Shown here: piece by piece, positions 1 to 64,000 of the stretch | Layout of the letters: every line of letters starts with the position of its first letter | How positions within the stretch are numbered: position 1 is the stretch's first letter | Assembly (NCBI GenBank): GCA_965214485.1 | Contig: CBDCBW010000009.1 | Span: 82,414-146,413 of the forward strand | Origin: Rhodothermales bacterium | GTDB taxonomy: Bacteria; Bacteroidota; Rhodothermia; Rhodothermales; JANQRZ01 | Direction of reading: 5' to 3' | Length of the DNA stretch: 64,000 nt | The notes under the pieces: generated by a model | What the model was told of the DNA's origin: nothing | The model's database searches: none | The model's input: only the letters and a program-made list of their open reading frames with translations | Made by a program: the position numbers and the translations under genes

Positions 1-1674
1 CCGAACTTCGCGGCGAAGCGCTACGTCGAGGGCGCGGCACCCGGCGAGACGACGCTGGCGCTCCAGCCGCTGCGAGCCGTGCACCTCAGCCCCGAGGTGC
101 GCGGCGGGATCGTCGCCCCCGGCAACCCGCTCCACGCGGCGGTGCTGGGCGGGATCGCGGTGCTCGTCCTCCTGATTGCCTGCATCAACTTCACGACGCT
201 CGCGCTCGGGCGTTCGGTGCGGCGCGCACGCGAGGTCGGCATCCGCAAGACGCTCGGGGCGCACCGGGGGCAGGTCCGGGGGCAGTTCTGGGGCGAGGCG
301 CTCGTGACGACGGCCGCCGCGTCGCTCGCCGCTGTCGCGCTCGCCGCGCTCTTCCTGCCCACGTTCAACCGGCTCACCGGCCTCGCGCTCACCCTCAGCC
401 CGTTGATGCAGCCGGCGGCGACCCCCGCCTTCCTCGGGCTGATCGTCGTCGTGGCGTTCCTCGCCGGGAGCTACCCGGCGCTCGTGCTCTCGCGGATGCG
501 GCCGGCCTCGGTGCTGAAAGGGCGGCTCGGGCTGGGCGGGACGCGGTTTGCCCGCGCGCTCGTCGTCGTGCAGTTCGCGCTCTCGATCGCGCTCGTCGCC
601 GTCACCGTGATCGTGTCGGCGCAGGTGCGCTTTCTCGCTACGGCACCGCTGGGCTTCGAGCAGGACGGCGTCGTCGTCCTGAAGATGGGCAGCTCGGACG
701 CGGGCAAAGCAATTTACCCCCGCCTACGCGACGAGCTGGCCGGCCACGCGGCGGTGCGCGGCCTCGCCGGGTCTATGGTGGTCCCGTTCGACGCGCGCGG
801 CTGGCCGGCCCAACTTCAACTCGGCGACACGGCGGCGGTGATCGTGCAGATGAACTCGGTGGACGAGCACTTCGTGGAGACGCTCGGGATGGAGATTGTC
901 GCCGGGCGAGGCTTTGCCGAGGCCCGCGTCGCCGCCGACCGCGTGCCGGTCCTGGTCAACGAGACGCTGATGCGGGCGCTCGGGTGGACGGACTTTCGCG
1001 GCAAGCAACTCCCGCTGCAGGCTGGCATCGTCAACGCCGAGCGGGCCGAGATCGTCGGCGTCGTGCGGGACTTCCACATCCAGCCGCTCCACGAGCCGGT
1101 GGAGCCGGTGATCTTGGTCTCGGAGGTCGAGGGCGGCGTGCTCGCCGCCTCGGTGCGCCTCGCGTCCGGCGACGTGGGACGCGGGCTCGACGCGCTCGAA
1201 GCGGCGTGGGGCCGGGCGGCTCCGGGCGCACCGTTCGAGCCGGTCTTCCTCGACGAGGTTGTGGAGGCGAAGTACCAAGCCGAGCGGCGGTGGCACATGC
1301 TCCTGCGTTGGGCGACAGGCTTCGCGCTCTCGATTGCCGGATTCGGCCTTCTCGGCGTGGCGGCGCTCTCGGTCGCTGGGCGGACGAAGGAGATCGGCAT
1401 CCGCAAAGTGCTCGGCGCGAGTGCGGCTGGGATCGTCGCGCTGGTCTCCACCGACTTTCTCAAGCTCGTCGCGCTCGGCTTCGTGCTGGCGTCGCCGGCG
1501 GCATGGCTGGCGGCGGAGCGTTGGCTGGAGGACTTCGCGTACCGCGTCGAACTCGGGCCGGGCCTGTTCCTCATTGCCGGAGGTCTTGCGCTCGTCGTCG
1601 CCGTCCTCGCCGTGGGCACCCACGCCCTCCGCGCCGCGACCGCCGATCCCGTCAAGTCGCTGCGGTACGAGTGA
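1..1674 (+). CDS. MacB/FtsX-type ABC transporter permease, 5' end outside window
   Basis: Frame 1 is open from nt 1 (PNFAAKRYVEG...) into listed ORF 79..1674. It has FtsX-type hydrophobic blocks, KEIGIRKVLGA motif and C-terminal ...ATADPVKSLRYE* shared with the downstream paralogs. Confidence 0.85.
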   Translation, partial: PNFAAKRYVEGAAPGETTLALQPLRAVHLSPEVRGGIVAPGNPLHAAVLGGIAVLVLLIACINFTTLALGRSVRRAREVGIRKTLGAHRGQVRGQFWGEALVTTAAASLAAVALAALFLPTFNRLTGLALTLSPLMQPAATPAFLGLIVVVAFLAGSYPALVLSRMRPASVLKGRLGLGGTRFARALVVVQFALSIALVAVTVIVSAQVRFLATAPLGFEQDGVVVLKMGSSDAGKAIYPRLRDELAGHAAVRGLAGSMVVPFDARGWPAQLQLGDTAAVIVQMNSVDEHFVETLGMEIVAGRGFAEARVAADRVPVLVNETLMRALGWTDFRGKQLPLQAGIVNAERAEIVGVVRDFHIQPLHEPVEPVILVSEVEGGVLAASVRLASGDVGRGLDALEAAWGRAAPGAPFEPVFLDEVVEAKYQAERRWHMLLRWATGFALSIAGFGLLGVAALSVAGRTKEIGIRKVLGASAAGIVALVSTDFLKLVALGFVLASPAAWLAAERWLEDFAYRVELGPGLFLIAGGLALVVAVLAVGTHALRAATADPVKSLRYE

Positions 1675-1688
1675 TGAACGAGACCCCC

Positions 1689-2081
1689 TCAGTACGCCGC
1701 CACCGCCACGTCGGTCTGGCCGAAGTCGGACCCGACGAAGAGGAGCGGCTCGGCGAGCGCGGTGGCGAGCGCGTAGGCGAAGCAGTCGCCGTAGTTGAGA
1801 CCCGCCGGGTGCTGCCCTTTCCCGAAGCGGCGGAAGGCCTCGCGTGCGAGCGCCGCGTGCGCAGCCGTCAGCGGCAGAATCTCTATCTCGGACCGGGCCA
1901 GGAGCGCGTCGAGCGTTTCGCCACCCACATCGCCGTGCTGCCCCTGCATCACAATCCCCGCTTCGACGAGGGTCGCCGCCGACATCCGCCGCGCAGACGC
2001 ATCGCGGATGGCGCGCGCGAGTGCTCTGTGCTGAGGCTCCTCCTGCAAAATGGCGACGAGGGCCGACGTGTCAATAACCAT
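1689..2081 (-). CDS. vapC: PIN-domain ribonuclease toxin VapC
   Basis: 130 aa. MVIDTSALVAIL N-terminus and ...LNYGDCFAYALA... are typical PIN acidic-residue contexts. ATG lies 5 nt after the stop of the upstream antitoxin gene on the same strand. Confidence 0.85.
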   Translation of the reverse strand: MVIDTSALVAILQEEPQHRALARAIRDASARRMSAATLVEAGIVMQGQHGDVGGETLDALLARSEIEILPLTAAHAALAREAFRRFGKGQHPAGLNYGDCFAYALATALAEPLLFVGSDFGQTDVAVAAY

Positions 2082-2086
2082 TTGTG

Positions 2087-2338
2087 TCAGGTGGGGAGGC
2101 CGTTCTCGTCGTACCCGATGATCTCGTCGGGCGTGCGGTCGTCAAGAACCGGGGCCTGGGCGAGGCGGGCTTGGATGCGGGCGATGTCGTCCTCAAAGCT
2201 GTCTCGGTTCCACCCGGTTTCGCGGACGAGCCGCTCGCGGATGGCGTTCAAGACGGCCTCGGTGAGGCTTTCGCCGGTGACGCGCGCGAGCTGGCGCGCG
2301 AGGCGGTCGGCCTCGGGGTTTTTGATGCTCAGAGCCAT
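2087..2338 (-). CDS. vapB: VapB-type antitoxin
   Basis: 83 aa from the internal ATG at 2338 ([37 protein letters not shown]...). The listed ORF 2087..2440 has an unsupported N-terminal extension. Tightly coupled to vapC. Confidence 0.75.
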
Positions 2339-2438
2339 GGCAAATCGCGGGGTAGAAAACGGGCCGGATTCTACCTCGGGTTGGATCTCCAGTTCCGCCG
2401 CCCGGCCAGCACGTAACCAATAGCAACTGACCACTCCC

Positions 2439-4919
2439 ATGCTGACGAACTACTTCAAAGTCGCCCTCCGCACACTCCGCCGCCGCAAGGGGTATGCGTT
2501 CATCAACGTCGCCGGCCTCGCACTTGGCCTCGCGGGGTGCCTGCTGATCGGCCTCTACGTCCGCTACGAGCTGAGCTACGACCGCCACCACGCCGACGCC
2601 GAGCGCGTCTTCCGCGTGGTCCAGCACACGAACCCCGAGGGCACCGAGGGCATGGCGTGGGTCGGCGGCGCGATGGGTGCCGCGCTCCGCGCAGACTTCC
2701 CGCAGATCGCGTCGCTCGCCCGGCTCCTGCGCGAGAGCCGGGTCGTCGAGGTCGAGCGCGGCGGCGAGGTGCACCGCTTCGAGGAGCCGGACTTCGCCTG
2801 GGCCGACCCTACGGTGTTCGACGTCTTCTCGCTCCCGTTCGTGGAGGGCGACGCGGCGGCGCTCGACCGGCCGGGCACCGTCGTGCTCACCGAGACGACG
2901 GCCCGGAAGTATTTCGGCGATGAGAACCCGCTCGGGCGGACGCTCACCGTCGGCAAGCAGACGCTCACCGTGGCGGGCGTGATCGAGGACCTGCCCTCGG
3001 CGTCGCACATCCAGTTTGGGCTGCTGACCTCGATCGACACGTTCAAGCTGGAGCAGTGGGGCACGGCCGACGCCGAGTTCCAGAGCTACTGGTGGCCGAA
3101 CGCCTACACCTACGTCCGCCTCCGCGACGACGCCTCGGCCGAGGCGCTCGCGGCGGCGCTCCCCGCCTTCATCCGGCGGCACCGCGACGCGGCCGAGGCC
3201 GCGCAGTTCGTCCCCGCGCTCCAGCCGCTCGAATCCATCCATCTCCACTCCGACCTCGGCGGCGAGTGGCAGCCGGGCGGCGACGCCACGACGGTCACCG
3301 TCTTCGGCCTGATCGCGCTCTTCGTGCTCGGGATCGCGTGCGTCAACTTCATGAACCTCGCGACCGCGCGGGCGGCGGAGCGCGCGCGAGAGGTCGGCGT
3401 GCGCAAGACGGTCGGCGCGCGGCGCGGCCAGCTCGTGGCGCAGCACTTCGGCGAGTCGCTGCTCTTGAGCGCGCTCGCGCTCGGGGTGGCGGTCGCGCTC
3501 GTGGCCGTGCTGCTGCCGTTCTTCGGCGACCTCGCCGGCCGGCCTCTCGCGCTCGACTGGCGCGACCCCGGCGTGTGGGGGTGGACCATCGGCGCGGCGC
3601 TCGCGGCGGGGCTGCTGGCCGGGAGCTACCCGGCGGTCTACCTGTCGAGCTTCCGCCCGGCCGCCGTGCTGAAGGGCGGGCGCGCGGGCGGCGCACAGGG
3701 GGAGCGGCTGCGGCAGGGGCTCGTGCTCTTCCAGTTCACGCTCTCGGTCGCGCTCATCGCCGCGACCGTCGTCGCGTGGCAGCAGCTCGCCTACCTGCAG
3801 TCGGCGAGCCTCGGGTTCGACGAGGAGCACGTCGTCGTGGTCCAGAACAAAGGGGCCGATGCGGAGGTGCTGGCCGAGCGGCTGCGGCGCGTGCCGGGCG
3901 TCGTCGCCGTGGCCGAGGCCGAGCGCGCGCCGGGCTTCGGCTTCGGCGGCGCGCCCCAGGTCGAGCACCCGCCCTTCACCCCGGCCGAGCGCCTCAGCGG
4001 CGAGGGCGACCGCTTCAACCTCCAGCAGGTCGGCTTCGGCTACTTCGACCTCTTCGGGATCGACCTCGTCGCCGGGCGGACGTTCGACGCCGACCACCCG
4101 GCCGACCTCGGCGTGGCCGTCGAGCGCGAGGAGAACTTCGGCAACACGGCGCTCGACGGGCGGGCGTTCGTCGTCAACGAGGCGTTCGTGCGGGCCGAGG
4201 GCTGGACGCCGGAGGAGGCGCTCGGGCGCGAGCTGCGGCTGTTTTACTACGAGAACGGCACCACCTACATGGACCACCGGGGCGCAATCGTCGGCGTGGT
4301 GCGCGACTTCCACGCGGCCTCGTTCCGCTACGAGATCGACCCGCTCATCTTCACCCCGACGGCGTCGCCGGCCGGGACGATGGCGCGGACTACGTTCGCG
4401 AAGGTGCAGCCGGGCGACGCGGCGGCGACGATGGCCGCGCTCGAAGCGGCCTATGCCGAGGTCAACCCCGAGCGCGCGTTCGAGGCGGCCTTCCTCGACG
4501 CCGACCTCGACGCGCGCTACCGCTCGGAGCGCCGCGTGGGGACGATCATCGCCGTGTTCGCGCTCTTCGCGGTGGCGATCGCGTGCCTCGGGCTGTTCGG
4601 CCTCGCCGCCTACGCCGCCGAGCGGCGGACGAAGGAGATCGGGGTTCGCAAGACGCTCGGCGCGACGACGGCGAACCTCGTGGCCCTCCTCTCGCGCGAC
4701 TTCGTGCTGCTCGTCGCGGCGGCGGCGGCCGTGGCGACGCCGCTGGCGTGGCTGGCAATGGACCGCTGGCTCGACGCCTTCGCCTACCGCATCGAGATCA
4801 GGCCGGGGCTGTTCTTGGCTGTCGGGATGGGCGCGCTCGCGCTCGCGCTCCTGACCGTCAGCGGGCAGGCCCTCCGCGCCGCCCGCCGCAACCCGACCGA
4901 CGCGCTCCGATACGAATGA
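2439..4919 (+). CDS. MacB/FtsX-type ABC transporter permease (826 aa)
   Basis: N-terminus [30 protein letters not shown], a large periplasmic region, two FtsX 4-TM-like blocks, [11 protein letters not shown] / [11 protein letters not shown] motifs, C-terminal NPTDALRYE*. Confidence 0.9.
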
Positions 4920-4982
4920 TGTGTGCGGGCGCATGGCCATGCGCCCCTACGCCAACCCTACCGTTCCCTCTACCCACCTGCC

Positions 4983-7409
4983 ATGCTGAACCATCATCTT
5001 CTCATCGCCCTTCGCAGCCTCCGCCGCCGGCCCGGCTTCGCCGCGCTCAGCGTGCTCGGCCTCGCCGTCGGCTTCGCGTGCTGCCTCCTGCTCGCGCTTT
5101 TCGTCGCCGACGAGCGGGGCTACGACCGCGCCTTCGAGGGGCGGAACGTCTACCGCCTGGTCAGCGACATCCAGCAGTCGGGCGACGCCGAGGCGCAGCG
5201 CTACGGGGCCGTCGGGTGGCCCTACGGCCGGACCATCGAGGCGACGATGCCCGAGGTCGAGGACGCGGTCTACCTCTTGGGGACGCCGGACCTCCCAATC
5301 CTGCACGCCGGCGAGCGGCTCTACGAAGACATCGTCTGGGCCGAGGCGGGCTTCTTCGAGACGTTCCCCGCCACGCTTGCCGAGGGCGACGCGGCGACGG
5401 CGCTCGACGAGCCGTTCTCGGTCGTCCTGTCGGACTCGCTCGCGCGCCGGCTCTACGGCGACGCCGACGCGCTCGGGCGGATGCTCACGCTCAGCGACTC
5501 GCTCGCCTTCACGGTGACGGGCGTCGTGGCGCGCACGTCTCCGCCGACGCACGTCCGGTTCGACCTCCTGGCCTCGCTCGGGACGGTGCGCGCGCTGTGG
5601 GGGCCGGAGGGCTTCGAGCGGCGGATGACCGAGGGCTGGCTCGACGTCAACATCGCCACCTACCTCCGCCTCCGCCCCGACGCCGATGCCGAGGCGCTCG
5701 CCGGCAAGCTCCGCGACCTCCCGGCCGAGCAGGCCGCCGGCCTGCTCCGCGAGTGGGGCTCGACGTACCACCTCGGCCTGCAACCGGCCGAGGCCGTCTA
5801 CCTCGGCGCGGGCGGCTACGGCAACCCCCTCGGGCCGCAGGGCGACGCCGGCCGCCTCGGCCTCCTCGCCGTGATCGGCGCGTTCATCCTGCTGCTGGCC
5901 GCGATCAACTTCGTCAACCTCGCCACGTCGCGGGCAGGGGAGCGCGCGAAGGAGGTCGGGGTGCGCAAGACGGTCGGCTCTGGGCGCGGGATGCTGGTGC
6001 GGCAGTTCCTCGCCGAGTCCGTCGTGACGGCGCTCGTGGCGGTGGCGCTCGCCTTCGCGCTCGCGGCGGTGGCGCTGCCGCTCTTCAACGGGCTGGTCGG
6101 GAAGGGGTATGGCCTCGCCGACCTCGCCGCGCCGCCGTTCGCGCTCGCCGCGCTCGGGGCGACGGTCGTGGTGGGGCTGCTCGCCGGGCTGTACCCCGCG
6201 CTCGTACTGGCGCGGTTCCAGCCCGCTGCCGTGCTGAAGGCGGGGGTCTCGACGGGCCGGCAGGGCGTCGCGTTGCGGCGCGGCCTGGTGGTGGTGCAGT
6301 TCGCCGTTGCGTGCGTGCTCCTCGTCGCCACGCTCGTGGTGCTCGCGCAGCTCCGGCACATGGAGCGCGAGGAGCTCGGCTTCGCCGAAGACCAGGTGCT
6401 CGTGGTCAACGCGTGGCGGAGTCCGGGGCAGGAGCGCGTCCTCCAGACCGAGGCCTTCAAGCAGGCGCTCGGCGCGCACGCCGGGGTCCGGCGCGTGTCG
6501 GCGGCGTTCGCGGTGCCGGGGCAGGACGGGTGGGGCGGGCAGATCGCCTTCCCCGAGGGCTGGCCCGAAGGCGAGAGCCTGGTCGTCGAGTACCTCCCCG
6601 TGGACGCCGACTACGTGGAGACGCTCGGGCTCGAGCTCGTCGCCGGGCGCGACTTCGACCCGGCGGTGGAGGCGGACGCCGGGCGAGCCCTGCTGATCAA
6701 CGAGGCGGCGGCGCGCGCGGCGGGGTGGACGGCGGCGGAGGCCGTCGGCAAGCGCTTCTCTTCGCCCGGCTCGACGGCGGCGGAGGTCGTGGTCGGCGTC
6801 GTGAAAGACCACCACCACCACGGGCTGCAGGCGGCGATCCGCCCGGCGCTGTACGGGATCACCCCGACGGCGTTCGGCGTCTTCGCGCTCCGGTTCGAGC
6901 CGGGGCAGGCGGGGGCCGTGCTCGCCCACGCCGAGGCGGTGTGGGCGGCGTTCTTCCCCGGCTACGCCTTCCGGCCTGAGTTTCTGGACGAGGGCTTCGC
7001 CGCGCAGTACGCCGCCGAGCGGCGGCTGGCGCGGACGTTCGCCGTCTTCGCCGGGCTGGCCGTCTTCGTGGCGTGCCTCGGGCTCTTCGGGCTGGCGGCG
7101 TACCTGGCGGTGCAGCGCACGAAGGAGGTCGGCATCCGCAAGGTGCTCGGCGCGAGCGTGGCGAGCCTGGTGGCGCTGCTGTCGAAGGACTTCGTCGTGC
7201 TCGTGCTCATCAGCTTCGCCGTGGCCGGGCCGGTTGCGTATCTCCTGATGCGCCGGTGGCTCGGCGGGTTCGCCTACCCGGTGGCGCTGGGGCCGGGGCC
7301 GTTCCTCCTCGCCGGCGGCCTCGCGCTCGCCGTGGCGCTCGTCGCCGTCGGCGTCCACGCCCTCCGCGCCGCCTCCGCCGACCCGGTGACCTCGCTCCGC
7401 TACGAGTGA
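4983..7409 (+). CDS. MacB/FtsX-type ABC transporter permease (808 aa)
   Basis: Start moved to ATG 4983 (MLNHHLLIALRSLRRRPGFAALSVLGLAVG), matching paralog N-termini. [11 protein letters not shown] / KEVGIRKVLGA motifs, C-terminal ADPVTSLRYE*. Confidence 0.9.
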   Translation: MLNHHLLIALRSLRRRPGFAALSVLGLAVGFACCLLLALFVADERGYDRAFEGRNVYRLVSDIQQSGDAEAQRYGAVGWPYGRTIEATMPEVEDAVYLLGTPDLPILHAGERLYEDIVWAEAGFFETFPATLAEGDAATALDEPFSVVLSDSLARRLYGDADALGRMLTLSDSLAFTVTGVVARTSPPTHVRFDLLASLGTVRALWGPEGFERRMTEGWLDVNIATYLRLRPDADAEALAGKLRDLPAEQAAGLLREWGSTYHLGLQPAEAVYLGAGGYGNPLGPQGDAGRLGLLAVIGAFILLLAAINFVNLATSRAGERAKEVGVRKTVGSGRGMLVRQFLAESVVTALVAVALAFALAAVALPLFNGLVGKGYGLADLAAPPFALAALGATVVVGLLAGLYPALVLARFQPAAVLKAGVSTGRQGVALRRGLVVVQFAVACVLLVATLVVLAQLRHMEREELGFAEDQVLVVNAWRSPGQERVLQTEAFKQALGAHAGVRRVSAAFAVPGQDGWGGQIAFPEGWPEGESLVVEYLPVDADYVETLGLELVAGRDFDPAVEADAGRALLINEAAARAAGWTAAEAVGKRFSSPGSTAAEVVVGVVKDHHHHGLQAAIRPALYGITPTAFGVFALRFEPGQAGAVLAHAEAVWAAFFPGYAFRPEFLDEGFAAQYAAERRLARTFAVFAGLAVFVACLGLFGLAAYLAVQRTKEVGIRKVLGASVASLVALLSKDFVVLVLISFAVAGPVAYLLMRRWLGGFAYPVALGPGPFLLAGGLALAVALVAVGVHALRAASADPVTSLRYE

Positions 7410-7460
7410 GGCCCGGCGCGCGAGGCGGTCCGCCTCGGGGTCCTCGATACTCAGCGCCAT
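7410..7460 (-). pseudogene. vapB antitoxin remnant (first ~17 codons only)
   Basis: Reverse strand from ATG 7460 reads [17 protein letters not shown], against [18 protein letters not shown] of the intact vapB at 2338. DNA gcgcgaggcggtcSgcctcgggg...gatRctcagMgccat is conserved, as are upstream gggtaga and ccggattct. It runs straight into the permease stop codon. Confidence 0.7.
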
Positions 7461-7522
7461 AGGACATTGGAGGGTAGACAAGAGGCTGAGTCCCACCCAG
7501 AGTCGGATACCCGGATTCTCCG

Positions 7523-7984
7523 TCAGCGGCTGTCCAGGGGCAGCGCGTAGTGCCAAAACTCGTCGTCGCGCTGGTAGCCGAGGGCGTCGTAGAGCGCCTG
7601 CGCCGACGTGTTCGTCCGCTCGGTCGCCAGGGCCACCTCGGCCGCGCCGGTCGAGGCCGCGAAGTCGTGGGCAGCGGCCATCAGCGCCCGCGCCACCCCC
7701 CGCCGCCGGGCGTCCTCGGCCACGAAGAGGTCGTTCAGGATCCACACCCGGCGCATCCGCACCGACGAGAAGAACGGGTAGAGCTGCGTAAACCCGGCCA
7801 GGCCGTCGGCCTCCGGCAGCGAGGCCACGAAGGTCACCGAGTCCTCGCGCTCGAATCGCTCGGCGAGGAAGCCGCGCGCCCCGGCAAGGTCCGAGGGTGT
7901 GCGGTAGAAGCGGCGGTAGGCGTCGAAGAGCGGCACGAGCGCGTCGAGGTGGCGGGCGTCGGCACGGGCGATAGTCACGGGCAT
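7523..7984 (-). CDS. GNAT family N-acetyltransferase (153 aa)
   Basis: From internal ATG 7984: MPVTIARADARHLDALVPLFDAYRRFY... It has an acetyl-CoA binding-like RRRGVARALMAAA motif and a typical GNAT length. Confidence 0.8.
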   Translation of the reverse strand: MPVTIARADARHLDALVPLFDAYRRFYRTPSDLAGARGFLAERFEREDSVTFVASLPEADGLAGFTQLYPFFSSVRMRRVWILNDLFVAEDARRRGVARALMAAAHDFAASTGAAEVALATERTNTSAQALYDALGYQRDDEFWHYALPLDSR

Positions 7985-8219
7985 GGAGGCACAGGGTGGA
8001 GGCACAGGGTGGAAGGGCTGGCTGCGAGGATACGCACACCCCTTGAAGGGCCGGGTCCGAAGGCGGACTGCGCGCTGGCGCACAGCCGGTGAGCGCTGGC
8101 GCACACCAGCGCCGCCGTGCAGCGCCGCCGATCCGCGCCTGGACCCCGGCGCAGGGCGGCGGCGCGGGTGGTGGCATGTGGCTTGTGCCGGCGTCTCGAA
8201 CCTGACACGCCCCGCCGCC

Positions 8220-10625
8220 ATGCTCCGCAGCTATCTCCGCATCGCCCTCCGCACCCTCCGCCGCCGCCCCGGCTACACCGCCCTCAACGTGCTTGGGCTC
8301 GCCGTCGGCTTCGCGTGCTGCCTGCTCATCGGGCTCTACGTCGAGGACGAGCTGAGCTACGACCGCTTCCACGCCGACGCCGAGGCGCTCGTGGCGGTCG
8401 GGCACCGGAGTCCGTTCTGGGGGGCGGGTCTGAACACGCCGTATCCGCTCGCCGAGACGCTCGCGGGCGTGCCCGGCGTGGAGCACACCGTCCGCATGGG
8501 CTTCGCCGCGCCGCGTCCCGTCACCGTGGAGCCGGGCCGGGAGCGGCACGAGCTGCGCGTGCTCCAGACCGACGCCGCCTTCTTCGAGGCCTTCACGTTC
8601 CCGCTCGCCCGCGGCGACGCCGCCGAGGTCCTCGCCGCGCCGGACGGAGCCGTGCTCACGGCCTCGGCGGCCCGCACGCTCTTCGGCGACGCCGACCCCG
8701 TGGGGCAGCGCCTCCTCGTCGAGCGCTACGACGAGCCGACCCCCGTGACCGTCACCGGCGTCGCCGCCGACGTGCCCACCGCCTCGACGATCCAGTTCGA
8801 CCTTGCGATCTCGCTGGAGACCGTCCCGGAGCACTTCCGGGGCGACGAGAACTGGGGCAACTTCTCGTACCAGACCTACGCCCGCCTCCGCGCGCCGGCG
8901 GACACGACCACGTTCAACCCCCGGCTCCGCCAGGCCCTCGCGGCGGCCCTCCCCGAGGGCCGCGAGGCCGGCGGCTTCTTCGCCGTCCCGCTCCCGTCGC
9001 TCTACCTCTCCGAGCTGCACGGTGCCGACGGCTTCCGGGGGCAGACGCGCTACCTGTACCTCTTCGGCTCGGTCGCGCTGTTCATCCTGCTCATCGCCGC
9101 GATCAACTACGTCAACCTGGTCACGGCGCTCGGGGCGCAGCGGGCGAAGGAGGTCGGCGTGCGGAGGACGCTGGGGGCGACGCGCGGCGCGGTGGCGCGG
9201 CAGCACTGGGGCGAGAGCGCACTCGTGAGCCTCCTCGCGCTCGGGCTCGCGTTCGTGCTCGCGGCGCTCGCGGTGCCCGCCTTCAACGGCCTGTTCGACA
9301 CGGCGCTCGCGCTCGATGTGGGCGCGCACGGGGCGGCCGTGCTCGCGCTCTCGGGGTTCGTCTTCGGGGTCGGCGTCCTGGCCGGGACGTACCCGGCGGT
9401 CGTGCTCTCGCGCTTCCGTCCGGTCGAGGTGCTGCGCGGGCGGGGCGAGCGCGGGCCGGGCGCGGCGCGGCTGCGGCGGGGCCTGGTGGTCGTGCAGTTC
9501 GCACTCACGGTCGCGCTCCTGGTCGCCACCGCGGCGGTCCACCGGCAGCTCGGGTACATGCAGGCGAAGGACCTCGGCTTCGACGGCGAGCAGGTCGTGG
9601 TGGTGGACCTCCCGGCGCGCCAGGCTGCACGCCTCGCCGAGCCGGTGCGGGAGGCGGCCCTGGCCCACCCCGCCGTCCTCGACGCCTCCGTCGCCGACGC
9701 CGTGCCGGGGCGCTTCCGGGTGCACCTCGGGCTCAAGCCGGAGGAGTTCTCGCCGGAGGCCGCGTCGCGAGAGGACCTCGTGCAGGTCGCCCCCGCCAAA
9801 GTCGACGCCGCGTTCGTCCCGACCCTCGGGCTGCGCCTCCTCGCCGGCCGCTCGTTCGACGCCGAGCGCGCCGGGGACCGGCAGCGCGCGCACGTGCTCA
9901 CGCGCACAGCGGCCGAGGCGTTCGGGTGGAGCCCGGCCGAGGCCGTCGGGCGGCCGTTCCGGGTCAGCGGCGGCGACACGCCGTTCGGCGAGGTGATCGG
10001 GGTCGTCGAGGACTTCCACATCGGCTCGCTCCACCACGCCCTCGAGCCCGTCGTCCTGGTGATGGAGAGCGAGGGGTTCTCGTCGAGCAGCGGCTTGGTC
10101 GCGGCCCGCCTCGCGCCGGAGGACGTGCGGGCGGGCGTGGCGCACCTCGAAGCCGTCGCGGCGCGGTTCGCGCCGGGCGAGCCGTTCGCGTACGAGTTCC
10201 TCGACGACGCCTTCGACGCGATGTACCGGAGCGAGGAGCGGCTGGCGCGGGTCTTCGGCCTGTTCGCCGGGCTCGCCATCTTCGTCGCGTGCCTCGGGCT
10301 CTTCGGCCTCGCCGCGTTCACGGCCGAGCGGCGGACGAAGGAGATCGGCATCCGCAAGGTGCTCGGGGCCGGGGTCGGCCACCTCGTCCTGCTCCTCTCG
10401 AAGGAGTTCGCCGCGCTCGTCGCCGTCGCGCTCGTCGTGGCCGGGCCGCTGGCCTACCTCGCCGTGGCCCGGTGGCTCGAGGACTTCGCCTACCGCGCCG
10501 AGATCGGGCCGGGCGTGTTCCTCTTTGCCGGCGGCCTCGCGCTCGCCCTCGCGCTCGTGACGGTGAGCTACCACGCCGTGCGCGCCGCCACCGCCGACCC
10601 GGTCCAGGCCCTGCGCTACGAGTAG
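8220..10625 (+). CDS. MacB/FtsX-type ABC transporter permease (801 aa)
   Basis: Start at ATG 8220 ([30 protein letters not shown]). KEVGVRRTLGA / KEIGIRKVLGA motifs, C-terminal ADPVQALRYE*. Confidence 0.9.
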   Translation: MLRSYLRIALRTLRRRPGYTALNVLGLAVGFACCLLIGLYVEDELSYDRFHADAEALVAVGHRSPFWGAGLNTPYPLAETLAGVPGVEHTVRMGFAAPRPVTVEPGRERHELRVLQTDAAFFEAFTFPLARGDAAEVLAAPDGAVLTASAARTLFGDADPVGQRLLVERYDEPTPVTVTGVAADVPTASTIQFDLAISLETVPEHFRGDENWGNFSYQTYARLRAPADTTTFNPRLRQALAAALPEGREAGGFFAVPLPSLYLSELHGADGFRGQTRYLYLFGSVALFILLIAAINYVNLVTALGAQRAKEVGVRRTLGATRGAVARQHWGESALVSLLALGLAFVLAALAVPAFNGLFDTALALDVGAHGAAVLALSGFVFGVGVLAGTYPAVVLSRFRPVEVLRGRGERGPGAARLRRGLVVVQFALTVALLVATAAVHRQLGYMQAKDLGFDGEQVVVVDLPARQAARLAEPVREAALAHPAVLDASVADAVPGRFRVHLGLKPEEFSPEAASREDLVQVAPAKVDAAFVPTLGLRLLAGRSFDAERAGDRQRAHVLTRTAAEAFGWSPAEAVGRPFRVSGGDTPFGEVIGVVEDFHIGSLHHALEPVVLVMESEGFSSSSGLVAARLAPEDVRAGVAHLEAVAARFAPGEPFAYEFLDDAFDAMYRSEERLARVFGLFAGLAIFVACLGLFGLAAFTAERRTKEIGIRKVLGAGVGHLVLLLSKEFAALVAVALVVAGPLAYLAVARWLEDFAYRAEIGPGVFLFAGGLALALALVTVSYHAVRAATADPVQALRYE

Positions 10626-10658
10626 AGTTTGATTATCGCTACGCCAACCCCTCCGCTC

Positions 10659-10889
10659 ATGCTGAAGAACTACCTCGTCGTGGCGCTCCGCAGCCTCCGC
10701 CGCGAGCGCGGTTACGCGGCCCTCAACCTGAGCCGGTGGCTCGACTCGTTCGCCTACCGCGTCGGGCTCGGGCCGGGGCCGTTCCTGACCGCCGGTGCCC
10801 TCCTCTTCGTCCTCGCGCTCGCCACCGTCAGCGCGCAGGCCCTCCGCGCCGCCGTCGCCGACCCGGTGAGGTCTCTTCGCTCCGAATAG
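10659..10889 (+). pseudogene. Internally collapsed FtsX permease paralog (76 codons, in frame)
   Basis: MLKNYLVVALRSLRRERGYAALNL (paralog N-terminus) is joined directly to SRWLDSFAYRVGLGPGPFLTAGALLFVLALATVSAQALRAAVADPVRSLRSE* (paralog C-terminus). About 725 internal codons are missing. Confidence 0.75.
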
Positions 10890-10953
10890 AGGCGTGACGA
10901 TCTTGCGGGGGCTTGACGGGCCGAGCCCGTCCGAGTGCCCCTCCTCCGTCGAA

Positions 10954-10989
10954 GCCAAACGTGGCTGGCCCGCCAAACGTGGCTGGCCC
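10954..10989. repeat. Perfect 18-bp tandem duplication gccaaacgtggctggccc x2
   Basis: Read directly at 10954-10971 and 10972-10989, 44 nt upstream of the ATPase ATG. Confidence 0.9.
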
Positions 10990-11032
10990 GCTCCCTCCAC
11001 TCCGAAATCCGCCCTCCAAACCCCGAAATCGC

Positions 11033-11725
11033 ATGATCGAGCTACGCGGCGTCAGCAAGTTCTACAAACAGGGCCAGCAGAAGGCCTACGTCCTGCGCAG
11101 CGTGGACCTCGCGGTGCGCGAGGGCGAGTTCGTCACCGTGCAGGGGCCGAGCGGCTCGGGCAAGTCCACGCTGATGAACGTCGTCGGGATGCTCGAGGAG
11201 CCGAGCGAGGGGGCGTACCACTTCGAGGGCGAGCCGGTGCACCAGCTCAGCGAGCGGCGGAGGACCGCGCTCCACCGCGAGCACATCGGGTTCGTCTTCC
11301 AGGCCTACCACCTGATCGACGAGCTGACGGTCTACGAAAACCTGGAGACGCCGCTGCTCTACACCAAGACGCCCAAGCCAGAGCGGCAGGCGCGCGTCGC
11401 TGACCTCCTCGACCGCTTCGGGATCGTGGCGAAGGCGGGCCTCTTCCCGCACCAGCTCTCGGGCGGGCAGCAGCAGCTCGTCGGGGTGGCGCGCGCGCTG
11501 ATCATCCGCCCCCGCCTCATCCTCGCCGACGAGCCGACGGGCAACCTCCACAGCGCGCAGGGGCAGGAGGTGATGGAGGCCTTCAAGAGCCTGAACCGGG
11601 ACGACGGCGTGACGGTGATCCAGGTCACCCACGCCGAGCAGTGGGCCGCCTACGGCCACCGCGTCGTCGAGCTCCGCGACGGCCGGATCGAGGCCGACCG
11701 ACCCGCCGCGCACGCCGCAGACTAG
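11033..11725 (+). CDS. ABC transporter ATP-binding protein (MacB/LolD-like)
   Basis: From ATG 11033: MIELRGVSKFYKQG. Walker A GPSGSGKST, signature LSGGQQQLVGVARAL, Walker B LILADEPTGNLH. Confidence 0.92.
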   Translation: MIELRGVSKFYKQGQQKAYVLRSVDLAVREGEFVTVQGPSGSGKSTLMNVVGMLEEPSEGAYHFEGEPVHQLSERRRTALHREHIGFVFQAYHLIDELTVYENLETPLLYTKTPKPERQARVADLLDRFGIVAKAGLFPHQLSGGQQQLVGVARALIIRPRLILADEPTGNLHSAQGQEVMEAFKSLNRDDGVTVIQVTHAEQWAAYGHRVVELRDGRIEADRPAAHAAD

Positions 11726-11807
11726 CGCCGGGCGCGGGGATGGGAAAGGGTTTGACTACGGCATCTGCCTGTTCTGTTGCGCCGGACGGGGCGAACCACC
11801 CCCAACG

Positions 11808-13226
11808 CTACATGCAGACACGGCGCAACCAGCCCCCGGTCCAGGCGGTGACGCCGAGGGCTAGCCGCCGAACCACACGCGGTAGACCCGCCCGTTCATC
11901 TCCTCGGTGAAGAGCAGGCTCCCGTCCGGGGAGGACGAGCAGGCCGACGGGCCGCCCCCACGTCGTCGGCCCGCTCGGGTCGGTGAGGAAGCCGGTGAGG
12001 AAGTCCTCGTAGGCCCCGGTGGGCCGCCCGTCGGCGAAGGGGACGAAGACGAGCTTGTAGCCCGTGCCCCGGCTCCGATTCCACGACCCCCGGAACGCGA
12101 CGAACGCCCCGCCCCGGTAGCGCTCGGGGAACCGCGAAGCGCTCGGCGAAGCCGACGCGGCGTCGTCGTAAAACTGCAGGCCGAGCGCGGCGGAATGCGC
12201 CTCGAAGAGCACGTCCGGCGCGAGCGTCTGCGCGGCGAGATCGGGGCGTTCGCTTCGTCCGTCCTCGCTCAGGCGCGGGTCGAGGAGGTCGGGCGTGAAA
12301 TAGGCGTAGGGCCAGCCGTAAAACTGCCCCTCGTCGATCCGGGTGACGTAGTCCGGCACCAGGCCGTCGCCCAGGCCGTCGCGCTCGTTGACGGTCGTGT
12401 AGAGCGCGCCGGACTCGGGGTGGAAGGCCAGGCCGACGGGGTTGCGGAGGCCGTGCGCGAACGTGATCTGCCCCGAGCCGTCGAGGTTCATGCGCTGGAC
12501 CGAGGCGCGCGGCAGCGGCTCCGGGTCGGCGTTCGAGCGCGAGCCGACGGAGACGTAGAGGTGGTGCCCGTCCGGGCTGACGACGACGTTGCGGGTCCAG
12601 TGCTGGTTGTAGCCCCCGCCGGGAAGCTCAGTAAGGCGCTCGCCGGTGCCGCCGAGCGGGCCGCCGGTGTAGCGATAGCGCCGGACCTCGTCGGTGTTGC
12701 CGAGGAAGAAGGCGGGGCCGGCCTCGGTCTCGGCGAAGGCCATCCCGAACGGGATGTCGAGGCCGTTGCCCGCGTCGGCGAAGGTGGTGCGCCGGTCGGC
12801 GGCCCCGTCGCCGTCGGTGTCTCGGAGGCGGCGGATGCGGTTCTGCCGGGTCTCGGTGACGAGCACGTCGCCCTCGGGCGTGAGCGCGAGCCAGCGCGGG
12901 CGGTCGAGGCCGTCGGCCCACACGTTCACGCGGAAGCCCTCGGGCGCGAAGAGCACCGGGTCGGCGGGCACGTCCACGACGTTCGGGCTCTTGCGCGCCG
13001 ACTCGGTGGCGTACGGCTTGGGCAGATCGCCGAGCGTGATGCGGTAGGTCTGCGGCGCGAGCGGCCGGGTGCGGATTTCGCCCGGCACCTCCGGCGCTGC
13101 CGACGTCTCCGGCGCTGCCGAAGCCTCCGCGGTTCCGACCGCGGCGGTGGAGGCGTCGCCGGACGGCGACGGGTCCGAGGCGCAGGCCGCGAGGGCGAGC
13201 ACGAGAAGGAGGGGAAGGCAGCGCAT
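11808..13226 (-). CDS. PQQ-dependent sugar (glucose/sorbosone) dehydrogenase family lipoprotein, apparent frameshift near the 3' end
   Basis: Signal peptide with lipobox LALAAC. Family-typical stretches include GLDRPRWLALTPEGDVLVTE, HWTRNVVVSPDG, FAHGLRNPVGLAFHP and GQFYGWPYAY. The last ~40 aa of the listed ORF are unfamiliar, while the expected C-terminus is in another frame ending at 11861. Confidence 0.8.
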   Translation of the reverse strand: MRCLPLLLVLALAACASDPSPSGDASTAAVGTAEASAAPETSAAPEVPGEIRTRPLAPQTYRITLGDLPKPYATESARKSPNVVDVPADPVLFAPEGFRVNVWADGLDRPRWLALTPEGDVLVTETRQNRIRRLRDTDGDGAADRRTTFADAGNGLDIPFGMAFAETEAGPAFFLGNTDEVRRYRYTGGPLGGTGERLTELPGGGYNQHWTRNVVVSPDGHHLYVSVGSRSNADPEPLPRASVQRMNLDGSGQITFAHGLRNPVGLAFHPESGALYTTVNERDGLGDGLVPDYVTRIDEGQFYGWPYAYFTPDLLDPRLSEDGRSERPDLAAQTLAPDVLFEAHSAALGLQFYDDAASASPSASRFPERYRGGAFVAFRGSWNRSRGTGYKLVFVPFADGRPTGAYEDFLTGFLTDPSGPTTWGRPVGLLVLPGREPALHRGDERAGLPRVVRRLALGVTAWTGGWLRRVCM

Positions 13227-13280
13227 GGCGGGAAGGCGGTTGGGCGGGGTGCCCCGGGGATACGCCCCCCTCGCGGCAGG

Positions 13281-13399
13281 GTTTACAAACGGAGGAACGG
13301 AAGAGCGGAGAACGGAAGGTTTCAGGAGTCCCCGCCGAGCCTATCTTTCTTGCTTCCGCTCGCCCCCGCTTCTGCCCGTCCCCGCTTCCGCTCCTGAAC
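13281..13399 (+). repeat. Intergenic purine-arm / CCCGCTTCCGCT-box hairpin element abutting a start codon
   Basis: Purine-rich arm 13291-13319 (contains cggaagagcgg). Pyrimidine-rich arm 13345-13395 (contains cccgcttccgct at 13381-13392), followed directly by ATG 13400. Homologous to 54586-54694. Confidence 0.6.
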
Positions 13400-13693
13400 A
13401 TGGCCTATTCCAACACGCCGCAGCCGCTCGGGGCCGTGCTCCGCGAGCTGATCGACAAGGCGGGCTACCGCGAGCGGATCGACGCGGTGCGGGCCGTCGA
13501 GGCGTGGGCGGCGCTCGCCGGGCCGCAGATCAACGGGGTGACCGAGCGAGCGTGGGTGAAGGACGGCGTCCTGTTCATCAAGGTCCGCTCGGCACCGTGG
13601 CGGCACCAGCTCCACCTCCAGCGCCGCCCGTGGCAGGACCGCCTCAACGCCGAGCTCGGCACCACCGTCATCCGCGAGATCGTGTTCCGCTGA
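13400..13693 (+). CDS. DUF721 (DciA-like) domain protein, 97 aa
   Basis: Size and sequence style match the family: ...LGAVLRELIDKAGYRERIDAVRAVEAWAALAGPQI...GVLFIKVRSAPWRHQLHLQR... Confidence 0.7.
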   Translation: MAYSNTPQPLGAVLRELIDKAGYRERIDAVRAVEAWAALAGPQINGVTERAWVKDGVLFIKVRSAPWRHQLHLQRRPWQDRLNAELGTTVIREIVFR

Positions 13694-13704
13694 CCGGGCC
13701 GGGT

Positions 13705-16545
<2,841 letters not shown>

Positions 16546-16569
16546 GGTACCGGGGGGGAGGCCGCCGGC

Positions 16570-17142
16570 TCAGGCGACGTTCTCCTCGCTGATCATCTGG
16601 TAGAGGAAGGCGCGGGCCTTGCGCCAGTCGCGCTTGACGGTCCGCTCCGAGCGGCCGAGCACCTGGGCCGTCTCCTCGATGGAGAGCCCCCCGAAGAAGC
16701 GCAGCTCGACGGTGCGGGCGAGGCGCTCGTCGGCGGCGGCGAGGTGGACGAGCGCCTCGTCGAGGGCGAGGATCTCCTCGGCCTTGTCCTCGACCGCGAC
16801 GCGCTCCTCGTCGAGGAGCGTCGGCTGGGCGTTGCCGCCGCGCTTGAGCGCCCGGCGGTGGCGGGCGTAGTCCACGATGATGTGCCGCATCGCGGTGGCG
16901 GCCACGGCGAAGAAGTGCTGCCGGTCCTGCCACTGCCCCTCGGACTGGCCGACGAGCTTGATGTAGGCCTCGTGGACGAGCGCGGTCGAGTTGAGCGTCT
17001 GCCCGGGGCGGCGGTGGGCGAGCTGGCGGTGGGCGAGCGCGTGCAGCTCCTGGTAGACGAGCGGGAACAGGTCGTCGATCGCGCCGCGGTCTCCGTTGCG
17101 CAGCGTCTCGAGAATCCGGGTGATTTCGCCCTGGGCGTCCAT
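16570..17142 (-). CDS. ECF sigma factor of the kinase-associated type (TIGR02999/ECF43-like)
   Basis: From ATG 17142: MDAQGEITRILETLRNGDRGAIDDLFPLVYQELHALAHRQL...ALVHEAYIKLV...RHFFAVAATAMRHIIVDYARHRRALKRGG. Region 4 reads GLSIEETAQVLGRSERTVKRDW. Stop lies 24 nt before the kinase ATG. Confidence 0.88.
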   Translation of the reverse strand: MDAQGEITRILETLRNGDRGAIDDLFPLVYQELHALAHRQLAHRRPGQTLNSTALVHEAYIKLVGQSEGQWQDRQHFFAVAATAMRHIIVDYARHRRALKRGGNAQPTLLDEERVAVEDKAEEILALDEALVHLAAADERLARTVELRFFGGLSIEETAQVLGRSERTVKRDWRKARAFLYQMISEENVA

Positions 17143-17448
17143 GCCGTCTCGCGGTTCAGTCTCTGCCTTCACTGGGGGGCCTTCGCTGAGGCGTGCGTGC
17201 CTCAAGGTACAGCCAACGAGACCTGCACGTTACGGCACGCCGGGGCGGAACACAAGAGCAGGAAGCATTAAGGCTTCGCGTCGTCACCCTGCGGCGTCTT
17301 TATCCGGCGAGGCTCTTGTTTATCCGACGAGTCTCCTGCCCGGACGGAGCCTCGCCCGCCTCGCCAGGAGCGTGCGGTGGCAGACAGGCGCGCCGTGCGG
17401 GGGACGACCGCGTGGAAAAGGAAGTGCGCGGTCGCGCCGCGGCCGGTG

Positions 17449-18057
17449 CTATTCGTCCAGCCGTTGCAGGTCCAGGTAAGCGCCCTCGGTTCGGAGCGTG
17501 AGCGTGAGCGCCTCGTCCGTCCGGTTGTGCCAGAACCATCCGTGCCGGCCGTCGAAGGCCGCCGTGAGGGCACCCTCGTCGGACCACGCGCCCGCCCCCT
17601 GCTCATAGCTGTGGTACGACCCGCGCGGCGCGTCCGCCCGGTCGCCGTGCAGGTCGTAGCCGACGACGCCGCGGTCGGTCGCCCACGAGTAGCTCACGCG
17701 CGCGCCCTCGCGCATCGCGAGCTTGACCTCCGTGCTCTCGCCCGGGCCGAGCGTGAGGCGGGTGACGTGCGCGGCCGGGTCGCTCGTCCCGCCGGCGAGC
17801 GCCTCGGTCGCGGCGGCCACGGAGGCGGCCTCGGCCGCTTCGGCAGCGGCGGCTTCGCGCACGAGTGCGGTCTTGATCTCGCCCATCCGGGTCAGCCCGA
17901 GCACGCGGCCGACGCCGGTCGGGTCGATGCCGTACTCGGCCGGGAGCACGACCGTGACGAGCAGGAGCGCGGCCACGGCTAGGGCGGCGGCCGTCGAGCG
18001 GAGGAGCGCGCGCGCGGAGGGGAGCTCGTCGGAGGGCGGGGGCGTCGCGTTGTGCAT
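17449..18057 (-). CDS. Single-pass membrane-anchored protein of unknown function
   Basis: N-terminal TM (AAALAVAALLLVTVVLPA), an Ala/Glu linker and a C-terminal ~110-aa domain predicted beta-rich by eye. Start lies 4 nt after the HupE stop. Confidence 0.65.
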   Translation of the reverse strand: MHNATPPPSDELPSARALLRSTAAALAVAALLLVTVVLPAEYGIDPTGVGRVLGLTRMGEIKTALVREAAAAEAAEAASVAAATEALAGGTSDPAAHVTRLTLGPGESTEVKLAMREGARVSYSWATDRGVVGYDLHGDRADAPRGSYHSYEQGAGAWSDEGALTAAFDGRHGWFWHNRTDEALTLTLRTEGAYLDLQRLDE

Positions 18058-18061
18058 GGCG

Positions 18062-18793
18062 TTATCCGGGGAGGGCGAAGAAGCCGGCGAGTTGATAGCC
18101 CATCAGCACGAAGCCGGCCGTCATGATCGCGACGTTCGCGGCGTAGGCGTGGCGCGCGAAGCTGCCCGTGCGCCGCCACGCACCGATGGCGACGAGCATC
18201 CCGCCGAGCGCGAGCACCTGCCCCACCTCGACCCCGACGTTGAAGGCGAGCAGGTTCGGGACGAGGCCGGCCGGGTCGATCTCGAAGTCGAGGATCTTCG
18301 TCGCCAGCCCGAAGCCGTGGACCAGCCCGAAGCCGAGCACGGCCGCCCGCGTGCTCGGCTGCACCCCGAGCCACCGCCGGAACGCGCCGAGGTTGTCGAG
18401 CGCCTTGTACACGACCGAGAGGCCGATCACGGCGTCGATCAGGTAGGCGCTCACGCTCACCCCCGTCAGCACGCCCGCGATCATCGTCGCCGAGTGGCCG
18501 ACGGCGAAGAGCGTGACGTAGAGGCCGACGTCGCGGAGCCGGTAAAGGAAGAAGATGACGCCGAGCAGGAAGAGGAGGTGGTCGATCCCGGTCACCATGT
18601 GCTTCGCGCCGAGGTAGGCGAAGGGGACGAGGCGGACGCCGGAGGTCGCCTGCACGTAGCCCGCGTCGCCCTCGGCCACGCCGTGCGCGAAGGCATCGGT
18701 CGGCGCGAGGGCGAACACGAGGGCGACGGCGGCGAGCAGCCACCCTGCGCTCCGGCTCCACTTCGCGCTGCGAAACGTGGTTCGTGCGGTCAT
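18062..18793 (-). CDS. HupE/UreJ family membrane protein (HupE_UreJ_2-like)
   Basis: Signal peptide ending ...TDAFA followed by HG. HMVTGIDHLLFLLGVIFF motif, 6 hydrophobic segments, GHSATMIAG. Confidence 0.8.
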   Translation of the reverse strand: MTARTTFRSAKWSRSAGWLLAAVALVFALAPTDAFAHGVAEGDAGYVQATSGVRLVPFAYLGAKHMVTGIDHLLFLLGVIFFLYRLRDVGLYVTLFAVGHSATMIAGVLTGVSVSAYLIDAVIGLSVVYKALDNLGAFRRWLGVQPSTRAAVLGFGLVHGFGLATKILDFEIDPAGLVPNLLAFNVGVEVGQVLALGGMLVAIGAWRRTGSFARHAYAANVAIMTAGFVLMGYQLAGFFALPG

Positions 18794-18811
18794 CGGGATT
18801 CCCGCCTCGGG

Positions 18812-19447
18812 TCAGTCGCAGGACTCGGTGACGCCGGCCTCGCAGAAGACGGGCCACCACGGGTCGAAGGCCGCCGAGTCCACGGGCGCGTCGCTCATCG
18901 CCAGAAGCTCGTCGGCGTCGGTGCCGTAGCGGAGGTGCATGTGGGCGGGGTCGCCGTGGGGCGAGCGCGAGATCACGGCGGCGTAGTCCTCGCACGCGCC
19001 GTCATACGCCTCAGTCCGCTCGAAGACGTCCCAGATCGAGGTCTTCGACTCGGCGGGGAAGTAGTGCGGGTCCGGGCGGCTCCCGACGAATTGATAGCCG
19101 CAGTCGGCGACGAGTTGGTCGGGGTCGTCGTGTGCGTAGAACGCCATCCGCGTCCCGCTCCCGGCCTCGCTAGAGGTGGCGAGGCGGATGCGGCTCGGGT
19201 TGCGCGGATCGTCGCGCGTGGCCGCGAGCTCGGGGTCCATTTCGAAGTCGCCGTCCATCTTCAGGTAGGTGAAGGCGGGGCCGTCGGCGTGGGTATGGCC
19301 GGGGCCGCCGTGGTCGGCCGCCGCAGCGCCGGTGTCGTGGGTGTGGGTGTCGGGTCCGTGCGCGTGGTCGTCGGCGGCGCTCTGGCAGCCCGCGCCGACG
19401 AGGCCGAGGGTGAGCAGAAGGGCGAAGATCGGGGGTCGGAGGTTCAT
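18812..19447 (-). CDS. Histidine-cluster lipoprotein, function unknown
   Basis: From ATG 19447: MNLRPPIFALLLTLGLVGAGC (lipobox). The mature N-terminus is DDHAHGPDTHTHDTGAAAADHGGPGHTHADG. There are four further Cys residues. Confidence 0.7.
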   Translation of the reverse strand: MNLRPPIFALLLTLGLVGAGCQSAADDHAHGPDTHTHDTGAAAADHGGPGHTHADGPAFTYLKMDGDFEMDPELAATRDDPRNPSRIRLATSSEAGSGTRMAFYAHDDPDQLVADCGYQFVGSRPDPHYFPAESKTSIWDVFERTEAYDGACEDYAAVISRSPHGDPAHMHLRYGTDADELLAMSDAPVDSAAFDPWWPVFCEAGVTESCD

Positions 19448-19629
19448 GGTGATAGAGGTTTTAAGAAAGTAGGACTCGGTTTGACGCGCCGGGCTTTCGC
19501 GCGCCGCGTAGCCCCCCGTCCGACTGCCCATCACTTCGCTCAAGGGCGGTCGGACTGTCCCCCTTTCGAAGGGGGGCAGCCCCGCGTAGCTGCGCAGCGC
19601 GAACGGGGCGGGGGGTTCTATGCAAGGCA

Positions 19630-21900
19630 TCAGAGGCCGACGGAGACGCCGGCGGTGAGGCGGCGCGGCGGGGCCGGGGCGTAGTTGAGCGTGCCGAACC
19701 CGGCGAAGACGGCCTCGGCGTAGCGCGCGTCGAGCGCGTTCTCGACCTCGACGAAGACGCGCCCGCGCTGCGCGAGCCGCCCCCCGAGGTCGTAGAACAG
19801 CGTGAGGTCGGCCACGGTGTAGCCGTCGTACTGCACCGAGTTGTCGGCTTCGAGCTGGTACGGCCCGATGTGGTGGACGTGGACGCGCCCGCCGAGCCCC
19901 ATCGGCGAGGCGTAGCCGAGCGAGGCGGTGAGCGTCCGCGCCGGGACGCCCGTCAGCGCGCGGCCCGCGAGCGCCGCGTCGGGGTTGTCGAGGATCTCGG
20001 TCTCGAGCAGCCCGAGCGCGAGGCGCGCGTCGAGGCCGGGCAGCGGGGTCGCCGACGCCTCAGCCTCGATGCCGCGCCGCCGCGTCTGCCCCGCGTTGCG
20101 GAACGTGCCCGACCCCGGCGGGTCCTCGACGATTTCCCGCGACGTGTCGAGCACGTAGCCCACGAGGTCGAGCCGGGCGAGGCCGGCGTCGTAGCTCGCG
20201 CCAAGCTCGTACTGCCAGATCTCGGCGGGGTCCACGTCGAGCGTCGCGTCGTACTTGTCGGCCCCGTTCGGGAGGATGTAGCCGTTCGTCGCACTCGCCC
20301 GCAGGTCGAGGCCCGGCGCGACCGTCGAGCGGAGGCCGAGCTTGGGGCTGAGGTGGCGGTAGTCGTTGAGGTCGCTCTGCACCGGCTCCTGGCCGGGGTC
20401 GTTGCTCTCGAAGCTGCCGAAGAACGCGTCGAAGCGGAGCCCGAGCGTCGGGCGGAAGTACGGGCTCGGCGAGAGCTCGGCTTGCACGAAGGCGGCGGCG
20501 TTCTGCACCGTGAAGTCGCGGTCCTGGGTTTGGTCGATGCGGACGCGGTTCGAGGTCGCCCACCGCCGCCGCTCGGTGCGCTCGGAGTAGACCTCGGCCC
20601 CGACGACGTAGGTGGCCTCGACCGACGCGACCGCGCTCCGGCCGTTGAGGCTCGTGCCCGCGCCGTAGACCGTGCGCTGGTTGAAGCGCTCGCTCTGGCC
20701 GCCGGCCTCGTAGCCGAACTTGGCGAAGCGCGTGAAGTCCTGCTGCACGGCGTAGCCGTAGGTAACGAGCCGGAGGTGGTCGCTGAAGCTGTGGTTCACG
20801 CCGAGCCGCTCGGCGTAGAACGTCTTGGCCCCGCCGTCGTCCTCGGCGTTCGGCCCCTGGAGGGCGCGGCGGTCGTCGCTGAGGAACTGCTCCTGGGGGA
20901 TGTAGCCCGGCCCGTTCCACTCGCCGCTGTGGGCGCGGAGGGCGAGGTTCACGTCGGTCCGGTCGGAGAGCGCGACGCCGAAGCGGCCGGCGAGGGTGCC
21001 TTTGAGGTAGCGCGAGTTGGCGGCGTAGCCGTCCGTCGTGAAGAACTGGAAGGCGAGGTTGCTCTGGAGCGGGCGGAGGCCGCCGCCGAGGTCGAGCCGC
21101 TCGCCGAAGGCGAGCTGGGCGTCGAGCGTCTCGTAGGCCCCGCCGCTGACGCTGAGGTCGCGGTACGCGCCGCCCTTGCGCGTGTCGAGCGCGACGGTGC
21201 CGCCGCGCGCGAAGTTGCCGTAGAGCGCCGACGACGGGCCTTTGTAGACGGCGATGCGCTGGAGCTCGAGCGGGACGAGCACGTTGAGGTCGGCGTAGCC
21301 GTCGGCGTGCCCGTCGGCCTCGTTGAGCGGGATGCCGTCGACCTGCACGGCGACGTCGCCGCCGTGGCCGCCCTCGCCGAAGCCGCGGATCGAGAACACG
21401 TCGGCCACGCCGCCCTGCCGGTACGCGCCGAGGTCCACGCCGGGCACCTCCTCGACGAGCCGGAGCGGGTTGTCTACGGCCGCCGCGCGGATGGTTTCGA
21501 GCCCGACGACGTGCGCCGTGGCGGCGGCGTTGCGGGGCCGGAACGCCTCGCCCTTGACGGTGATCTCGTCGAGCGCGACGCCGCCCTCTTCGAGCCGGAA
21601 ATCGACAACCTCGACCGCGCCGGCGGTGACGACGACCGTGCGCGCCACCCGCTCGTACCCGAGCAGGCTGGCCTCGACCCGGACGGTCCCGGGCGTGACG
21701 GTCCCGATGCGGTAGCGCCCGTCGGCGTCGGTGCTCGCGCCGGAGGCGGTCCCGACGAGCACGACGTTGGCACCGACGAGGGCCTCGCCGCTCGCCGCGT
21801 CGCGGACGGTGCCTTCGATGGTTCCGGTGGATTGGGCGTGGGCCGGGGGCGCGGTGCCCGTGAGCAGGGCGCACAAAATGAGTAGTACGGTGGTCTTCAT
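19630..21900 (-). CDS. TonB-dependent receptor with N-terminal carboxypeptidase-regulatory-like domain
   Basis: From ATG 21900 (alternative 21915): signal peptide MKTTVLLILCALLTGTAPPAHAQ, then GTIEGTVRDAASGEALVGANVVL...DADGRYRI, a plug region and a long beta-barrel with alternating pattern. Confidence 0.9.
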   Translation of the reverse strand: MKTTVLLILCALLTGTAPPAHAQSTGTIEGTVRDAASGEALVGANVVLVGTASGASTDADGRYRIGTVTPGTVRVEASLLGYERVARTVVVTAGAVEVVDFRLEEGGVALDEITVKGEAFRPRNAAATAHVVGLETIRAAAVDNPLRLVEEVPGVDLGAYRQGGVADVFSIRGFGEGGHGGDVAVQVDGIPLNEADGHADGYADLNVLVPLELQRIAVYKGPSSALYGNFARGGTVALDTRKGGAYRDLSVSGGAYETLDAQLAFGERLDLGGGLRPLQSNLAFQFFTTDGYAANSRYLKGTLAGRFGVALSDRTDVNLALRAHSGEWNGPGYIPQEQFLSDDRRALQGPNAEDDGGAKTFYAERLGVNHSFSDHLRLVTYGYAVQQDFTRFAKFGYEAGGQSERFNQRTVYGAGTSLNGRSAVASVEATYVVGAEVYSERTERRRWATSNRVRIDQTQDRDFTVQNAAAFVQAELSPSPYFRPTLGLRFDAFFGSFESNDPGQEPVQSDLNDYRHLSPKLGLRSTVAPGLDLRASATNGYILPNGADKYDATLDVDPAEIWQYELGASYDAGLARLDLVGYVLDTSREIVEDPPGSGTFRNAGQTRRRGIEAEASATPLPGLDARLALGLLETEILDNPDAALAGRALTGVPARTLTASLGYASPMGLGGRVHVHHIGPYQLEADNSVQYDGYTVADLTLFYDLGGRLAQRGRVFVEVENALDARYAEAVFAGFGTLNYAPAPPRRLTAGVSVGL

Positions 21901-22152
21901 GATCGTTTCTCGCATGGTAAGATGGCGGATGGGGCGGACCGTCCGTGGCGGAGGCGGCGCGTGAGGACGCACCGGTCCCGCGTTCACGGATCGGCCCTGC
22001 GGCACGGTGCAGTCCGGCACCGTGCGACCACGGTCGCGGCGCGCACGGATAGCGTTCCGCGTGCGACCCAGACCGGGCTGATGGCAGACACCCCGCGCCC
22101 GAGCGAGCGGCATCGGTCGATGCCCGGCGGTCGGGTGTGCGGCGGGGCGGTG

Positions 22153-22827
22153 TCAGCTCAGCGTGCGAGGAGGCGGCACCTCGACAGGAGGGGCCGTGGC
22201 GAAGAGCGCCGCCGCCGGAGAAGCCGCGTCCCCGTCTCGGACCGGCGGCGGCGGGAGAGCAGCGCCTGCGAAGAGGCAGTGCTTGTCGAGCGCGAGGGTC
22301 GGCAGGGCGGGTGCGCCCTGCTCGTGGTCCTCTTTGCTCCCGTGGACGTGGACCTGCCCGTCGTGCTCGTGCGGGGTGCGAGGCCGAGCGCCGGCCCGCC
22401 GAGCGTCGTGTGGCGGTTTGGTACGAGCGGCAGCGGCTTCCGGCTCGTCCTCCGCGTGGCCCTCGTCTTTCGCGTGGTGATGGGGATCGCCCCCGTGCAC
22501 GTGCCGATGCGCCGAGGCACTAGGCTGCTTCGCTGCGGCAGGTGCGCCACCGGCAAGTGCGGCAACGGCAGGAGCCGGGGTCGGCCCTGCCGGAGGAAGA
22601 TCAGCGACCGCGGCCGGAGGTGCTACGATGACCGTGACCGGAGGTGCTTCGATCCTGGGCCCCTCGCCGTGGTGCTCGCTCAGCAGGTGAACCAGCAGGT
22701 GCCACCCCTGCCCGGCGGACGAGCCCCCCAGCACGAGCGCGTATCCCACCAGCACGAGCACGGCCAGCGCCCGCCGGACGGGCGAGGGCTGCGCGCAGCG
22801 GCTGTACGTGCGTCGTCGCGTTCTCAT
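22153..22827 (-). CDS. Putative membrane-anchored Pro/Ala- and His-rich protein
   Basis: From ATG 22827: a basic N-terminus, one TM (ALAVLVLVGYALVLGG), HLLSEHH, a P/A linker, and His clusters HRHVHGGDPHHHAKDEGHAEDE and HEHDGQVHVHGSKEDHEQ. No family recognised. The coding call rests on position and strand. Confidence 0.45.
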   Translation of the reverse strand: MRTRRRTYSRCAQPSPVRRALAVLVLVGYALVLGGSSAGQGWHLLVHLLSEHHGEGPRIEAPPVTVIVAPPAAVADLPPAGPTPAPAVAALAGGAPAAAKQPSASAHRHVHGGDPHHHAKDEGHAEDEPEAAAARTKPPHDARRAGARPRTPHEHDGQVHVHGSKEDHEQGAPALPTLALDKHCLFAGAALPPPPVRDGDAASPAAALFATAPPVEVPPPRTLS

Positions 22828-22856
22828 CGTCCGCACCGGGCCGGTGCTCAGCAGGC

Positions 22857-23222
22857 TCACGCGGTGGCGGGCGACCGGTAGTCGGTCGACCGGTAGTCGG
22901 TGAGCGCCCACACGATCAGGATGAGCACGCCCATGCCGAGATAGAAGCCCGTCGCCGCGCCCTCGAACAGGAGGAGGGCGACGACGGCCAGCACGCCCCC
23001 GACGACGAGCTCAACCGTCCCGTGCAGCGCAAACGGCACCACCGCCGTGAGGCCGAGCGGGAACGCCGTGAGCACCGTCATCAGCAGATGGACGCCCGCC
23101 AGCAGGTACGACAGCATCGCCGCCAAGCCCGTCAGCCCGAAGAGGGCCGGGGCGAGGAGGAAGACGGTGACCACGACGTAATCGAGCACACCGTGGAGGC
23201 GGGGGGGGATGGGCTTCGTCAT
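22857..23222 (-). CDS. Small 4-TM membrane protein, function unknown
   Basis: 121 aa with four hydrophobic segments. The C-terminus TDYRSTDYRS is encoded by a 15-bp tandem duplication at 22873-22902. Confidence 0.6.
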   Translation of the reverse strand: MTKPIPPRLHGVLDYVVVTVFLLAPALFGLTGLAAMLSYLLAGVHLLMTVLTAFPLGLTAVVPFALHGTVELVVGGVLAVVALLLFEGAATGFYLGMGVLILIVWALTDYRSTDYRSPATA

Positions 23223-23258
23223 GGCGGAAAGGTGTGGGGAAGAAAGGCGGGCGGTTTG

Positions 23259-24593
23259 TTAGATCGACGCCGAGCCTTCGAGCGAGGCGAGCTTGGCCCG
23301 CGCCTCGTCCGCCGCCGTCGGGCTTTCGATGCCCAGGTGGCTGCCGAGGGCGAGGCGGAGGTGGCGGGCGGCCTCGGCGGCGTTGCCCGCACCGTCGTAG
23401 ATCAGCCCCGCGCGGAAGTGCACCATCGCGTCGCCGGTGCCGAGGCGCATCGCGCGCTCGACGTAGGGGACCGCCTCGGCGGAGCGGCCGTTGTGGTGGA
23501 GCGCCCAGGCGTAGGTCTCGTTGGCGTGTAGGTGCCCGGGCCTGCGCTCGACCTGCCGCCGCGCCATCTCGAGCGCGCGCTCGACCTCGATCCCGTGGTC
23601 GAGCATCAGGTCGGCCTCTTCCATCTCGACGATCTCGCCCATCGCGCGGGCGTCGGCCAGCCCCTCGCGCACTTTCTCGATGGCGGCGGCGGCGCGGCGC
23701 TCGTCGCCCTTCACCGCGTAGGCCTCGGCGAGGAGTTCCTGCGCCAGGTCGAGCGGGGCCATGCCGTAGGCCGTCTCGAGCCGGCGGATCGCCTCGTCGG
23801 TCTCGCCCTTGACGAGGGCGACGTGGCCCAGCCCGGCGACGGCGCGGGCGTAGTCGGGCCGCTCCTCGAGGAGGCCGTTGAAGAGGTACGCGGCGGTGTC
23901 GGGCTTGGCGTCGGCGAGGTAGAGGTTCGCGAGCTGGTAAACGGCCCACGCGCGGTCGGCCTGCCCGTAGGCCCCCGCGTCGACGGCGAGGCGCATCGCC
24001 TCGATCGCGCCCTCGGTGTCGCCGTGCAGCTCGCGGAGGTATGACGCGCGGGCGTAGGCCGAGAGGCTCGGCTTGATCGCGTTCATCGTGTCGGCGGCGG
24101 CGACGGCGGCGTCGTACTCGCCGAGCTCGACGAGCGCGTCGGTCAGCAGGCCGTAGGGGAAGGCGTGCTCGGGGTAGCGCTCGACGAGGCGCTCGGCGAG
24201 GGCGCGGGCGTCCTCGAAGCGGTGGAGCGTGTTGAGCAGCGACGCCTGCATCAGGAGGGCGTGGTAGTGGTCGGGCTCCCGGCGCAGGGCCTCGGCGAGG
24301 GCCTCCTCGGCCTGGGGGACGTACTCGGTCTCGCGGCCCGTCGCGCGGGCCTGCTGGAGCAGCACCTGCGCCAGCGCCACCCGGCTCTCGACGTCGTCCG
24401 GGTCGCGGCGGAGCCGCTCGCGGTAGTACTCGATCGACGCCTCGGCGTTGATGAACTCGGAGGCGGGGAGCACCTGCTGCGGCCCCTCGGGCAGCGGGGC
24501 GCGGTTCTGCTGGGCCTTCCAGAGGGCGACCCCGGCGAACCCGGCGGCGGCCACGAGGGCGAGGACGAGGGCGAGGCGGAGGGGAGACTGCAT
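23259..24593 (-). CDS. Membrane-anchored TPR repeat protein (444 aa)
   Basis: N-terminal hydrophobic segment LALVLALVAAAGFAGVALW followed by repeated TPR-like helical pairs throughout. Confidence 0.8.
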   Translation of the reverse strand: MQSPLRLALVLALVAAAGFAGVALWKAQQNRAPLPEGPQQVLPASEFINAEASIEYYRERLRRDPDDVESRVALAQVLLQQARATGRETEYVPQAEEALAEALRREPDHYHALLMQASLLNTLHRFEDARALAERLVERYPEHAFPYGLLTDALVELGEYDAAVAAADTMNAIKPSLSAYARASYLRELHGDTEGAIEAMRLAVDAGAYGQADRAWAVYQLANLYLADAKPDTAAYLFNGLLEERPDYARAVAGLGHVALVKGETDEAIRRLETAYGMAPLDLAQELLAEAYAVKGDERRAAAAIEKVREGLADARAMGEIVEMEEADLMLDHGIEVERALEMARRQVERRPGHLHANETYAWALHHNGRSAEAVPYVERAMRLGTGDAMVHFRAGLIYDGAGNAAEAARHLRLALGSHLGIESPTAADEARAKLASLEGSASI

Positions 24594-24640
24594 GGCGGCG
24601 TAGCTGAAAAGAGAATGGGGAGTCGATTAAGGTAAACGAA

Positions 24641-24678
24641 CCGCCGGTCGCAGGCCCGGGTGGGACGGCAACCGGCGG
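24641..24678 (-). terminator. Stem-loop downstream of DUF4331 paralog 1
   Basis: ccgccggt (24641-48) pairs with accggcgg (24671-78). It overlaps the 24-mer shared with the paralog 2 3' flank. No U-tract. Confidence 0.4.
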
Positions 24679-24722
24679 CTCGTCAGCCCCCGCGTAGAGC
24701 GAGAAGAGCGGTCAGGGACATG

Positions 24723-26939
24723 CTACCGGATGAGCGCCGCCTTCCTGGTCGAGACCGTGCGGCCGTCGAGGGAGAGGCGGTAGAAGTACGTCCCGCTGGC
24801 GAGGCCGCGGGCGTCCCACTCGGCGGTGTGCGTGCCCGACGTCCGGGCCTCGCTGACGAGGGTGCTCACCAAGCGGCCCTGGATGTCGAACACCTCGAGC
24901 CGCACGTCACCGGCCTCGGCGACGTGGTACTCGACGGTCGTCGACGCGCCGAACGGGTTGGGGTAGTTCTGGTCGAGGATGAAGCCCTGCGGCACGCCGA
25001 GGCCGAGCCCCTCTTCGCTGCTCACGACGAAGGCGTTCGGCTCCATCGCCGTCAGCTGCTTCACGTAGCTGTAGCCGTTGTGCGGGGTGGCGAGGTAGGG
25101 GAAGGCCTCGTTGTCGAGGGCGAGGTCGTTCTTGGTCGGCCCGGCGACGAAGTTGAGCGCGCTGACGAAGTTCGGCGAGAGGAGGTCGGAGTAGTCCCCG
25201 GCCGTCGCGCCGTCGTAGGGCAGGCCCACCGCCGCGAGGACGATGCCGCCGACGGCCTGGAAGGCGATCGTCGTCACGTCGTCCTCGAGCCGCCGCCCGT
25301 TCGGGAAGCCGTCCATGTGCGGGATGAACTCGAGGTCGGTGCTCTGGTTGAACGGAGCCGCCGTCAGGCCGATGGCCGCCGCGCGGACGAGGCCGAGGCG
25401 GGCGAAGTCCGAGAACTCCTGCGAGCCGCGGTCGGTGACCGGGACGGCCATGTTCAGGCGGAGCATGTCGCCGCCGTAGAGGTCGCCGGTGGCGGTCTGC
25501 GTGACCGGGAGGAAGTTGTTGACGAACGGCTTGCCGTCGGAGAGCGGGCCGGCGGTCTTGCCGGTGGCGAGCTGGTACGGGTTGAGGTTCGGCACGCCGA
25601 AGTAGAAGATCGGCAGGAGGTCCGCGCGGCGCGGCTCGCCGTCGCCCGCGAGGGCCGACGGGCTGCCGGTGCCGGCGGGCCGGAGCGGCACGGCGAACGC
25701 CGTCCCCGAAAGGTCCACGCCGGCCTCGACCAAGTCGAAGACGCCGTCGGCCCCGTTGGTGAAGTCGAAGCCGGCGCTGCCGTCGCCGTCGGGGTCGCCG
25801 ATGGCGGGGTACGAGTTCATCGGGACGACGAGGTCCTCGCTGAGCGCGGGCACGGCGGCGGCGAACTGCCCGTTGCCCATGTAGATCGCGAGCTCGGGGT
25901 TGACGAAGTACTCGGCGAAGTCCTGCTCTTCGGCGTCGTAGGGCGTCGTGGCGTTCCACCGGTCCTTGTCGCCGATCGGGATGACGGCCTCGTTGGTCAG
26001 CGGCATCCCGAGGCGCGAGACCTGAATCCAGGGTCCGGTGTACGTCGGCGTGCCGCCTGTGGCCGAGAGCGTCTTGACCTGCTGGCGGCTGGCCGAGGCC
26101 CACACGCCGATGACATAGCTCGGGTCGAGGATGCTCTCGGCGTCGTCCACGCCCTGCCCGTCTTTCTGGAGGCTGGAGATCGGAATCTCCATCACGATGG
26201 AGTGCGTGTTGAACCCGGCCACGGCGTCGCGGGCGTTGCCCTCGTCCTCCGGGTCCTCGCCGAACTCCTTGCGGACGCCGCCGAGGTCGAAGACGCCGCC
26301 GAGGTCCACGAAGAACGGATCGTCGCGCGGCCCGGCGAAGACGCGCTCGCCGGAGGAGGCCGTGGTGATGGCGCTCTGGACGAGGGCGTCGTAGCTCGTC
26401 ATCAGCCCGGCATCGCCCTCGATGGAGCGCGGCCCGATGTTGTTCGGCGGGACGATGCCGTTGGTGACGACCGTCTGGAACCCCCCGGTGCCGACCCGCT
26501 TCTCCATCGTGTAGGTCGCCTTCAGGTTCTCGTCGCCGAGCAGGATGTTGAAGAACGTCGAGGGCCGCTCGTTCTCGAGGGCGAACGTGAAGCGGTAGGT
26601 GATGTCGTCCATCGCCGTGCCGAGCGCGCCGAGCGAGGTCTGGTTCTTGACGTGGATCTCGTAGCGGACGCCCGGGCCGAAGGTGTTGTAGTTCGGACCG
26701 CCTTCGGGCAGCTCGAGCGGGATGTAGTTGGCGACGATGACGACGTTGTCGTCGTTGCTCGGTGAGCGGTAGGCGTAGACGTCGGTGTTGTCGGCGAGCG
26801 GGTCGGCGGCGATGAGCGGGGCCTCGCGGTGGCTCGAGGCGTCGCTGAGCTGCGGCGCGGCGAGGCCGAGCGCGAGGAAGCCTGCGGTGGCCGCCACGAG
26901 GGCGAACGCGGAGAGGCGAGAGCGTGTAGCTGCGGACAT
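24723..26939 (-). CDS. DUF4331 domain protein with T9SS C-terminal sorting domain (paralog 1)
   Basis: Signal peptide, then SSHREAPLIAADPLADNTDVYAY, the characteristic DUF4331 N-terminus. C-terminus YPNPFGASTTVEY...GTYFYRLSLDGRTVSTRKAALIR is a Por/T9SS type A CTD. Confidence 0.88.
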   Translation of the reverse strand: MSAATRSRLSAFALVAATAGFLALGLAAPQLSDASSHREAPLIAADPLADNTDVYAYRSPSNDDNVVIVANYIPLELPEGGPNYNTFGPGVRYEIHVKNQTSLGALGTAMDDITYRFTFALENERPSTFFNILLGDENLKATYTMEKRVGTGGFQTVVTNGIVPPNNIGPRSIEGDAGLMTSYDALVQSAITTASSGERVFAGPRDDPFFVDLGGVFDLGGVRKEFGEDPEDEGNARDAVAGFNTHSIVMEIPISSLQKDGQGVDDAESILDPSYVIGVWASASRQQVKTLSATGGTPTYTGPWIQVSRLGMPLTNEAVIPIGDKDRWNATTPYDAEEQDFAEYFVNPELAIYMGNGQFAAAVPALSEDLVVPMNSYPAIGDPDGDGSAGFDFTNGADGVFDLVEAGVDLSGTAFAVPLRPAGTGSPSALAGDGEPRRADLLPIFYFGVPNLNPYQLATGKTAGPLSDGKPFVNNFLPVTQTATGDLYGGDMLRLNMAVPVTDRGSQEFSDFARLGLVRAAAIGLTAAPFNQSTDLEFIPHMDGFPNGRRLEDDVTTIAFQAVGGIVLAAVGLPYDGATAGDYSDLLSPNFVSALNFVAGPTKNDLALDNEAFPYLATPHNGYSYVKQLTAMEPNAFVVSSEEGLGLGVPQGFILDQNYPNPFGASTTVEYHVAEAGDVRLEVFDIQGRLVSTLVSEARTSGTHTAEWDARGLASGTYFYRLSLDGRTVSTRKAALIR

Positions 26940-27261
26940 AGGGGTAGGGATGCGTCTGAGGTGTGAGAGCGGCGGGAGCGTCCGCTTCGTGGAGCCCCGG
27001 GCCGAGCGCCTGACTGGTCAGCAGCGCAGCACACGAGGCGAGAGACTGACTATCTCGGCATCGGCGAGGCTGGTTAAACTCTTAAGCGGATGGTCTCTTT
27101 TTTTTGACGCGGCGTCGAGGAATAGAAAATAGGCAGCTAAAAGAGTAAAGAACATCCGTCCGCATCGCCAGACCAATCCGTGCTCACTCTCAGGCCAGCT
27201 CCTAGCCGGGACCGTGCTCCCAGCCCCGGAGCTCCCCGCCGAGGGGTCGCCGCCGCACGAA

Positions 27262-27310
27262 ACGAGCCGCCGGCTCGCTGATCCGGGGGAATCAGGAACC
27301 GGCGGCTCGT
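27262..27310 (-). terminator. Nested stem-loop downstream of DUF4331 paralog 2
   Basis: acgagccgccgg (27262-73) pairs with ccggcggctcgt (27299-310). An inner ctgat/atcag stem lies at 27278-27295. No U-tract. Confidence 0.5.
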
Positions 27311-27351
27311 CAGCCCCCGCAGTCAGGAGGGAGGAGACTGCGAGGAGAGGG

Positions 27352-29589
27352 TTAGCGGACGAGGGTCGCCTTCTTGGTCGAGACCGTGCGGCCGTCGACC
27401 GCGAGGCGGTAGAAGTACGTCCCGCTGGCGAGGCGGCTGGCGTCCCACTCGACCGCGTGCGTGCCCTCGCTGCGCTGCTCGCTCACGAGCGTCTTGACGA
27501 GCTGGCCCTGGATGTCGAACACCTCGAGCTGCACCGTGCCGGGCCGGGAGACCTGGTACTCGACGGTCGTCGAGGCCCCGAAGGGATTGGGGTAGTTCTG
27601 GTCGAGGAGGAACGCCTCCGGCACGCCCACGCCGAGCGAGCGCCCGGCGGTGTCGAGCCCGAAGGCTTCCGCCGCGCTGCGGCCCGGCCCGTCGGCGGTC
27701 ACGTCGCGGACGTAGTCGTAGCCGCGGTGCGGGTTGGCGAGGTACGGGAAGTCGGTCCGCAGCGGGATGTCGTTCTTGACCGGCCCGCCGATGAAGCCTA
27801 GCTCGGCGAGGGCCAGCGGCGAGACGATGTCCGAGTAGTCCCCGGCGGTCGCGTCGTTCTCCGGCAGGCCCACAGCCGTCAGCACGATCGAGCCGACGGC
27901 CTGGAGCGCGATGCCCGTCACGTCGTCCTCGAGCCGGCGTCCGTTCGGGAAGCCGTCCATGTGCGGGATGAACTGGAGCGCCTCGCTCTGGTTGTAGGCC
28001 GGCGCGCCGGCCCCGAGCACGGCCGCCGCGAGGAGGCCCTTCGGCGCGAGCGTCGCGAAGCCCTGGCTCGTGCGCGGTGTCGGCGGGACGGCCATGTTGA
28101 GGCGGAGCATGTCGCCGCCCCACAGGCCGCCGTCGGCGGTCTGGGTGATCGGGAGGAAGTTGTTGACGAACGGCTTGCCGGTCGAGAGCGGGCCGGCGTC
28201 CTTCCCGACGACGAGCTGGTACGGGATGAGGTTCGGCACGCCGAAGTAGAAGATCGGCAGGATGTCCGCGCGGCGCGGCTCGCCCCGGCCCGCGAGCGCC
28301 GACGGGCTGTCGGTGCCGGCGGGCTTGAGCGGCACGGCGAAGGCCGTCCCCGAGAGGTCTACGCCGGCCTCGACGAGGTCGAAGACGCCGTCGGCCCCGT
28401 TGTTGAAGTTGAAGCCGACGCTGCCGTCGCCGTCCACGTCGCCGATGGCGGGGTAGGAGTTGGTCGGGATCGTCAGCTCGTTGCTCAGGTTGGGGACCGC
28501 CGGGCCGAAGGTCCCGTTGCCCATGTAGAGCGCGAGCTCGGGGTTGGCGAAGTACCGGACGAAGTTCTGCTCGTCGGCGTCGTAGGGCGACGTGGCGTTC
28601 CACTTGTCCTTGAAGCCGACCGGGATGATGACTTCGTTAGTCAGCGGCATCCCGAGGCGCGAGACCTGGACGAAGGGGCCGTTCGTCACGTAGCGCCCGC
28701 TCTGCGGCGAGAAGGTGCGGACGCGCGGGCGGCTGGCCGAGGCCCACACGCCGATCACGAAGTTGCCGTCGAGGATGTTCTCGGCCTGGTCCGGCCCGAG
28801 GCCGTCCTTCTGGAGGTCCTCGATGGGCACGCGCAGCACGATCGAGTGCGTGTTGAAGCCGGCCACCTCGTCCCGGATGCAGTCCGGGTTGGCGTCGTCC
28901 TCGCAGAAGGTGTCGCGCAGGTTGCCGACGTCGAACGTCGCGCCGAGGTCGACGAAGAAGGGGTCGTCACGCGGGCCGACGAAGACGGTCTCGCCGGTCG
29001 AGGCCGTGCGGATGGCCTGCTGCGTGAGCTGCTCGTAGGTCGTGCCGAGGCCGAGGACCGGGTCCTGGATCGAGCGCGGGCCGACGTTCGGCGGCGGCAC
29101 GAAGCCGTCCTCGATGACGGTCTGGAAGGGGCCGCCGCCGACGCTCTTCTCCATCGTGTACCTCGCCTTGACGTTCTCCTGGCCGAGGCGGATTTTGAAG
29201 AAGGTCCCCTGCCCGTCCTCGTGGTTGATCCGGAACGTGAAGCGGTAGGTGATGTCGTCCTTCGCCGTGCCGAGCGCGCCGAGCGAGGTCTGGTTCTTGA
29301 CGTGGATCTCGTAGCGAATCTGCCAGCCGAACTGGTGGTAGTTCGGGCCGCCGGACGGCAGCTCGAGCGGGATGTAGTTGGCGACGAGCACCACGTCGTC
29401 CGGGCTGTTCGGGTCGCGGAAGGCGTAGACGTCGGTGTTGTCGGCGAGCGGGTCGGTGGCGATCACCGGGGCCTCGCGGTGGCTCGACGCGTCGCTGAGC
29501 TGCGGCGCGGCGAGGCCGACGGCCAGGAAGCCGACGATGGCGGCCACGAGGCCGAACGTCGATAAGCGGGAGCGGGTGGCTGCAGACAT
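27352..29589 (-). CDS. DUF4331 domain protein with T9SS C-terminal sorting domain (paralog 2)
   Basis: N-terminus nearly identical to paralog 1 (MSAATRSRLS...SSHREAPVIATDPLADNTDVYAF). C-terminal YPNPFGASTTVEYQV...GTYFYRLAVDGRTVSTKKATLVR. Confidence 0.88.
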   Translation of the reverse strand: MSAATRSRLSTFGLVAAIVGFLAVGLAAPQLSDASSHREAPVIATDPLADNTDVYAFRDPNSPDDVVLVANYIPLELPSGGPNYHQFGWQIRYEIHVKNQTSLGALGTAKDDITYRFTFRINHEDGQGTFFKIRLGQENVKARYTMEKSVGGGPFQTVIEDGFVPPPNVGPRSIQDPVLGLGTTYEQLTQQAIRTASTGETVFVGPRDDPFFVDLGATFDVGNLRDTFCEDDANPDCIRDEVAGFNTHSIVLRVPIEDLQKDGLGPDQAENILDGNFVIGVWASASRPRVRTFSPQSGRYVTNGPFVQVSRLGMPLTNEVIIPVGFKDKWNATSPYDADEQNFVRYFANPELALYMGNGTFGPAVPNLSNELTIPTNSYPAIGDVDGDGSVGFNFNNGADGVFDLVEAGVDLSGTAFAVPLKPAGTDSPSALAGRGEPRRADILPIFYFGVPNLIPYQLVVGKDAGPLSTGKPFVNNFLPITQTADGGLWGGDMLRLNMAVPPTPRTSQGFATLAPKGLLAAAVLGAGAPAYNQSEALQFIPHMDGFPNGRRLEDDVTGIALQAVGSIVLTAVGLPENDATAGDYSDIVSPLALAELGFIGGPVKNDIPLRTDFPYLANPHRGYDYVRDVTADGPGRSAAEAFGLDTAGRSLGVGVPEAFLLDQNYPNPFGASTTVEYQVSRPGTVQLEVFDIQGQLVKTLVSEQRSEGTHAVEWDASRLASGTYFYRLAVDGRTVSTKKATLVR

Positions 29590-29748
29590 AAGGGGGTCCG
29601 GAAGGAGTGAAGGGAGGGAAAGCGACCGGCTACATCCCGAGTTGGATCGCTAAGGTTCAAAAAAGACAAGCCCCACCGATTCCGCAAGATCAATCGGTGC
29701 TCACCTTGTGCTCACCCCACCCGCACCGCCGAACCCCCACGAAAGGCT

Positions 29749-29780
29749 GCGCCCCGGCCCGCCGAAGCAGACCGGGGCGC
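29749..29780 (-). terminator. GC-rich stem-loop downstream of the peroxidase gene
   Basis: gcgccccgg (29749-57) pairs with ccggggcgc (29772-80), with a 14-nt loop. Confidence 0.5.
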
Positions 29781-29801
29781 GAAGCCGAGCCGCGGAGCCG
29801 C

Positions 29802-31520
29802 TCACCGCACGAGCGTCACGCGCTGGGTCTGCACGGCAGAGCCCGCCGCGAGGCGGACGAGGTAGACGCCGCTCGGCGCGTCTTCGGCGTCCCACCGCGC
29901 CTCGTGTTGCCCCGCCGCGAGCGGCTCGTCCACGAGCAGCGCCACGCGCCGCCCGCGCACGTCGAGCACCTCGATTCTCACGTCGGCGGCCCCGGGCAGG
30001 TCGAAGGGCAGCGTCGCGCGCGCCGTCGCCGGGTTCGGGAAGGGCGCGTGGAGCGCGACGGCCGCCGGTAGCCCGGCCCGGGCCGCCCCATCGGCGAAGG
30101 CCGCGGCGGGCTGCTTCTGGAAGGTGAAGGTGTCGGACGCCGGCCCGGCCTCGACGCGGACGGTGTAGGTGCCCGCCGGAGCCGCCGCCGGGACCCTCTC
30201 GCTCAGCCTCGGGCGGACGCTGGTGCCCGGCGGCAGCGTGAAGGTCCGCATCTGCACGACGCGCGTCGCCCCATTCGGCAGCGTGGCGACGAGCTGGCCC
30301 TCGAAGGTCTGCGCCGTGCCCGTCAGGTTTGTGACCTGGACGTCGAAGGCGACGGCCCCGCCGGAGGCCGGGACGGTCGTCGTGAGCGGCGTCACGGCGA
30401 GGGCGAGGGCGGCCTGCTCGAAGGGGTCGCTCCAGCGCTCGTCGGTCACGAGCGACGAGTCGGTGAGCGTGCGCAGGAAGGCCACGAGCGCGGCCTTGTC
30501 GCTGGCCGGGAGGTTGAGCCGGAGGGGCTGCCCCTGGGCGTCGCGCAGCCGGCCGTCGAGGTTGGGGTGGCTCTGCACGCCCGAGTCGTAGAACTCGACG
30601 ACCTCTTCGAGCGTGGCGAAGCGCCCGTCGTGCATGTAGGGGGCCGTGAGGGCGACGTTGCGGAGCGAGGGCACCTTGAACTTGCCGTCGTCGGCAGGGT
30701 TGCCCGTGACGGCCCCGAGGCCCTGGTCGGTGGTGGCCACGTCGAGGCCGATGTTGCGGGCGCGGTCGCCGATGAAGGCGTCGGTGGCGTGGCAGCGGCT
30801 GCACTCGGTCTGGGTGCTGAAGAAGAGCTGCTTCCCGCGGTTCTCCTCGGCGGTGAAGTTGGGGAAGGGCTGGGTGCGGAGCCGCTGCGCGCGGCCCTCG
30901 TCGTAGCGCGCCTCGGCCGAGACGATGGAGCGCCCGAACTGCGCGAGCGCCTGGCCGATCCGCTCCGGCGTGATCTCCGGCGTCCCGAAGGCGTCCTCGA
31001 AGAGGCCGGGGTAGAACGTCGTCGCCTCGAGCCGGGCGACGACCTCGGGCAGCGTCATGCCCATCTCGACCGCGTCCTGGATCGGCATCAGGGCCTGGTC
31101 CTCGACCGAGGCGGCGCGCTCATCCCAGAAGGCCCGCCCGTTGGCGTAGAACCGGAGGTTCGCCATCCCCATCGAGTTGCGGCCCGTCAGCCCGCCCTCG
31201 AAGCCCGAGCTGAACCGGTCGGGGTCGCTGAAGCCGTGCTCCTGCTGGTGGCACGAGGCGCACGAGATCGACTGGTTGCGCGAGAGCCGGGTGTCGTAGA
31301 AGAGCACGCGCCCGAGCGTCGCGCCCTCGTCCGTGACCGGGTTGCCGGCGGGGGTGTTGTCCTCCTGCTGGAGGTCGAAGCCGCTGAGGTGGGCCGGGAG
31401 CGTGAGGTTGGCGTAGTTGAACGGCGTGGCCGGCAGCGTCGGCGTCCCGCTCTGGCGGACGGTGAAGGCGACGAGCAGGACGGCGGAGGCGAGGCCGAGC
31501 GTACGTAGCAGACGGGACAT
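29802..31520 (-). CDS. Di-haem cytochrome c peroxidase / MauG-family protein with T9SS C-terminal sorting domain
   Basis: From ATG 31520 (MSRLLRTLGLASAVLLVAF). Two CxxCH motifs (SCASCHQQEHGFSDP and ECSRCHATD). A ~115-aa beta-module is followed by FPNPATARATL...GVYLVRLAAGSAVQTQRVTLVR. Confidence 0.88.
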   Translation of the reverse strand: MSRLLRTLGLASAVLLVAFTVRQSGTPTLPATPFNYANLTLPAHLSGFDLQQEDNTPAGNPVTDEGATLGRVLFYDTRLSRNQSISCASCHQQEHGFSDPDRFSSGFEGGLTGRNSMGMANLRFYANGRAFWDERAASVEDQALMPIQDAVEMGMTLPEVVARLEATTFYPGLFEDAFGTPEITPERIGQALAQFGRSIVSAEARYDEGRAQRLRTQPFPNFTAEENRGKQLFFSTQTECSRCHATDAFIGDRARNIGLDVATTDQGLGAVTGNPADDGKFKVPSLRNVALTAPYMHDGRFATLEEVVEFYDSGVQSHPNLDGRLRDAQGQPLRLNLPASDKAALVAFLRTLTDSSLVTDERWSDPFEQAALALAVTPLTTTVPASGGAVAFDVQVTNLTGTAQTFEGQLVATLPNGATRVVQMRTFTLPPGTSVRPRLSERVPAAAPAGTYTVRVEAGPASDTFTFQKQPAAAFADGAARAGLPAAVALHAPFPNPATARATLPFDLPGAADVRIEVLDVRGRRVALLVDEPLAAGQHEARWDAEDAPSGVYLVRLAAGSAVQTQRVTLVR

Positions 31521-31659
31521 GAGCAGCGTGCGATAACGTGTGGGGCGGGAGCGGAAGGGGTGCGGCGCGCGGAGGATAAGAGCGTGAAACAGGGAAGTCA
31601 AGCCCCTCAGGGCGCATTCTCCGTGAGCCTCCCGCTTACATGTGCATGCATCACGAGAA

Positions 31660-31688
31660 CGCCCCGGCCTGCTGGGCAGACCGGGGCG
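31660..31688 (-). terminator. Stem-loop downstream of the CsbD-like gene
   Basis: cgccccgg pairs with ccggggcg, with a 13-nt loop, 39 nt after the stop codon. Confidence 0.45.
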
Positions 31689-31726
31689 CGCTCCCCGGAG
31701 GGAGGAGCCTGGCTCGAGGAGCCTGG

Positions 31727-31921
31727 CTAGACCTTCTTACGGACAGCGTCACGGGCGTCCGCCACCTTTTGTTTGGCCTTGCCTTTGGCCTCATCGACCT
31801 TGCCTTTGGCGTGGGTCGAGGCGTCGTCCGTAACGTCGCCCCAGGCTTGCTTGGCTTTGCCTTTGGCTTCGTCCATCAGGCCCTCGGCTTTCTGCTGAGT
31901 CAGAGATTTCTTGTCGGCCAT
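31727..31921 (-). CDS. CsbD family stress-response protein (64 aa)
   Basis: MADKKSLTQQKAEGLMDEAKGKAKQAWGDVTDDASTHAKGKVDEAKGKAKQKVADARD shows the typical CsbD repeat pattern. Confidence 0.85.
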   Translation of the reverse strand: MADKKSLTQQKAEGLMDEAKGKAKQAWGDVTDDASTHAKGKVDEAKGKAKQKVADARDAVRKKV

Positions 31922-32021
31922 CGTGGGACCTCGCGGGATGAGTGGCTTGGGAGCGCGCCGAAGCGTGCGTATGCCGGCTTGAATAGCAGCCGGTCCTTTT
32001 TGTGCCGCGCCCCGGACGAAT

Positions 32022-32738
32022 TCACGAGCCGCCGCTGCGGGAGCGGAGGAAGTCCTCGCGCAGCGTCCGCGTCACCCGGTCGGCGGCGAACTCGGCGAGG
32101 CGGGCGAGGCCGCGCTCCATCTCCTCGGCGGAGAGCCCCGCGAGCGCCCGCGCCGTGACGACGTTGCCCGCCGCCGGGGGCAGCCCGAGGAGCACGTTCG
32201 TGAGCACCTCGCGCTCGCGGAGCCGGTCCTCCCAGACGGTCTCCCGCGTCGGGCCGTCGAGCAGGACGAGGTCGACCTCGACGGCGAAGTAGGTCGCGCC
32301 GTCGTACGAGTCGGCGACGAGGCCGATCCGGTAGACCCGGAGGTCGAGCACGAAGTCGGCCTCCGCCGGATTGTCGACGGGGCGGAGGCCGAGGGTGGGG
32401 GCGCTGCCGGCGAGCGCGCGCCGGGCGATGACCTCGGCGACGTCGACGCGCGCCGCCGCCGAGTCGAGGCGGGCCTGCGCCTTGCGCGCCTGCTCCCACT
32501 TCGCGCCGGCCGTGCCGACCCGGAGGGCGGTGCCGATGGGGTCGTAGGGGTCGATGAACGCCTCGCTCCACGAGCCGCTCAGCACGCGCGGCCCCGGCGG
32601 GACGGCCGCGATGACCGCCACGCTGCGGCCGTCGAAGCGGTAGTCGGCCAGCCGGTTGGACGGCCCGCAGCCGGAGACGGCGGGCAGCACAGCGAGCGCG
32701 AGCAGCACGGCACAGAGGGAAGACCGGGGAGTGCACAT
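32022..32738 (-). CDS. Lipoprotein of unknown function (238 aa)
   Basis: From ATG 32738: [24 protein letters not shown] lipobox. No recognisable family. Confidence 0.6.
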
Positions 32739-32934
32739 CGGGATTGGGGTGGGCGTGGGGCAGGATAGGCACACGGGACGTATTTTCCCAGCCGCCCGGC
32801 CCGCGCCTCGGGTAACAGCCGCCGAGAGGGGACGCCCTGTTGATCCGGGCGCACACGTGGGTCCGGGCGACCACGTGGGTTCGCCTACGCTCTCCCGGTC
32901 CCCCTCCTCTTCTGTCGTCTTTCTGCCCTGCCCC

Positions 32935-33297
32935 ATGCCCTACATCGTCGCCGAGCCCTGCATCAACTGCAAGTACACCGACTGCGTCGAGGTCTGCCCC
33001 GTCGACTGCTTCTACGAGGGGCCGAACTTCCTCACGATCCACCCCGACGAATGCATCGACTGCAACGCCTGCGTCCCGACGTGCCCCGTCGAGGCGATCT
33101 ACGCCGACGACGAGCTGCCGGCGAAGTGGGAGCACTACGTCGAGTGGAACGCCTACCTCGCCGAGCAGTGGCAGGCGCTGGGCTACAACATCACCGAAAA
33201 GAAGGACGAGCTGCCGACGGCCGAGACCTATTCAGCCGAGCCCCTGCTCAGCCAGAAGTCCGAGGAGGACATCCTGACGTGGGAAGGCGCGGAGTAG
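32935..33297 (+). CDS. fdxA: 7Fe ferredoxin ([3Fe-4S][4Fe-4S], FdxA type)
   Basis: From ATG 32935: [56 protein letters not shown]. Confidence 0.92.
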
Positions 33298-34136
33298 TGG
33301 GGAGGCGCGGAGCAGTGGGGGGGCGCGGAATAGGCCGAGCGCCTCGGCCCGCCCGGTCGCTCGGTCGGGCGGGCGGGCTGGTTCTGCTCGCCGGGCTGGC
33401 GGCGGGCTGCGTCCCGGCTCCCGAGCCGCTGCCGGAGCCGGCGCTCTACGTGGTGCTGGCGGGGCAGTCCAACATGGCGGGCGTCTTCGCCCCGGCTCCG
33501 GCCGACACCGTAGCCACCGAGCGCGTCCGGATGTACCACCCCGAGCGCGGTTGGGTGCCGGCCCGCGAACGGCTACACCCGGCGGGCGGCGTCGGGCCGG
33601 GGCTGGCGGCGGGCCGGGCGCTGGCGGCGGCGCGGCCGGGCGTCACGGTCGGGCTGATCCCCTGCGCCGTCGGTGGGTCGTCGGTGGCGGACTGGGCCGA
33701 AGGCCCACGGCGGCGGTGGCTGCTCCGGCGGCGCTACGGCCCGCACGTGGACACGTGCACGGAGCGCGTCCGCCGGGCGACCGGCGGGGCCCCGGCGGAC
33801 GCGCTGCTCTGGCATCAGGGGGAGTCCGAGGCGGTGGCCGGGCGGAGGGACTACGCCGCGCAGGCCGGTCCCTTCCTGCGTACCTTCGCCCGGCGCATCG
33901 GGGCGCGGTGCGTGCTCGGCGGCGAGCTTGTGGACGTGGACGCGCCGGCGGCGACCTCCGTTCGGGCGGCGCAGCGCGAGCTCTTCGGGCCGGGCCTCGT
34001 CTGGGCGGCGGACCTCCCCCTCTCGCGCGACGCCATCCACCTGACGCGTTCGAGCGCGCGCGAGCTCGGCCGGCGCTATGCGGCGGCGCTGCTCGCCGGG
34101 CAGTGTGCCCCTTCTCTTTCGGACCCTGACGCATGA
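33297..34136 (+). CDS. DUF303/SGNH-type carbohydrate O-acetylesterase-like lipoprotein
   Basis: No in-frame ATG. The GTG at 33297 overlaps the ferredoxin stop (alternative GTG at 33315). Lipobox LLAGLAAGC, VLAGQSNMAG catalytic-Ser motif, LLWHQGESE. Confidence 0.7.
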   Translation: MGRRGAVGGRGIGRAPRPARSLGRAGGLVLLAGLAAGCVPAPEPLPEPALYVVLAGQSNMAGVFAPAPADTVATERVRMYHPERGWVPARERLHPAGGVGPGLAAGRALAAARPGVTVGLIPCAVGGSSVADWAEGPRRRWLLRRRYGPHVDTCTERVRRATGGAPADALLWHQGESEAVAGRRDYAAQAGPFLRTFARRIGARCVLGGELVDVDAPAATSVRAAQRELFGPGLVWAADLPLSRDAIHLTRSSARELGRRYAAALLAGQCAPSLSDPDA

Positions 34137-35260
34137 GGAAGCTCCCTCCCGGCCGCATCCCGAGCCTTGACGGTCTGCGCGCCGTCTCGATCACGTTCGT
34201 GCTCGTCTCGCACCTCCGGAGGACGCTCCCGCCGCAGCCCTCGGTCGTCGAGCAGGGGCTGTTCTTTCTGGACAACGGCCGGCTGGGCGTGGTCGTGTTC
34301 TTCGTCATCAGCGGCTACCTCATCACGCGCCTGCTGCGGCGCGAGCAGCAGGAGACGGGCCGGATCAGCCTGTCGAGCTTCTACGCGCGCCGGACGATCC
34401 GCATCTTCCCGGCGTTCTACCTCTACGTCGGCACGATCGCGGTGCTGTCCGCCACCGGGGTGATCCGGGTCACGCGGGAGCACCTCCTCGCCGCCGGGGC
34501 GTACCTCTGGAACTACCGCCACGTCTTCATCGACGACGCCGGGACGGGGCTGTGGTACCTCGGGCACACGTGGAGCCTCTCGCTGGAGGAGCAGTTCTAC
34601 CTGCTCTGGCCGCTCACCGTGGTGCTCGTCGGGCTGCTCGGCGCGCGGCGCGCGGCGCTCGCCGTGGTGCTGCTCGCGCCGGTCTCGCGCGTGGTGACGT
34701 ACCTGGTCTGGCCCGAGTCGCGTGGGGCCATCGGGATGATGCTGCACACCGCCATCGACGGCATCCTCATCGGGGGCTTCGTGGCGCTCGTCGAGGGCGA
34801 GCCGTGGTTTGAGCGGGCGGTGGCGCGGCTGCGCAACGGGGTGCTGCCTGCTGTCGCCGTGTTCGTCGCGGTCGTCATCGTGCGTCTTTTGGCCGTTCGC
34901 TACGAAGGGACCTTCATGCTGTCAGTCGGGATGACGGTCGAGGTGGTGTGCATCGCGGTGGTGATGATGTGGGCGATCCGGTACCCGGACACCCTCGTCG
35001 GCCGGGTGCTGAACGCGAAGCCGCTGATGGCGGTCGGGGTGCTGTCGTACAGCCTCTACCTGTGGCAGCAGCTCTTCCTGGCCCCGTACCCGGACGAGGC
35101 GTTCGTCTTCCCCTTTCCGTTCAACCTCCTCGCCGCCTTCGCCGCCGCGACGGCGTCGTACTGGCTGGTCGAGAAGCCCTTCCTGCGCCTGCGCGCGCGG
35201 CTGCGTCACCGGAAGAAGCCGCTCCCGGCGCAGCAGGCCGCCGGGCGCGGTTTTCCTTGA
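34133..35260 (+). CDS. Acyltransferase-3 family membrane O-acyltransferase
   Basis: SLDGLRAVSITFVLVSH motif and about 10 hydrophobic segments. ATGA start/stop overlap with the esterase gene. Confidence 0.85.
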   Translation: MRKLPPGRIPSLDGLRAVSITFVLVSHLRRTLPPQPSVVEQGLFFLDNGRLGVVVFFVISGYLITRLLRREQQETGRISLSSFYARRTIRIFPAFYLYVGTIAVLSATGVIRVTREHLLAAGAYLWNYRHVFIDDAGTGLWYLGHTWSLSLEEQFYLLWPLTVVLVGLLGARRAALAVVLLAPVSRVVTYLVWPESRGAIGMMLHTAIDGILIGGFVALVEGEPWFERAVARLRNGVLPAVAVFVAVVIVRLLAVRYEGTFMLSVGMTVEVVCIAVVMMWAIRYPDTLVGRVLNAKPLMAVGVLSYSLYLWQQLFLAPYPDEAFVFPFPFNLLAAFAAATASYWLVEKPFLRLRARLRHRKKPLPAQQAAGRGFP

Positions 35261-35294
35261 GCACAGACCAGAGGGGAAGGGGAAACGCGTTGGA

Positions 35295-37574
35295 TCAGCG
35301 CACGAGGGTAAGCCGCTGCGTCTGCGCTTGGCCGTCCGCCACGAGCCGGACGACGTACACTCCACTCGGCAAACGGGCAGCCTCGAACCACGCCGTATGC
35401 GTGCCCGCCACCTGTGGCTCGTCCACGAGCACAGCCACGCGGCGGCCGAGCGCGTCGTAGACGGTGAGGCGCACCGGCCCGCGCTCGGCTAGGCGGTACG
35501 GGATCTCGGTGTGGGTGCGGAACGGGTTGGGAAAGCTCGGCATCAGGCCGAATCCTTTAGGGACCGCCGTGCTCGCCGCCTCCGGCGTGCGAAGGTCGTG
35601 GACGGTGCCGGGAGCGAGGAGGTCGCCTCGCTCGTCGTAGGCCAGCCAATCATCGCCGGCACCCAGCGCGCCGCCGGTGACGGTCGCGTCGAAGCGGTCG
35701 CTGCCCAGCACGGTGCCGCCCGGCCCGGCGGTCATCGTGTAGACATAGGCCCCCACGGGCGCGGCGTTCGGGACGCGCTGGCTGAACGAGAGGGTGACGG
35801 TCTGCGGCGGCGTGACGAAGACGGTGTTCGGCCCCAAGAGAGGCCCGCGCACCGAGCCGTTCGGCAGCGTCGCCTCGGTCCAGTAGTCGAACGACGCCGG
35901 GCCGTCCGGCCCGACGGCGAATGTCGCGTCGAAGAACACGCGTTCGCCGCGCGCCAAGACGACGGGCACCGGACTCGTCGGCGTGAGGGTGACGGCGAAG
36001 TCAGGCTGCGCGGTCTCGGTGAGAGTCAGCCGGTACGGTTGCCGCCAGTCGCTCGGTCCGACGCCGTCGTGGCGAACCCGGACGAAGTAGGTCCCCGCCG
36101 CAAGCGGCACGTCGGGAATCTCGATACTCGCGGTGCCCGCCGCGAAGTCGAGGCCGAGCGGCGAGTCGCCAGTGGCATAATCACCGAGCGGGGCATCGTA
36201 GAAATCGACCCGCCCGCCGAGCCCTGCGCTGGGCTCCAGCGTCACGCGCACCGCACCGCCGGTCGTCTCGACGGTGTACCAGTCGGGGTCGCTCGTGCGC
36301 GCGCCGTTCGGGACCTGGACGGAGCGGACGGTGGCCGTTCCGGCATACGTTGTGCCGGTGGCGATGGCGTAGGCGTAGGCCGGATAGTCGCCCTCGTCCA
36401 GGCCGCGGATCACGGTGTCGGTGTCTTCCTGAAGGTTGAGATGGGCGCGGTCGGTCAGAAGCGTGTCGGCCAGGCGGTACGGTGTGCCGTCGGACGGGAC
36501 GGGCACGGAGCCGCTGTAAATCCACTGCCGCTGGAGGTCTACGACCAGGTCGCCCGAGGTGCCGACATCGCTCGTGACCCAGGTGTAGCGGACGTCAGTC
36601 GGCAGCGGCATCGCCGGGTTGTCGGTCGTCCCGTCCCAGGCGTCGTCGAAGCCCTGCCCCTGCCCGCGGATGTTGATGCCGGTGATGAAGTCGTTCTCGT
36701 CGCCGTCGCCGTTGATGTCGTCGGTGTGCCAGCCGAAGCCGTTGCCCTCACTGCCGCCAAAGAGGTAGGGGCCGGGTGACTGGCAGAAGAAACAGGTGTA
36801 GTTGTAGCGCAGGTCGCGCGTGGCGGAGGAGTTGATGTCCGGCGTCCCGTCACGCTGCGCCGCGGCGTCTGTCGCGGCCGAGTCCGGACGGAAGGGGTTG
36901 CCGAAGAAGTTGCTCCCCCGGTGCGGCGTGGCGACGGTGACGAGCTTGGCGACGCGGTGCCCGTCCGGCTCGCCCGGCTCGACCCACCAGCGCGGGACGC
37001 CGCCCTCAACCCTCTGGAGGTATTCGCGCGCCGTCAGCCCGCCCATCGAGTGCCCGACGAGGACGACCTTTTCTTTACCAGGATTCGCGGCGAGCACCCG
37101 CTCGATCATCCGCCCGAGGGCGTAGCCCTGCTTGAAGCCGGACTCCTCGTTCGAGTCCGACTCCGAGGCGAAGAACCCGCCCGGCGTGTCGCCGCCGTTG
37201 AGCTCGATGAGCGGACTCGCAGGGTTCTCGTTCCAGAAGTTCTCCCAGTTGCTCGCGTAGAGGCACCCCGGCGCGAGCACGTTGCTCTCGTTCACAAACT
37301 GAATCAGCACGTCGTCGTCGGCCGTGTCCAGCAGGCCGTCCGGCCCGGCGAGGCGCTCCTCGTCCTCGTAGGCGTTGAGGACCGCGTGGAACACGTCGGC
37401 CCTAGCCCCCCAGATGGCGTTGACCGCCGGCTCGTTCGTGAACGGCACCCAGCTCTCCTGGCTGCCGGTGTAGCCGTGGAGGAAGAGCATCGGGTAGGGG
37501 CAATCGCCCGCCGGTTGCGCGAGGGCGGGCGCGGCGGTGAGGAGAAGCGCGAGTGCGGTGTAGCGAAAGAGCAT
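35295..37574 (-). CDS. Secreted alpha/beta-hydrolase (lipase/esterase) with PPC-like domains and T9SS CTD
   Basis: LFLHGYTGSQESW and nucleophile elbow VLVGHSMGGLTA. DPDWY-type pre-peptidase-like domains. C-terminal FPNPFRTHTEIPY...GVYVVRLVADGQAQTQRLTLVR. Confidence 0.85.
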   Translation of the reverse strand: MLFRYTALALLLTAAPALAQPAGDCPYPMLFLHGYTGSQESWVPFTNEPAVNAIWGARADVFHAVLNAYEDEERLAGPDGLLDTADDDVLIQFVNESNVLAPGCLYASNWENFWNENPASPLIELNGGDTPGGFFASESDSNEESGFKQGYALGRMIERVLAANPGKEKVVLVGHSMGGLTAREYLQRVEGGVPRWWVEPGEPDGHRVAKLVTVATPHRGSNFFGNPFRPDSAATDAAAQRDGTPDINSSATRDLRYNYTCFFCQSPGPYLFGGSEGNGFGWHTDDINGDGDENDFITGINIRGQGQGFDDAWDGTTDNPAMPLPTDVRYTWVTSDVGTSGDLVVDLQRQWIYSGSVPVPSDGTPYRLADTLLTDRAHLNLQEDTDTVIRGLDEGDYPAYAYAIATGTTYAGTATVRSVQVPNGARTSDPDWYTVETTGGAVRVTLEPSAGLGGRVDFYDAPLGDYATGDSPLGLDFAAGTASIEIPDVPLAAGTYFVRVRHDGVGPSDWRQPYRLTLTETAQPDFAVTLTPTSPVPVVLARGERVFFDATFAVGPDGPASFDYWTEATLPNGSVRGPLLGPNTVFVTPPQTVTLSFSQRVPNAAPVGAYVYTMTAGPGGTVLGSDRFDATVTGGALGAGDDWLAYDERGDLLAPGTVHDLRTPEAASTAVPKGFGLMPSFPNPFRTHTEIPYRLAERGPVRLTVYDALGRRVAVLVDEPQVAGTHTAWFEAARLPSGVYVVRLVADGQAQTQRLTLVR

Positions 37575-37700
37575 GGAGCGATGCAGTAGGAGGCAAAGAT
37601 GACAAGATACGCGGTCGCTCTGCCGACCTCGCCCAAGCAGACCGCCCGCCCCGGCATCGTGCCGGAGGGGGCGGATACTGTGCGCTGACAGAGAGAAAAG

Positions 37701-40385
37701 CTAGCGGGCGAGGGTAATCCGCTTGGTCTGGACCACGTTGCCTGCTGTGAGTCGGATGAGGTACACCCCGCTCGGCAGGGTCGCGCCATCAAGCGCCGCC
37801 TCGTGCCGCCCAGCCTCCACCTCGCCGTCGACCAAGCGTGCGACCTCGCGCCCGAGCACATCGTACACCGACAGGGTCACCCGCTGCGACGAGGGCAGCG
37901 CGAAGCCGACGGTAGCACTGCGGCTGAACGGGTTCGGATACGCTCCGGCCAGCGTCGCCTCGGTCGGCAGCGCCTCGCTCGATGCCGCTTCGATGTCTCC
38001 AGTCTCCGTGCTGGCCGCGACCCCCATCGGCTCCGGCAGCCAGTCGCTCACCTCCACCGCCGACCACACCTCTCCGCCGTCCGCCGACCGCGCAGGGGTC
38101 ACCGTCACCACGAAGCAATCCTCACCCACCACCGTGTTCGGGGACGGCCCAGTCCGCAGGCAGAAGTCGTAGTTCGATACCGGTGCGTTCTTCGGCACGT
38201 TCTGGGTGTAGTTGATGGTCACCTGGTGCCTCGCCGGCAGCGTCCCCGTCGTGATCACCCCTTCGGCCAGCGTTGGGCCGTTCTGGAGCGCTGCCGAGAA
38301 CCACGACTGCCCCGTCGCCGGGCTGCTCGTCTCGTTGGCGACGGTGTAGGAGAGCGAGACCTGTCCGCCGCGCGGCACGGTCAGCGGACTCGTCGGAGTG
38401 ATCGTGAGGGCGAGCGGGGTGCTCGTGTCCTCGACCTGGACGGCGAGGCTGAACTCGCTCGTGGCGCGGTAGCCCTGCGGCAGCGAACCGACGACCTTTG
38501 TCGCGTTCGCCGTCACCCAGCTTCCGGCGGGATAAGCCTCCGGCTCCAGCGTGAGCCTGCCCGAGGCCTCGCCTGAGCCATTCGCCGTCACCGTGGCTAG
38601 CTCGGTCGGCGTCGGGCATTCGCCGAAGCGGGAGGGATCGGGATCGTCTGTGCGGCAGAAGAGCAGTTCGTAATCCGAGCCGGCCTCGGCGTCGAGTGTC
38701 CAGGTGACGACCGAGTTCGAGCCGTCGTTGGTGGCACGCGTGATGACGGGGAAGTTCTGGAGGCCGTCGCCGGGGTCGTTCGGGCCGTCCGGCGCCAAGT
38801 CGACGCCGAGTTCGCCGTTGTCGGCGATGATGTTGCCGACAATCGAGATGTCCTGGCACGCCTCGCTGACGAAGATGCCGTCGCCGTCGTTGAAGCGGAT
38901 CGTGTTGGGCTGCCCGTTCTGCCCGATGCGGACGCGGGAAGCCCACTCGCAGAAGATGCCCGCCCGCCCGTTGCCGAGGTCGGCTCCTGCGGCGTTGGTG
39001 CCGATGAAGTTGTTCTCGATGATGTGGCCCGAGGTGCTGCCGCCCATAAAGATGCCGTCATCGGTGTTGCTAAAGTCATCGGTGTTGCTAAAGATCGTGT
39101 TGCCCCGGATGCGGATGTCGAATGTGAGCCTCCCTCGAACCACAATCCCCGGGCCGCGGTTGTCCCCGACGAAGTTGCCCTGCCCGTCCCTCAGCCCCCC
39201 GATATCGATGTCGGTCGAAGGGACGATGTCCATGTTGGGCCGAGGGTCGATAAAGGGCTCGATAAGAATGCCCGCTCCTGTATTGCCCATGCTGTCGGGG
39301 ACGACGCCGCGGTCCTTGGCCAGCCCGATCGTGTTGTTCGTTATTTCGAGCCCCTCGCCTCCACGCACGATGATGCCTCCGCCTCCGGAGTGTTTGCGTC
39401 CGTTGGCCGAGACGACGTTATTCATGATGACGACATTATCATTTTTACTCGAAGCTATTCCATCTCGACCGTTTCCGAGAGGACTATTGCCGTCGGCATT
39501 GGTCCCGATGAGGTTCCGCGAGATCGTCGTGAGAATCCCGTCTTCGTCTTCGTTCCGATTAACTTGGACTCCGACGTACTCATTTCCGGAGATGAGGTTG
39601 TTCCGGACCTCACCTTTGATAAGCACGCCCCTGGATCCATTCCCCATGGCCACCTCCCCGGTGAAGTCGGTCCCGATGTAGTTGCACTCCACTAGCCTGA
39701 TCCCGGTGCCTGGAACGCGCGCGGCGCTTTGACCGATTTCCATGCCCTTGTCGGGGAAGCGCTGGATCACGAGGCCCCGCACGATAAGGTTCTCGTTAAG
39801 GCTCTCGCTTTCGGGGGAGACCGTGTCGAGGCCATCGACACCAGGGATACCACGGAGGCGTATTCCGTCGAGGACGACGCGGAGGTCGTGCTTCTTCCCG
39901 CCGATGAGGTCGCGGCACCGTGCGCCCGGCTGCGTCAGCCCGTCGATCACCAGGTCCGGCACCGTAATCGTCGGCAGCGGCCCGAGTCTACCGGCGTCCG
40001 GGTGGTTCGGCTGGATCCGCCACACCCCCCGCTCGATCTGCGCGCCATCGGGGCCGGACCCAATGTTGAACACAATGGCGATCGAATCAGCGTTCGATTT
40101 GTTCGCCTCGTCGATGGCTGCACGGAGCGTGCATTCGGGTGCGTTGACGCCGTCCACGACGACCATGAAGCCCGTGGAGCACTGGTCATTGCCCCTCCTT
40201 TCGTCGGGCCGGTCGTGGGCACTGTTGACAGTGAGGACGAGCCTGCCGTTGCGGTAGACCGGCTCGGTGGGCGCGGTGCGGCTGGCCGCTAGGCGGTCGG
40301 CGGAGCCGCGCTGCTGGGCGAGCGTCGTGGGTGCAGCCAGCGAGGCCGCGAGGCTGAGGAGGAGCAGAGCGTGGAGTCGACGCAT
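37701..40385 (-). CDS. Right-handed beta-helix repeat protein (CSLREA-motif type) with T9SS CTD
   Basis: From ATG 40385 (MRRLHALLLLSLAASLAAPTTLAQQ). CTLRAAIDEANKS motif, many NxxxGxxxxG beta-helix repeats. C-terminal YPNPFSRSATVGF...GVYLIRLTAGNVVQTKRITLAR. Confidence 0.85.
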   Translation of the reverse strand: MRRLHALLLLSLAASLAAPTTLAQQRGSADRLAASRTAPTEPVYRNGRLVLTVNSAHDRPDERRGNDQCSTGFMVVVDGVNAPECTLRAAIDEANKSNADSIAIVFNIGSGPDGAQIERGVWRIQPNHPDAGRLGPLPTITVPDLVIDGLTQPGARCRDLIGGKKHDLRVVLDGIRLRGIPGVDGLDTVSPESESLNENLIVRGLVIQRFPDKGMEIGQSAARVPGTGIRLVECNYIGTDFTGEVAMGNGSRGVLIKGEVRNNLISGNEYVGVQVNRNEDEDGILTTISRNLIGTNADGNSPLGNGRDGIASSKNDNVVIMNNVVSANGRKHSGGGGIIVRGGEGLEITNNTIGLAKDRGVVPDSMGNTGAGILIEPFIDPRPNMDIVPSTDIDIGGLRDGQGNFVGDNRGPGIVVRGRLTFDIRIRGNTIFSNTDDFSNTDDGIFMGGSTSGHIIENNFIGTNAAGADLGNGRAGIFCEWASRVRIGQNGQPNTIRFNDGDGIFVSEACQDISIVGNIIADNGELGVDLAPDGPNDPGDGLQNFPVITRATNDGSNSVVTWTLDAEAGSDYELLFCRTDDPDPSRFGECPTPTELATVTANGSGEASGRLTLEPEAYPAGSWVTANATKVVGSLPQGYRATSEFSLAVQVEDTSTPLALTITPTSPLTVPRGGQVSLSYTVANETSSPATGQSWFSAALQNGPTLAEGVITTGTLPARHQVTINYTQNVPKNAPVSNYDFCLRTGPSPNTVVGEDCFVVTVTPARSADGGEVWSAVEVSDWLPEPMGVAASTETGDIEAASSEALPTEATLAGAYPNPFSRSATVGFALPSSQRVTLSVYDVLGREVARLVDGEVEAGRHEAALDGATLPSGVYLIRLTAGNVVQTKRITLAR

Positions 40386-40604
40386 GACGAAGGGGGTGGG
40401 GTGAAGAGAAACCGAGGAGCCCGAGCGTCCGGCCCGAGCAGGACACTGCAACATAATGCCTGGAGGTTTGTCTAGTTACTTTTTTATGCACTTCCAACTC
40501 AAGCCTGTGGAGGCTCTGGCTTCCGGTGTGCTGCGTCGGTTGTCCGAAACCCTCCGCCGACCGCGTCGGTTAGCCCGGTCCCTTCTCGTCCAACTCCACC
40601 CGCC

Positions 40605-41345
40605 ATGCCTCAGCTCGAAGATCAGGTCGTCGTCGTCACCGGGGCCTCCTCCGGCATCGGCGAGGCCACGGCCCGCCTCCTCGCCCGCGAGGGGGCCGCC
40701 GTCGCGCTCGCCGCCCGCCGCACCGACCGGCTCGAAGCGCTCAAAGCGGAGATCGAGTCGGACGGCGGGCGGGCGCTCGTCGTCGAGACCGACGTGACCG
40801 ACCGCGCCGCGTGCCACCGCCTCATCGACGCCACGCTCGGCACGTTCGGGCGGCTCGACGTGCTGGTCAACAACGCGGGCGTGATGCCGCTCTCGTTCGT
40901 CAAGAATGTCCGCGTCGAGGAGTGGGAGCAGATGGTCAGCGTGAACCTCAACGGGGTGCTCTACTGCACCGCCGCCGCGCTGCCGCACTTCACCGAGCAG
41001 CGCGCCGGGCACCTCGTCAACGTCTCGTCGGTGGCGGGCCGGCGGGTGTTCACCGGCGGGGCGGTCTACTGCGCGACGAAGCACGCCGTCACCGCCTTCT
41101 CCGAAGGGCTGCGGATGGAGCTCGGCCCGGCCTTCGGCATCCGCGTCACCTGCGTCGAGCCCGGCGCGGTGGCGACCGAGCTCCCGCAGGCCATCGCCGA
41201 CGAGGAGTTCCTCGAGAAGACGCGCTTCGACCTCACCCCGCTCGAGAGCGAGGACGTCGCCGAGGCGATCCGCTACGCGCTCACCGCCCCGCCGCGCGCG
41301 ACCGTCCACGAAATCCTCGTCATGCCGACCGAGCAGAAGGTGTAG
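40605..41345 (+). CDS. Short-chain dehydrogenase/reductase (SDR)
   Basis: VVTGASSGIGEA (TGxxxGxG), NNAG, YCATKHAV (YxxxK). Confidence 0.9.
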   Translation: MPQLEDQVVVVTGASSGIGEATARLLAREGAAVALAARRTDRLEALKAEIESDGGRALVVETDVTDRAACHRLIDATLGTFGRLDVLVNNAGVMPLSFVKNVRVEEWEQMVSVNLNGVLYCTAAALPHFTEQRAGHLVNVSSVAGRRVFTGGAVYCATKHAVTAFSEGLRMELGPAFGIRVTCVEPGAVATELPQAIADEEFLEKTRFDLTPLESEDVAEAIRYALTAPPRATVHEILVMPTEQKV

Positions 41346-41393
41346 CACCGGGGCAGCCCCGGCGCGCGCTCGGGCGCGGGCCGGCCTCTCGCT

Positions 41394-42668
41394 TTACCAT
41401 CCCGTGCGGATCGGCGCGGTCGGTCGGTCCGGCTCCGGGGGGGCGACCGGGCGCACGGGGATCGGGTCGAGCGGGGCGGTCCGGTCGTCGGGCGGGGCTT
41501 GGGCGTAGAGCGGGGTGCCCGGCGCGGTGCGGCGGGTGACGCGGGTGTCGGCGAAGTAGAACGCGAGGATGTCGCGGTAGCCGTAGCCCTGGCGCGCCTG
41601 CTCGCGCGCGCCGTACTGGCTCATCCCGACGCCGTGCCCGAAGCCGCGCCCCTCGAACACGTAGCGGTCCCCCTCGCGCCGCGCCGAGAAGAAGGCGCTC
41701 CGCAGCAGCCGCGCCCCGAACGCGCCGTTGATCGCGAGGCGGAAGTCGTTGGCCGGGACGACGCGCGGGCGCGGCCCGAGGAGGCGCACCGAGCGGGCCC
41801 GCCCCTCGCGGCTGCGCTCGGCGATCTCGATGCCGGTGACGGCCATCCCGTAGCGCTCCGCGAGGGCGCGGAGCAGGCGGCTCCGGCCCACGCCCGTCGT
41901 CCACTCGTGGTCGGGCGAGGCGTGGTCGAAGGGGTCCTCCCGGCCCCGGAGGTAGGGCAGCGGGCTCCCGCTCCAGACGGCGTCGTTGTCGGCGGTGTGG
42001 CCGCCGGAGGAGGACGAGTAGACGGCCTCGACGAGACTGCCGCGCCACGTCAGCACCTCGCCGCGCGTGGCCTCGGCGGCGCGGCGCGCGGTCGGGGTCT
42101 CCGTCCCGATCCCCCGGTAGACCTGCGAGCCCACGTGGTCCACCACGTCGTAGCTCCCGTGCCTCCCCTTCGCCTTGAGCGCGTAGGTCCGGGCGAGGAC
42201 GGCCTGCGCCTTGACGCCCTCGATCTCGCCGAACGGGTACTCCGACGCGACGACGCTCGCCACGTAGTCTTCGAGCCGCACCGCGTTGACGAGCCGGAGG
42301 GCCCCCGCGTCGGCGGTGAGCGTGAGGGCCCCGTGGTAGGCGCGGTCCACGGAGGCGGCGCGGAGGCGGAGATGCGCGCCCCGGTGCGGCACGAACCGGA
42401 CCCTCGCGGCGGCTTCCACCGCGCCGGGGAAGCGGACGGCGACGCGGCCTCGGTCGGGCTCCACCGCGGCCGCGTCGCCGGGCCGAAGCGTGCCGAGGAG
42501 GGCCTCGCCGACCCGGACCTGCACCGGCCCGCCGGCAGCCTCGACGGTCGCCGAGCGCGGAGCCTTGCCTTCGAGCAGGCGCACGCGCACGACCTCGTCC
42601 ATCGGCTGGGCTGGGGCGGCCCCGGCGAGCGCGAGGCCGAGCAGCAGGAGGGCGAGGGGACGAGGCAT
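41394..42668 (-). CDS. SpoIID/LytB domain protein
   Basis: From ATG 42668 (MPRPLALLLLGLALAGAAPAQ). LEDYVASVVASEYP, AQAVLARTYAL and VYSSSSGGHTADN motifs. Confidence 0.85.
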   Translation of the reverse strand: MPRPLALLLLGLALAGAAPAQPMDEVVRVRLLEGKAPRSATVEAAGGPVQVRVGEALLGTLRPGDAAAVEPDRGRVAVRFPGAVEAAARVRFVPHRGAHLRLRAASVDRAYHGALTLTADAGALRLVNAVRLEDYVASVVASEYPFGEIEGVKAQAVLARTYALKAKGRHGSYDVVDHVGSQVYRGIGTETPTARRAAEATRGEVLTWRGSLVEAVYSSSSGGHTADNDAVWSGSPLPYLRGREDPFDHASPDHEWTTGVGRSRLLRALAERYGMAVTGIEIAERSREGRARSVRLLGPRPRVVPANDFRLAINGAFGARLLRSAFFSARREGDRYVFEGRGFGHGVGMSQYGAREQARQGYGYRDILAFYFADTRVTRRTAPGTPLYAQAPPDDRTAPLDPIPVRPVAPPEPDRPTAPIRTGW

Positions 42669-42865
42669 GGGCGCGGGGTGAAAGCCGAAAGCTACGGCGC
42701 AAGCAGACCGGGAGTGCAGGCACCCGAGTCCCCTCGCACCTAGTGCGTTGACAGGTTGCCCGTGCGCGGACCCCCTGTCCGTCGGCTGCTCGGAGCGCAG
42801 CGAGGGCAGCGGAAGCGGGGGGTCGCCTGCGAGCAAGCCGTCATGACGGTAAACCCAAGACGCTC

Positions 42866-42932
42866 GCGCGGTGCCCGTTCGCGCGGTGGCCGTTCGCGCG
42901 GTGGCCGTTCGCGCGGTGGCCGTTCGCGCGGG
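42866..42932. repeat. 15-bp tandem repeat gcgcggtgSccgttc, about 4.5 copies
   Basis: Copies at 42866, 42881, 42896 and 42911, plus a partial copy at 42926. Intergenic, between divergent spoIID-like and batA-like genes. Confidence 0.9.
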
Positions 42933-43024
42933 AATCGCCACCGAGGGAAAACGAAGCGGGCGGGCTGAACCGTTGCCCCGGTGAGCCGTTCGGTCTCCTC
43001 TTCCAGCCTCGCCCGCTCTCCTGC

Positions 43025-45139
43025 ATGGCCTTTCTCAACCCGCTCGTCCTGCTCGGCCTCGCGGCGGCGGCGATCCCGATCCTGATCCACCTCTTCAACT
43101 TCCGCAAGCCGAAGCGGGTGGACTTCTCGTCGCTGGCGTTCCTGCACGAGCTGCAGAAGAGCACGATGCGGCGCGTCCGCATCCAGCAGTGGCTCCTGCT
43201 CGCGCTGCGCACGCTGGCGCTCGCCTGCCTCGTCCTGGCCTTCGCCCGGCCCACGGTGCAGAGCGGCTGGGCGACGGTCTTCGGCGGGCAGCCCACCTCC
43301 ACGGCGCTGGTCGTGGACCATTCGCTCTCGATGACGGTCCGCGACGCGCAGGGCGACCTGATGATGCAGGCGCAGGAGCTGGCCTCGGCGGTCGTCGAGG
43401 CGAGCAAGGCGGGGGACGAGGTGTTCGTCGTCGGGACGGCCGCGGGGCGGGCCGAGGCGTTCCGCAACCCCGGCCCCGCGCTCGACGCGGTGGCGGAGCT
43501 GGAGCCGGAGGCCGGGGCGAGCACCACCGGCAGCGCGGTCGGGCGGGCGTTCGCCCTGCTCGACGGGGCGGACAACCTGAACCGCGAGGTCCTCGTCCTC
43601 TCCGACCTCCAGGCCTCGACGTTCCTCGACTCGGCGCGCGTGCCCGCGCCGCCCGGGGTCCGGGTCACGCTGCTCCCCGTCGGCGAGCGGCGGCACTCGA
43701 ACGTGGCGGTGACCGACGCCCGCGTCGTCAGCCGGATCGTCGAGGCCGGGCAGCCGGCGCAGATCGAGGCCACGCTCGTCGCCTACGGGGAGGAGCCGCT
43801 CGACGGCTACACGGCGAGCCTCTACCTCGGCGGCGAGCGCGTCGCGCAGGCCACGGCCGACCTCGCCCCACGCGTCCCGGCGACGGTCACGTTCACCGCC
43901 ACGCCGCAGGCCCGCGGCTGGCTCCCCGGCGAGGTCCGCACCGAGGCCGACGCCTTCGAGTGGGACAACACGCGCCACCTTGTCCTCCACGTCCCCGAGA
44001 CGCGGCGCGTGCTCGTCGTCCGCGGCGAGGGGCAGCGGGCCGACCTCGTGGACCTCGCCCTGGGCCTGGGCGGCTCGTCCCGCTTCGCCGTGACGACGGT
44101 GCCCGAGACGGCGCTCGCCGCGCAGGCGCTCGGCGGCTTCGACGTGGTCGTGCTCGTCGGGCCGGAGAGCCTCGCGAGCGGCGAGCGGGCGGCGCTCGCG
44201 CGGTTCGTGCAGGCCGGCGGCGGCCTGGTGGTCTTCCCGAGCGAGCGGGCGGGCGCGCCGGACTATGACGCCCTCTTCGCCGCGCTCGGCGGCGGGCGGC
44301 TCGGCGAGGCGGTGGGGCGGCTCGGCGGGGCGCAGCCGGTCGCGCAGTTCGGGCGGGTTGATCTGGAGCACCCGCTCTTCGAAGGGGTCTTCGCCTCCGG
44401 ATCGGCGTCCGGCGCGGGCTCCTCCGGCCCGGCGCAGCTCGAAAGCCCCGCCATCGCCTTCGCCCGCCCGTACCGGCCCGGCGTGGGGGACGAGAACACG
44501 CTGATCGCCCTGTCGAGCGGCGGGCCGTTCCTGCAGGAGGTGCGGAGCGGGCAGGGCACGGCGTTCGTCTTCGCCGTCGCGCCGGACCCGCGCTGGAGCG
44601 ATTTCCCCGTGCGCGGCCTGTTCGTCCCGCTCCTCTACCGCGCCGTGTACTACCTCGCCGCCGACGCGGACACGGGCGAGGCCCTGACGGTCCGGCAGCC
44701 CGCGCCGCTGCGGGTCTCGGGCGGCACCGAAGGGCTGCGCCTCGAAGGGCCGGACGGGACCGAGCTCGTGCCCGAGCAGCGGAGCGTCCCCGGCGGCGTC
44801 CTCCTCGAGATCGACGACACGGTGCGCGAGCCCGGGGTCTACGACGTGATGCAAGGCGAGCGGCTCGTCCGCCGCGTGGCCTTCAACCCCGACGCGCGCG
44901 AGTCCGACCTCGCCACGCTCGCCCCCGAGGAGGCGCGCCGCCGCCTCGCCGCGGCGACGGGGGCCGAGGTCCGGCTCCTCGACGCCACCGCCGGGCAGGG
45001 CCTCGCCGCTGCCGAGCGGATCGCCGAGGGGCGGACGGGGGTCGAGCTCTGGAACGTGTTCCTGTTTCTGGCGCTGCTGTTCCTCCTGGCCGAGATGCTC
45101 GTCGCGATGCAGTGGAAGCCCGAGCCGGTGGCGGCGTAG
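43025..45139 (+). CDS. BatA-N (double-TM N-terminal) domain protein, 704 aa
   Basis: MAFLNPLVLLGLAAAAIPILIHLFNFRKPKRVDFSSLAFL...WLLLALRTLALACLVLAFARP is the aerotolerance-regulator N-terminal signature. C-terminal TM present. Confidence 0.8.
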   Translation: MAFLNPLVLLGLAAAAIPILIHLFNFRKPKRVDFSSLAFLHELQKSTMRRVRIQQWLLLALRTLALACLVLAFARPTVQSGWATVFGGQPTSTALVVDHSLSMTVRDAQGDLMMQAQELASAVVEASKAGDEVFVVGTAAGRAEAFRNPGPALDAVAELEPEAGASTTGSAVGRAFALLDGADNLNREVLVLSDLQASTFLDSARVPAPPGVRVTLLPVGERRHSNVAVTDARVVSRIVEAGQPAQIEATLVAYGEEPLDGYTASLYLGGERVAQATADLAPRVPATVTFTATPQARGWLPGEVRTEADAFEWDNTRHLVLHVPETRRVLVVRGEGQRADLVDLALGLGGSSRFAVTTVPETALAAQALGGFDVVVLVGPESLASGERAALARFVQAGGGLVVFPSERAGAPDYDALFAALGGGRLGEAVGRLGGAQPVAQFGRVDLEHPLFEGVFASGSASGAGSSGPAQLESPAIAFARPYRPGVGDENTLIALSSGGPFLQEVRSGQGTAFVFAVAPDPRWSDFPVRGLFVPLLYRAVYYLAADADTGEALTVRQPAPLRVSGGTEGLRLEGPDGTELVPEQRSVPGGVLLEIDDTVREPGVYDVMQGERLVRRVAFNPDARESDLATLAPEEARRRLAAATGAEVRLLDATAGQGLAAAERIAEGRTGVELWNVFLFLALLFLLAEMLVAMQWKPEPVAA

Positions 45140-45348
45140 GGGCCGACCCGCGTGGCCGCCCTCCCGAGGTGCAGCACCATTCTGAAACCGGGCGAACACG
45201 CGGGTGCGCCCCTACGTCCGTTTTGCAGGCCCCGGCACGGTTCTGGAAGCGGTGCCTGTAAAGAAACCGCCACGCCTGCAACCGGCATACGCGCCGCACA
45301 TACAACCTCCGCCGCTGCCCGGCGTATCCTGTCCCCGAACCCAGCCCC

Positions 45349-46725
45349 TTGCCTTTGTCTCTCACTACGCCCCCTCGGAACCCCCGCACCCGCGAGCGCG
45401 CCCTTCTCGTCGGCGTCCTCACGCCCGACACCACGCAGGCCGAGCTCGACGACGCGCTCGACGAGCTCGAGCAGCTCGCCGACACCGCCGGGGCGACCGT
45501 CACCGACCGCGTGACGCAGGCGCTCCCGCAGATCCACGGGGCCACGTTCATCGGCAAGGGCAAGGTCGAGGAGGTCAAGCGGCTCGTCGAGAAGCGCAAG
45601 GCCGACGTGGTCATCTTCGACGACGACCTCTCGCCGATCCAGCTTCGCAACCTCGAAAAGGCCCTCGGCTGCAAGCTCGTGGACCGCTCCGGGCTGATCC
45701 TCGACATCTTCGCCCGCCGCGCCAAGACCGCCACCGCGAAGACCCAGGTCGAGCTCGCCCAGCTCGACTACCTCAAGACCCGGCTGACGCGGCAGTGGAC
45801 CCACCTCTCGCGCCAGAAGGGCGGCATCGGGATGCGCGGGCCCGGCGAGACGCAGATCGAGACCGACCGCCGCCTCATCGGCCGCCGCATGGCGGTGCTC
45901 TCCGAGCAGCTCGACAAGATCGACCGGCAGCGGCAGACCCAGCGCAAGGGGCGCGGCGACCAGACGCGCGTCGCGCTCGTCGGCTACACGAACGCCGGCA
46001 AGAGCACGCTGATGAACGCGCTCTCCGACGCCGAGGTCTTCGCCGAGGACCGCCTCTTCGCCACGCTCGACGCGACGACCCGGCAGGTCTACCTCGACAC
46101 CAACAAGCCCGTCCTCCTCTCCGACACCGTCGGGTTCATCCGCAAGCTCCCGCACAAGCTCATCGAGAGCTTCAAGAGCACCCTCGACGAGACGCGCGAG
46201 TCCGACGTCCTCCTCCACGTCGTCGACGCGAGCCACCCGAACTTCGAGGAGCACATCCGCGTCGTCAACCACACCCTCAAGGAGCTCGGCGCGCGCGAGA
46301 AGCCGACGCTGATGGTCTTCAACAAGATGGACGTGCTCGAGGAGCGCGGCCTGATCCCCGCGCTGCGCGACGAGCACGAGCACGCGGTCTTCGTCTCGGC
46401 CCTGCGCGGAATCGGCCTCGACCGGCTCAAGGAAGCCCTGCTCGGCGTGATCGAGTCGGACTACGTCGAGCGGACGGCGCTCGTCCCGGTGACCGAGCCG
46501 AAGAGCCGGGCCTACGTCCACCGCGTCGCCGAGGTCCTCGAAGAGGAGACCGTGCTGGCGCAGGAGTACGGAGACGCGCCGCAGCCCGCGCTCCGCCTCC
46601 GCTTCCGCACCTCCAGGAAAAACGCCCCCGAGCTCGACCGGATGCTCGCCCGCTTCGAGCAGTTCACCCTCGCGCCGGGCGGCGACGGTGCCCTCGGCGG
46701 CAATGCCGGGATCCTCCCGGAATAG
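45349..46725 (+). CDS. hflX: GTPase HflX
   Basis: GKGKVEEV, LDYLKTRLTRQW, G1 GYTNAGKSTLMNAL, DTVGFIRKLPHKLIESFKSTL, NKMD. The ORF starts at a TTG, so the start is uncertain. Confidence 0.9.
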   Translation: MPLSLTTPPRNPRTRERALLVGVLTPDTTQAELDDALDELEQLADTAGATVTDRVTQALPQIHGATFIGKGKVEEVKRLVEKRKADVVIFDDDLSPIQLRNLEKALGCKLVDRSGLILDIFARRAKTATAKTQVELAQLDYLKTRLTRQWTHLSRQKGGIGMRGPGETQIETDRRLIGRRMAVLSEQLDKIDRQRQTQRKGRGDQTRVALVGYTNAGKSTLMNALSDAEVFAEDRLFATLDATTRQVYLDTNKPVLLSDTVGFIRKLPHKLIESFKSTLDETRESDVLLHVVDASHPNFEEHIRVVNHTLKELGAREKPTLMVFNKMDVLEERGLIPALRDEHEHAVFVSALRGIGLDRLKEALLGVIESDYVERTALVPVTEPKSRAYVHRVAEVLEEETVLAQEYGDAPQPALRLRFRTSRKNAPELDRMLARFEQFTLAPGGDGALGGNAGILPE

Positions 46726-46999
46726 CCGACGCCCGCTCCGGCGGCTTCGGCGGTCCGCCGGCCCCGCTGTTCTTGGTAGCGAGTCCTTGTAGAGAGAAGC
46801 CCGCGTAGGGAGAAGCCTACCGGCCTGTGACCTTTCGCCCGCAGCGGGTCACGTTTCGAGGCTGGATTCCGGCGGCTCGGCGGGAAGGCCCTCGTCACCC
46901 CAACCGGGGTCCCGTAATTTTCCGTAGGCCGTGCTCCACACGCTGCCCGACTCGCGCCCCGTGTGAAGGGAGGGTGGCACAGGGTTTGTGTTTCTTGGA

Positions 47000-47018
47000 A
47001 ACGGTGCCCGGCACCGTT
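47000..47018. promoter_or_regulatory. Perfect 9-1-9 palindrome AACGGTGCC-C-GGCACCGTT, 14 nt upstream of the CBS gene ATG
   Basis: Read directly. Could be an operator or an mRNA hairpin occluding the start region. Confidence 0.4.
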
Positions 47019-47031
47019 ATCCTCTGCCGCT

Positions 47032-47700
47032 ATGACTGTCCAACGCCTCCTCAGCCCCGACCTCGAACCGCTCGTGCCGACCGATACCGTCGGCCACGCG
47101 ATCTACCGGCTCGCGGAGCTCGACGTGGAGCACCTGCCCGTCGTGAGCGCGGAGGGAGAGCTCGTAGCGCTCGTAGCCGAGGACGAGCTGCTGAGGGTGA
47201 GCGACCTGGGCCTCCCGCTCGCGGCCCTCAGCGGCCTCGGCGTGCTGAGCGTGAGGCCGGAGGTTCACCTGTTCGAGGCTGCCAGCCTGCTCTCGGTACA
47301 CCACCTCAGCGTGCTCCCCGTCGCGGAGGCCGACGGCGAGTACGTCGGGGCCGTGCGCCGCCGCGTGCTCTTCGAGGAGCTCGCGGGGATGCTTTCTACC
47401 GGCACGCCGGGCACGATCCTGATCCTCGAGGTGGCTCCTCGGGACTATTCGCTCGGCCAGCTCATCTACTTCATCGAGCAGAGCAACGCGAAGGTGCTCT
47501 CGCTTGCCACCCAGGGCGAAGGCGCACGCGACGGGGGCCTCGTCCGGGTCACGATCAAGCTGAACGTGACCGACACGTCGCGCGTCCGGCACGTCCTCGA
47601 ACACCACGGCTACCGCGTCACCGCCGTCTTCAACGAGCAGGACGGCGACGACGAGCTCTCGCTCCGCGTCCAGGAGTTCATGCGGTATCTGGAGGTGTAG
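47032..47700 (+). CDS. CBS domain pair protein (222 aa)
   Basis: From ATG 47032: ...DTVGHAIYRLAELDVEHLPVVSAEGELVALVAEDELL and a second CBS-like unit ...LFEAASLLSVHHLSVLPVAEADGEYVGAV. Confidence 0.75.
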   Translation: MTVQRLLSPDLEPLVPTDTVGHAIYRLAELDVEHLPVVSAEGELVALVAEDELLRVSDLGLPLAALSGLGVLSVRPEVHLFEAASLLSVHHLSVLPVAEADGEYVGAVRRRVLFEELAGMLSTGTPGTILILEVAPRDYSLGQLIYFIEQSNAKVLSLATQGEGARDGGLVRVTIKLNVTDTSRVRHVLEHHGYRVTAVFNEQDGDDELSLRVQEFMRYLEV

Positions 47701-47723
47701 TCACCGGCCATAGGCTTCGTAGC

Positions 47724-47757
47724 GTAGGGGCTTGACTGGTCAAGCCCCTACGTTTTT
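47724..47757 (+). terminator. Rho-independent terminator
   Basis: gtaggggcttgac-tg-gtcaagcccctac is a perfect 13-bp inverted repeat followed by gttttt, 24 nt after the CBS gene stop. Confidence 0.85.
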
Positions 47758-47761
47758 CACC

Positions 47762-48250
47762 ATGCCTCACGACTCTGACGCCCGCCAGCTTCACGCGCTC
47801 GTGCTACTCTCGACGCTGCGCACGGCAGCCGAAGTGCGCCAGGCCCTCACCGAGCGCCGGGCAGGCCGCGACCCGTCGGAGCAGGAGGAGGCACCCCCCG
47901 TTCTGGCTTACTTGCGTGGGGCCATGCCCGAGCTCCGGGGGCTCGTGGCGCGCCTCCGCGTCAGCCTCGCCGTCGGGCAGCAGGAGCAGGCAGCCATCGT
48001 GCAGGTGTTCGAGGACCGGCTGGTGCTGAGCCGGCTCGCGCGCGAGCTGCACGTCGTCCACCAGCGCTTGCTGAGCCTCTACCCCGCCGTCGCCGAATCG
48101 CTCGTCGAAGAGGCGCGGCTCCGTCAGCGAGAGGCCGAGCGCCTCGCCGTCGCGCCGGGCGATGGATTTGAGCCGCTGCTGACCTCGTGGCTCGACCGCG
48201 CGACGGGCTTCCTCGAAGGGCTCGCGAAGGCGCTCGGCGAGGTGAACTAA
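47762..48250 (+). CDS. Hypothetical helical protein (162 aa)
   Basis: ATG 47762 chosen because the listed start 47732 lies inside the terminator hairpin. No family recognised. Confidence 0.5.
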   Translation: MPHDSDARQLHALVLLSTLRTAAEVRQALTERRAGRDPSEQEEAPPVLAYLRGAMPELRGLVARLRVSLAVGQQEQAAIVQVFEDRLVLSRLARELHVVHQRLLSLYPAVAESLVEEARLRQREAERLAVAPGDGFEPLLTSWLDRATGFLEGLAKALGEVN

Positions 48251-48273
48251 TCCCTCCGAGTGGCGTGGCATAG

Positions 48274-50346
<2,073 letters not shown>

Positions 50347-50357
50347 TCCCTACTGTC

Positions 50358-50894
50358 ATGGCTACGAAATCTGCTGCTCGACCTCGCCGAAAGCGTGAGA
50401 CGTCATCTCAAGCCGACAGCGGCCCGATGACGTGGCAGGACGTGACTGAGCACCCGGCGCTTCAGGACCTCCCGTTTAAGATCGAGCAAGATGCTTGGGG
50501 GCGTCTCATCATGAGTCCAGCTTCCTACCAACATGCCCGGCGGCAGGGTCACCTCATCCGTCTGCTCATCGAACACCTCGAAGGCGAGGTTTCTCCCGAG
50601 GTCCCCATCGATACACCGGAAGGGACAAAGGTGCCGGACGTCGCGTGGATGCCAGACGACTTTGCGGCTCAGTACAGTGAGGAGCGTGTGCTGCCGGTTG
50701 CGCCGCCGATCTGCGTTGAGGTCCGGTCGCCGTCAAACACGGACGCGGAGATGGAGGAGAAGGTGATGCTCTACCTCGCCAAAGGCGCGCAGGAGGTGTG
50801 GCTGTGCGACCTCGAAGGGCACGTCACGTTCTTCGGGCACGCGGGTGAGCTGGAGCGCTCGGCGCTCGCCCCGGACTTCCCGAACCAGATTTAG
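50358..50894 (+). CDS. Uma2 (DUF820) family endonuclease
   Basis: ...PDVAWMPDD...ICVEVRSPSNTDAEMEEKVMLYLAKGAQEVWLCDLEG shows the typical Uma2 core. The true start may be ATG 50427 (MTWQDV...). Confidence 0.75.
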   Translation: MATKSAARPRRKRETSSQADSGPMTWQDVTEHPALQDLPFKIEQDAWGRLIMSPASYQHARRQGHLIRLLIEHLEGEVSPEVPIDTPEGTKVPDVAWMPDDFAAQYSEERVLPVAPPICVEVRSPSNTDAEMEEKVMLYLAKGAQEVWLCDLEGHVTFFGHAGELERSALAPDFPNQI

Positions 50895-50903
50895 GCACTG
50901 CCT

Positions 50904-51467
50904 GTGCCGAAGCTGATTCCTCTCTCGCTTCTGCTGCTGTGTGCCCCGGTGGCGGCGCAGCCGTTCGAGACGGTGGAGGTCGGGCTCGGCGGTGTGGGGA
51001 CGTTTGCGGGCGCGCCGTTCGCGGACTTCTGGGAGCCGGGCCCCGGTGCCGAGGTGTGGGCCGAGACGCCGTTCTACCTCGGGCAGGTTCGGCTCGGCGG
51101 CTCGGTGACGGGGTACGGGGCCGTGGGCGATGAGACGGTGCCGGAGTTCGTCGCCTTCTACACCTTCGCCGAGTGGGGCGTCGGCACGGCGCTGCCGGGC
51201 GGCGTTCGGGTCGCGCCGGGCGTGCGCGTCGGGCTGCTCAACATGCGCTTCGACACGGACGACCCGGCGGCGGTCCGCAGCGAGGCGGAGCTGACGGCGG
51301 GCTTCGACCTGCGGGCGAGCGTCGCGGTGGCGGCGGGCTGGCGGCTGACGGCGAGCGGCTCCGCCGTGCGCGTGTTCACCGCCGAGCGGATCGACCTCCG
51401 GCTCGTGCAGGTCGGCGTCAGCCGGACGTTCCGCACGCCGGGGTGGCTGCGGGAGTTCTTGCGATGA
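50904..51467 (+). CDS. Small outer-membrane beta-barrel-like protein (187 aa)
   Basis: GTG start, signal peptide LIPLSLLLLCAPVAAQP, alternating hydrophobic pattern. 4-nt overlap with the next gene. Confidence 0.55.
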   Translation: MPKLIPLSLLLLCAPVAAQPFETVEVGLGGVGTFAGAPFADFWEPGPGAEVWAETPFYLGQVRLGGSVTGYGAVGDETVPEFVAFYTFAEWGVGTALPGGVRVAPGVRVGLLNMRFDTDDPAAVRSEAELTAGFDLRASVAVAAGWRLTASGSAVRVFTAERIDLRLVQVGVSRTFRTPGWLREFLR

Positions 51468-53383
51468 CGCTGGCCGCTCTCGCCCTGCTGGGCTCGCTCG
51501 CCGTCGCCGACACGACGGCACCGCCTGACCTGGCCCGGCAGGTCGTCACGCGGGCCGAGATCGAAGCCGCCGGGCTCTACCGGCTGCCCGACCTCTTCCG
51601 GCTCATCGACGGCGTGCGGACGGCGACGGTGGACGGGTTCACGTGGCAGGCGAGCTTCGCCCGCGAGCCGTTCGGGGCCGAGGCGTGGACGCTCCTCGTC
51701 GACGGCGAGCGGGTCGAGCTCGGGCTCTTCGGCGAGCAGAATCTGGGGCTCGTGCCGGTCGCCATCACGCAGCTCGATTCGGTCGAGGTCTGGACCGGGC
51801 CGCGCCTCGCGGCGGGCACGTTCGCGCACGGCGGGGTGATCCACCTCCACACGAGCGGCATCCGACGGGGCGCATCGGCGCGGGGCGGCGTGGCGATCGG
51901 CAACGAGGTCGGCGACCCCGGTCCGTTCCGCTACGTCCCCGAGCGGTTCAGCGGCAACGTGGACAAGTTCGGGGCGGACTACGACGCGGCGGCGAGCTAC
52001 GGCGCGCAGCCCCACAGGGCGCAGGCGCGGTTCAAGCTCCTCCGGTTCTACGCGACCGACTTCGCCTCCGCCGAGCGGAACGCCGCCGCACTCGGCGCGA
52101 ACCCGGCGCTCCGGCTCTTCGCCCCGGCGCTCCGCGCCGAGGCCGACGCGCTCGGCGGGACGCACGCGCTGAGCCTCCTCGGCGGCGGGGCGAACGACCT
52201 CTGGTTCTTCCAGCCCTTCGGGCGGGAGCTTCCGGTCCGCAGGCTGTGGGGGCAGGCCGGGCTGCACGGGCGCGTCCCCGCCGGGCCTCGCCTCACGCTC
52301 GGCTACCGGCTTGCTCTGGCCGAGACCCGGTTGGACGCGTGGCCTGGAGCGGTGCTCGGCCTCGATCCGCGCTGGCAGACCCGGACCGTGCGGGGCGGCC
52401 TCGACGGGGCGTGGCGTTGGGGCTCGTGGGAGGCGGCGCTCGGCGGCGAGGGCCGCCGCGTCACGTCGGGCGAAGCGGCGGGCTTCGCGCTCGGCACCGT
52501 CACCGGGCACGTCGTGCGGACCGGCGCGGGGCAGCGGCAGCACCTCGATGCCGCGCTCTCAGCAGCGGGCGGGGACGTCGCCGCGAGCGCGGCGCTCGGC
52601 ACGCGCCACACGCTCGGGGCGAGGACGCTCGGGGCATGGACGCTCGGCGCGGCAGCGGCGCTCACGCAGCGGCTCCCCGAAGAGGCGGGGCGGTTCAGCT
52701 TCTGGCAGGCACGGGGCTACAGCGCCTTCGACTCGGCGGTCGAGGTCGAGCGGTCGGGCGAGGTGCGGAAGACGACCGAGGCGCTGCTTCGCTTCGGCGC
52801 GGCGGGGCTGCTGATTCCTCTCGTCACGGTCGAGGCGAGCGCGGCGGTGCGAAGCCTGCATGGGCTGACCCTGGAGACGCAGCCGACGGCTCCCGACCCC
52901 GACGCGCTCGTCACGCCCCGGCTGCTCGTCGTCGAGCCGGACGCGAGCGGGCGGGCCGTGAGCGGGCGGGCGGCGGTGCGATGGGCGCAGCGGGGGCGTC
53001 GCGCTCGGCTCTTCTACGACGGTCAGGCGGCCCTCGGCGGCGACGCGGCCTTCGAGCGCGCGTGGGCGGCGGTGCCCCGGCACCGGTTCGGGATCGACGC
53101 CGCCCTCGCGCTCGAGACCCTGGCGGTTTCGGGCACCCTCACGCACCGGTCCGCCGCCCGGTGGCGCGCCTACGACGCGCTCACCGGCAGCAACGGCGGG
53201 CTCTACGACGCGACCGTTCCGGCGGCGTGGCTGCTCGACGCCTCGGTCGAGAAGTGGCTGTGGCGGCGGCGGCTCCGGGGCAGCCTCCTCTTCCGCAACC
53301 TGCTGAACCAAGAGGAGCGCTACCATCCCGTCGGCGCGGCGCTCGACCTGCGGTTCTACCTCCGCGTCGAGCTCGTCCTATAG
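51464..53383 (+). CDS. TonB-dependent-receptor plug domain outer-membrane protein (639 aa)
   Basis: From ATG 51464: signal MTLAALALLGSLAVA, plug-like VVTRAEIEAAGLYRLPDLFRLIDGV...VPVAITQLDSVEVWTGP, then a long beta-rich region. Confidence 0.7.
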   Translation: MTLAALALLGSLAVADTTAPPDLARQVVTRAEIEAAGLYRLPDLFRLIDGVRTATVDGFTWQASFAREPFGAEAWTLLVDGERVELGLFGEQNLGLVPVAITQLDSVEVWTGPRLAAGTFAHGGVIHLHTSGIRRGASARGGVAIGNEVGDPGPFRYVPERFSGNVDKFGADYDAAASYGAQPHRAQARFKLLRFYATDFASAERNAAALGANPALRLFAPALRAEADALGGTHALSLLGGGANDLWFFQPFGRELPVRRLWGQAGLHGRVPAGPRLTLGYRLALAETRLDAWPGAVLGLDPRWQTRTVRGGLDGAWRWGSWEAALGGEGRRVTSGEAAGFALGTVTGHVVRTGAGQRQHLDAALSAAGGDVAASAALGTRHTLGARTLGAWTLGAAAALTQRLPEEAGRFSFWQARGYSAFDSAVEVERSGEVRKTTEALLRFGAAGLLIPLVTVEASAAVRSLHGLTLETQPTAPDPDALVTPRLLVVEPDASGRAVSGRAAVRWAQRGRRARLFYDGQAALGGDAAFERAWAAVPRHRFGIDAALALETLAVSGTLTHRSAARWRAYDALTGSNGGLYDATVPAAWLLDASVEKWLWRRRLRGSLLFRNLLNQEERYHPVGAALDLRFYLRVELVL

Positions 53384-53400
53384 CCCGCTCCCGTAGCTTC

Positions 53401-53498
53401 GACACCCGACCCTCGACACCCGACCCTCGACACCCGACCCTCGACACCCGACCCTCGACACCCGACCCTCGACACCCGACCCTCGACACCCGACTCAC
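53401..53498. repeat. 14-bp tandem repeat gacacccgaccctc, 6 perfect copies plus 1 degenerate
   Basis: Copies start at 53401, 53415, 53429, 53443, 53457 and 53471, with a degenerate copy at 53485. The array ends 5 nt before the pfk ATG. Confidence 0.95.
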
Positions 53499-53502
53499 CC
53501 CT

Positions 53503-54585
53503 ATGCCTGATTCGCTCCGCGTCGGCGTCCTCACCGGCGGCGGCGACTGCCCCGGCCTCAACGCCGTCCTCCGCGCCGTCACCAAGAGCCTCGTCCTGCG
53601 CGACGGGGCCGAGGTCATCGGCTTCGAGGACGGCTTCGAGGGCCTCGTCGAGCGCCGCGCCCGGACGCTCTCGTACCGCGACGTGTCGGGCCTGCTCACC
53701 GTCGGCGGCACCATCCTCGGCACCTCGAACAAGGCCAACCCCTTCGACTACTTCGGGCGCGGCGGAGCAGACGTGTCGGGCGAGATTCTGGATTACGTCC
53801 GCGAGATCGAACTCGACGCGCTCGTCGCCATCGGCGGCGACGGGACGATGTCGATCTGCCACGGCTTGCAGGAGCGCGGGCTCAACGTCGTCGGCGTCCC
53901 GAAGACGATCGACAACGACCTCGTCGGGACCGACCGGACGTTCGGGTTCGACACCGCCGTCGCGATCGCCACCGAGGCCCTCGACCGGCTCCACTCGACC
54001 GCCCAGAGCCACCACCGCGTGATGGTCCTCGAGACGATGGGCCGCTACGCCGGATGGATCGCGCTCTACGCCGGCATCGCCAGCGGCTCCGACGTGGTCC
54101 TGCTCCCCGAGTTCGAATACGACGTGGACGAGGTGGCGCGCGTCTGCCGCCGGCGCGAGCGCGGCGGGCAGCGCTTCACGATCATCGCGATGGCCGAGGG
54201 TGCCAGGCCCATCGGCGGCGAGCTCGCCGTCCTGAAACTCGTCGAGGACAGCCCGGACCCGGTCCGGCTCGGCGGCGCGTGCCACGTCCTCGGGCGCGCG
54301 CTCGAACACCGCCTCGACAGCGAAATCCGCACGACGATCCTCGGTCACGTCCAGCGCGGCGGCACACCGACCGCCTACGACCGCATCCTCTCGACCGCCT
54401 TCGGCGAGGCCGCCGCCCGCTGCGTCGCCGAGCGGACCTTCGGCGTGATGGTCGCGCTGCAAGACGGCCACCCAGTGACGGTCCCGCTCGCCGAGGTGGC
54501 CCACAAGGTGCGGACCGTGCCGGAGGACCACCCGATGGTCCGCGCCGCCCTCGCCGTCGGGACCTCCTTCGGCGTGCCGATGTAG
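53503..54585 (+). CDS. pfkA: 6-phosphofructokinase
   Basis: GVLTGGGDCPGLNAV, IGGDGTMS, PKTIDNDL, ETMGRYAGWIAL, GHVQRGG. Confidence 0.93.
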   Translation: MPDSLRVGVLTGGGDCPGLNAVLRAVTKSLVLRDGAEVIGFEDGFEGLVERRARTLSYRDVSGLLTVGGTILGTSNKANPFDYFGRGGADVSGEILDYVREIELDALVAIGGDGTMSICHGLQERGLNVVGVPKTIDNDLVGTDRTFGFDTAVAIATEALDRLHSTAQSHHRVMVLETMGRYAGWIALYAGIASGSDVVLLPEFEYDVDEVARVCRRRERGGQRFTIIAMAEGARPIGGELAVLKLVEDSPDPVRLGGACHVLGRALEHRLDSEIRTTILGHVQRGGTPTAYDRILSTAFGEAAARCVAERTFGVMVALQDGHPVTVPLAEVAHKVRTVPEDHPMVRAALAVGTSFGVPM

Positions 54586-54694
54586 GAGCGGAAGAACTTT
54601 TAGGAGCGGAAGAGCGAAAGGGTCTGAGACTCAACGCCAAGCCATTCGTCCCCGCTTCCGCTCGTTCCCGCTTCCGTTCGTCCGCTCCTGACCC
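54586..54694 (+). repeat. Intergenic purine-arm / CCCGCTTCCGCT-box hairpin element abutting a start codon
   Basis: ggagcggaagaac (54586-98) pairs with gttcgtccgctcc (54677-89). gagcggaagagcg (54604-16) pairs with cccgcttccgctc (54651-63). ATG at 54695. Confidence 0.65.
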
Positions 54695-55744
54695 ATGCAC
54701 GTCTTCCTCACCGGAGCCACCGGCTACGTCGGCTCCTACGTCCTGCGCGCCCTCCTCGACCGGGGCCACACCGTCCGCTGCCTCGTCCGCGAAGGATCGC
54801 TCGGCAAGCTCGACATCGACCCGGGCCGGATCGCCGAGGTAGACTCGTCGCAGGAGTCGGTCATGAAGGACATCGAGCGCGGCGACGAGGCCGGGGCCGC
54901 CCGGTCGAGCCGCCCGGTCGAGGTCGTCTACGGCGACGTGACCGACCTCTCGACCGTGCAGGGCGACATGCGCGGGTGCGATGCGGTCGTCCACCTCGTC
55001 GGGATCATCGAGGAGGTCAAGCCGAAGGGCGTCACCTTCGAGCGCCTCCACGTCAAGGGCACGCGGACGATTGTGGAGGAGGCGAAGGCGGCGGGCATCA
55101 CGCGGTTCGTCCACATGAGCGCCAACGGCGCGTCGCCGGACGCCGACTCGGCCTACCAGACGACGAAGTGGCGCGCCGAGGAGATCGTCCGCGACGCCGG
55201 GTTTGCGAGCTACGTCATCTTCCGCCCGTCGATCCTCTTCGGCGACCCCGAGCCGGGGCCGGCTCGGCACGGGCGCGAGGAGTTTGCCGGCCGCCTCGCC
55301 GAGAGCCTCATCCGCCGGTTCCCCGTCCTCCCGATCCTCGGCGACGGGCAGTACCGGCTCCAGCCCGTCCACGTCACCGCCGTCGCCGACGCCTTCGTGC
55401 AGGCGCTCGACCGCGAGCCGCCGAGCGACGCCAAGGCCTACCTCCGGCAGGACGCCTACTGCGTCGCCGGGCACGATGTGGTGACGTTCGACGAGGCCGT
55501 GGACCGGATCACGCGCGCGCTCGGGCAGGACCCCAAGCCGAAGCTCCACCAGCCGCTGTGGCTCTCGAAGTTCGTCGTCGGCACCGCCGGCGAGGTCGGG
55601 CTGCTGCCGATCTCGCCGGCGCAGTTCAAGATGCTCATCGCGGGCAACACCTGCGACGCGGCGCGCTTCTGGGCCGACTTCGACGTGAGGCCGGTCCCGT
55701 TCACGCCGGAGCACCTCGCCTACGTCCGAGAGGCGGAGAGCTGA
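54695..55744 (+). CDS. NAD(P)-binding epimerase/dehydratase-fold protein (NDUFA9/NmrA-like)
   Basis: MHVFLTGATGYVGSYVLRALL Rossmann motif, YQTTKW (YxxxK), 349 aa. Confidence 0.8.
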   Translation: MHVFLTGATGYVGSYVLRALLDRGHTVRCLVREGSLGKLDIDPGRIAEVDSSQESVMKDIERGDEAGAARSSRPVEVVYGDVTDLSTVQGDMRGCDAVVHLVGIIEEVKPKGVTFERLHVKGTRTIVEEAKAAGITRFVHMSANGASPDADSAYQTTKWRAEEIVRDAGFASYVIFRPSILFGDPEPGPARHGREEFAGRLAESLIRRFPVLPILGDGQYRLQPVHVTAVADAFVQALDREPPSDAKAYLRQDAYCVAGHDVVTFDEAVDRITRALGQDPKPKLHQPLWLSKFVVGTAGEVGLLPISPAQFKMLIAGNTCDAARFWADFDVRPVPFTPEHLAYVREAES

Positions 55745-55843
55745 GCGCGGAAGACGGTGGAGCCGTCGGGAAGAGTTCACGAACCGCGCCTTGCCCGTCC
55801 CGTATTTTCGACGCCCGACCTCCGCCCCTCGACCCTTCCCGCC

Positions 55844-56395
55844 ATGCGCTACGCCCTGTCCCTCGCCCTGCTTCTTCCCCTGACCGCCGCCTGCGGCCCC
55901 GGCACCGAGGAGCCCCCGGAGTCCGTTCAGGAGACGCCGATGGAGGCTGCCGTCGTGCCCGACGACGTCGTCGGGACGTACCGGCTCGTGGGGGTCAACG
56001 GGGAGCCGCTTCCCCGCGGCGTCGGCTCCGTGGACGAGTGCGAGGTGCAGCTCTCGCGCGGCACGATCCTGCTCGGAGCCGACGCACGGTACACGCTCGA
56101 CGTCCTCGCCCGCGCCGTGTGCGATGCCGACGAGGAGGCGCAAAGACTCGACCGTTCCACGAGCGAGGGGCCGTTCACCGTCGAGGGCTTCGACATCCGC
56201 TTCAACTCCGCCGTCACCGAGGTCGTCGAGGACGAGGAAAGCGAGATGGGCGAGGACGAACTCCTGGAGGACGAAGAGATGGAAGAACCCGACCTCTTCG
56301 ACGCGTCCCTCTTCGCCGGCACCGGCACGCTCCGCGACAGCACCCTCACGATCCTCGTCGACGAGCTGACGACGTTCACGTTCGCCCGCGAGTGA
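55844..56395 (+). CDS. Lipoprotein with acidic C-terminal region, function unknown
   Basis: From ATG 55844: MRYALSLALLLPLTAAC lipobox. Also contains EVVEDEESEMGEDELLEDEEMEE. Confidence 0.6.
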   Translation: MRYALSLALLLPLTAACGPGTEEPPESVQETPMEAAVVPDDVVGTYRLVGVNGEPLPRGVGSVDECEVQLSRGTILLGADARYTLDVLARAVCDADEEAQRLDRSTSEGPFTVEGFDIRFNSAVTEVVEDEESEMGEDELLEDEEMEEPDLFDASLFAGTGTLRDSTLTILVDELTTFTFARE

Positions 56396-56503
56396 GGACA
56401 GAGAAGAGATAGACAAGAGAGAAGACAGAAAAGAAAGCGCAACTTCACTAACTCCTCTCTCTTCTCCCTCTCCTCTTTCTCTTCCCTCTCTTCTCTTTAC
56501 CTA
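56396..56503 (+). other. Polypurine arm / polypyrimidine arm long imperfect hairpin (possible terminator or leader structure)
   Basis: 56396-56438 is almost exclusively A/G. 56452-56498 is exclusively C/T. A 13-nt spacer separates them, and the ATG of the next gene is at 56504. Confidence 0.6.
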
Positions 56504-57187
56504 ATGGAGGACCTTCTCACCGAAACCGCCGCCGACACGGCCCGCCTCGGCAAGAAGTACGTCGCCATCGCGGGCAACATCGGGGCGGGCAAGAGCTCGC
56601 TCACGCGCATCCTCTCTGATTATTTCAAGTGGGAGGCGTTCTACGAGCGCGTCGACGGCAACCCGTACCTCGCGGACTTCTACGACGACATGCGGCGGTG
56701 GAGCTTCAACCTCCAGGTCTACTTTCTCTCGAGCCGCTTCGCGGGGCAGCAGCAACTCGAACACGCCCCGCACTCGGTCGTCCAGGACCGCTCGATCTAC
56801 GAGGACGTCGAGATCTTCGCGCGCAACCTCTACGAGATGGGGCTGATGGACGGGCGCGACTTCGAGAACTACCAGGACCTCTTCGCGCTGATGACGGGCT
56901 ACCTCCGCCCGCCGGACCTGCTGGTCTACCTCCGCGCGAGCGTCCCCACCCTCGTCCGCCAAATCCAGAGCCGGGGCCGCGACTTCGAGGCCGGCATCCG
57001 GATCGACTACCTGGAGCGGCTCAACGTCCACTACGAGACCTGGGTCGAGCGCTACGACCTCGGCCCGAAGCTGATCGTCGAGACCGACGAGCTCGACTTC
57101 GTCAACACCGACGAGGACCGGTTCGAGATTCTGAGCCGCGTCGAGAGCCGGCTCTACGGGCTGTTCCCGGAGATGGTGGGGGGCTGA
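56504..57187 (+). CDS. Deoxynucleoside kinase
   Basis: IAGNIGAGKSSL P-loop, FYDDMRRWSFNLQVYFL, DRSIYEDVEIFA. Confidence 0.9.
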   Translation: MEDLLTETAADTARLGKKYVAIAGNIGAGKSSLTRILSDYFKWEAFYERVDGNPYLADFYDDMRRWSFNLQVYFLSSRFAGQQQLEHAPHSVVQDRSIYEDVEIFARNLYEMGLMDGRDFENYQDLFALMTGYLRPPDLLVYLRASVPTLVRQIQSRGRDFEAGIRIDYLERLNVHYETWVERYDLGPKLIVETDELDFVNTDEDRFEILSRVESRLYGLFPEMVGG

Positions 57188-57195
57188 AAAACGGA

Positions 57196-59250
57196 ATGGG
57201 GGGAATGGAAAGAATGGAGGGTGTGGGGGGAGGATTCGCCCTCCTCGCCCTCCTCGCCCTCCTCGCCCTTCCTGCGCAGGCGCAACGCCCCGACTCGCTC
57301 GCGCTGCCAGTGGACTCGCTCGCTGCACCGGTGGACACCCTTGATGTGACGGTGGACTCCGGCGCGGCGGACTCGGCGGCGGTGCGGCGGCCGCCCCGCC
57401 CCGCCGTGTCCTTCGCGCCTGCCGAGCCGGGCCGCGTCGTGAGCGGCGTGCCGACGCGGCGGCCTGTCTTCAACGTGGCGGAGCTTTTGGCCGAGGGGCC
57501 GGGCGCGTTCCGCTACGACCTCGGCGTCCCGGCGGCGGCGGACGGCCTTTCGTTCGGCGGCCTCGCCCCGCGCCGCACGGCGCTGAGACTCGACGGCGTC
57601 CCTGGCGGGGACCTGCTCTCCGGTCGCCCGGCGTTCGAGCTGCTCCCGCTCGACGTGCTCGCCCCGCTCCGGCTCGGCGCGGACGGGACCGAGCCGGCAG
57701 CGGTGGCGGCGAGCCTGCGCGCCTTCGGGGCGGCAGTGCCGGTGACGGAGCTGCGCTACCGGACGGGCGGCGGCGGCATTCAGTTCATCTCGGCGACCCA
57801 CGCGCAGACGCGGCGGCCCGGCTTCGTGCGTGCCCTCGGCGGCGACCGGGCGCGGCTGCAGGCGCTCTTCCACGTCAGCGGGCGCGAGGCCGACGGCGAG
57901 TACGCCGGGGTCGGGGTGAACGGGTGGCAGGTGATCGGGCGCGTCGGCCTCGCGCTGCCCTGGCTCTCGCTAGAGGTCACCGAGCGCCACGGGCGCGACC
58001 GCGCCGGAGCTTCGGGCGGCGTCCGGCCCGGCGGCCCGGACTTCAACACGGTCTTCGACCGCGACGGGGCGACCGTCCTCACCCCGAACGCGCGGCGCGA
58101 GACGATCCGCAACGACCTCTCGGCTACCCTCCGCCTCCCGCTTCTCCGCTCGCCGCTCACGGCGACGGGCTTCTGGACCGCCGAGACGTTTCGGTACTTC
58201 GACTCGGGCGCATTCACCGCCGCCGACACGGTGGGCGCTCGGGCGGACCGGCTCGGTCTGCGGCTCGTGCAGCCCGTCCGGTGGGGGGCGCACCGGCTCC
58301 GCGCCGTCGCCGAGGGCTGGGTGACGCAGACGAGGCGCGGCACCGCGTTTCCCGACGACGACCGCGCCCAAACCCTCCACTTCGCCCTCTCGGACTCACT
58401 CGCTCTCGCCGGCTTCGACCTCGACACCGAGGCCGGGTTCACCGTAGCGCCGGGGTCTTCCTTCCCCGTACTCGGGTTCCGCGTCGAGCGGGCCTTCGGT
58501 CCGGCGCGGACGTTCGTGTCCACCCGGATCGCCGGAGCGACCCACAGCCGGGTCGAGCGCGACGGGTTCGGGACGCTGGCCCGGTCGGCGGGAGCGGCGG
58601 GCGACGAGCGGACGCTCGTGCTCGCGGCAGGCTTCGACGCCGAGGCTGGGCCGTTCGACCTCGCGCTCTCGGGCGAGGCCGTGCGGCAGACCGATCCCCG
58701 CGCGCTCCTCGCCGACGCGGACACGGCGGCGACGTTCGTGACCGCGCGCGGGACGTTCCGCCGCGTGACGGGCACCGCCCGCCTCGGCTGGCGCGACCGC
58801 GCAGCGCGCGGCCTCTACGCCCGGCTTCGGGCCGACGCCTCGGCGTTCCTCAACTCCGGCGACTCCCCCGTTCACGCCCGCGAAGCCGAGGCCCTCCCGC
58901 CGGTCTGGGGCGAGGCCCGCCTCGGCGTCCGCGCCCTGGGCCTCTTCGGCGGCAACCTCGACCTCGACCTCGCCGCACGCGGGCGCGGGTGGGCGGCGTT
59001 CCGAGGCCGCAGCTTCCACGCGCCCACCGCGCTCTTCGCCCTCCCGCCGCTCGACGCGCGCCCCGTCGATCCCTCCGGCACGCTCGACCTCATCGCTGAG
59101 GCCGCGATCGGCGGGGGGCGGGCGACGGTGTTCATCGCCTACGAAAACATTCTCGCGAGCCGGGCCTATTCCGGGGCCTACGTCGTGCCGGTTTACCCGC
59201 TCCCGAACCCGCGCCTCCGCTTCGGCGTGTTCTGGCTCCTCCCGAACTAG
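57196..59250 (+). CDS. Outer-membrane beta-barrel protein (putative porin family)
   Basis: Signal FALLALLALLALPAQAQ and a beta-rich sequence ending ...RLRFGVFWLLPN*. Start ambiguous (ATG at 57196, 57205 or 57214). Confidence 0.6.
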   Translation: MGGMERMEGVGGGFALLALLALLALPAQAQRPDSLALPVDSLAAPVDTLDVTVDSGAADSAAVRRPPRPAVSFAPAEPGRVVSGVPTRRPVFNVAELLAEGPGAFRYDLGVPAAADGLSFGGLAPRRTALRLDGVPGGDLLSGRPAFELLPLDVLAPLRLGADGTEPAAVAASLRAFGAAVPVTELRYRTGGGGIQFISATHAQTRRPGFVRALGGDRARLQALFHVSGREADGEYAGVGVNGWQVIGRVGLALPWLSLEVTERHGRDRAGASGGVRPGGPDFNTVFDRDGATVLTPNARRETIRNDLSATLRLPLLRSPLTATGFWTAETFRYFDSGAFTAADTVGARADRLGLRLVQPVRWGAHRLRAVAEGWVTQTRRGTAFPDDDRAQTLHFALSDSLALAGFDLDTEAGFTVAPGSSFPVLGFRVERAFGPARTFVSTRIAGATHSRVERDGFGTLARSAGAAGDERTLVLAAGFDAEAGPFDLALSGEAVRQTDPRALLADADTAATFVTARGTFRRVTGTARLGWRDRAARGLYARLRADASAFLNSGDSPVHAREAEALPPVWGEARLGVRALGLFGGNLDLDLAARGRGWAAFRGRSFHAPTALFALPPLDARPVDPSGTLDLIAEAAIGGGRATVFIAYENILASRAYSGAYVVPVYPLPNPRLRFGVFWLLPN

Positions 59251-59524
59251 CCTACCCGCAGCTCGCCTTCGGCCTCGGCCTGGAGGCGGGACTTCGTCGC
59301 CGGACCGAGGCCGTTCCAGTGGGTGTCGGTGAGCGCGCCGTGGAGAGCGAAGAGGAGGAGCGCGTTGGTGCCTGGGTAGCGGTGCCGGACGATCCGGTAG
59401 GCCATCACCGCGCCGACGCGCCGCAGCTCCTCTGCCGACGTGATCCCGCAGGCGCACAGCCGGCCAGCCGGCCGGCGCTTCTCGGGCCGAGGTTCTTGAG
59501 CGTGGACAGGTCGGAGTCGATCAT
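59247..59524 (-). pseudogene. TfoX C-terminal (HhH) domain gene disrupted by an 8-bp tandem duplication
   Basis: ATG 59524: MIDSDLSTLKNLGPRSAGRLAG, then an early stop. The remainder, CACGITSAEELRRVGAVMAYRIVRHRYPGTNALLLFALHGALTDTHWNGL...*, is in another frame. agccggcc is duplicated at 59458-59473, and removing one copy restores a 89-aa ORF. Confidence 0.75.
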
Positions 59525-59589
59525 CGTGGCAGCGGGCGGGTGGCGGGGGAAGCTACCAGCCTTCGCCGCGCGTGGGTACCTTTCCCGCC

Positions 59590-60591
59590 ATGCAAAGCCC
59601 CGCCCCCGACCTGTCGCTCGTGATCCCGCTCCTCGACGAGGCGGAGTCGCTCCCCGAACTCGCCGAGCGCGTCCGTGCGGCGCTCGAGCCGACGCCCTAC
59701 TCGTTCGAGGTCTGGCTGATCGACGACGGATCGACCGACGGGTCGTGGGACATCGTCCGGCGGCTGCACCGCGAGGACCCGCGCTTCGCCGGCCTCCGGT
59801 TCCGGCGCAACTACGGCAAGAGCGCCGCCCTCGCCGTCGGGTTCGACCGGGCGCGGGGCCGCTACGTCGCCACGCTCGACGCCGACCTGCAGGACGACCC
59901 CGCCGAGCTCCCGGCCATGATCGAGCGCTTGGAGGCCGGGGCCGACCTCGTCAGCGGCTGGAAGCAGAAGCGCCACGACCCGCTCTCGAAGACCATCCCG
60001 AGCCGGTTCTTCAACGGCGTCACCCGCCTCGTCTCCGGGATCGGGCTGCACGACTTCAACTCCGGCATCAAGGCCTACCGCGCCGAGGTCGTGAAGAACG
60101 TCCACGTCTACGGCGAGCTGCACCGCTACATCCCGCTGCTCGCGAAGTGGGAGGGCTACACCCGCATTGAGGAGCGCGCCGTCCAACACCACCCCCGCCG
60201 CCACGGGCAGACCAAGTTCGGCATCGAGCGCTTCGTGCGCGGCTTCCTCGACCTGCTGACGGTCGTCTTCGTGACGCGCTTCGGGCGGCGGCCGATGCAC
60301 TTCTTCGGCGGGATGGGGACGATCTCCTTCCTCGGCGGCTTCGCCATCTCGCTCTACCTCTCGGTCGGCTGGGCGCTGGGCACGCCGATCCAGAACCGCC
60401 CCCTCTTCCACCTCGGGATCATGCTCGTCGTCGTCGGGGTGCAGCTCTTCCTGGCCGGGTTCCTCGGCGAGATGATCGTCCGCCCGCAGATGGAGCGCAT
60501 CGACGACGTGCACCTCCGCGAGGCGCTCGAACCCGGGGCCTCACCCAGCCCGCGAGCGGCTCGTGAGGCCGAGCCTAGTAGCGCGCGGTGA
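59590..60591 (+). CDS. Family 2 glycosyltransferase (polyprenol-phosphate sugar transferase-like) with C-terminal TM segments
   Basis: SLVIPLLDE, IDDGSTDGS, LDADLQDDP. Two C-terminal hydrophobic segments. Alternative ATG at 59572. Confidence 0.88.
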   Translation: MQSPAPDLSLVIPLLDEAESLPELAERVRAALEPTPYSFEVWLIDDGSTDGSWDIVRRLHREDPRFAGLRFRRNYGKSAALAVGFDRARGRYVATLDADLQDDPAELPAMIERLEAGADLVSGWKQKRHDPLSKTIPSRFFNGVTRLVSGIGLHDFNSGIKAYRAEVVKNVHVYGELHRYIPLLAKWEGYTRIEERAVQHHPRRHGQTKFGIERFVRGFLDLLTVVFVTRFGRRPMHFFGGMGTISFLGGFAISLYLSVGWALGTPIQNRPLFHLGIMLVVVGVQLFLAGFLGEMIVRPQMERIDDVHLREALEPGASPSPRAAREAEPSSAR

Positions 60592-61285
60592 CGGACTTGC
60601 GCTTGAGCGCCGAGAGCCAGCGCGTGATGTCGATCCCCTTCGGGCAGGCCTGGACGCAGTTGAAGATCGTGTAGCACTTCCACAGCCCGTCCTTCGAGTC
60701 GACGATCTCGAGCCGGTCCTCGGTGGCCTGGTCGCGGGAGTCGAAGGTGTAGCGGTAGGCCTTGAGCATGGCCGCCGGGCCGAGGTAGTCCGGGTCGGCC
60801 CAGGTGCTCGGGCAGCTGTGGGTGCAGGCCCCGCACATGATGCACTTCGTCGCGTCCTCGATGACCGCGTGCTGCGCCGGGCTCTGGCGGCGCTCCTTCT
60901 CCGGCGGCGGCGTGTGGTTGACGAGCCACGGCATGACCGCGCGGTACTTCTCGAAGAACCCGGTCTGGTCCACGACGAGGTCTTTGATGACCGGGGCCGC
61001 GGGGAGCGGCTCGAACGAGATCGTCCCGCCCTTATGCCCGACGAGGTCCTGGACGAGGATCGAGCAGGCGAGCTTGTTCTCGCCGTTGATCTGCATGGCG
61101 TCGGAGCCGCAGATGCCGTGGGCGCAGCTCTTGCGGAAGGTGAGCGACCCGTCCATGTGCCACTTGATGTAGGTCAGCAGGTCGAGCGCCCGGTCCATCG
61201 GATCGGCCTCGACGGGGTAGGTCTCCCAGTGCGGCTCGCTGTCGCGCTCCGGGTCGTAGCGCTTGATCTTAACGGTGAGGTTCAT
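60575..61285 (-). CDS. sdhB: Succinate dehydrogenase iron-sulfur subunit
   Basis: SCAHGICGSDAMQING, CIMCGACTHSCP, CVQACPKGI. Confidence 0.95.
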   Translation of the reverse strand: MNLTVKIKRYDPERDSEPHWETYPVEADPMDRALDLLTYIKWHMDGSLTFRKSCAHGICGSDAMQINGENKLACSILVQDLVGHKGGTISFEPLPAAPVIKDLVVDQTGFFEKYRAVMPWLVNHTPPPEKERRQSPAQHAVIEDATKCIMCGACTHSCPSTWADPDYLGPAAMLKAYRYTFDSRDQATEDRLEIVDSKDGLWKCYTIFNCVQACPKGIDITRWLSALKRKSVTARY

Positions 61286-61366
61286 ACGTCGGAGAGGGTG
61301 AAAGGAGAAAAGGAGGAAAAGGGAGAAGGGGCGTCTCTCTTTCCCCCTTCTCCCCTTCCCCAGCTC
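61286..61366 (-). other. sdhA-sdhB intercistronic polypurine/polypyrimidine hairpin
   Basis: On the coding strand, ggggaaggggagaagggggaaagagaga - cgcc - ccttctcccttttcctccttttctcctttcaccctctcc, followed by the ATG of sdhB. Confidence 0.6.
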
Positions 61367-63109
61367 TCAATACTTCCGCTCCTTCGGCTGGAAGCGGGTG
61401 ATGGTGACGCTCTTGTAGTCGAAGCGGGCCTCGCCGTCCTGGGACCAGTAGAGGGTGTGCTTGAGCCAGTTCTCGTCGTCGCGGTCGGGGTAGTCTTCGC
61501 GGAGGTGCGCGCCGCGGCTCTCGGGCCGGTGGGCGGCCCCGGCGGCGATGGCCTCGGCGTAGTCCACCATGAAGCCGATCTCGACGGCGTCCATGAGGTC
61601 GGTGTTGAACTTCGTCCCCTTGTCGCCGACGACGACGCGTCCGGCGCGGGCGCGGAGCTGCCCTAGATCGGCGAGGGCGGTTGAGAGGGTCTCGTCGTTG
61701 CGGAAGACGGAGACGTTCGTCATCATCGTCTCCTGGAGGTCGGTGCGGATCGAGACGGCCTTCTCGCCCTCGGTGCGCGCGCGGATGGTTTCGAGGAGGT
61801 CGCGGGTGCGGGCCTCGGCGGCGTCCGGGAGCGTGCGCCGCTGGGTCCCGTCGCGCTCGATCTCGCCCGCCATCGCGATGCCGGCGCGGCGGCCGAAGAC
61901 GACGAGGTCGAGGAGGGAGTTGGTCCCTAAGCGGTTGGCGCCGTGGACGCTGACGCAGGCGCACTCGCCGATGGCGTAGAAGCCCGGCACCACGTCGTCC
62001 TCGCGGCTCGGCCCGGCGACGACCTGCCCGTCGACGTTCGTCGGGATGCCGCCCATCGCGTAGTGGCACGTCGGCGCGACCGGGATCGGCGTCTTGACCG
62101 GGTCGATGCCGAGGTAGACGCGGCTGAACTCGGTGATCTCGGGGAGCTTGTGCTCCAGGACGTCGGTCCCGACGTGGGTCATGTCGAGCACGACGTGGTC
62201 TTTGCCGTTGATGCCGCGGCCTTCGCGGATTTCCTTGTAGATGCACTGCGAGACCATGTCGCGCGGGGCGAGGTCCTTGACGGTCGGCGCGTAGCGCTCC
62301 ATGAAGCGCTCGCCCTCGGAGTTGCGGAGGATGCCGCCCTCGCCGCGCGCGCCCTCGGTGATCAGGATGCCGAGGCGGTAGAGGCCGGTCGGGTGGAACT
62401 GGACGAACTCCATGTCCTCGAGCGGGAAGCCGTTGCGGAGGGCGATCGCCATCCCGTCGCCGGTGCCGGCGTGGGCGTTCGAGGTCGTCTTGAAGGCGCG
62501 GCCGTAGCCGCCCGTTGCGAAGCAGGTGATCTTCGCGTGGAAGGTGTGGACCTCGCCCGTGAGGATCTCATAGGCCACGATCCCGACGACGGCCCCGTCC
62601 TCGTCCTTGACGAGGTCGAGCATCTGGAACTCGTCGTAGAACTTGACCTCTTTCTGGGTGCACTGGTCGTAGAGCGTGTGGAGGATCGTGTGGCCCGTGC
62701 GGTCGGCGGCGTGGCAGGCGCGGCGGACGGCGGCCTCGCCGAAGTTGCGCGTGTGCCCACCGAAGCGTCGCTGCGAGATCAGGCCCTCCTGGTTGCGGCT
62801 GAACGGCACGCCGTAGTGCTCGAGCTCGATGATGGTCCGCGGCGCGTCGCGGCACATCTGCTCGATGGCGTCCTGGTCGCCGAGGTAGTCCGAGCCCTTG
62901 ACGGTGTCGAAGGTGTGCCAGAGCCAGCTGTCCTCCTCCTCGTTCCCGAGCGCCGCGCCGATGCCGCCCTGCGCCGCGCCGGTGTGGCTGCGGAGCGGGT
63001 GGAGCTTCGAGACGACGGCCACGTCGGCCCCGCCTTCGCGGGCGTAGAGCGCCGCCATCAGGCCCGCGCCGCCCGCGCCAACGATTACGATGTCGTGCGT
63101 AAAAGTCAT
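61367..63109 (-). CDS. sdhA: Succinate dehydrogenase flavoprotein subunit
   Basis: [27 protein letters not shown] (FAD-attachment His context), [21 protein letters not shown]. Confidence 0.96.
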
Positions 63110-63134
63110 AGCGCTGTCGTTGATGCGCAGGTGG

Positions 63135-63155
63135 GGGCGGGTTTCAAACCCGCCC
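63135..63155 (-). other. Perfect 10-1-10 palindrome between sdhD stop and sdhA start
   Basis: gggcgggttt-c-aaacccgccc, immediately adjacent to the sdhD stop codon (63156-58). Confidence 0.6.
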
Positions 63156-63731
63156 TTACAGCCCCGCCACCGTCACCGAGTAGGTGCCGATGACGAAGAG
63201 CACGATGGCGAGGCCCCATGAGAACGTGACCGCCGTGGCGCGCGCGAGGTCGTTGCGGATGTAGTCGGAGAGGATGTTGTTGAGCCCGTAGAAGCCGTGG
63301 TGCAGGGCGAAGAGCAGGAAGAGGATGTTGAAGCCCTTCCAGAGCACCGCGTAGACTGGGTCGGCGAGGCGGAGCATCAGGACGTCGTAGGGCGTCGCGC
63401 CGGCCTCCTCGGCGGGCGGGTGCGTCGGGCCGGGGACGTCCTCGCCGCTGTCCTGCTGCGCCGGGACGACAGGGTTGACGGGAGCCTGTTGACCGAGCGC
63501 CTGCTTGCGCGCCTCGACGGCGGCGTTGGCCTCCTCGGAGTAGCGCGGGAGAACGCCCGCCTCGGCCTGCTCCGCCGTCACCACGTCGTGCGAGATGCTG
63601 GCCGTGGTGCGGTCGTAGTGCTGGACCCAGAAGTGGGTGACGAGCAGGAAGACGAGGAACGTCCCGGTGATCCGGTGGAGGAACCACTGGAACGCGCTCG
63701 ACCGGGCCGTCTTTCCGTATTTGCTGGGCAT
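63156..63731 (-). CDS. sdhD: Succinate dehydrogenase membrane anchor subunit with a long hydrophilic insertion
   Basis: [29 protein letters not shown] and ...[26 protein letters not shown]...[17 protein letters not shown]. Operon position sdhC-D-A-B. Confidence 0.7.
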
Positions 63732-63796
63732 AATGGGTTGGAAGGTGCGGGTTCGAGGTTGGATAGCCGCTCACGACCTCCAACCCCAAACCGACG

Positions 63797-64000
63797 CTAC
63801 GAACCGAAGTGCGAGACGAGCGCGGCGATGCTCGGGTAGCCGCCGACGACGAACAGGAGCGCCGCCACGCCGCCGAGCGTCCAGAACAGCTTCCGCTGGT
63901 TCGGGCTCCACCCGAGGAAGTCGATCAGCACAATCCGCAGCCCGTTCATCGCGTGCCACACCACGGCCCCGAGGAGCAGGAACTCGCCGACCTTGAAGAT
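63797..64000 (-). CDS. sdhC: Succinate dehydrogenase cytochrome b subunit, 3' part (5' end outside window)
   Basis: My translation of the reverse strand is IFKVGEFLLLGAVVWHAMNGLRIVLIDFLGWSPNQRKLFWTLGGVAALLFVVGGYPSIAALVSHFGS*. The listed ORF 63771..63959 is in a different frame. Confidence 0.7.
   Translation of the reverse strand: MFKVGEFLLLGAVVWHAMNGLRIVLIDFLGWSPNQRKLFWTLGGVAALLFVVGGYPSIAALVSHFGS

Follow-up and report, generated by a model that had tools for sequence, protein, structure and literature searches.

The spacer upstream of dciA raises the question of whether the purine-rich and pyrimidine-rich boxes within it belong to a dispersed repeat, to a regulatory element, or to the ordinary leader of the gene. 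To address this, we analyzed the 64,000-nt stretch of Rhodothermales DNA in which the spacer lies (the window), together with related loci. The window is 71% G+C and encodes T9SS sorting domains and BatA; homologues of two of its proteins are annotated as Rhodothermales or Rubricoccaceae. Sequence comparison places the element before dciA (copy A) as a member of a lineage-restricted, dispersed repeat family in Rhodothermales (Rubricoccaceae-like).

Two copies of a two-armed element in the window

Copy A sits within the 173-nt divergent spacer between a GSDH-like gene and dciA (Table 1). All of the sequences quoted in the original prediction lie where it placed them, with seven bases separating the 12-mer from the dciA ATG. 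The pyrimidine arm is tandemly organized, with a period of 16 and 2.5 copies at 13352-13391 according to TRF, and the purine arm is bracketed by two back-to-back -33-like boxes. The candidate promoter of the GSDH-like gene was placed from its sequence and from the -7 box pattern of the clade. The dciA orthologues are 97 aa long with an identical start. A family HMM, with copy A as a member of its training set, matches 13286-13387 (E 1e-25).

Table 1. Positions of copy A, copy B and associated features. Coordinates are those of the window unless a relative's locus is named.
Feature	Position	Strand	Remark
Copy A	13291-13399	+	spacer upstream of dciA
Copy A purine arm (arm 1), GGAGGAACGGAAGAGCGGAGAACGGAAGG	13291-13319	+	contains family motif CGGAAGAGCGGA
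cggaagagcgg	13298-13308	+	upstream (purine) arm of copy A
Putative -33-like TTTC	13320-13323	+	18 nt upstream of the -7-like box
-7-like box TATCTTTC	13342-13349	+	58 nt before dciA ATG
Copy A pyrimidine arm (arm 2)	13349-13399	+	putative dciA 5' leader, CCGCTCC just before ATG
16-nt units of arm 2 (n=3)	13349-13364, 13365-13380, 13381-13396	+
cccgcttctgcc	13365-13376	+	downstream (pyrimidine) arm of copy A
12-mer CCCGCTTCCGCT	13381-13392	+	followed by cctgaac and ATG 13400
TGA	13395-13397		in copy A
dciA (DUF721/DciA)	13400-13693	+	Pfam PF05258, E 6e-21
GSDH-like gene	ATG 13226	-	divergent from dciA
Putative GSDH-like promoter	13256-13289	-	TTTG 13289-13286 and GTATCCCC 13263-13256
Copy B	54583-54694	+	occupies entire PFK-to-epimerase spacer
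Copy B arm 1	54585-54622	+	two GGAGCGGAAGA units, at 54585 and 54603
Copy B arm 2	54647-54690	+	16-nt units
Copy B 12-mer	54651-54662	+	1-mismatch copy at 54667
PFK stop codon	54583-54585	+	flanks copy B
NDUFA9-like epimerase ATG	54695	+	flanks copy B
Solitary exact 12-mer	42808-42819	-	SpoIID/BatA divergent spacer
CTTCCGCTCC-containing stretch	31549-31561	-	pyrimidine-rich leader, cytochrome c peroxidase gene (ATG 31520)
dNK/next-gene junction, window	57186-57275
dNK/next-gene junction, L002	13008-13100
dNK/next-gene junction, L247	8442-8555
dNK/next-gene junction, L248	12673-12804
dNK/next-gene junction, L249	12445-12564

Both boxes recur, as predicted, in copy B, where the purine unit is found twice and the 12-mer once. 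Its pyrimidine arm also has a 16-nt tandem period (54646-54683, TRF). The two copies are 77% identical over about 100 nt and have in common the 17-mer CGTCCCCGCTTCCGCTC (13377-13393 in A, 54647-54663 in B), CGGAAGAGCG in the upstream arm, and GCTCCTGA just before the ATG.

The original prediction counted three exact 12-mers as far above chance. The excess is real, as CCCGCTTCCGCT is present three times in the window (13381 and 54651 on the plus strand, 42808 on the minus strand) against 0.07 expected, and none of 100 shuffles reaches three. They are not three independent events, however, because A and B are homologous; the sole independent occurrence is that at 42808, with p ~0.07. This minus-strand 12-mer, found where it had been reported, lies 140 nt before the SpoIID ATG (42668) and upstream of a SpoIID -7-like box. 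It has no purine arm, the family HMM gives no match there, and it may be a remnant. Adjoining it in the same spacer is a 15-nt x 4.5 tandem array of TCGCGCGGTGGCCGT (98% matches, 42864-42931).

The near copy proposed at 31547-31560 on the minus strand did not hold up. Only a match with two mismatches is found there, at 31550-31561(-), and matches of that quality are at chance level in the window (26 seen, 22.2 expected). The HMM is silent at 31549-31561(-), and we rejected this stretch as a family copy in favor of a generic leader motif.

A dispersed family in related genomes

We compared the window with the syntenic loci of relatives, of which L002 has 84% protein identity. Six further copies were found in the relatives, at non-orthologous genes, giving eight in all from at least four related genomes. 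The shared module, ~100 nt long (~100-115), joins a purine arm, (GGAAGAGCGGA)n, to a pyrimidine arm, (CCCGCTTCCGYYCGTY)n, of 16-nt units through ~30 nt of spacer. Copies are found at dciA, the NDUFA9-like epimerase, dNK, ugd/manC, a ComEA-like protein, and an outer-membrane protein; the sequence covered here has roughly one copy per 30-40 kb. In L002 the PFK-epimerase spacer retains the orthologous element (L002a, 9902-10000), with CGGAAGAGCGGA twice followed by TATCTTCCGCTCTC, and a second L002 copy (L002b) precedes dNK. A scan with the two-arm pattern also caught two contigs of another Rhodothermales MAG (L010 and L045).

The family HMM was built from five copies. Outside the training set it matches L248 12677-12777 (E 3e-17) and L045 3787-3877 (E 3e-12), with weaker matches in L249, L002b, and L242. 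For the L248 copy the minus strand gives much the better score, although both flanking genes are on the plus strand, and its reverse complement, CCCGCTTCCGCCCGTCCCCGCTTCCGTTCGTCC, approximates the pyrimidine arm of copy B. The element thus has two distinguishable arms and can lie in either orientation. This contradicts the claim that the box is always in the sense orientation of the downstream gene. Moreover, since a purine-then-pyrimidine inverted repeat has the same order on both strands, sense orientation is automatic for two-arm copies; copy B carries CTTCCGCT twice on its minus strand.

Pairwise identity among the copies is 62-81%, so that either any spread is old or the similarity has been maintained by selection or gene conversion. 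The orthologous pair B/L002a, at 62%, is less alike than cross-species pairs at non-orthologous genes (76-81%). Non-orthologous copies include identities of 17-18 nt, and the similarity extends to the spacer, with CCCGaCCGnCGCC in L010 and L248. The family likeness could in part be convergence on a favored leader motif, CCGCTC.

Presence or absence of the element differs between orthologous sites. Before the epimerase gene, it is found only in the window and L002; a different, conserved block occupies the site in L001, L246, L247, L248, and L249. In these five relatives GATCC-N15-CGCGCGTAYA lies ~50 nt before the epimerase ATG (9925-9950 in L001) and may be the ancestral promoter or operator. 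Among the dciA orthologues compared, the full element is present only in the window; the others keep the leader and have no purine arm. There is no clean empty site, because orthologous sites lacking the element also differ in a neighboring gene or promoter block.

Two family copies, at L045 2797-2904(-) and L248 12677-12777, overlap annotated N-terminal coding sequence, giving purine-rich extensions (MEERMMGRAEG... or MKGDERKRGRAEAG...) that precede a signal peptide. Either the starts were mis-called or the element is translated.

In wider searches, the matches listed from outside Rhodothermales were nearly all at chance level. The pattern GGAAGAGCG-N25-50-CTTCCGCTC returned at least 118 stretches from a genome collection, spread over all phyla as expected by chance, and only 3 of the 83 matches listed came from Rhodothermales. 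A metagenome scan with the 18-mer CGTCCCCGCTTCCGCTCS gave at least ~120 matches; those listed look like chance, are mostly in coding sequence, and have no purine arm. No Rfam 15 family reached its gathering threshold anywhere in the window, and with relaxed settings A and B gave only sub-threshold miRNA-hairpin noise. In the literature we found no relevant promoter or repeat family described for Rhodothermus or Salinibacter.

The pyrimidine arm as a probable promoter border and leader

To place the pyrimidine arm among the leaders of the clade, we used 86 genes with spacers of at least 60 nt from nine Rhodothermales loci (L001, L002, L242, L244-L249), a set that includes orthologues and is not fully independent. 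Pyrimidines make up 69% of positions -30 to -1 (C 47, T 22, G 19, A 12) compared to 49% at -150 to -100; genes with spacers under 20 nt have 50%. The top leader hexamer is CCGCTC, with 35 sense and 13 antisense occurrences and 27 no more than 50 nt from the ATG. All four dciA orthologues retain CCGCTCC 5-18 nt before the ATG. At the nine loci an SD-like GGAGG is mostly absent from leaders. Published studies of Bacteroidetes describe a lack of SD sequences and selection that keeps start sites weakly structured (PMC6847099, PMC5397173, PMC3155529).

Upstream of the 86 genes, a TAnCTT box is encoded 28 times in sense and 9 times in antisense orientation, with a peak 30-50 nt before the ATG. T is weakly enriched 22-24 nt upstream of the TA of the -7-like box in 28 clade promoters. 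The sigma-A promoter of Bacteroidota consists of a -33 TTTG and a -7 TAnnTTTG. Judged by sequence, TAnCTTyC is the local clade form of this -7 element. Copy A has a sense-oriented box of the clade type, TATCTTTC, upstream of dciA, and a similar box is found 32-49 nt before the ATG in the dciA orthologues. L002a and L002b have TATCTTCC at the equivalent position; no recognizable -7 box is present in the B and L010 spacers. Given the pyrimidine-rich leaders of the clade and the -7 box preceding the arm, the pyrimidine arm of copy A is most likely the dciA 5'UTR. The box is at the border of spacer and pyrimidine arm, which would put the start of the dciA mRNA near 13355.

The PFK gene in the window has an expanded leader of its own. 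A perfect 14-nt x 6.9 array (TCGACACCCGACCC, 53399-53494) lies between a -7-like box, TAGCTTCG, and the ATG at 53504; it makes up nearly the whole PFK leader (53394-53503), which thus expanded independently of the element. In the L002 orthologue a closely related -7-like box, TAGCTTTC, lies ~40 nt before the ATG and the leader is much shorter, suggesting the window array is a very recent expansion.

The purine arm and predicted hairpins

We assessed arm complementarity against arm-wise shuffles that kept the composition of each arm, as any purine tract pairs well with a pyrimidine tract (shuffled arms alone still give about -23 to -53 kcal/mol). Pairing is above this null in B (z -4.0, 0/300 shuffles), L002a, L010, L045rc, the sdhA-sdhB spacer, and one L242 spacer. 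It is at null level in copy A (duplex z -0.7) and L045b. Whole-region folds gave z values of -2.35 for B, -3.19 for L002a, and -2.91 for sdhA-sdhB, compared to +0.44 for copy A, no better than shuffles. Folding the RNA, proposed as a check on the element, therefore supports a predicted structure in copy B and not in copy A. Compensatory changes between copies did not appear, with zero compensatory pairs in the five-copy consensus structure. Nor does the sense strand have an energy advantage: antisense folds are often more stable, as the base composition of the arms explains, so nothing points to the sense RNA, rather than DNA symmetry, as the target of selection.

In the predicted stem of copy B, the PFK stop codon (54583-54585) pairs with 54681-54690, four nucleotides before the ATG at 54695. 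Predicted stems likewise start in or beside the upstream stop and end 4-10 nt before the ATG in L002a, 56393-56503, and the sdhA-sdhB spacer. When the folded RNA contains the purine arm, positions -20 to +6 are predicted to be unpaired with a probability of 0.20-0.47 instead of 0.59-0.94. A paired stop and a masked start, as expected of a translational-coupling stem, are found in silico for B, 56393-56503, and sdhA-sdhB; such a stem does not apply to copy A, as its upstream gene is divergent. The purine arm of copy A lies upstream of both divergent promoters and so is probably outside the dciA mRNA. Because its arms show no significant complementarity, the hairpin may be irrelevant to this copy. 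On these folding predictions the hairpin reading appears to fit copy B rather than copy A.

The purine-then-pyrimidine order is also seen in other spacers with unrelated sequences. Pairs of tracts in this order were found at no fewer than 11 loci in 232 kb, with the reverse order at one. At 56393-56503(+), the spacer upstream of dNK is taken up by a purine arm, AGAGAAGAG..., and a pyrimidine arm, CTCTTCTCT..., which together reach from the stop codon until 10 nt short of the ATG. L246 8400-8505 has the same architecture with homologous sequence; this pair forms a family distinct from the CGGAAG element, with arm pairing marginally above null. The sdhA-sdhB spacer (61286-61369, minus strand) forms one long hairpin (GGGGAAGGGGAGAAGGGGG / CCCTTCTCCC...), with a fold z of -2.9 and significant arm pairing, that begins at the sdhA stop codon and stops 6 nt short of the sdhB ATG.

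At the junction of dNK and the next gene, a purine tract is followed by a pyrimidine tract in every species, with unrelated sequences. The pyrimidine part encodes a signal peptide, in the window as (TCGCCCTCC)x3.8. In L248 the site is taken by the inverted CGGAAG-family copy, inside the annotated N-terminus. We rejected the (TCGCCCTCC)n repeat at 57236-57269 as a family copy, as it encodes the signal peptide and pairing at the junctions is mostly at null level.

A possible mode of action and its alternatives

Tentatively, and on sequence evidence, we favor reading copy A as a promoter plus pyrimidine-leader cassette drawn from an imperfect-palindrome family, with the copy B type being a conditional hairpin. 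Under this proposal the copy A module would work as a promoter-plus-leader cassette, with the dciA transcript beginning near the position given above. The 5'UTR would then be an almost purine-free arm that is unable to fold on itself and has been lengthened by the 16-nt tandem units. Such an open leader could be a landing site for ribosomes that initiate independently of an SD, probably via protein S1, as in most genes of the clade. The purine arm would be just upstream of the -33 box, between the divergent promoters, and probably absent from the dciA mRNA. Where the genes are co-directional, as at copy B, read-through RNA would carry both arms. These could form a stem that reaches from the upstream stop until a few bases short of the next ATG and hides the initiation region, and translation of the polycistronic RNA would then need either a terminating ribosome to open the stem (coupling) or RNase III-type processing.

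A wider version of this idea, which we consider unlikely, is that GC-rich, SD-less Rhodothermales use purine-then-pyrimidine palindromes running from stop to start as a two-state device. RNA from an internal promoter would have only the open C/U leader and be freely translated; read-through RNA would carry both arms and be translated only if an upstream ribosome or RNase III opened the stem. The CGGAAG/CTTCCGCTC element would be its mobile or homogenized version and CCGCTC a clade-specific initiation signal.

Alternatively, the element could be a cis-regulatory RNA hairpin of the 5'UTR or intercistronic region that is always transcribed and acts as an RNase III site, thermosensor, or binding structure for a protein; the start of transcription would then precede the purine arm in all copies, A among them. 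The long imperfect stems predicted for B, L002a, and sdhA-sdhB, the significant complementarity of the arms in most copies, and the occlusion of the start region in silico are consistent with this, as is the retention of the element at the L002 PFK-epimerase junction despite differing arm sequences. However, neither the fold nor the arm pairing of copy A exceeds the nulls, and a well-placed -7 box lies inside the "loop" of A, L002a, and L002b. Compensatory changes, a sense-strand energy advantage, and an Rfam match are all missing, and the dciA orthologues keep the leader with no purine arm, making a constitutive RNA hairpin improbable. In another reading, the GAGCGGAAG and CTTCCGCTC boxes could be an array of double-stranded transcription-factor sites, in inverted orientation upstream of the -33 box and downstream of the start, defining a dispersed regulon. 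The boxes recur regularly, every 15-18 nt along purine arms and every 16 nt along pyrimidine arms, the copy A purine arm is exactly between its two divergent -33-like boxes, and it is sequence rather than structure that is conserved. Yet the genes served are functionally unlinked (dciA, NDUFA9-like epimerase, dNK, ugd, ComEA-like, outer-membrane protein), and the element is missing at orthologous promoters in close relatives. A 16-nt period is ~1.5 helical turns, awkward for co-operative binding on the same face, and the same purine-then-pyrimidine architecture is found elsewhere with unrelated sequences. We judge an operator array to be a little less probable again than the RNA hairpin.

It could also be that the element is functionless in itself and arose as a by-product of leader composition, replication slippage, and template switching. 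Selection would keep the leaders rich in pyrimidines, slippage would enlarge them by tandem units, and template switching would generate the complementary purine tracts, the likeness being convergence on CCGCTC. Pyrimidine-rich leaders are clade-wide with CCGCTC as their commonest hexamer, tandem expansion of the PFK leader took place independently, the tracts at the dNK junction in five species have unrelated sequences with pairing mostly not above null, and the arms of copy A are at null level. Such convergence would have to produce the 17-18-nt identities and the 76-81% identity over ~100 nt, spacer included, between non-orthologous copies from different species. It would also have to account for HMM E-values of 1e-12 to 1e-17 outside the training set and highly significant arm complementarity in B, L002a, L010, and L045rc; we give this explanation about the same low weight as the constitutive hairpin. 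A classical REP element or an intrinsic terminator is the least probable, close to being discounted. The element is intergenic and palindromic, and copy B follows a stop codon, but it is a composite of ~100 nt that lies at 5' ends or operon junctions and was never seen between convergent genes. It has neither a conserved GTAG nor a T-run, and a separate hairpin family in the window, described below, fits a REP better.

If the cassette reading of copy A and the conditional hairpin of the copy B type are correct, they would provide an example of how an SD-less bacterium of 71% G+C builds its translation start regions. C/U-rich, purine-poor leaders would replace the A-rich ones that are unusable in such a GC-rich genome, and would be copied between genes as a cassette and enlarged by tandem duplication. 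The stop-to-start pairing of copy B and three other spacers would be a testable case of coupling or insulation of cistrons without an SD. Recognizing the family would also aid the placement of start codons and promoters in Rhodothermales metagenome assemblies, where two copies are inside annotated N-termini.

Comparison with known repeats and systems

REPs are GC-rich hairpins of 20-40 nt with a conserved GTAG head that are usually found 3' of genes, in hundreds of copies, and are mobilized by RAYTs. REPs and BIMEs resemble the element in being palindromic, extragenic, and able to occur inside operons. The likeness does not extend to size, motif, or position. We rejected the REP reading, as the element spans ~100-115 nt and combines two arms of tandem repeats with a ~30-nt spacer rather than forming a single 20-40-nt hairpin. 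In the seven-copy alignment the GTAG head is not conserved; only copy B has GTAG, overlapping the PFK stop codon. The description of the element as dispersed and REP-like or regulatory thus stands for a dispersed, partly palindromic intergenic repeat and fails on the definition of a REP, while a regulatory role is plausible from sequence position and folding predictions. An intrinsic terminator was also rejected, since neither A nor B has a T-run after its pyrimidine arm; canonical terminators with a GC stem and T-run are present upstream of the epimerase gene in L246 and L247.

A different repeat, GTAGGGGC, is found in inverted pairs in the window (7 compared to 1.8 expected), including 45136-45215 (45136/45208) and 47724-47751 (47724/47744). 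These pairs form REP-like hairpins after genes, and GTAGGGGC also flanks genes in L249. They look like better REP candidates than the CGGAAG element.

The closest analogues of the element are MITE, Correia, and ERIC-type repeats, intergenic palindromes that are able to provide promoters and RNase III-sensitive hairpins (PMC2649163, PMC3184786). MITEs and ERIC/IRU sequences are small, non-coding, dispersed imperfect palindromes that are often co-transcribed and found in both orientations (PMC3184786). The element resembles them as a dispersed imperfect palindrome that is intergenic and in both orientations: its eight copies are at non-orthologous genes, with that of L248 inverted. MITEs also have terminal inverted repeats with defined ends, target-site duplications, and a cognate transposase; none of these was seen for the element, so that its mobility is conjectural. 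Its arms pair significantly in B, L002a, L010, and L045rc and are at null level in A and L045b, its ends are not sharply defined, and no flanking direct repeats are evident at the copies examined.

Correia repeat-enclosed elements (CREE) of Neisseria are able to supply promoter boxes and, when co-transcribed, RNA hairpins that RNase III cuts or protects, with expression of the adjacent gene changed (PMC2649163; PMC5039591). CREE/NEMIS and the element are alike in being ~100-150-nt intergenic sequences, bounded by inverted repeats, that lie beside unrelated genes and vary between related genomes. As to promoter elements of the kind that Correia and ERIC repeats supply, A, L002a, and L002b have a suitably placed, clade-typical candidate -7 box, and B and L010 have none. 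However, the sequences are unrelated, the phylum is another one, and the copy number of the element looks much lower. It is also without an evident TA target duplication or IHF site, and its arms are purine/pyrimidine-asymmetric and internally tandem.

With the SD-less initiation regions of Bacteroidetes the element shares the absence of an SD and a pre-start region that is unpaired, which the pyrimidine arm would achieve (PMC6847099, PMC3155529, PMC5397173). Those described have A-rich leaders in AT-rich genomes, whereas here the genome is 71% G+C and the leaders are C/U-rich (C 47%, T 22%) with recurrent CCGCTC. The predicted stems of copy B and three other spacers, which include the upstream stop and mask the downstream start, would resemble hairpins that couple adjacent cistrons. 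Intercistronic hairpins of this kind, unfolded by the ribosome, are known from the MS2 coat/replicase and the E. coli atp operon. There is no SD to mask here, however, and the stems are long (~30-40 bp) and imperfect. Taken together, the element represents a small novelty confined to this lineage and does not amount to a new type of system.
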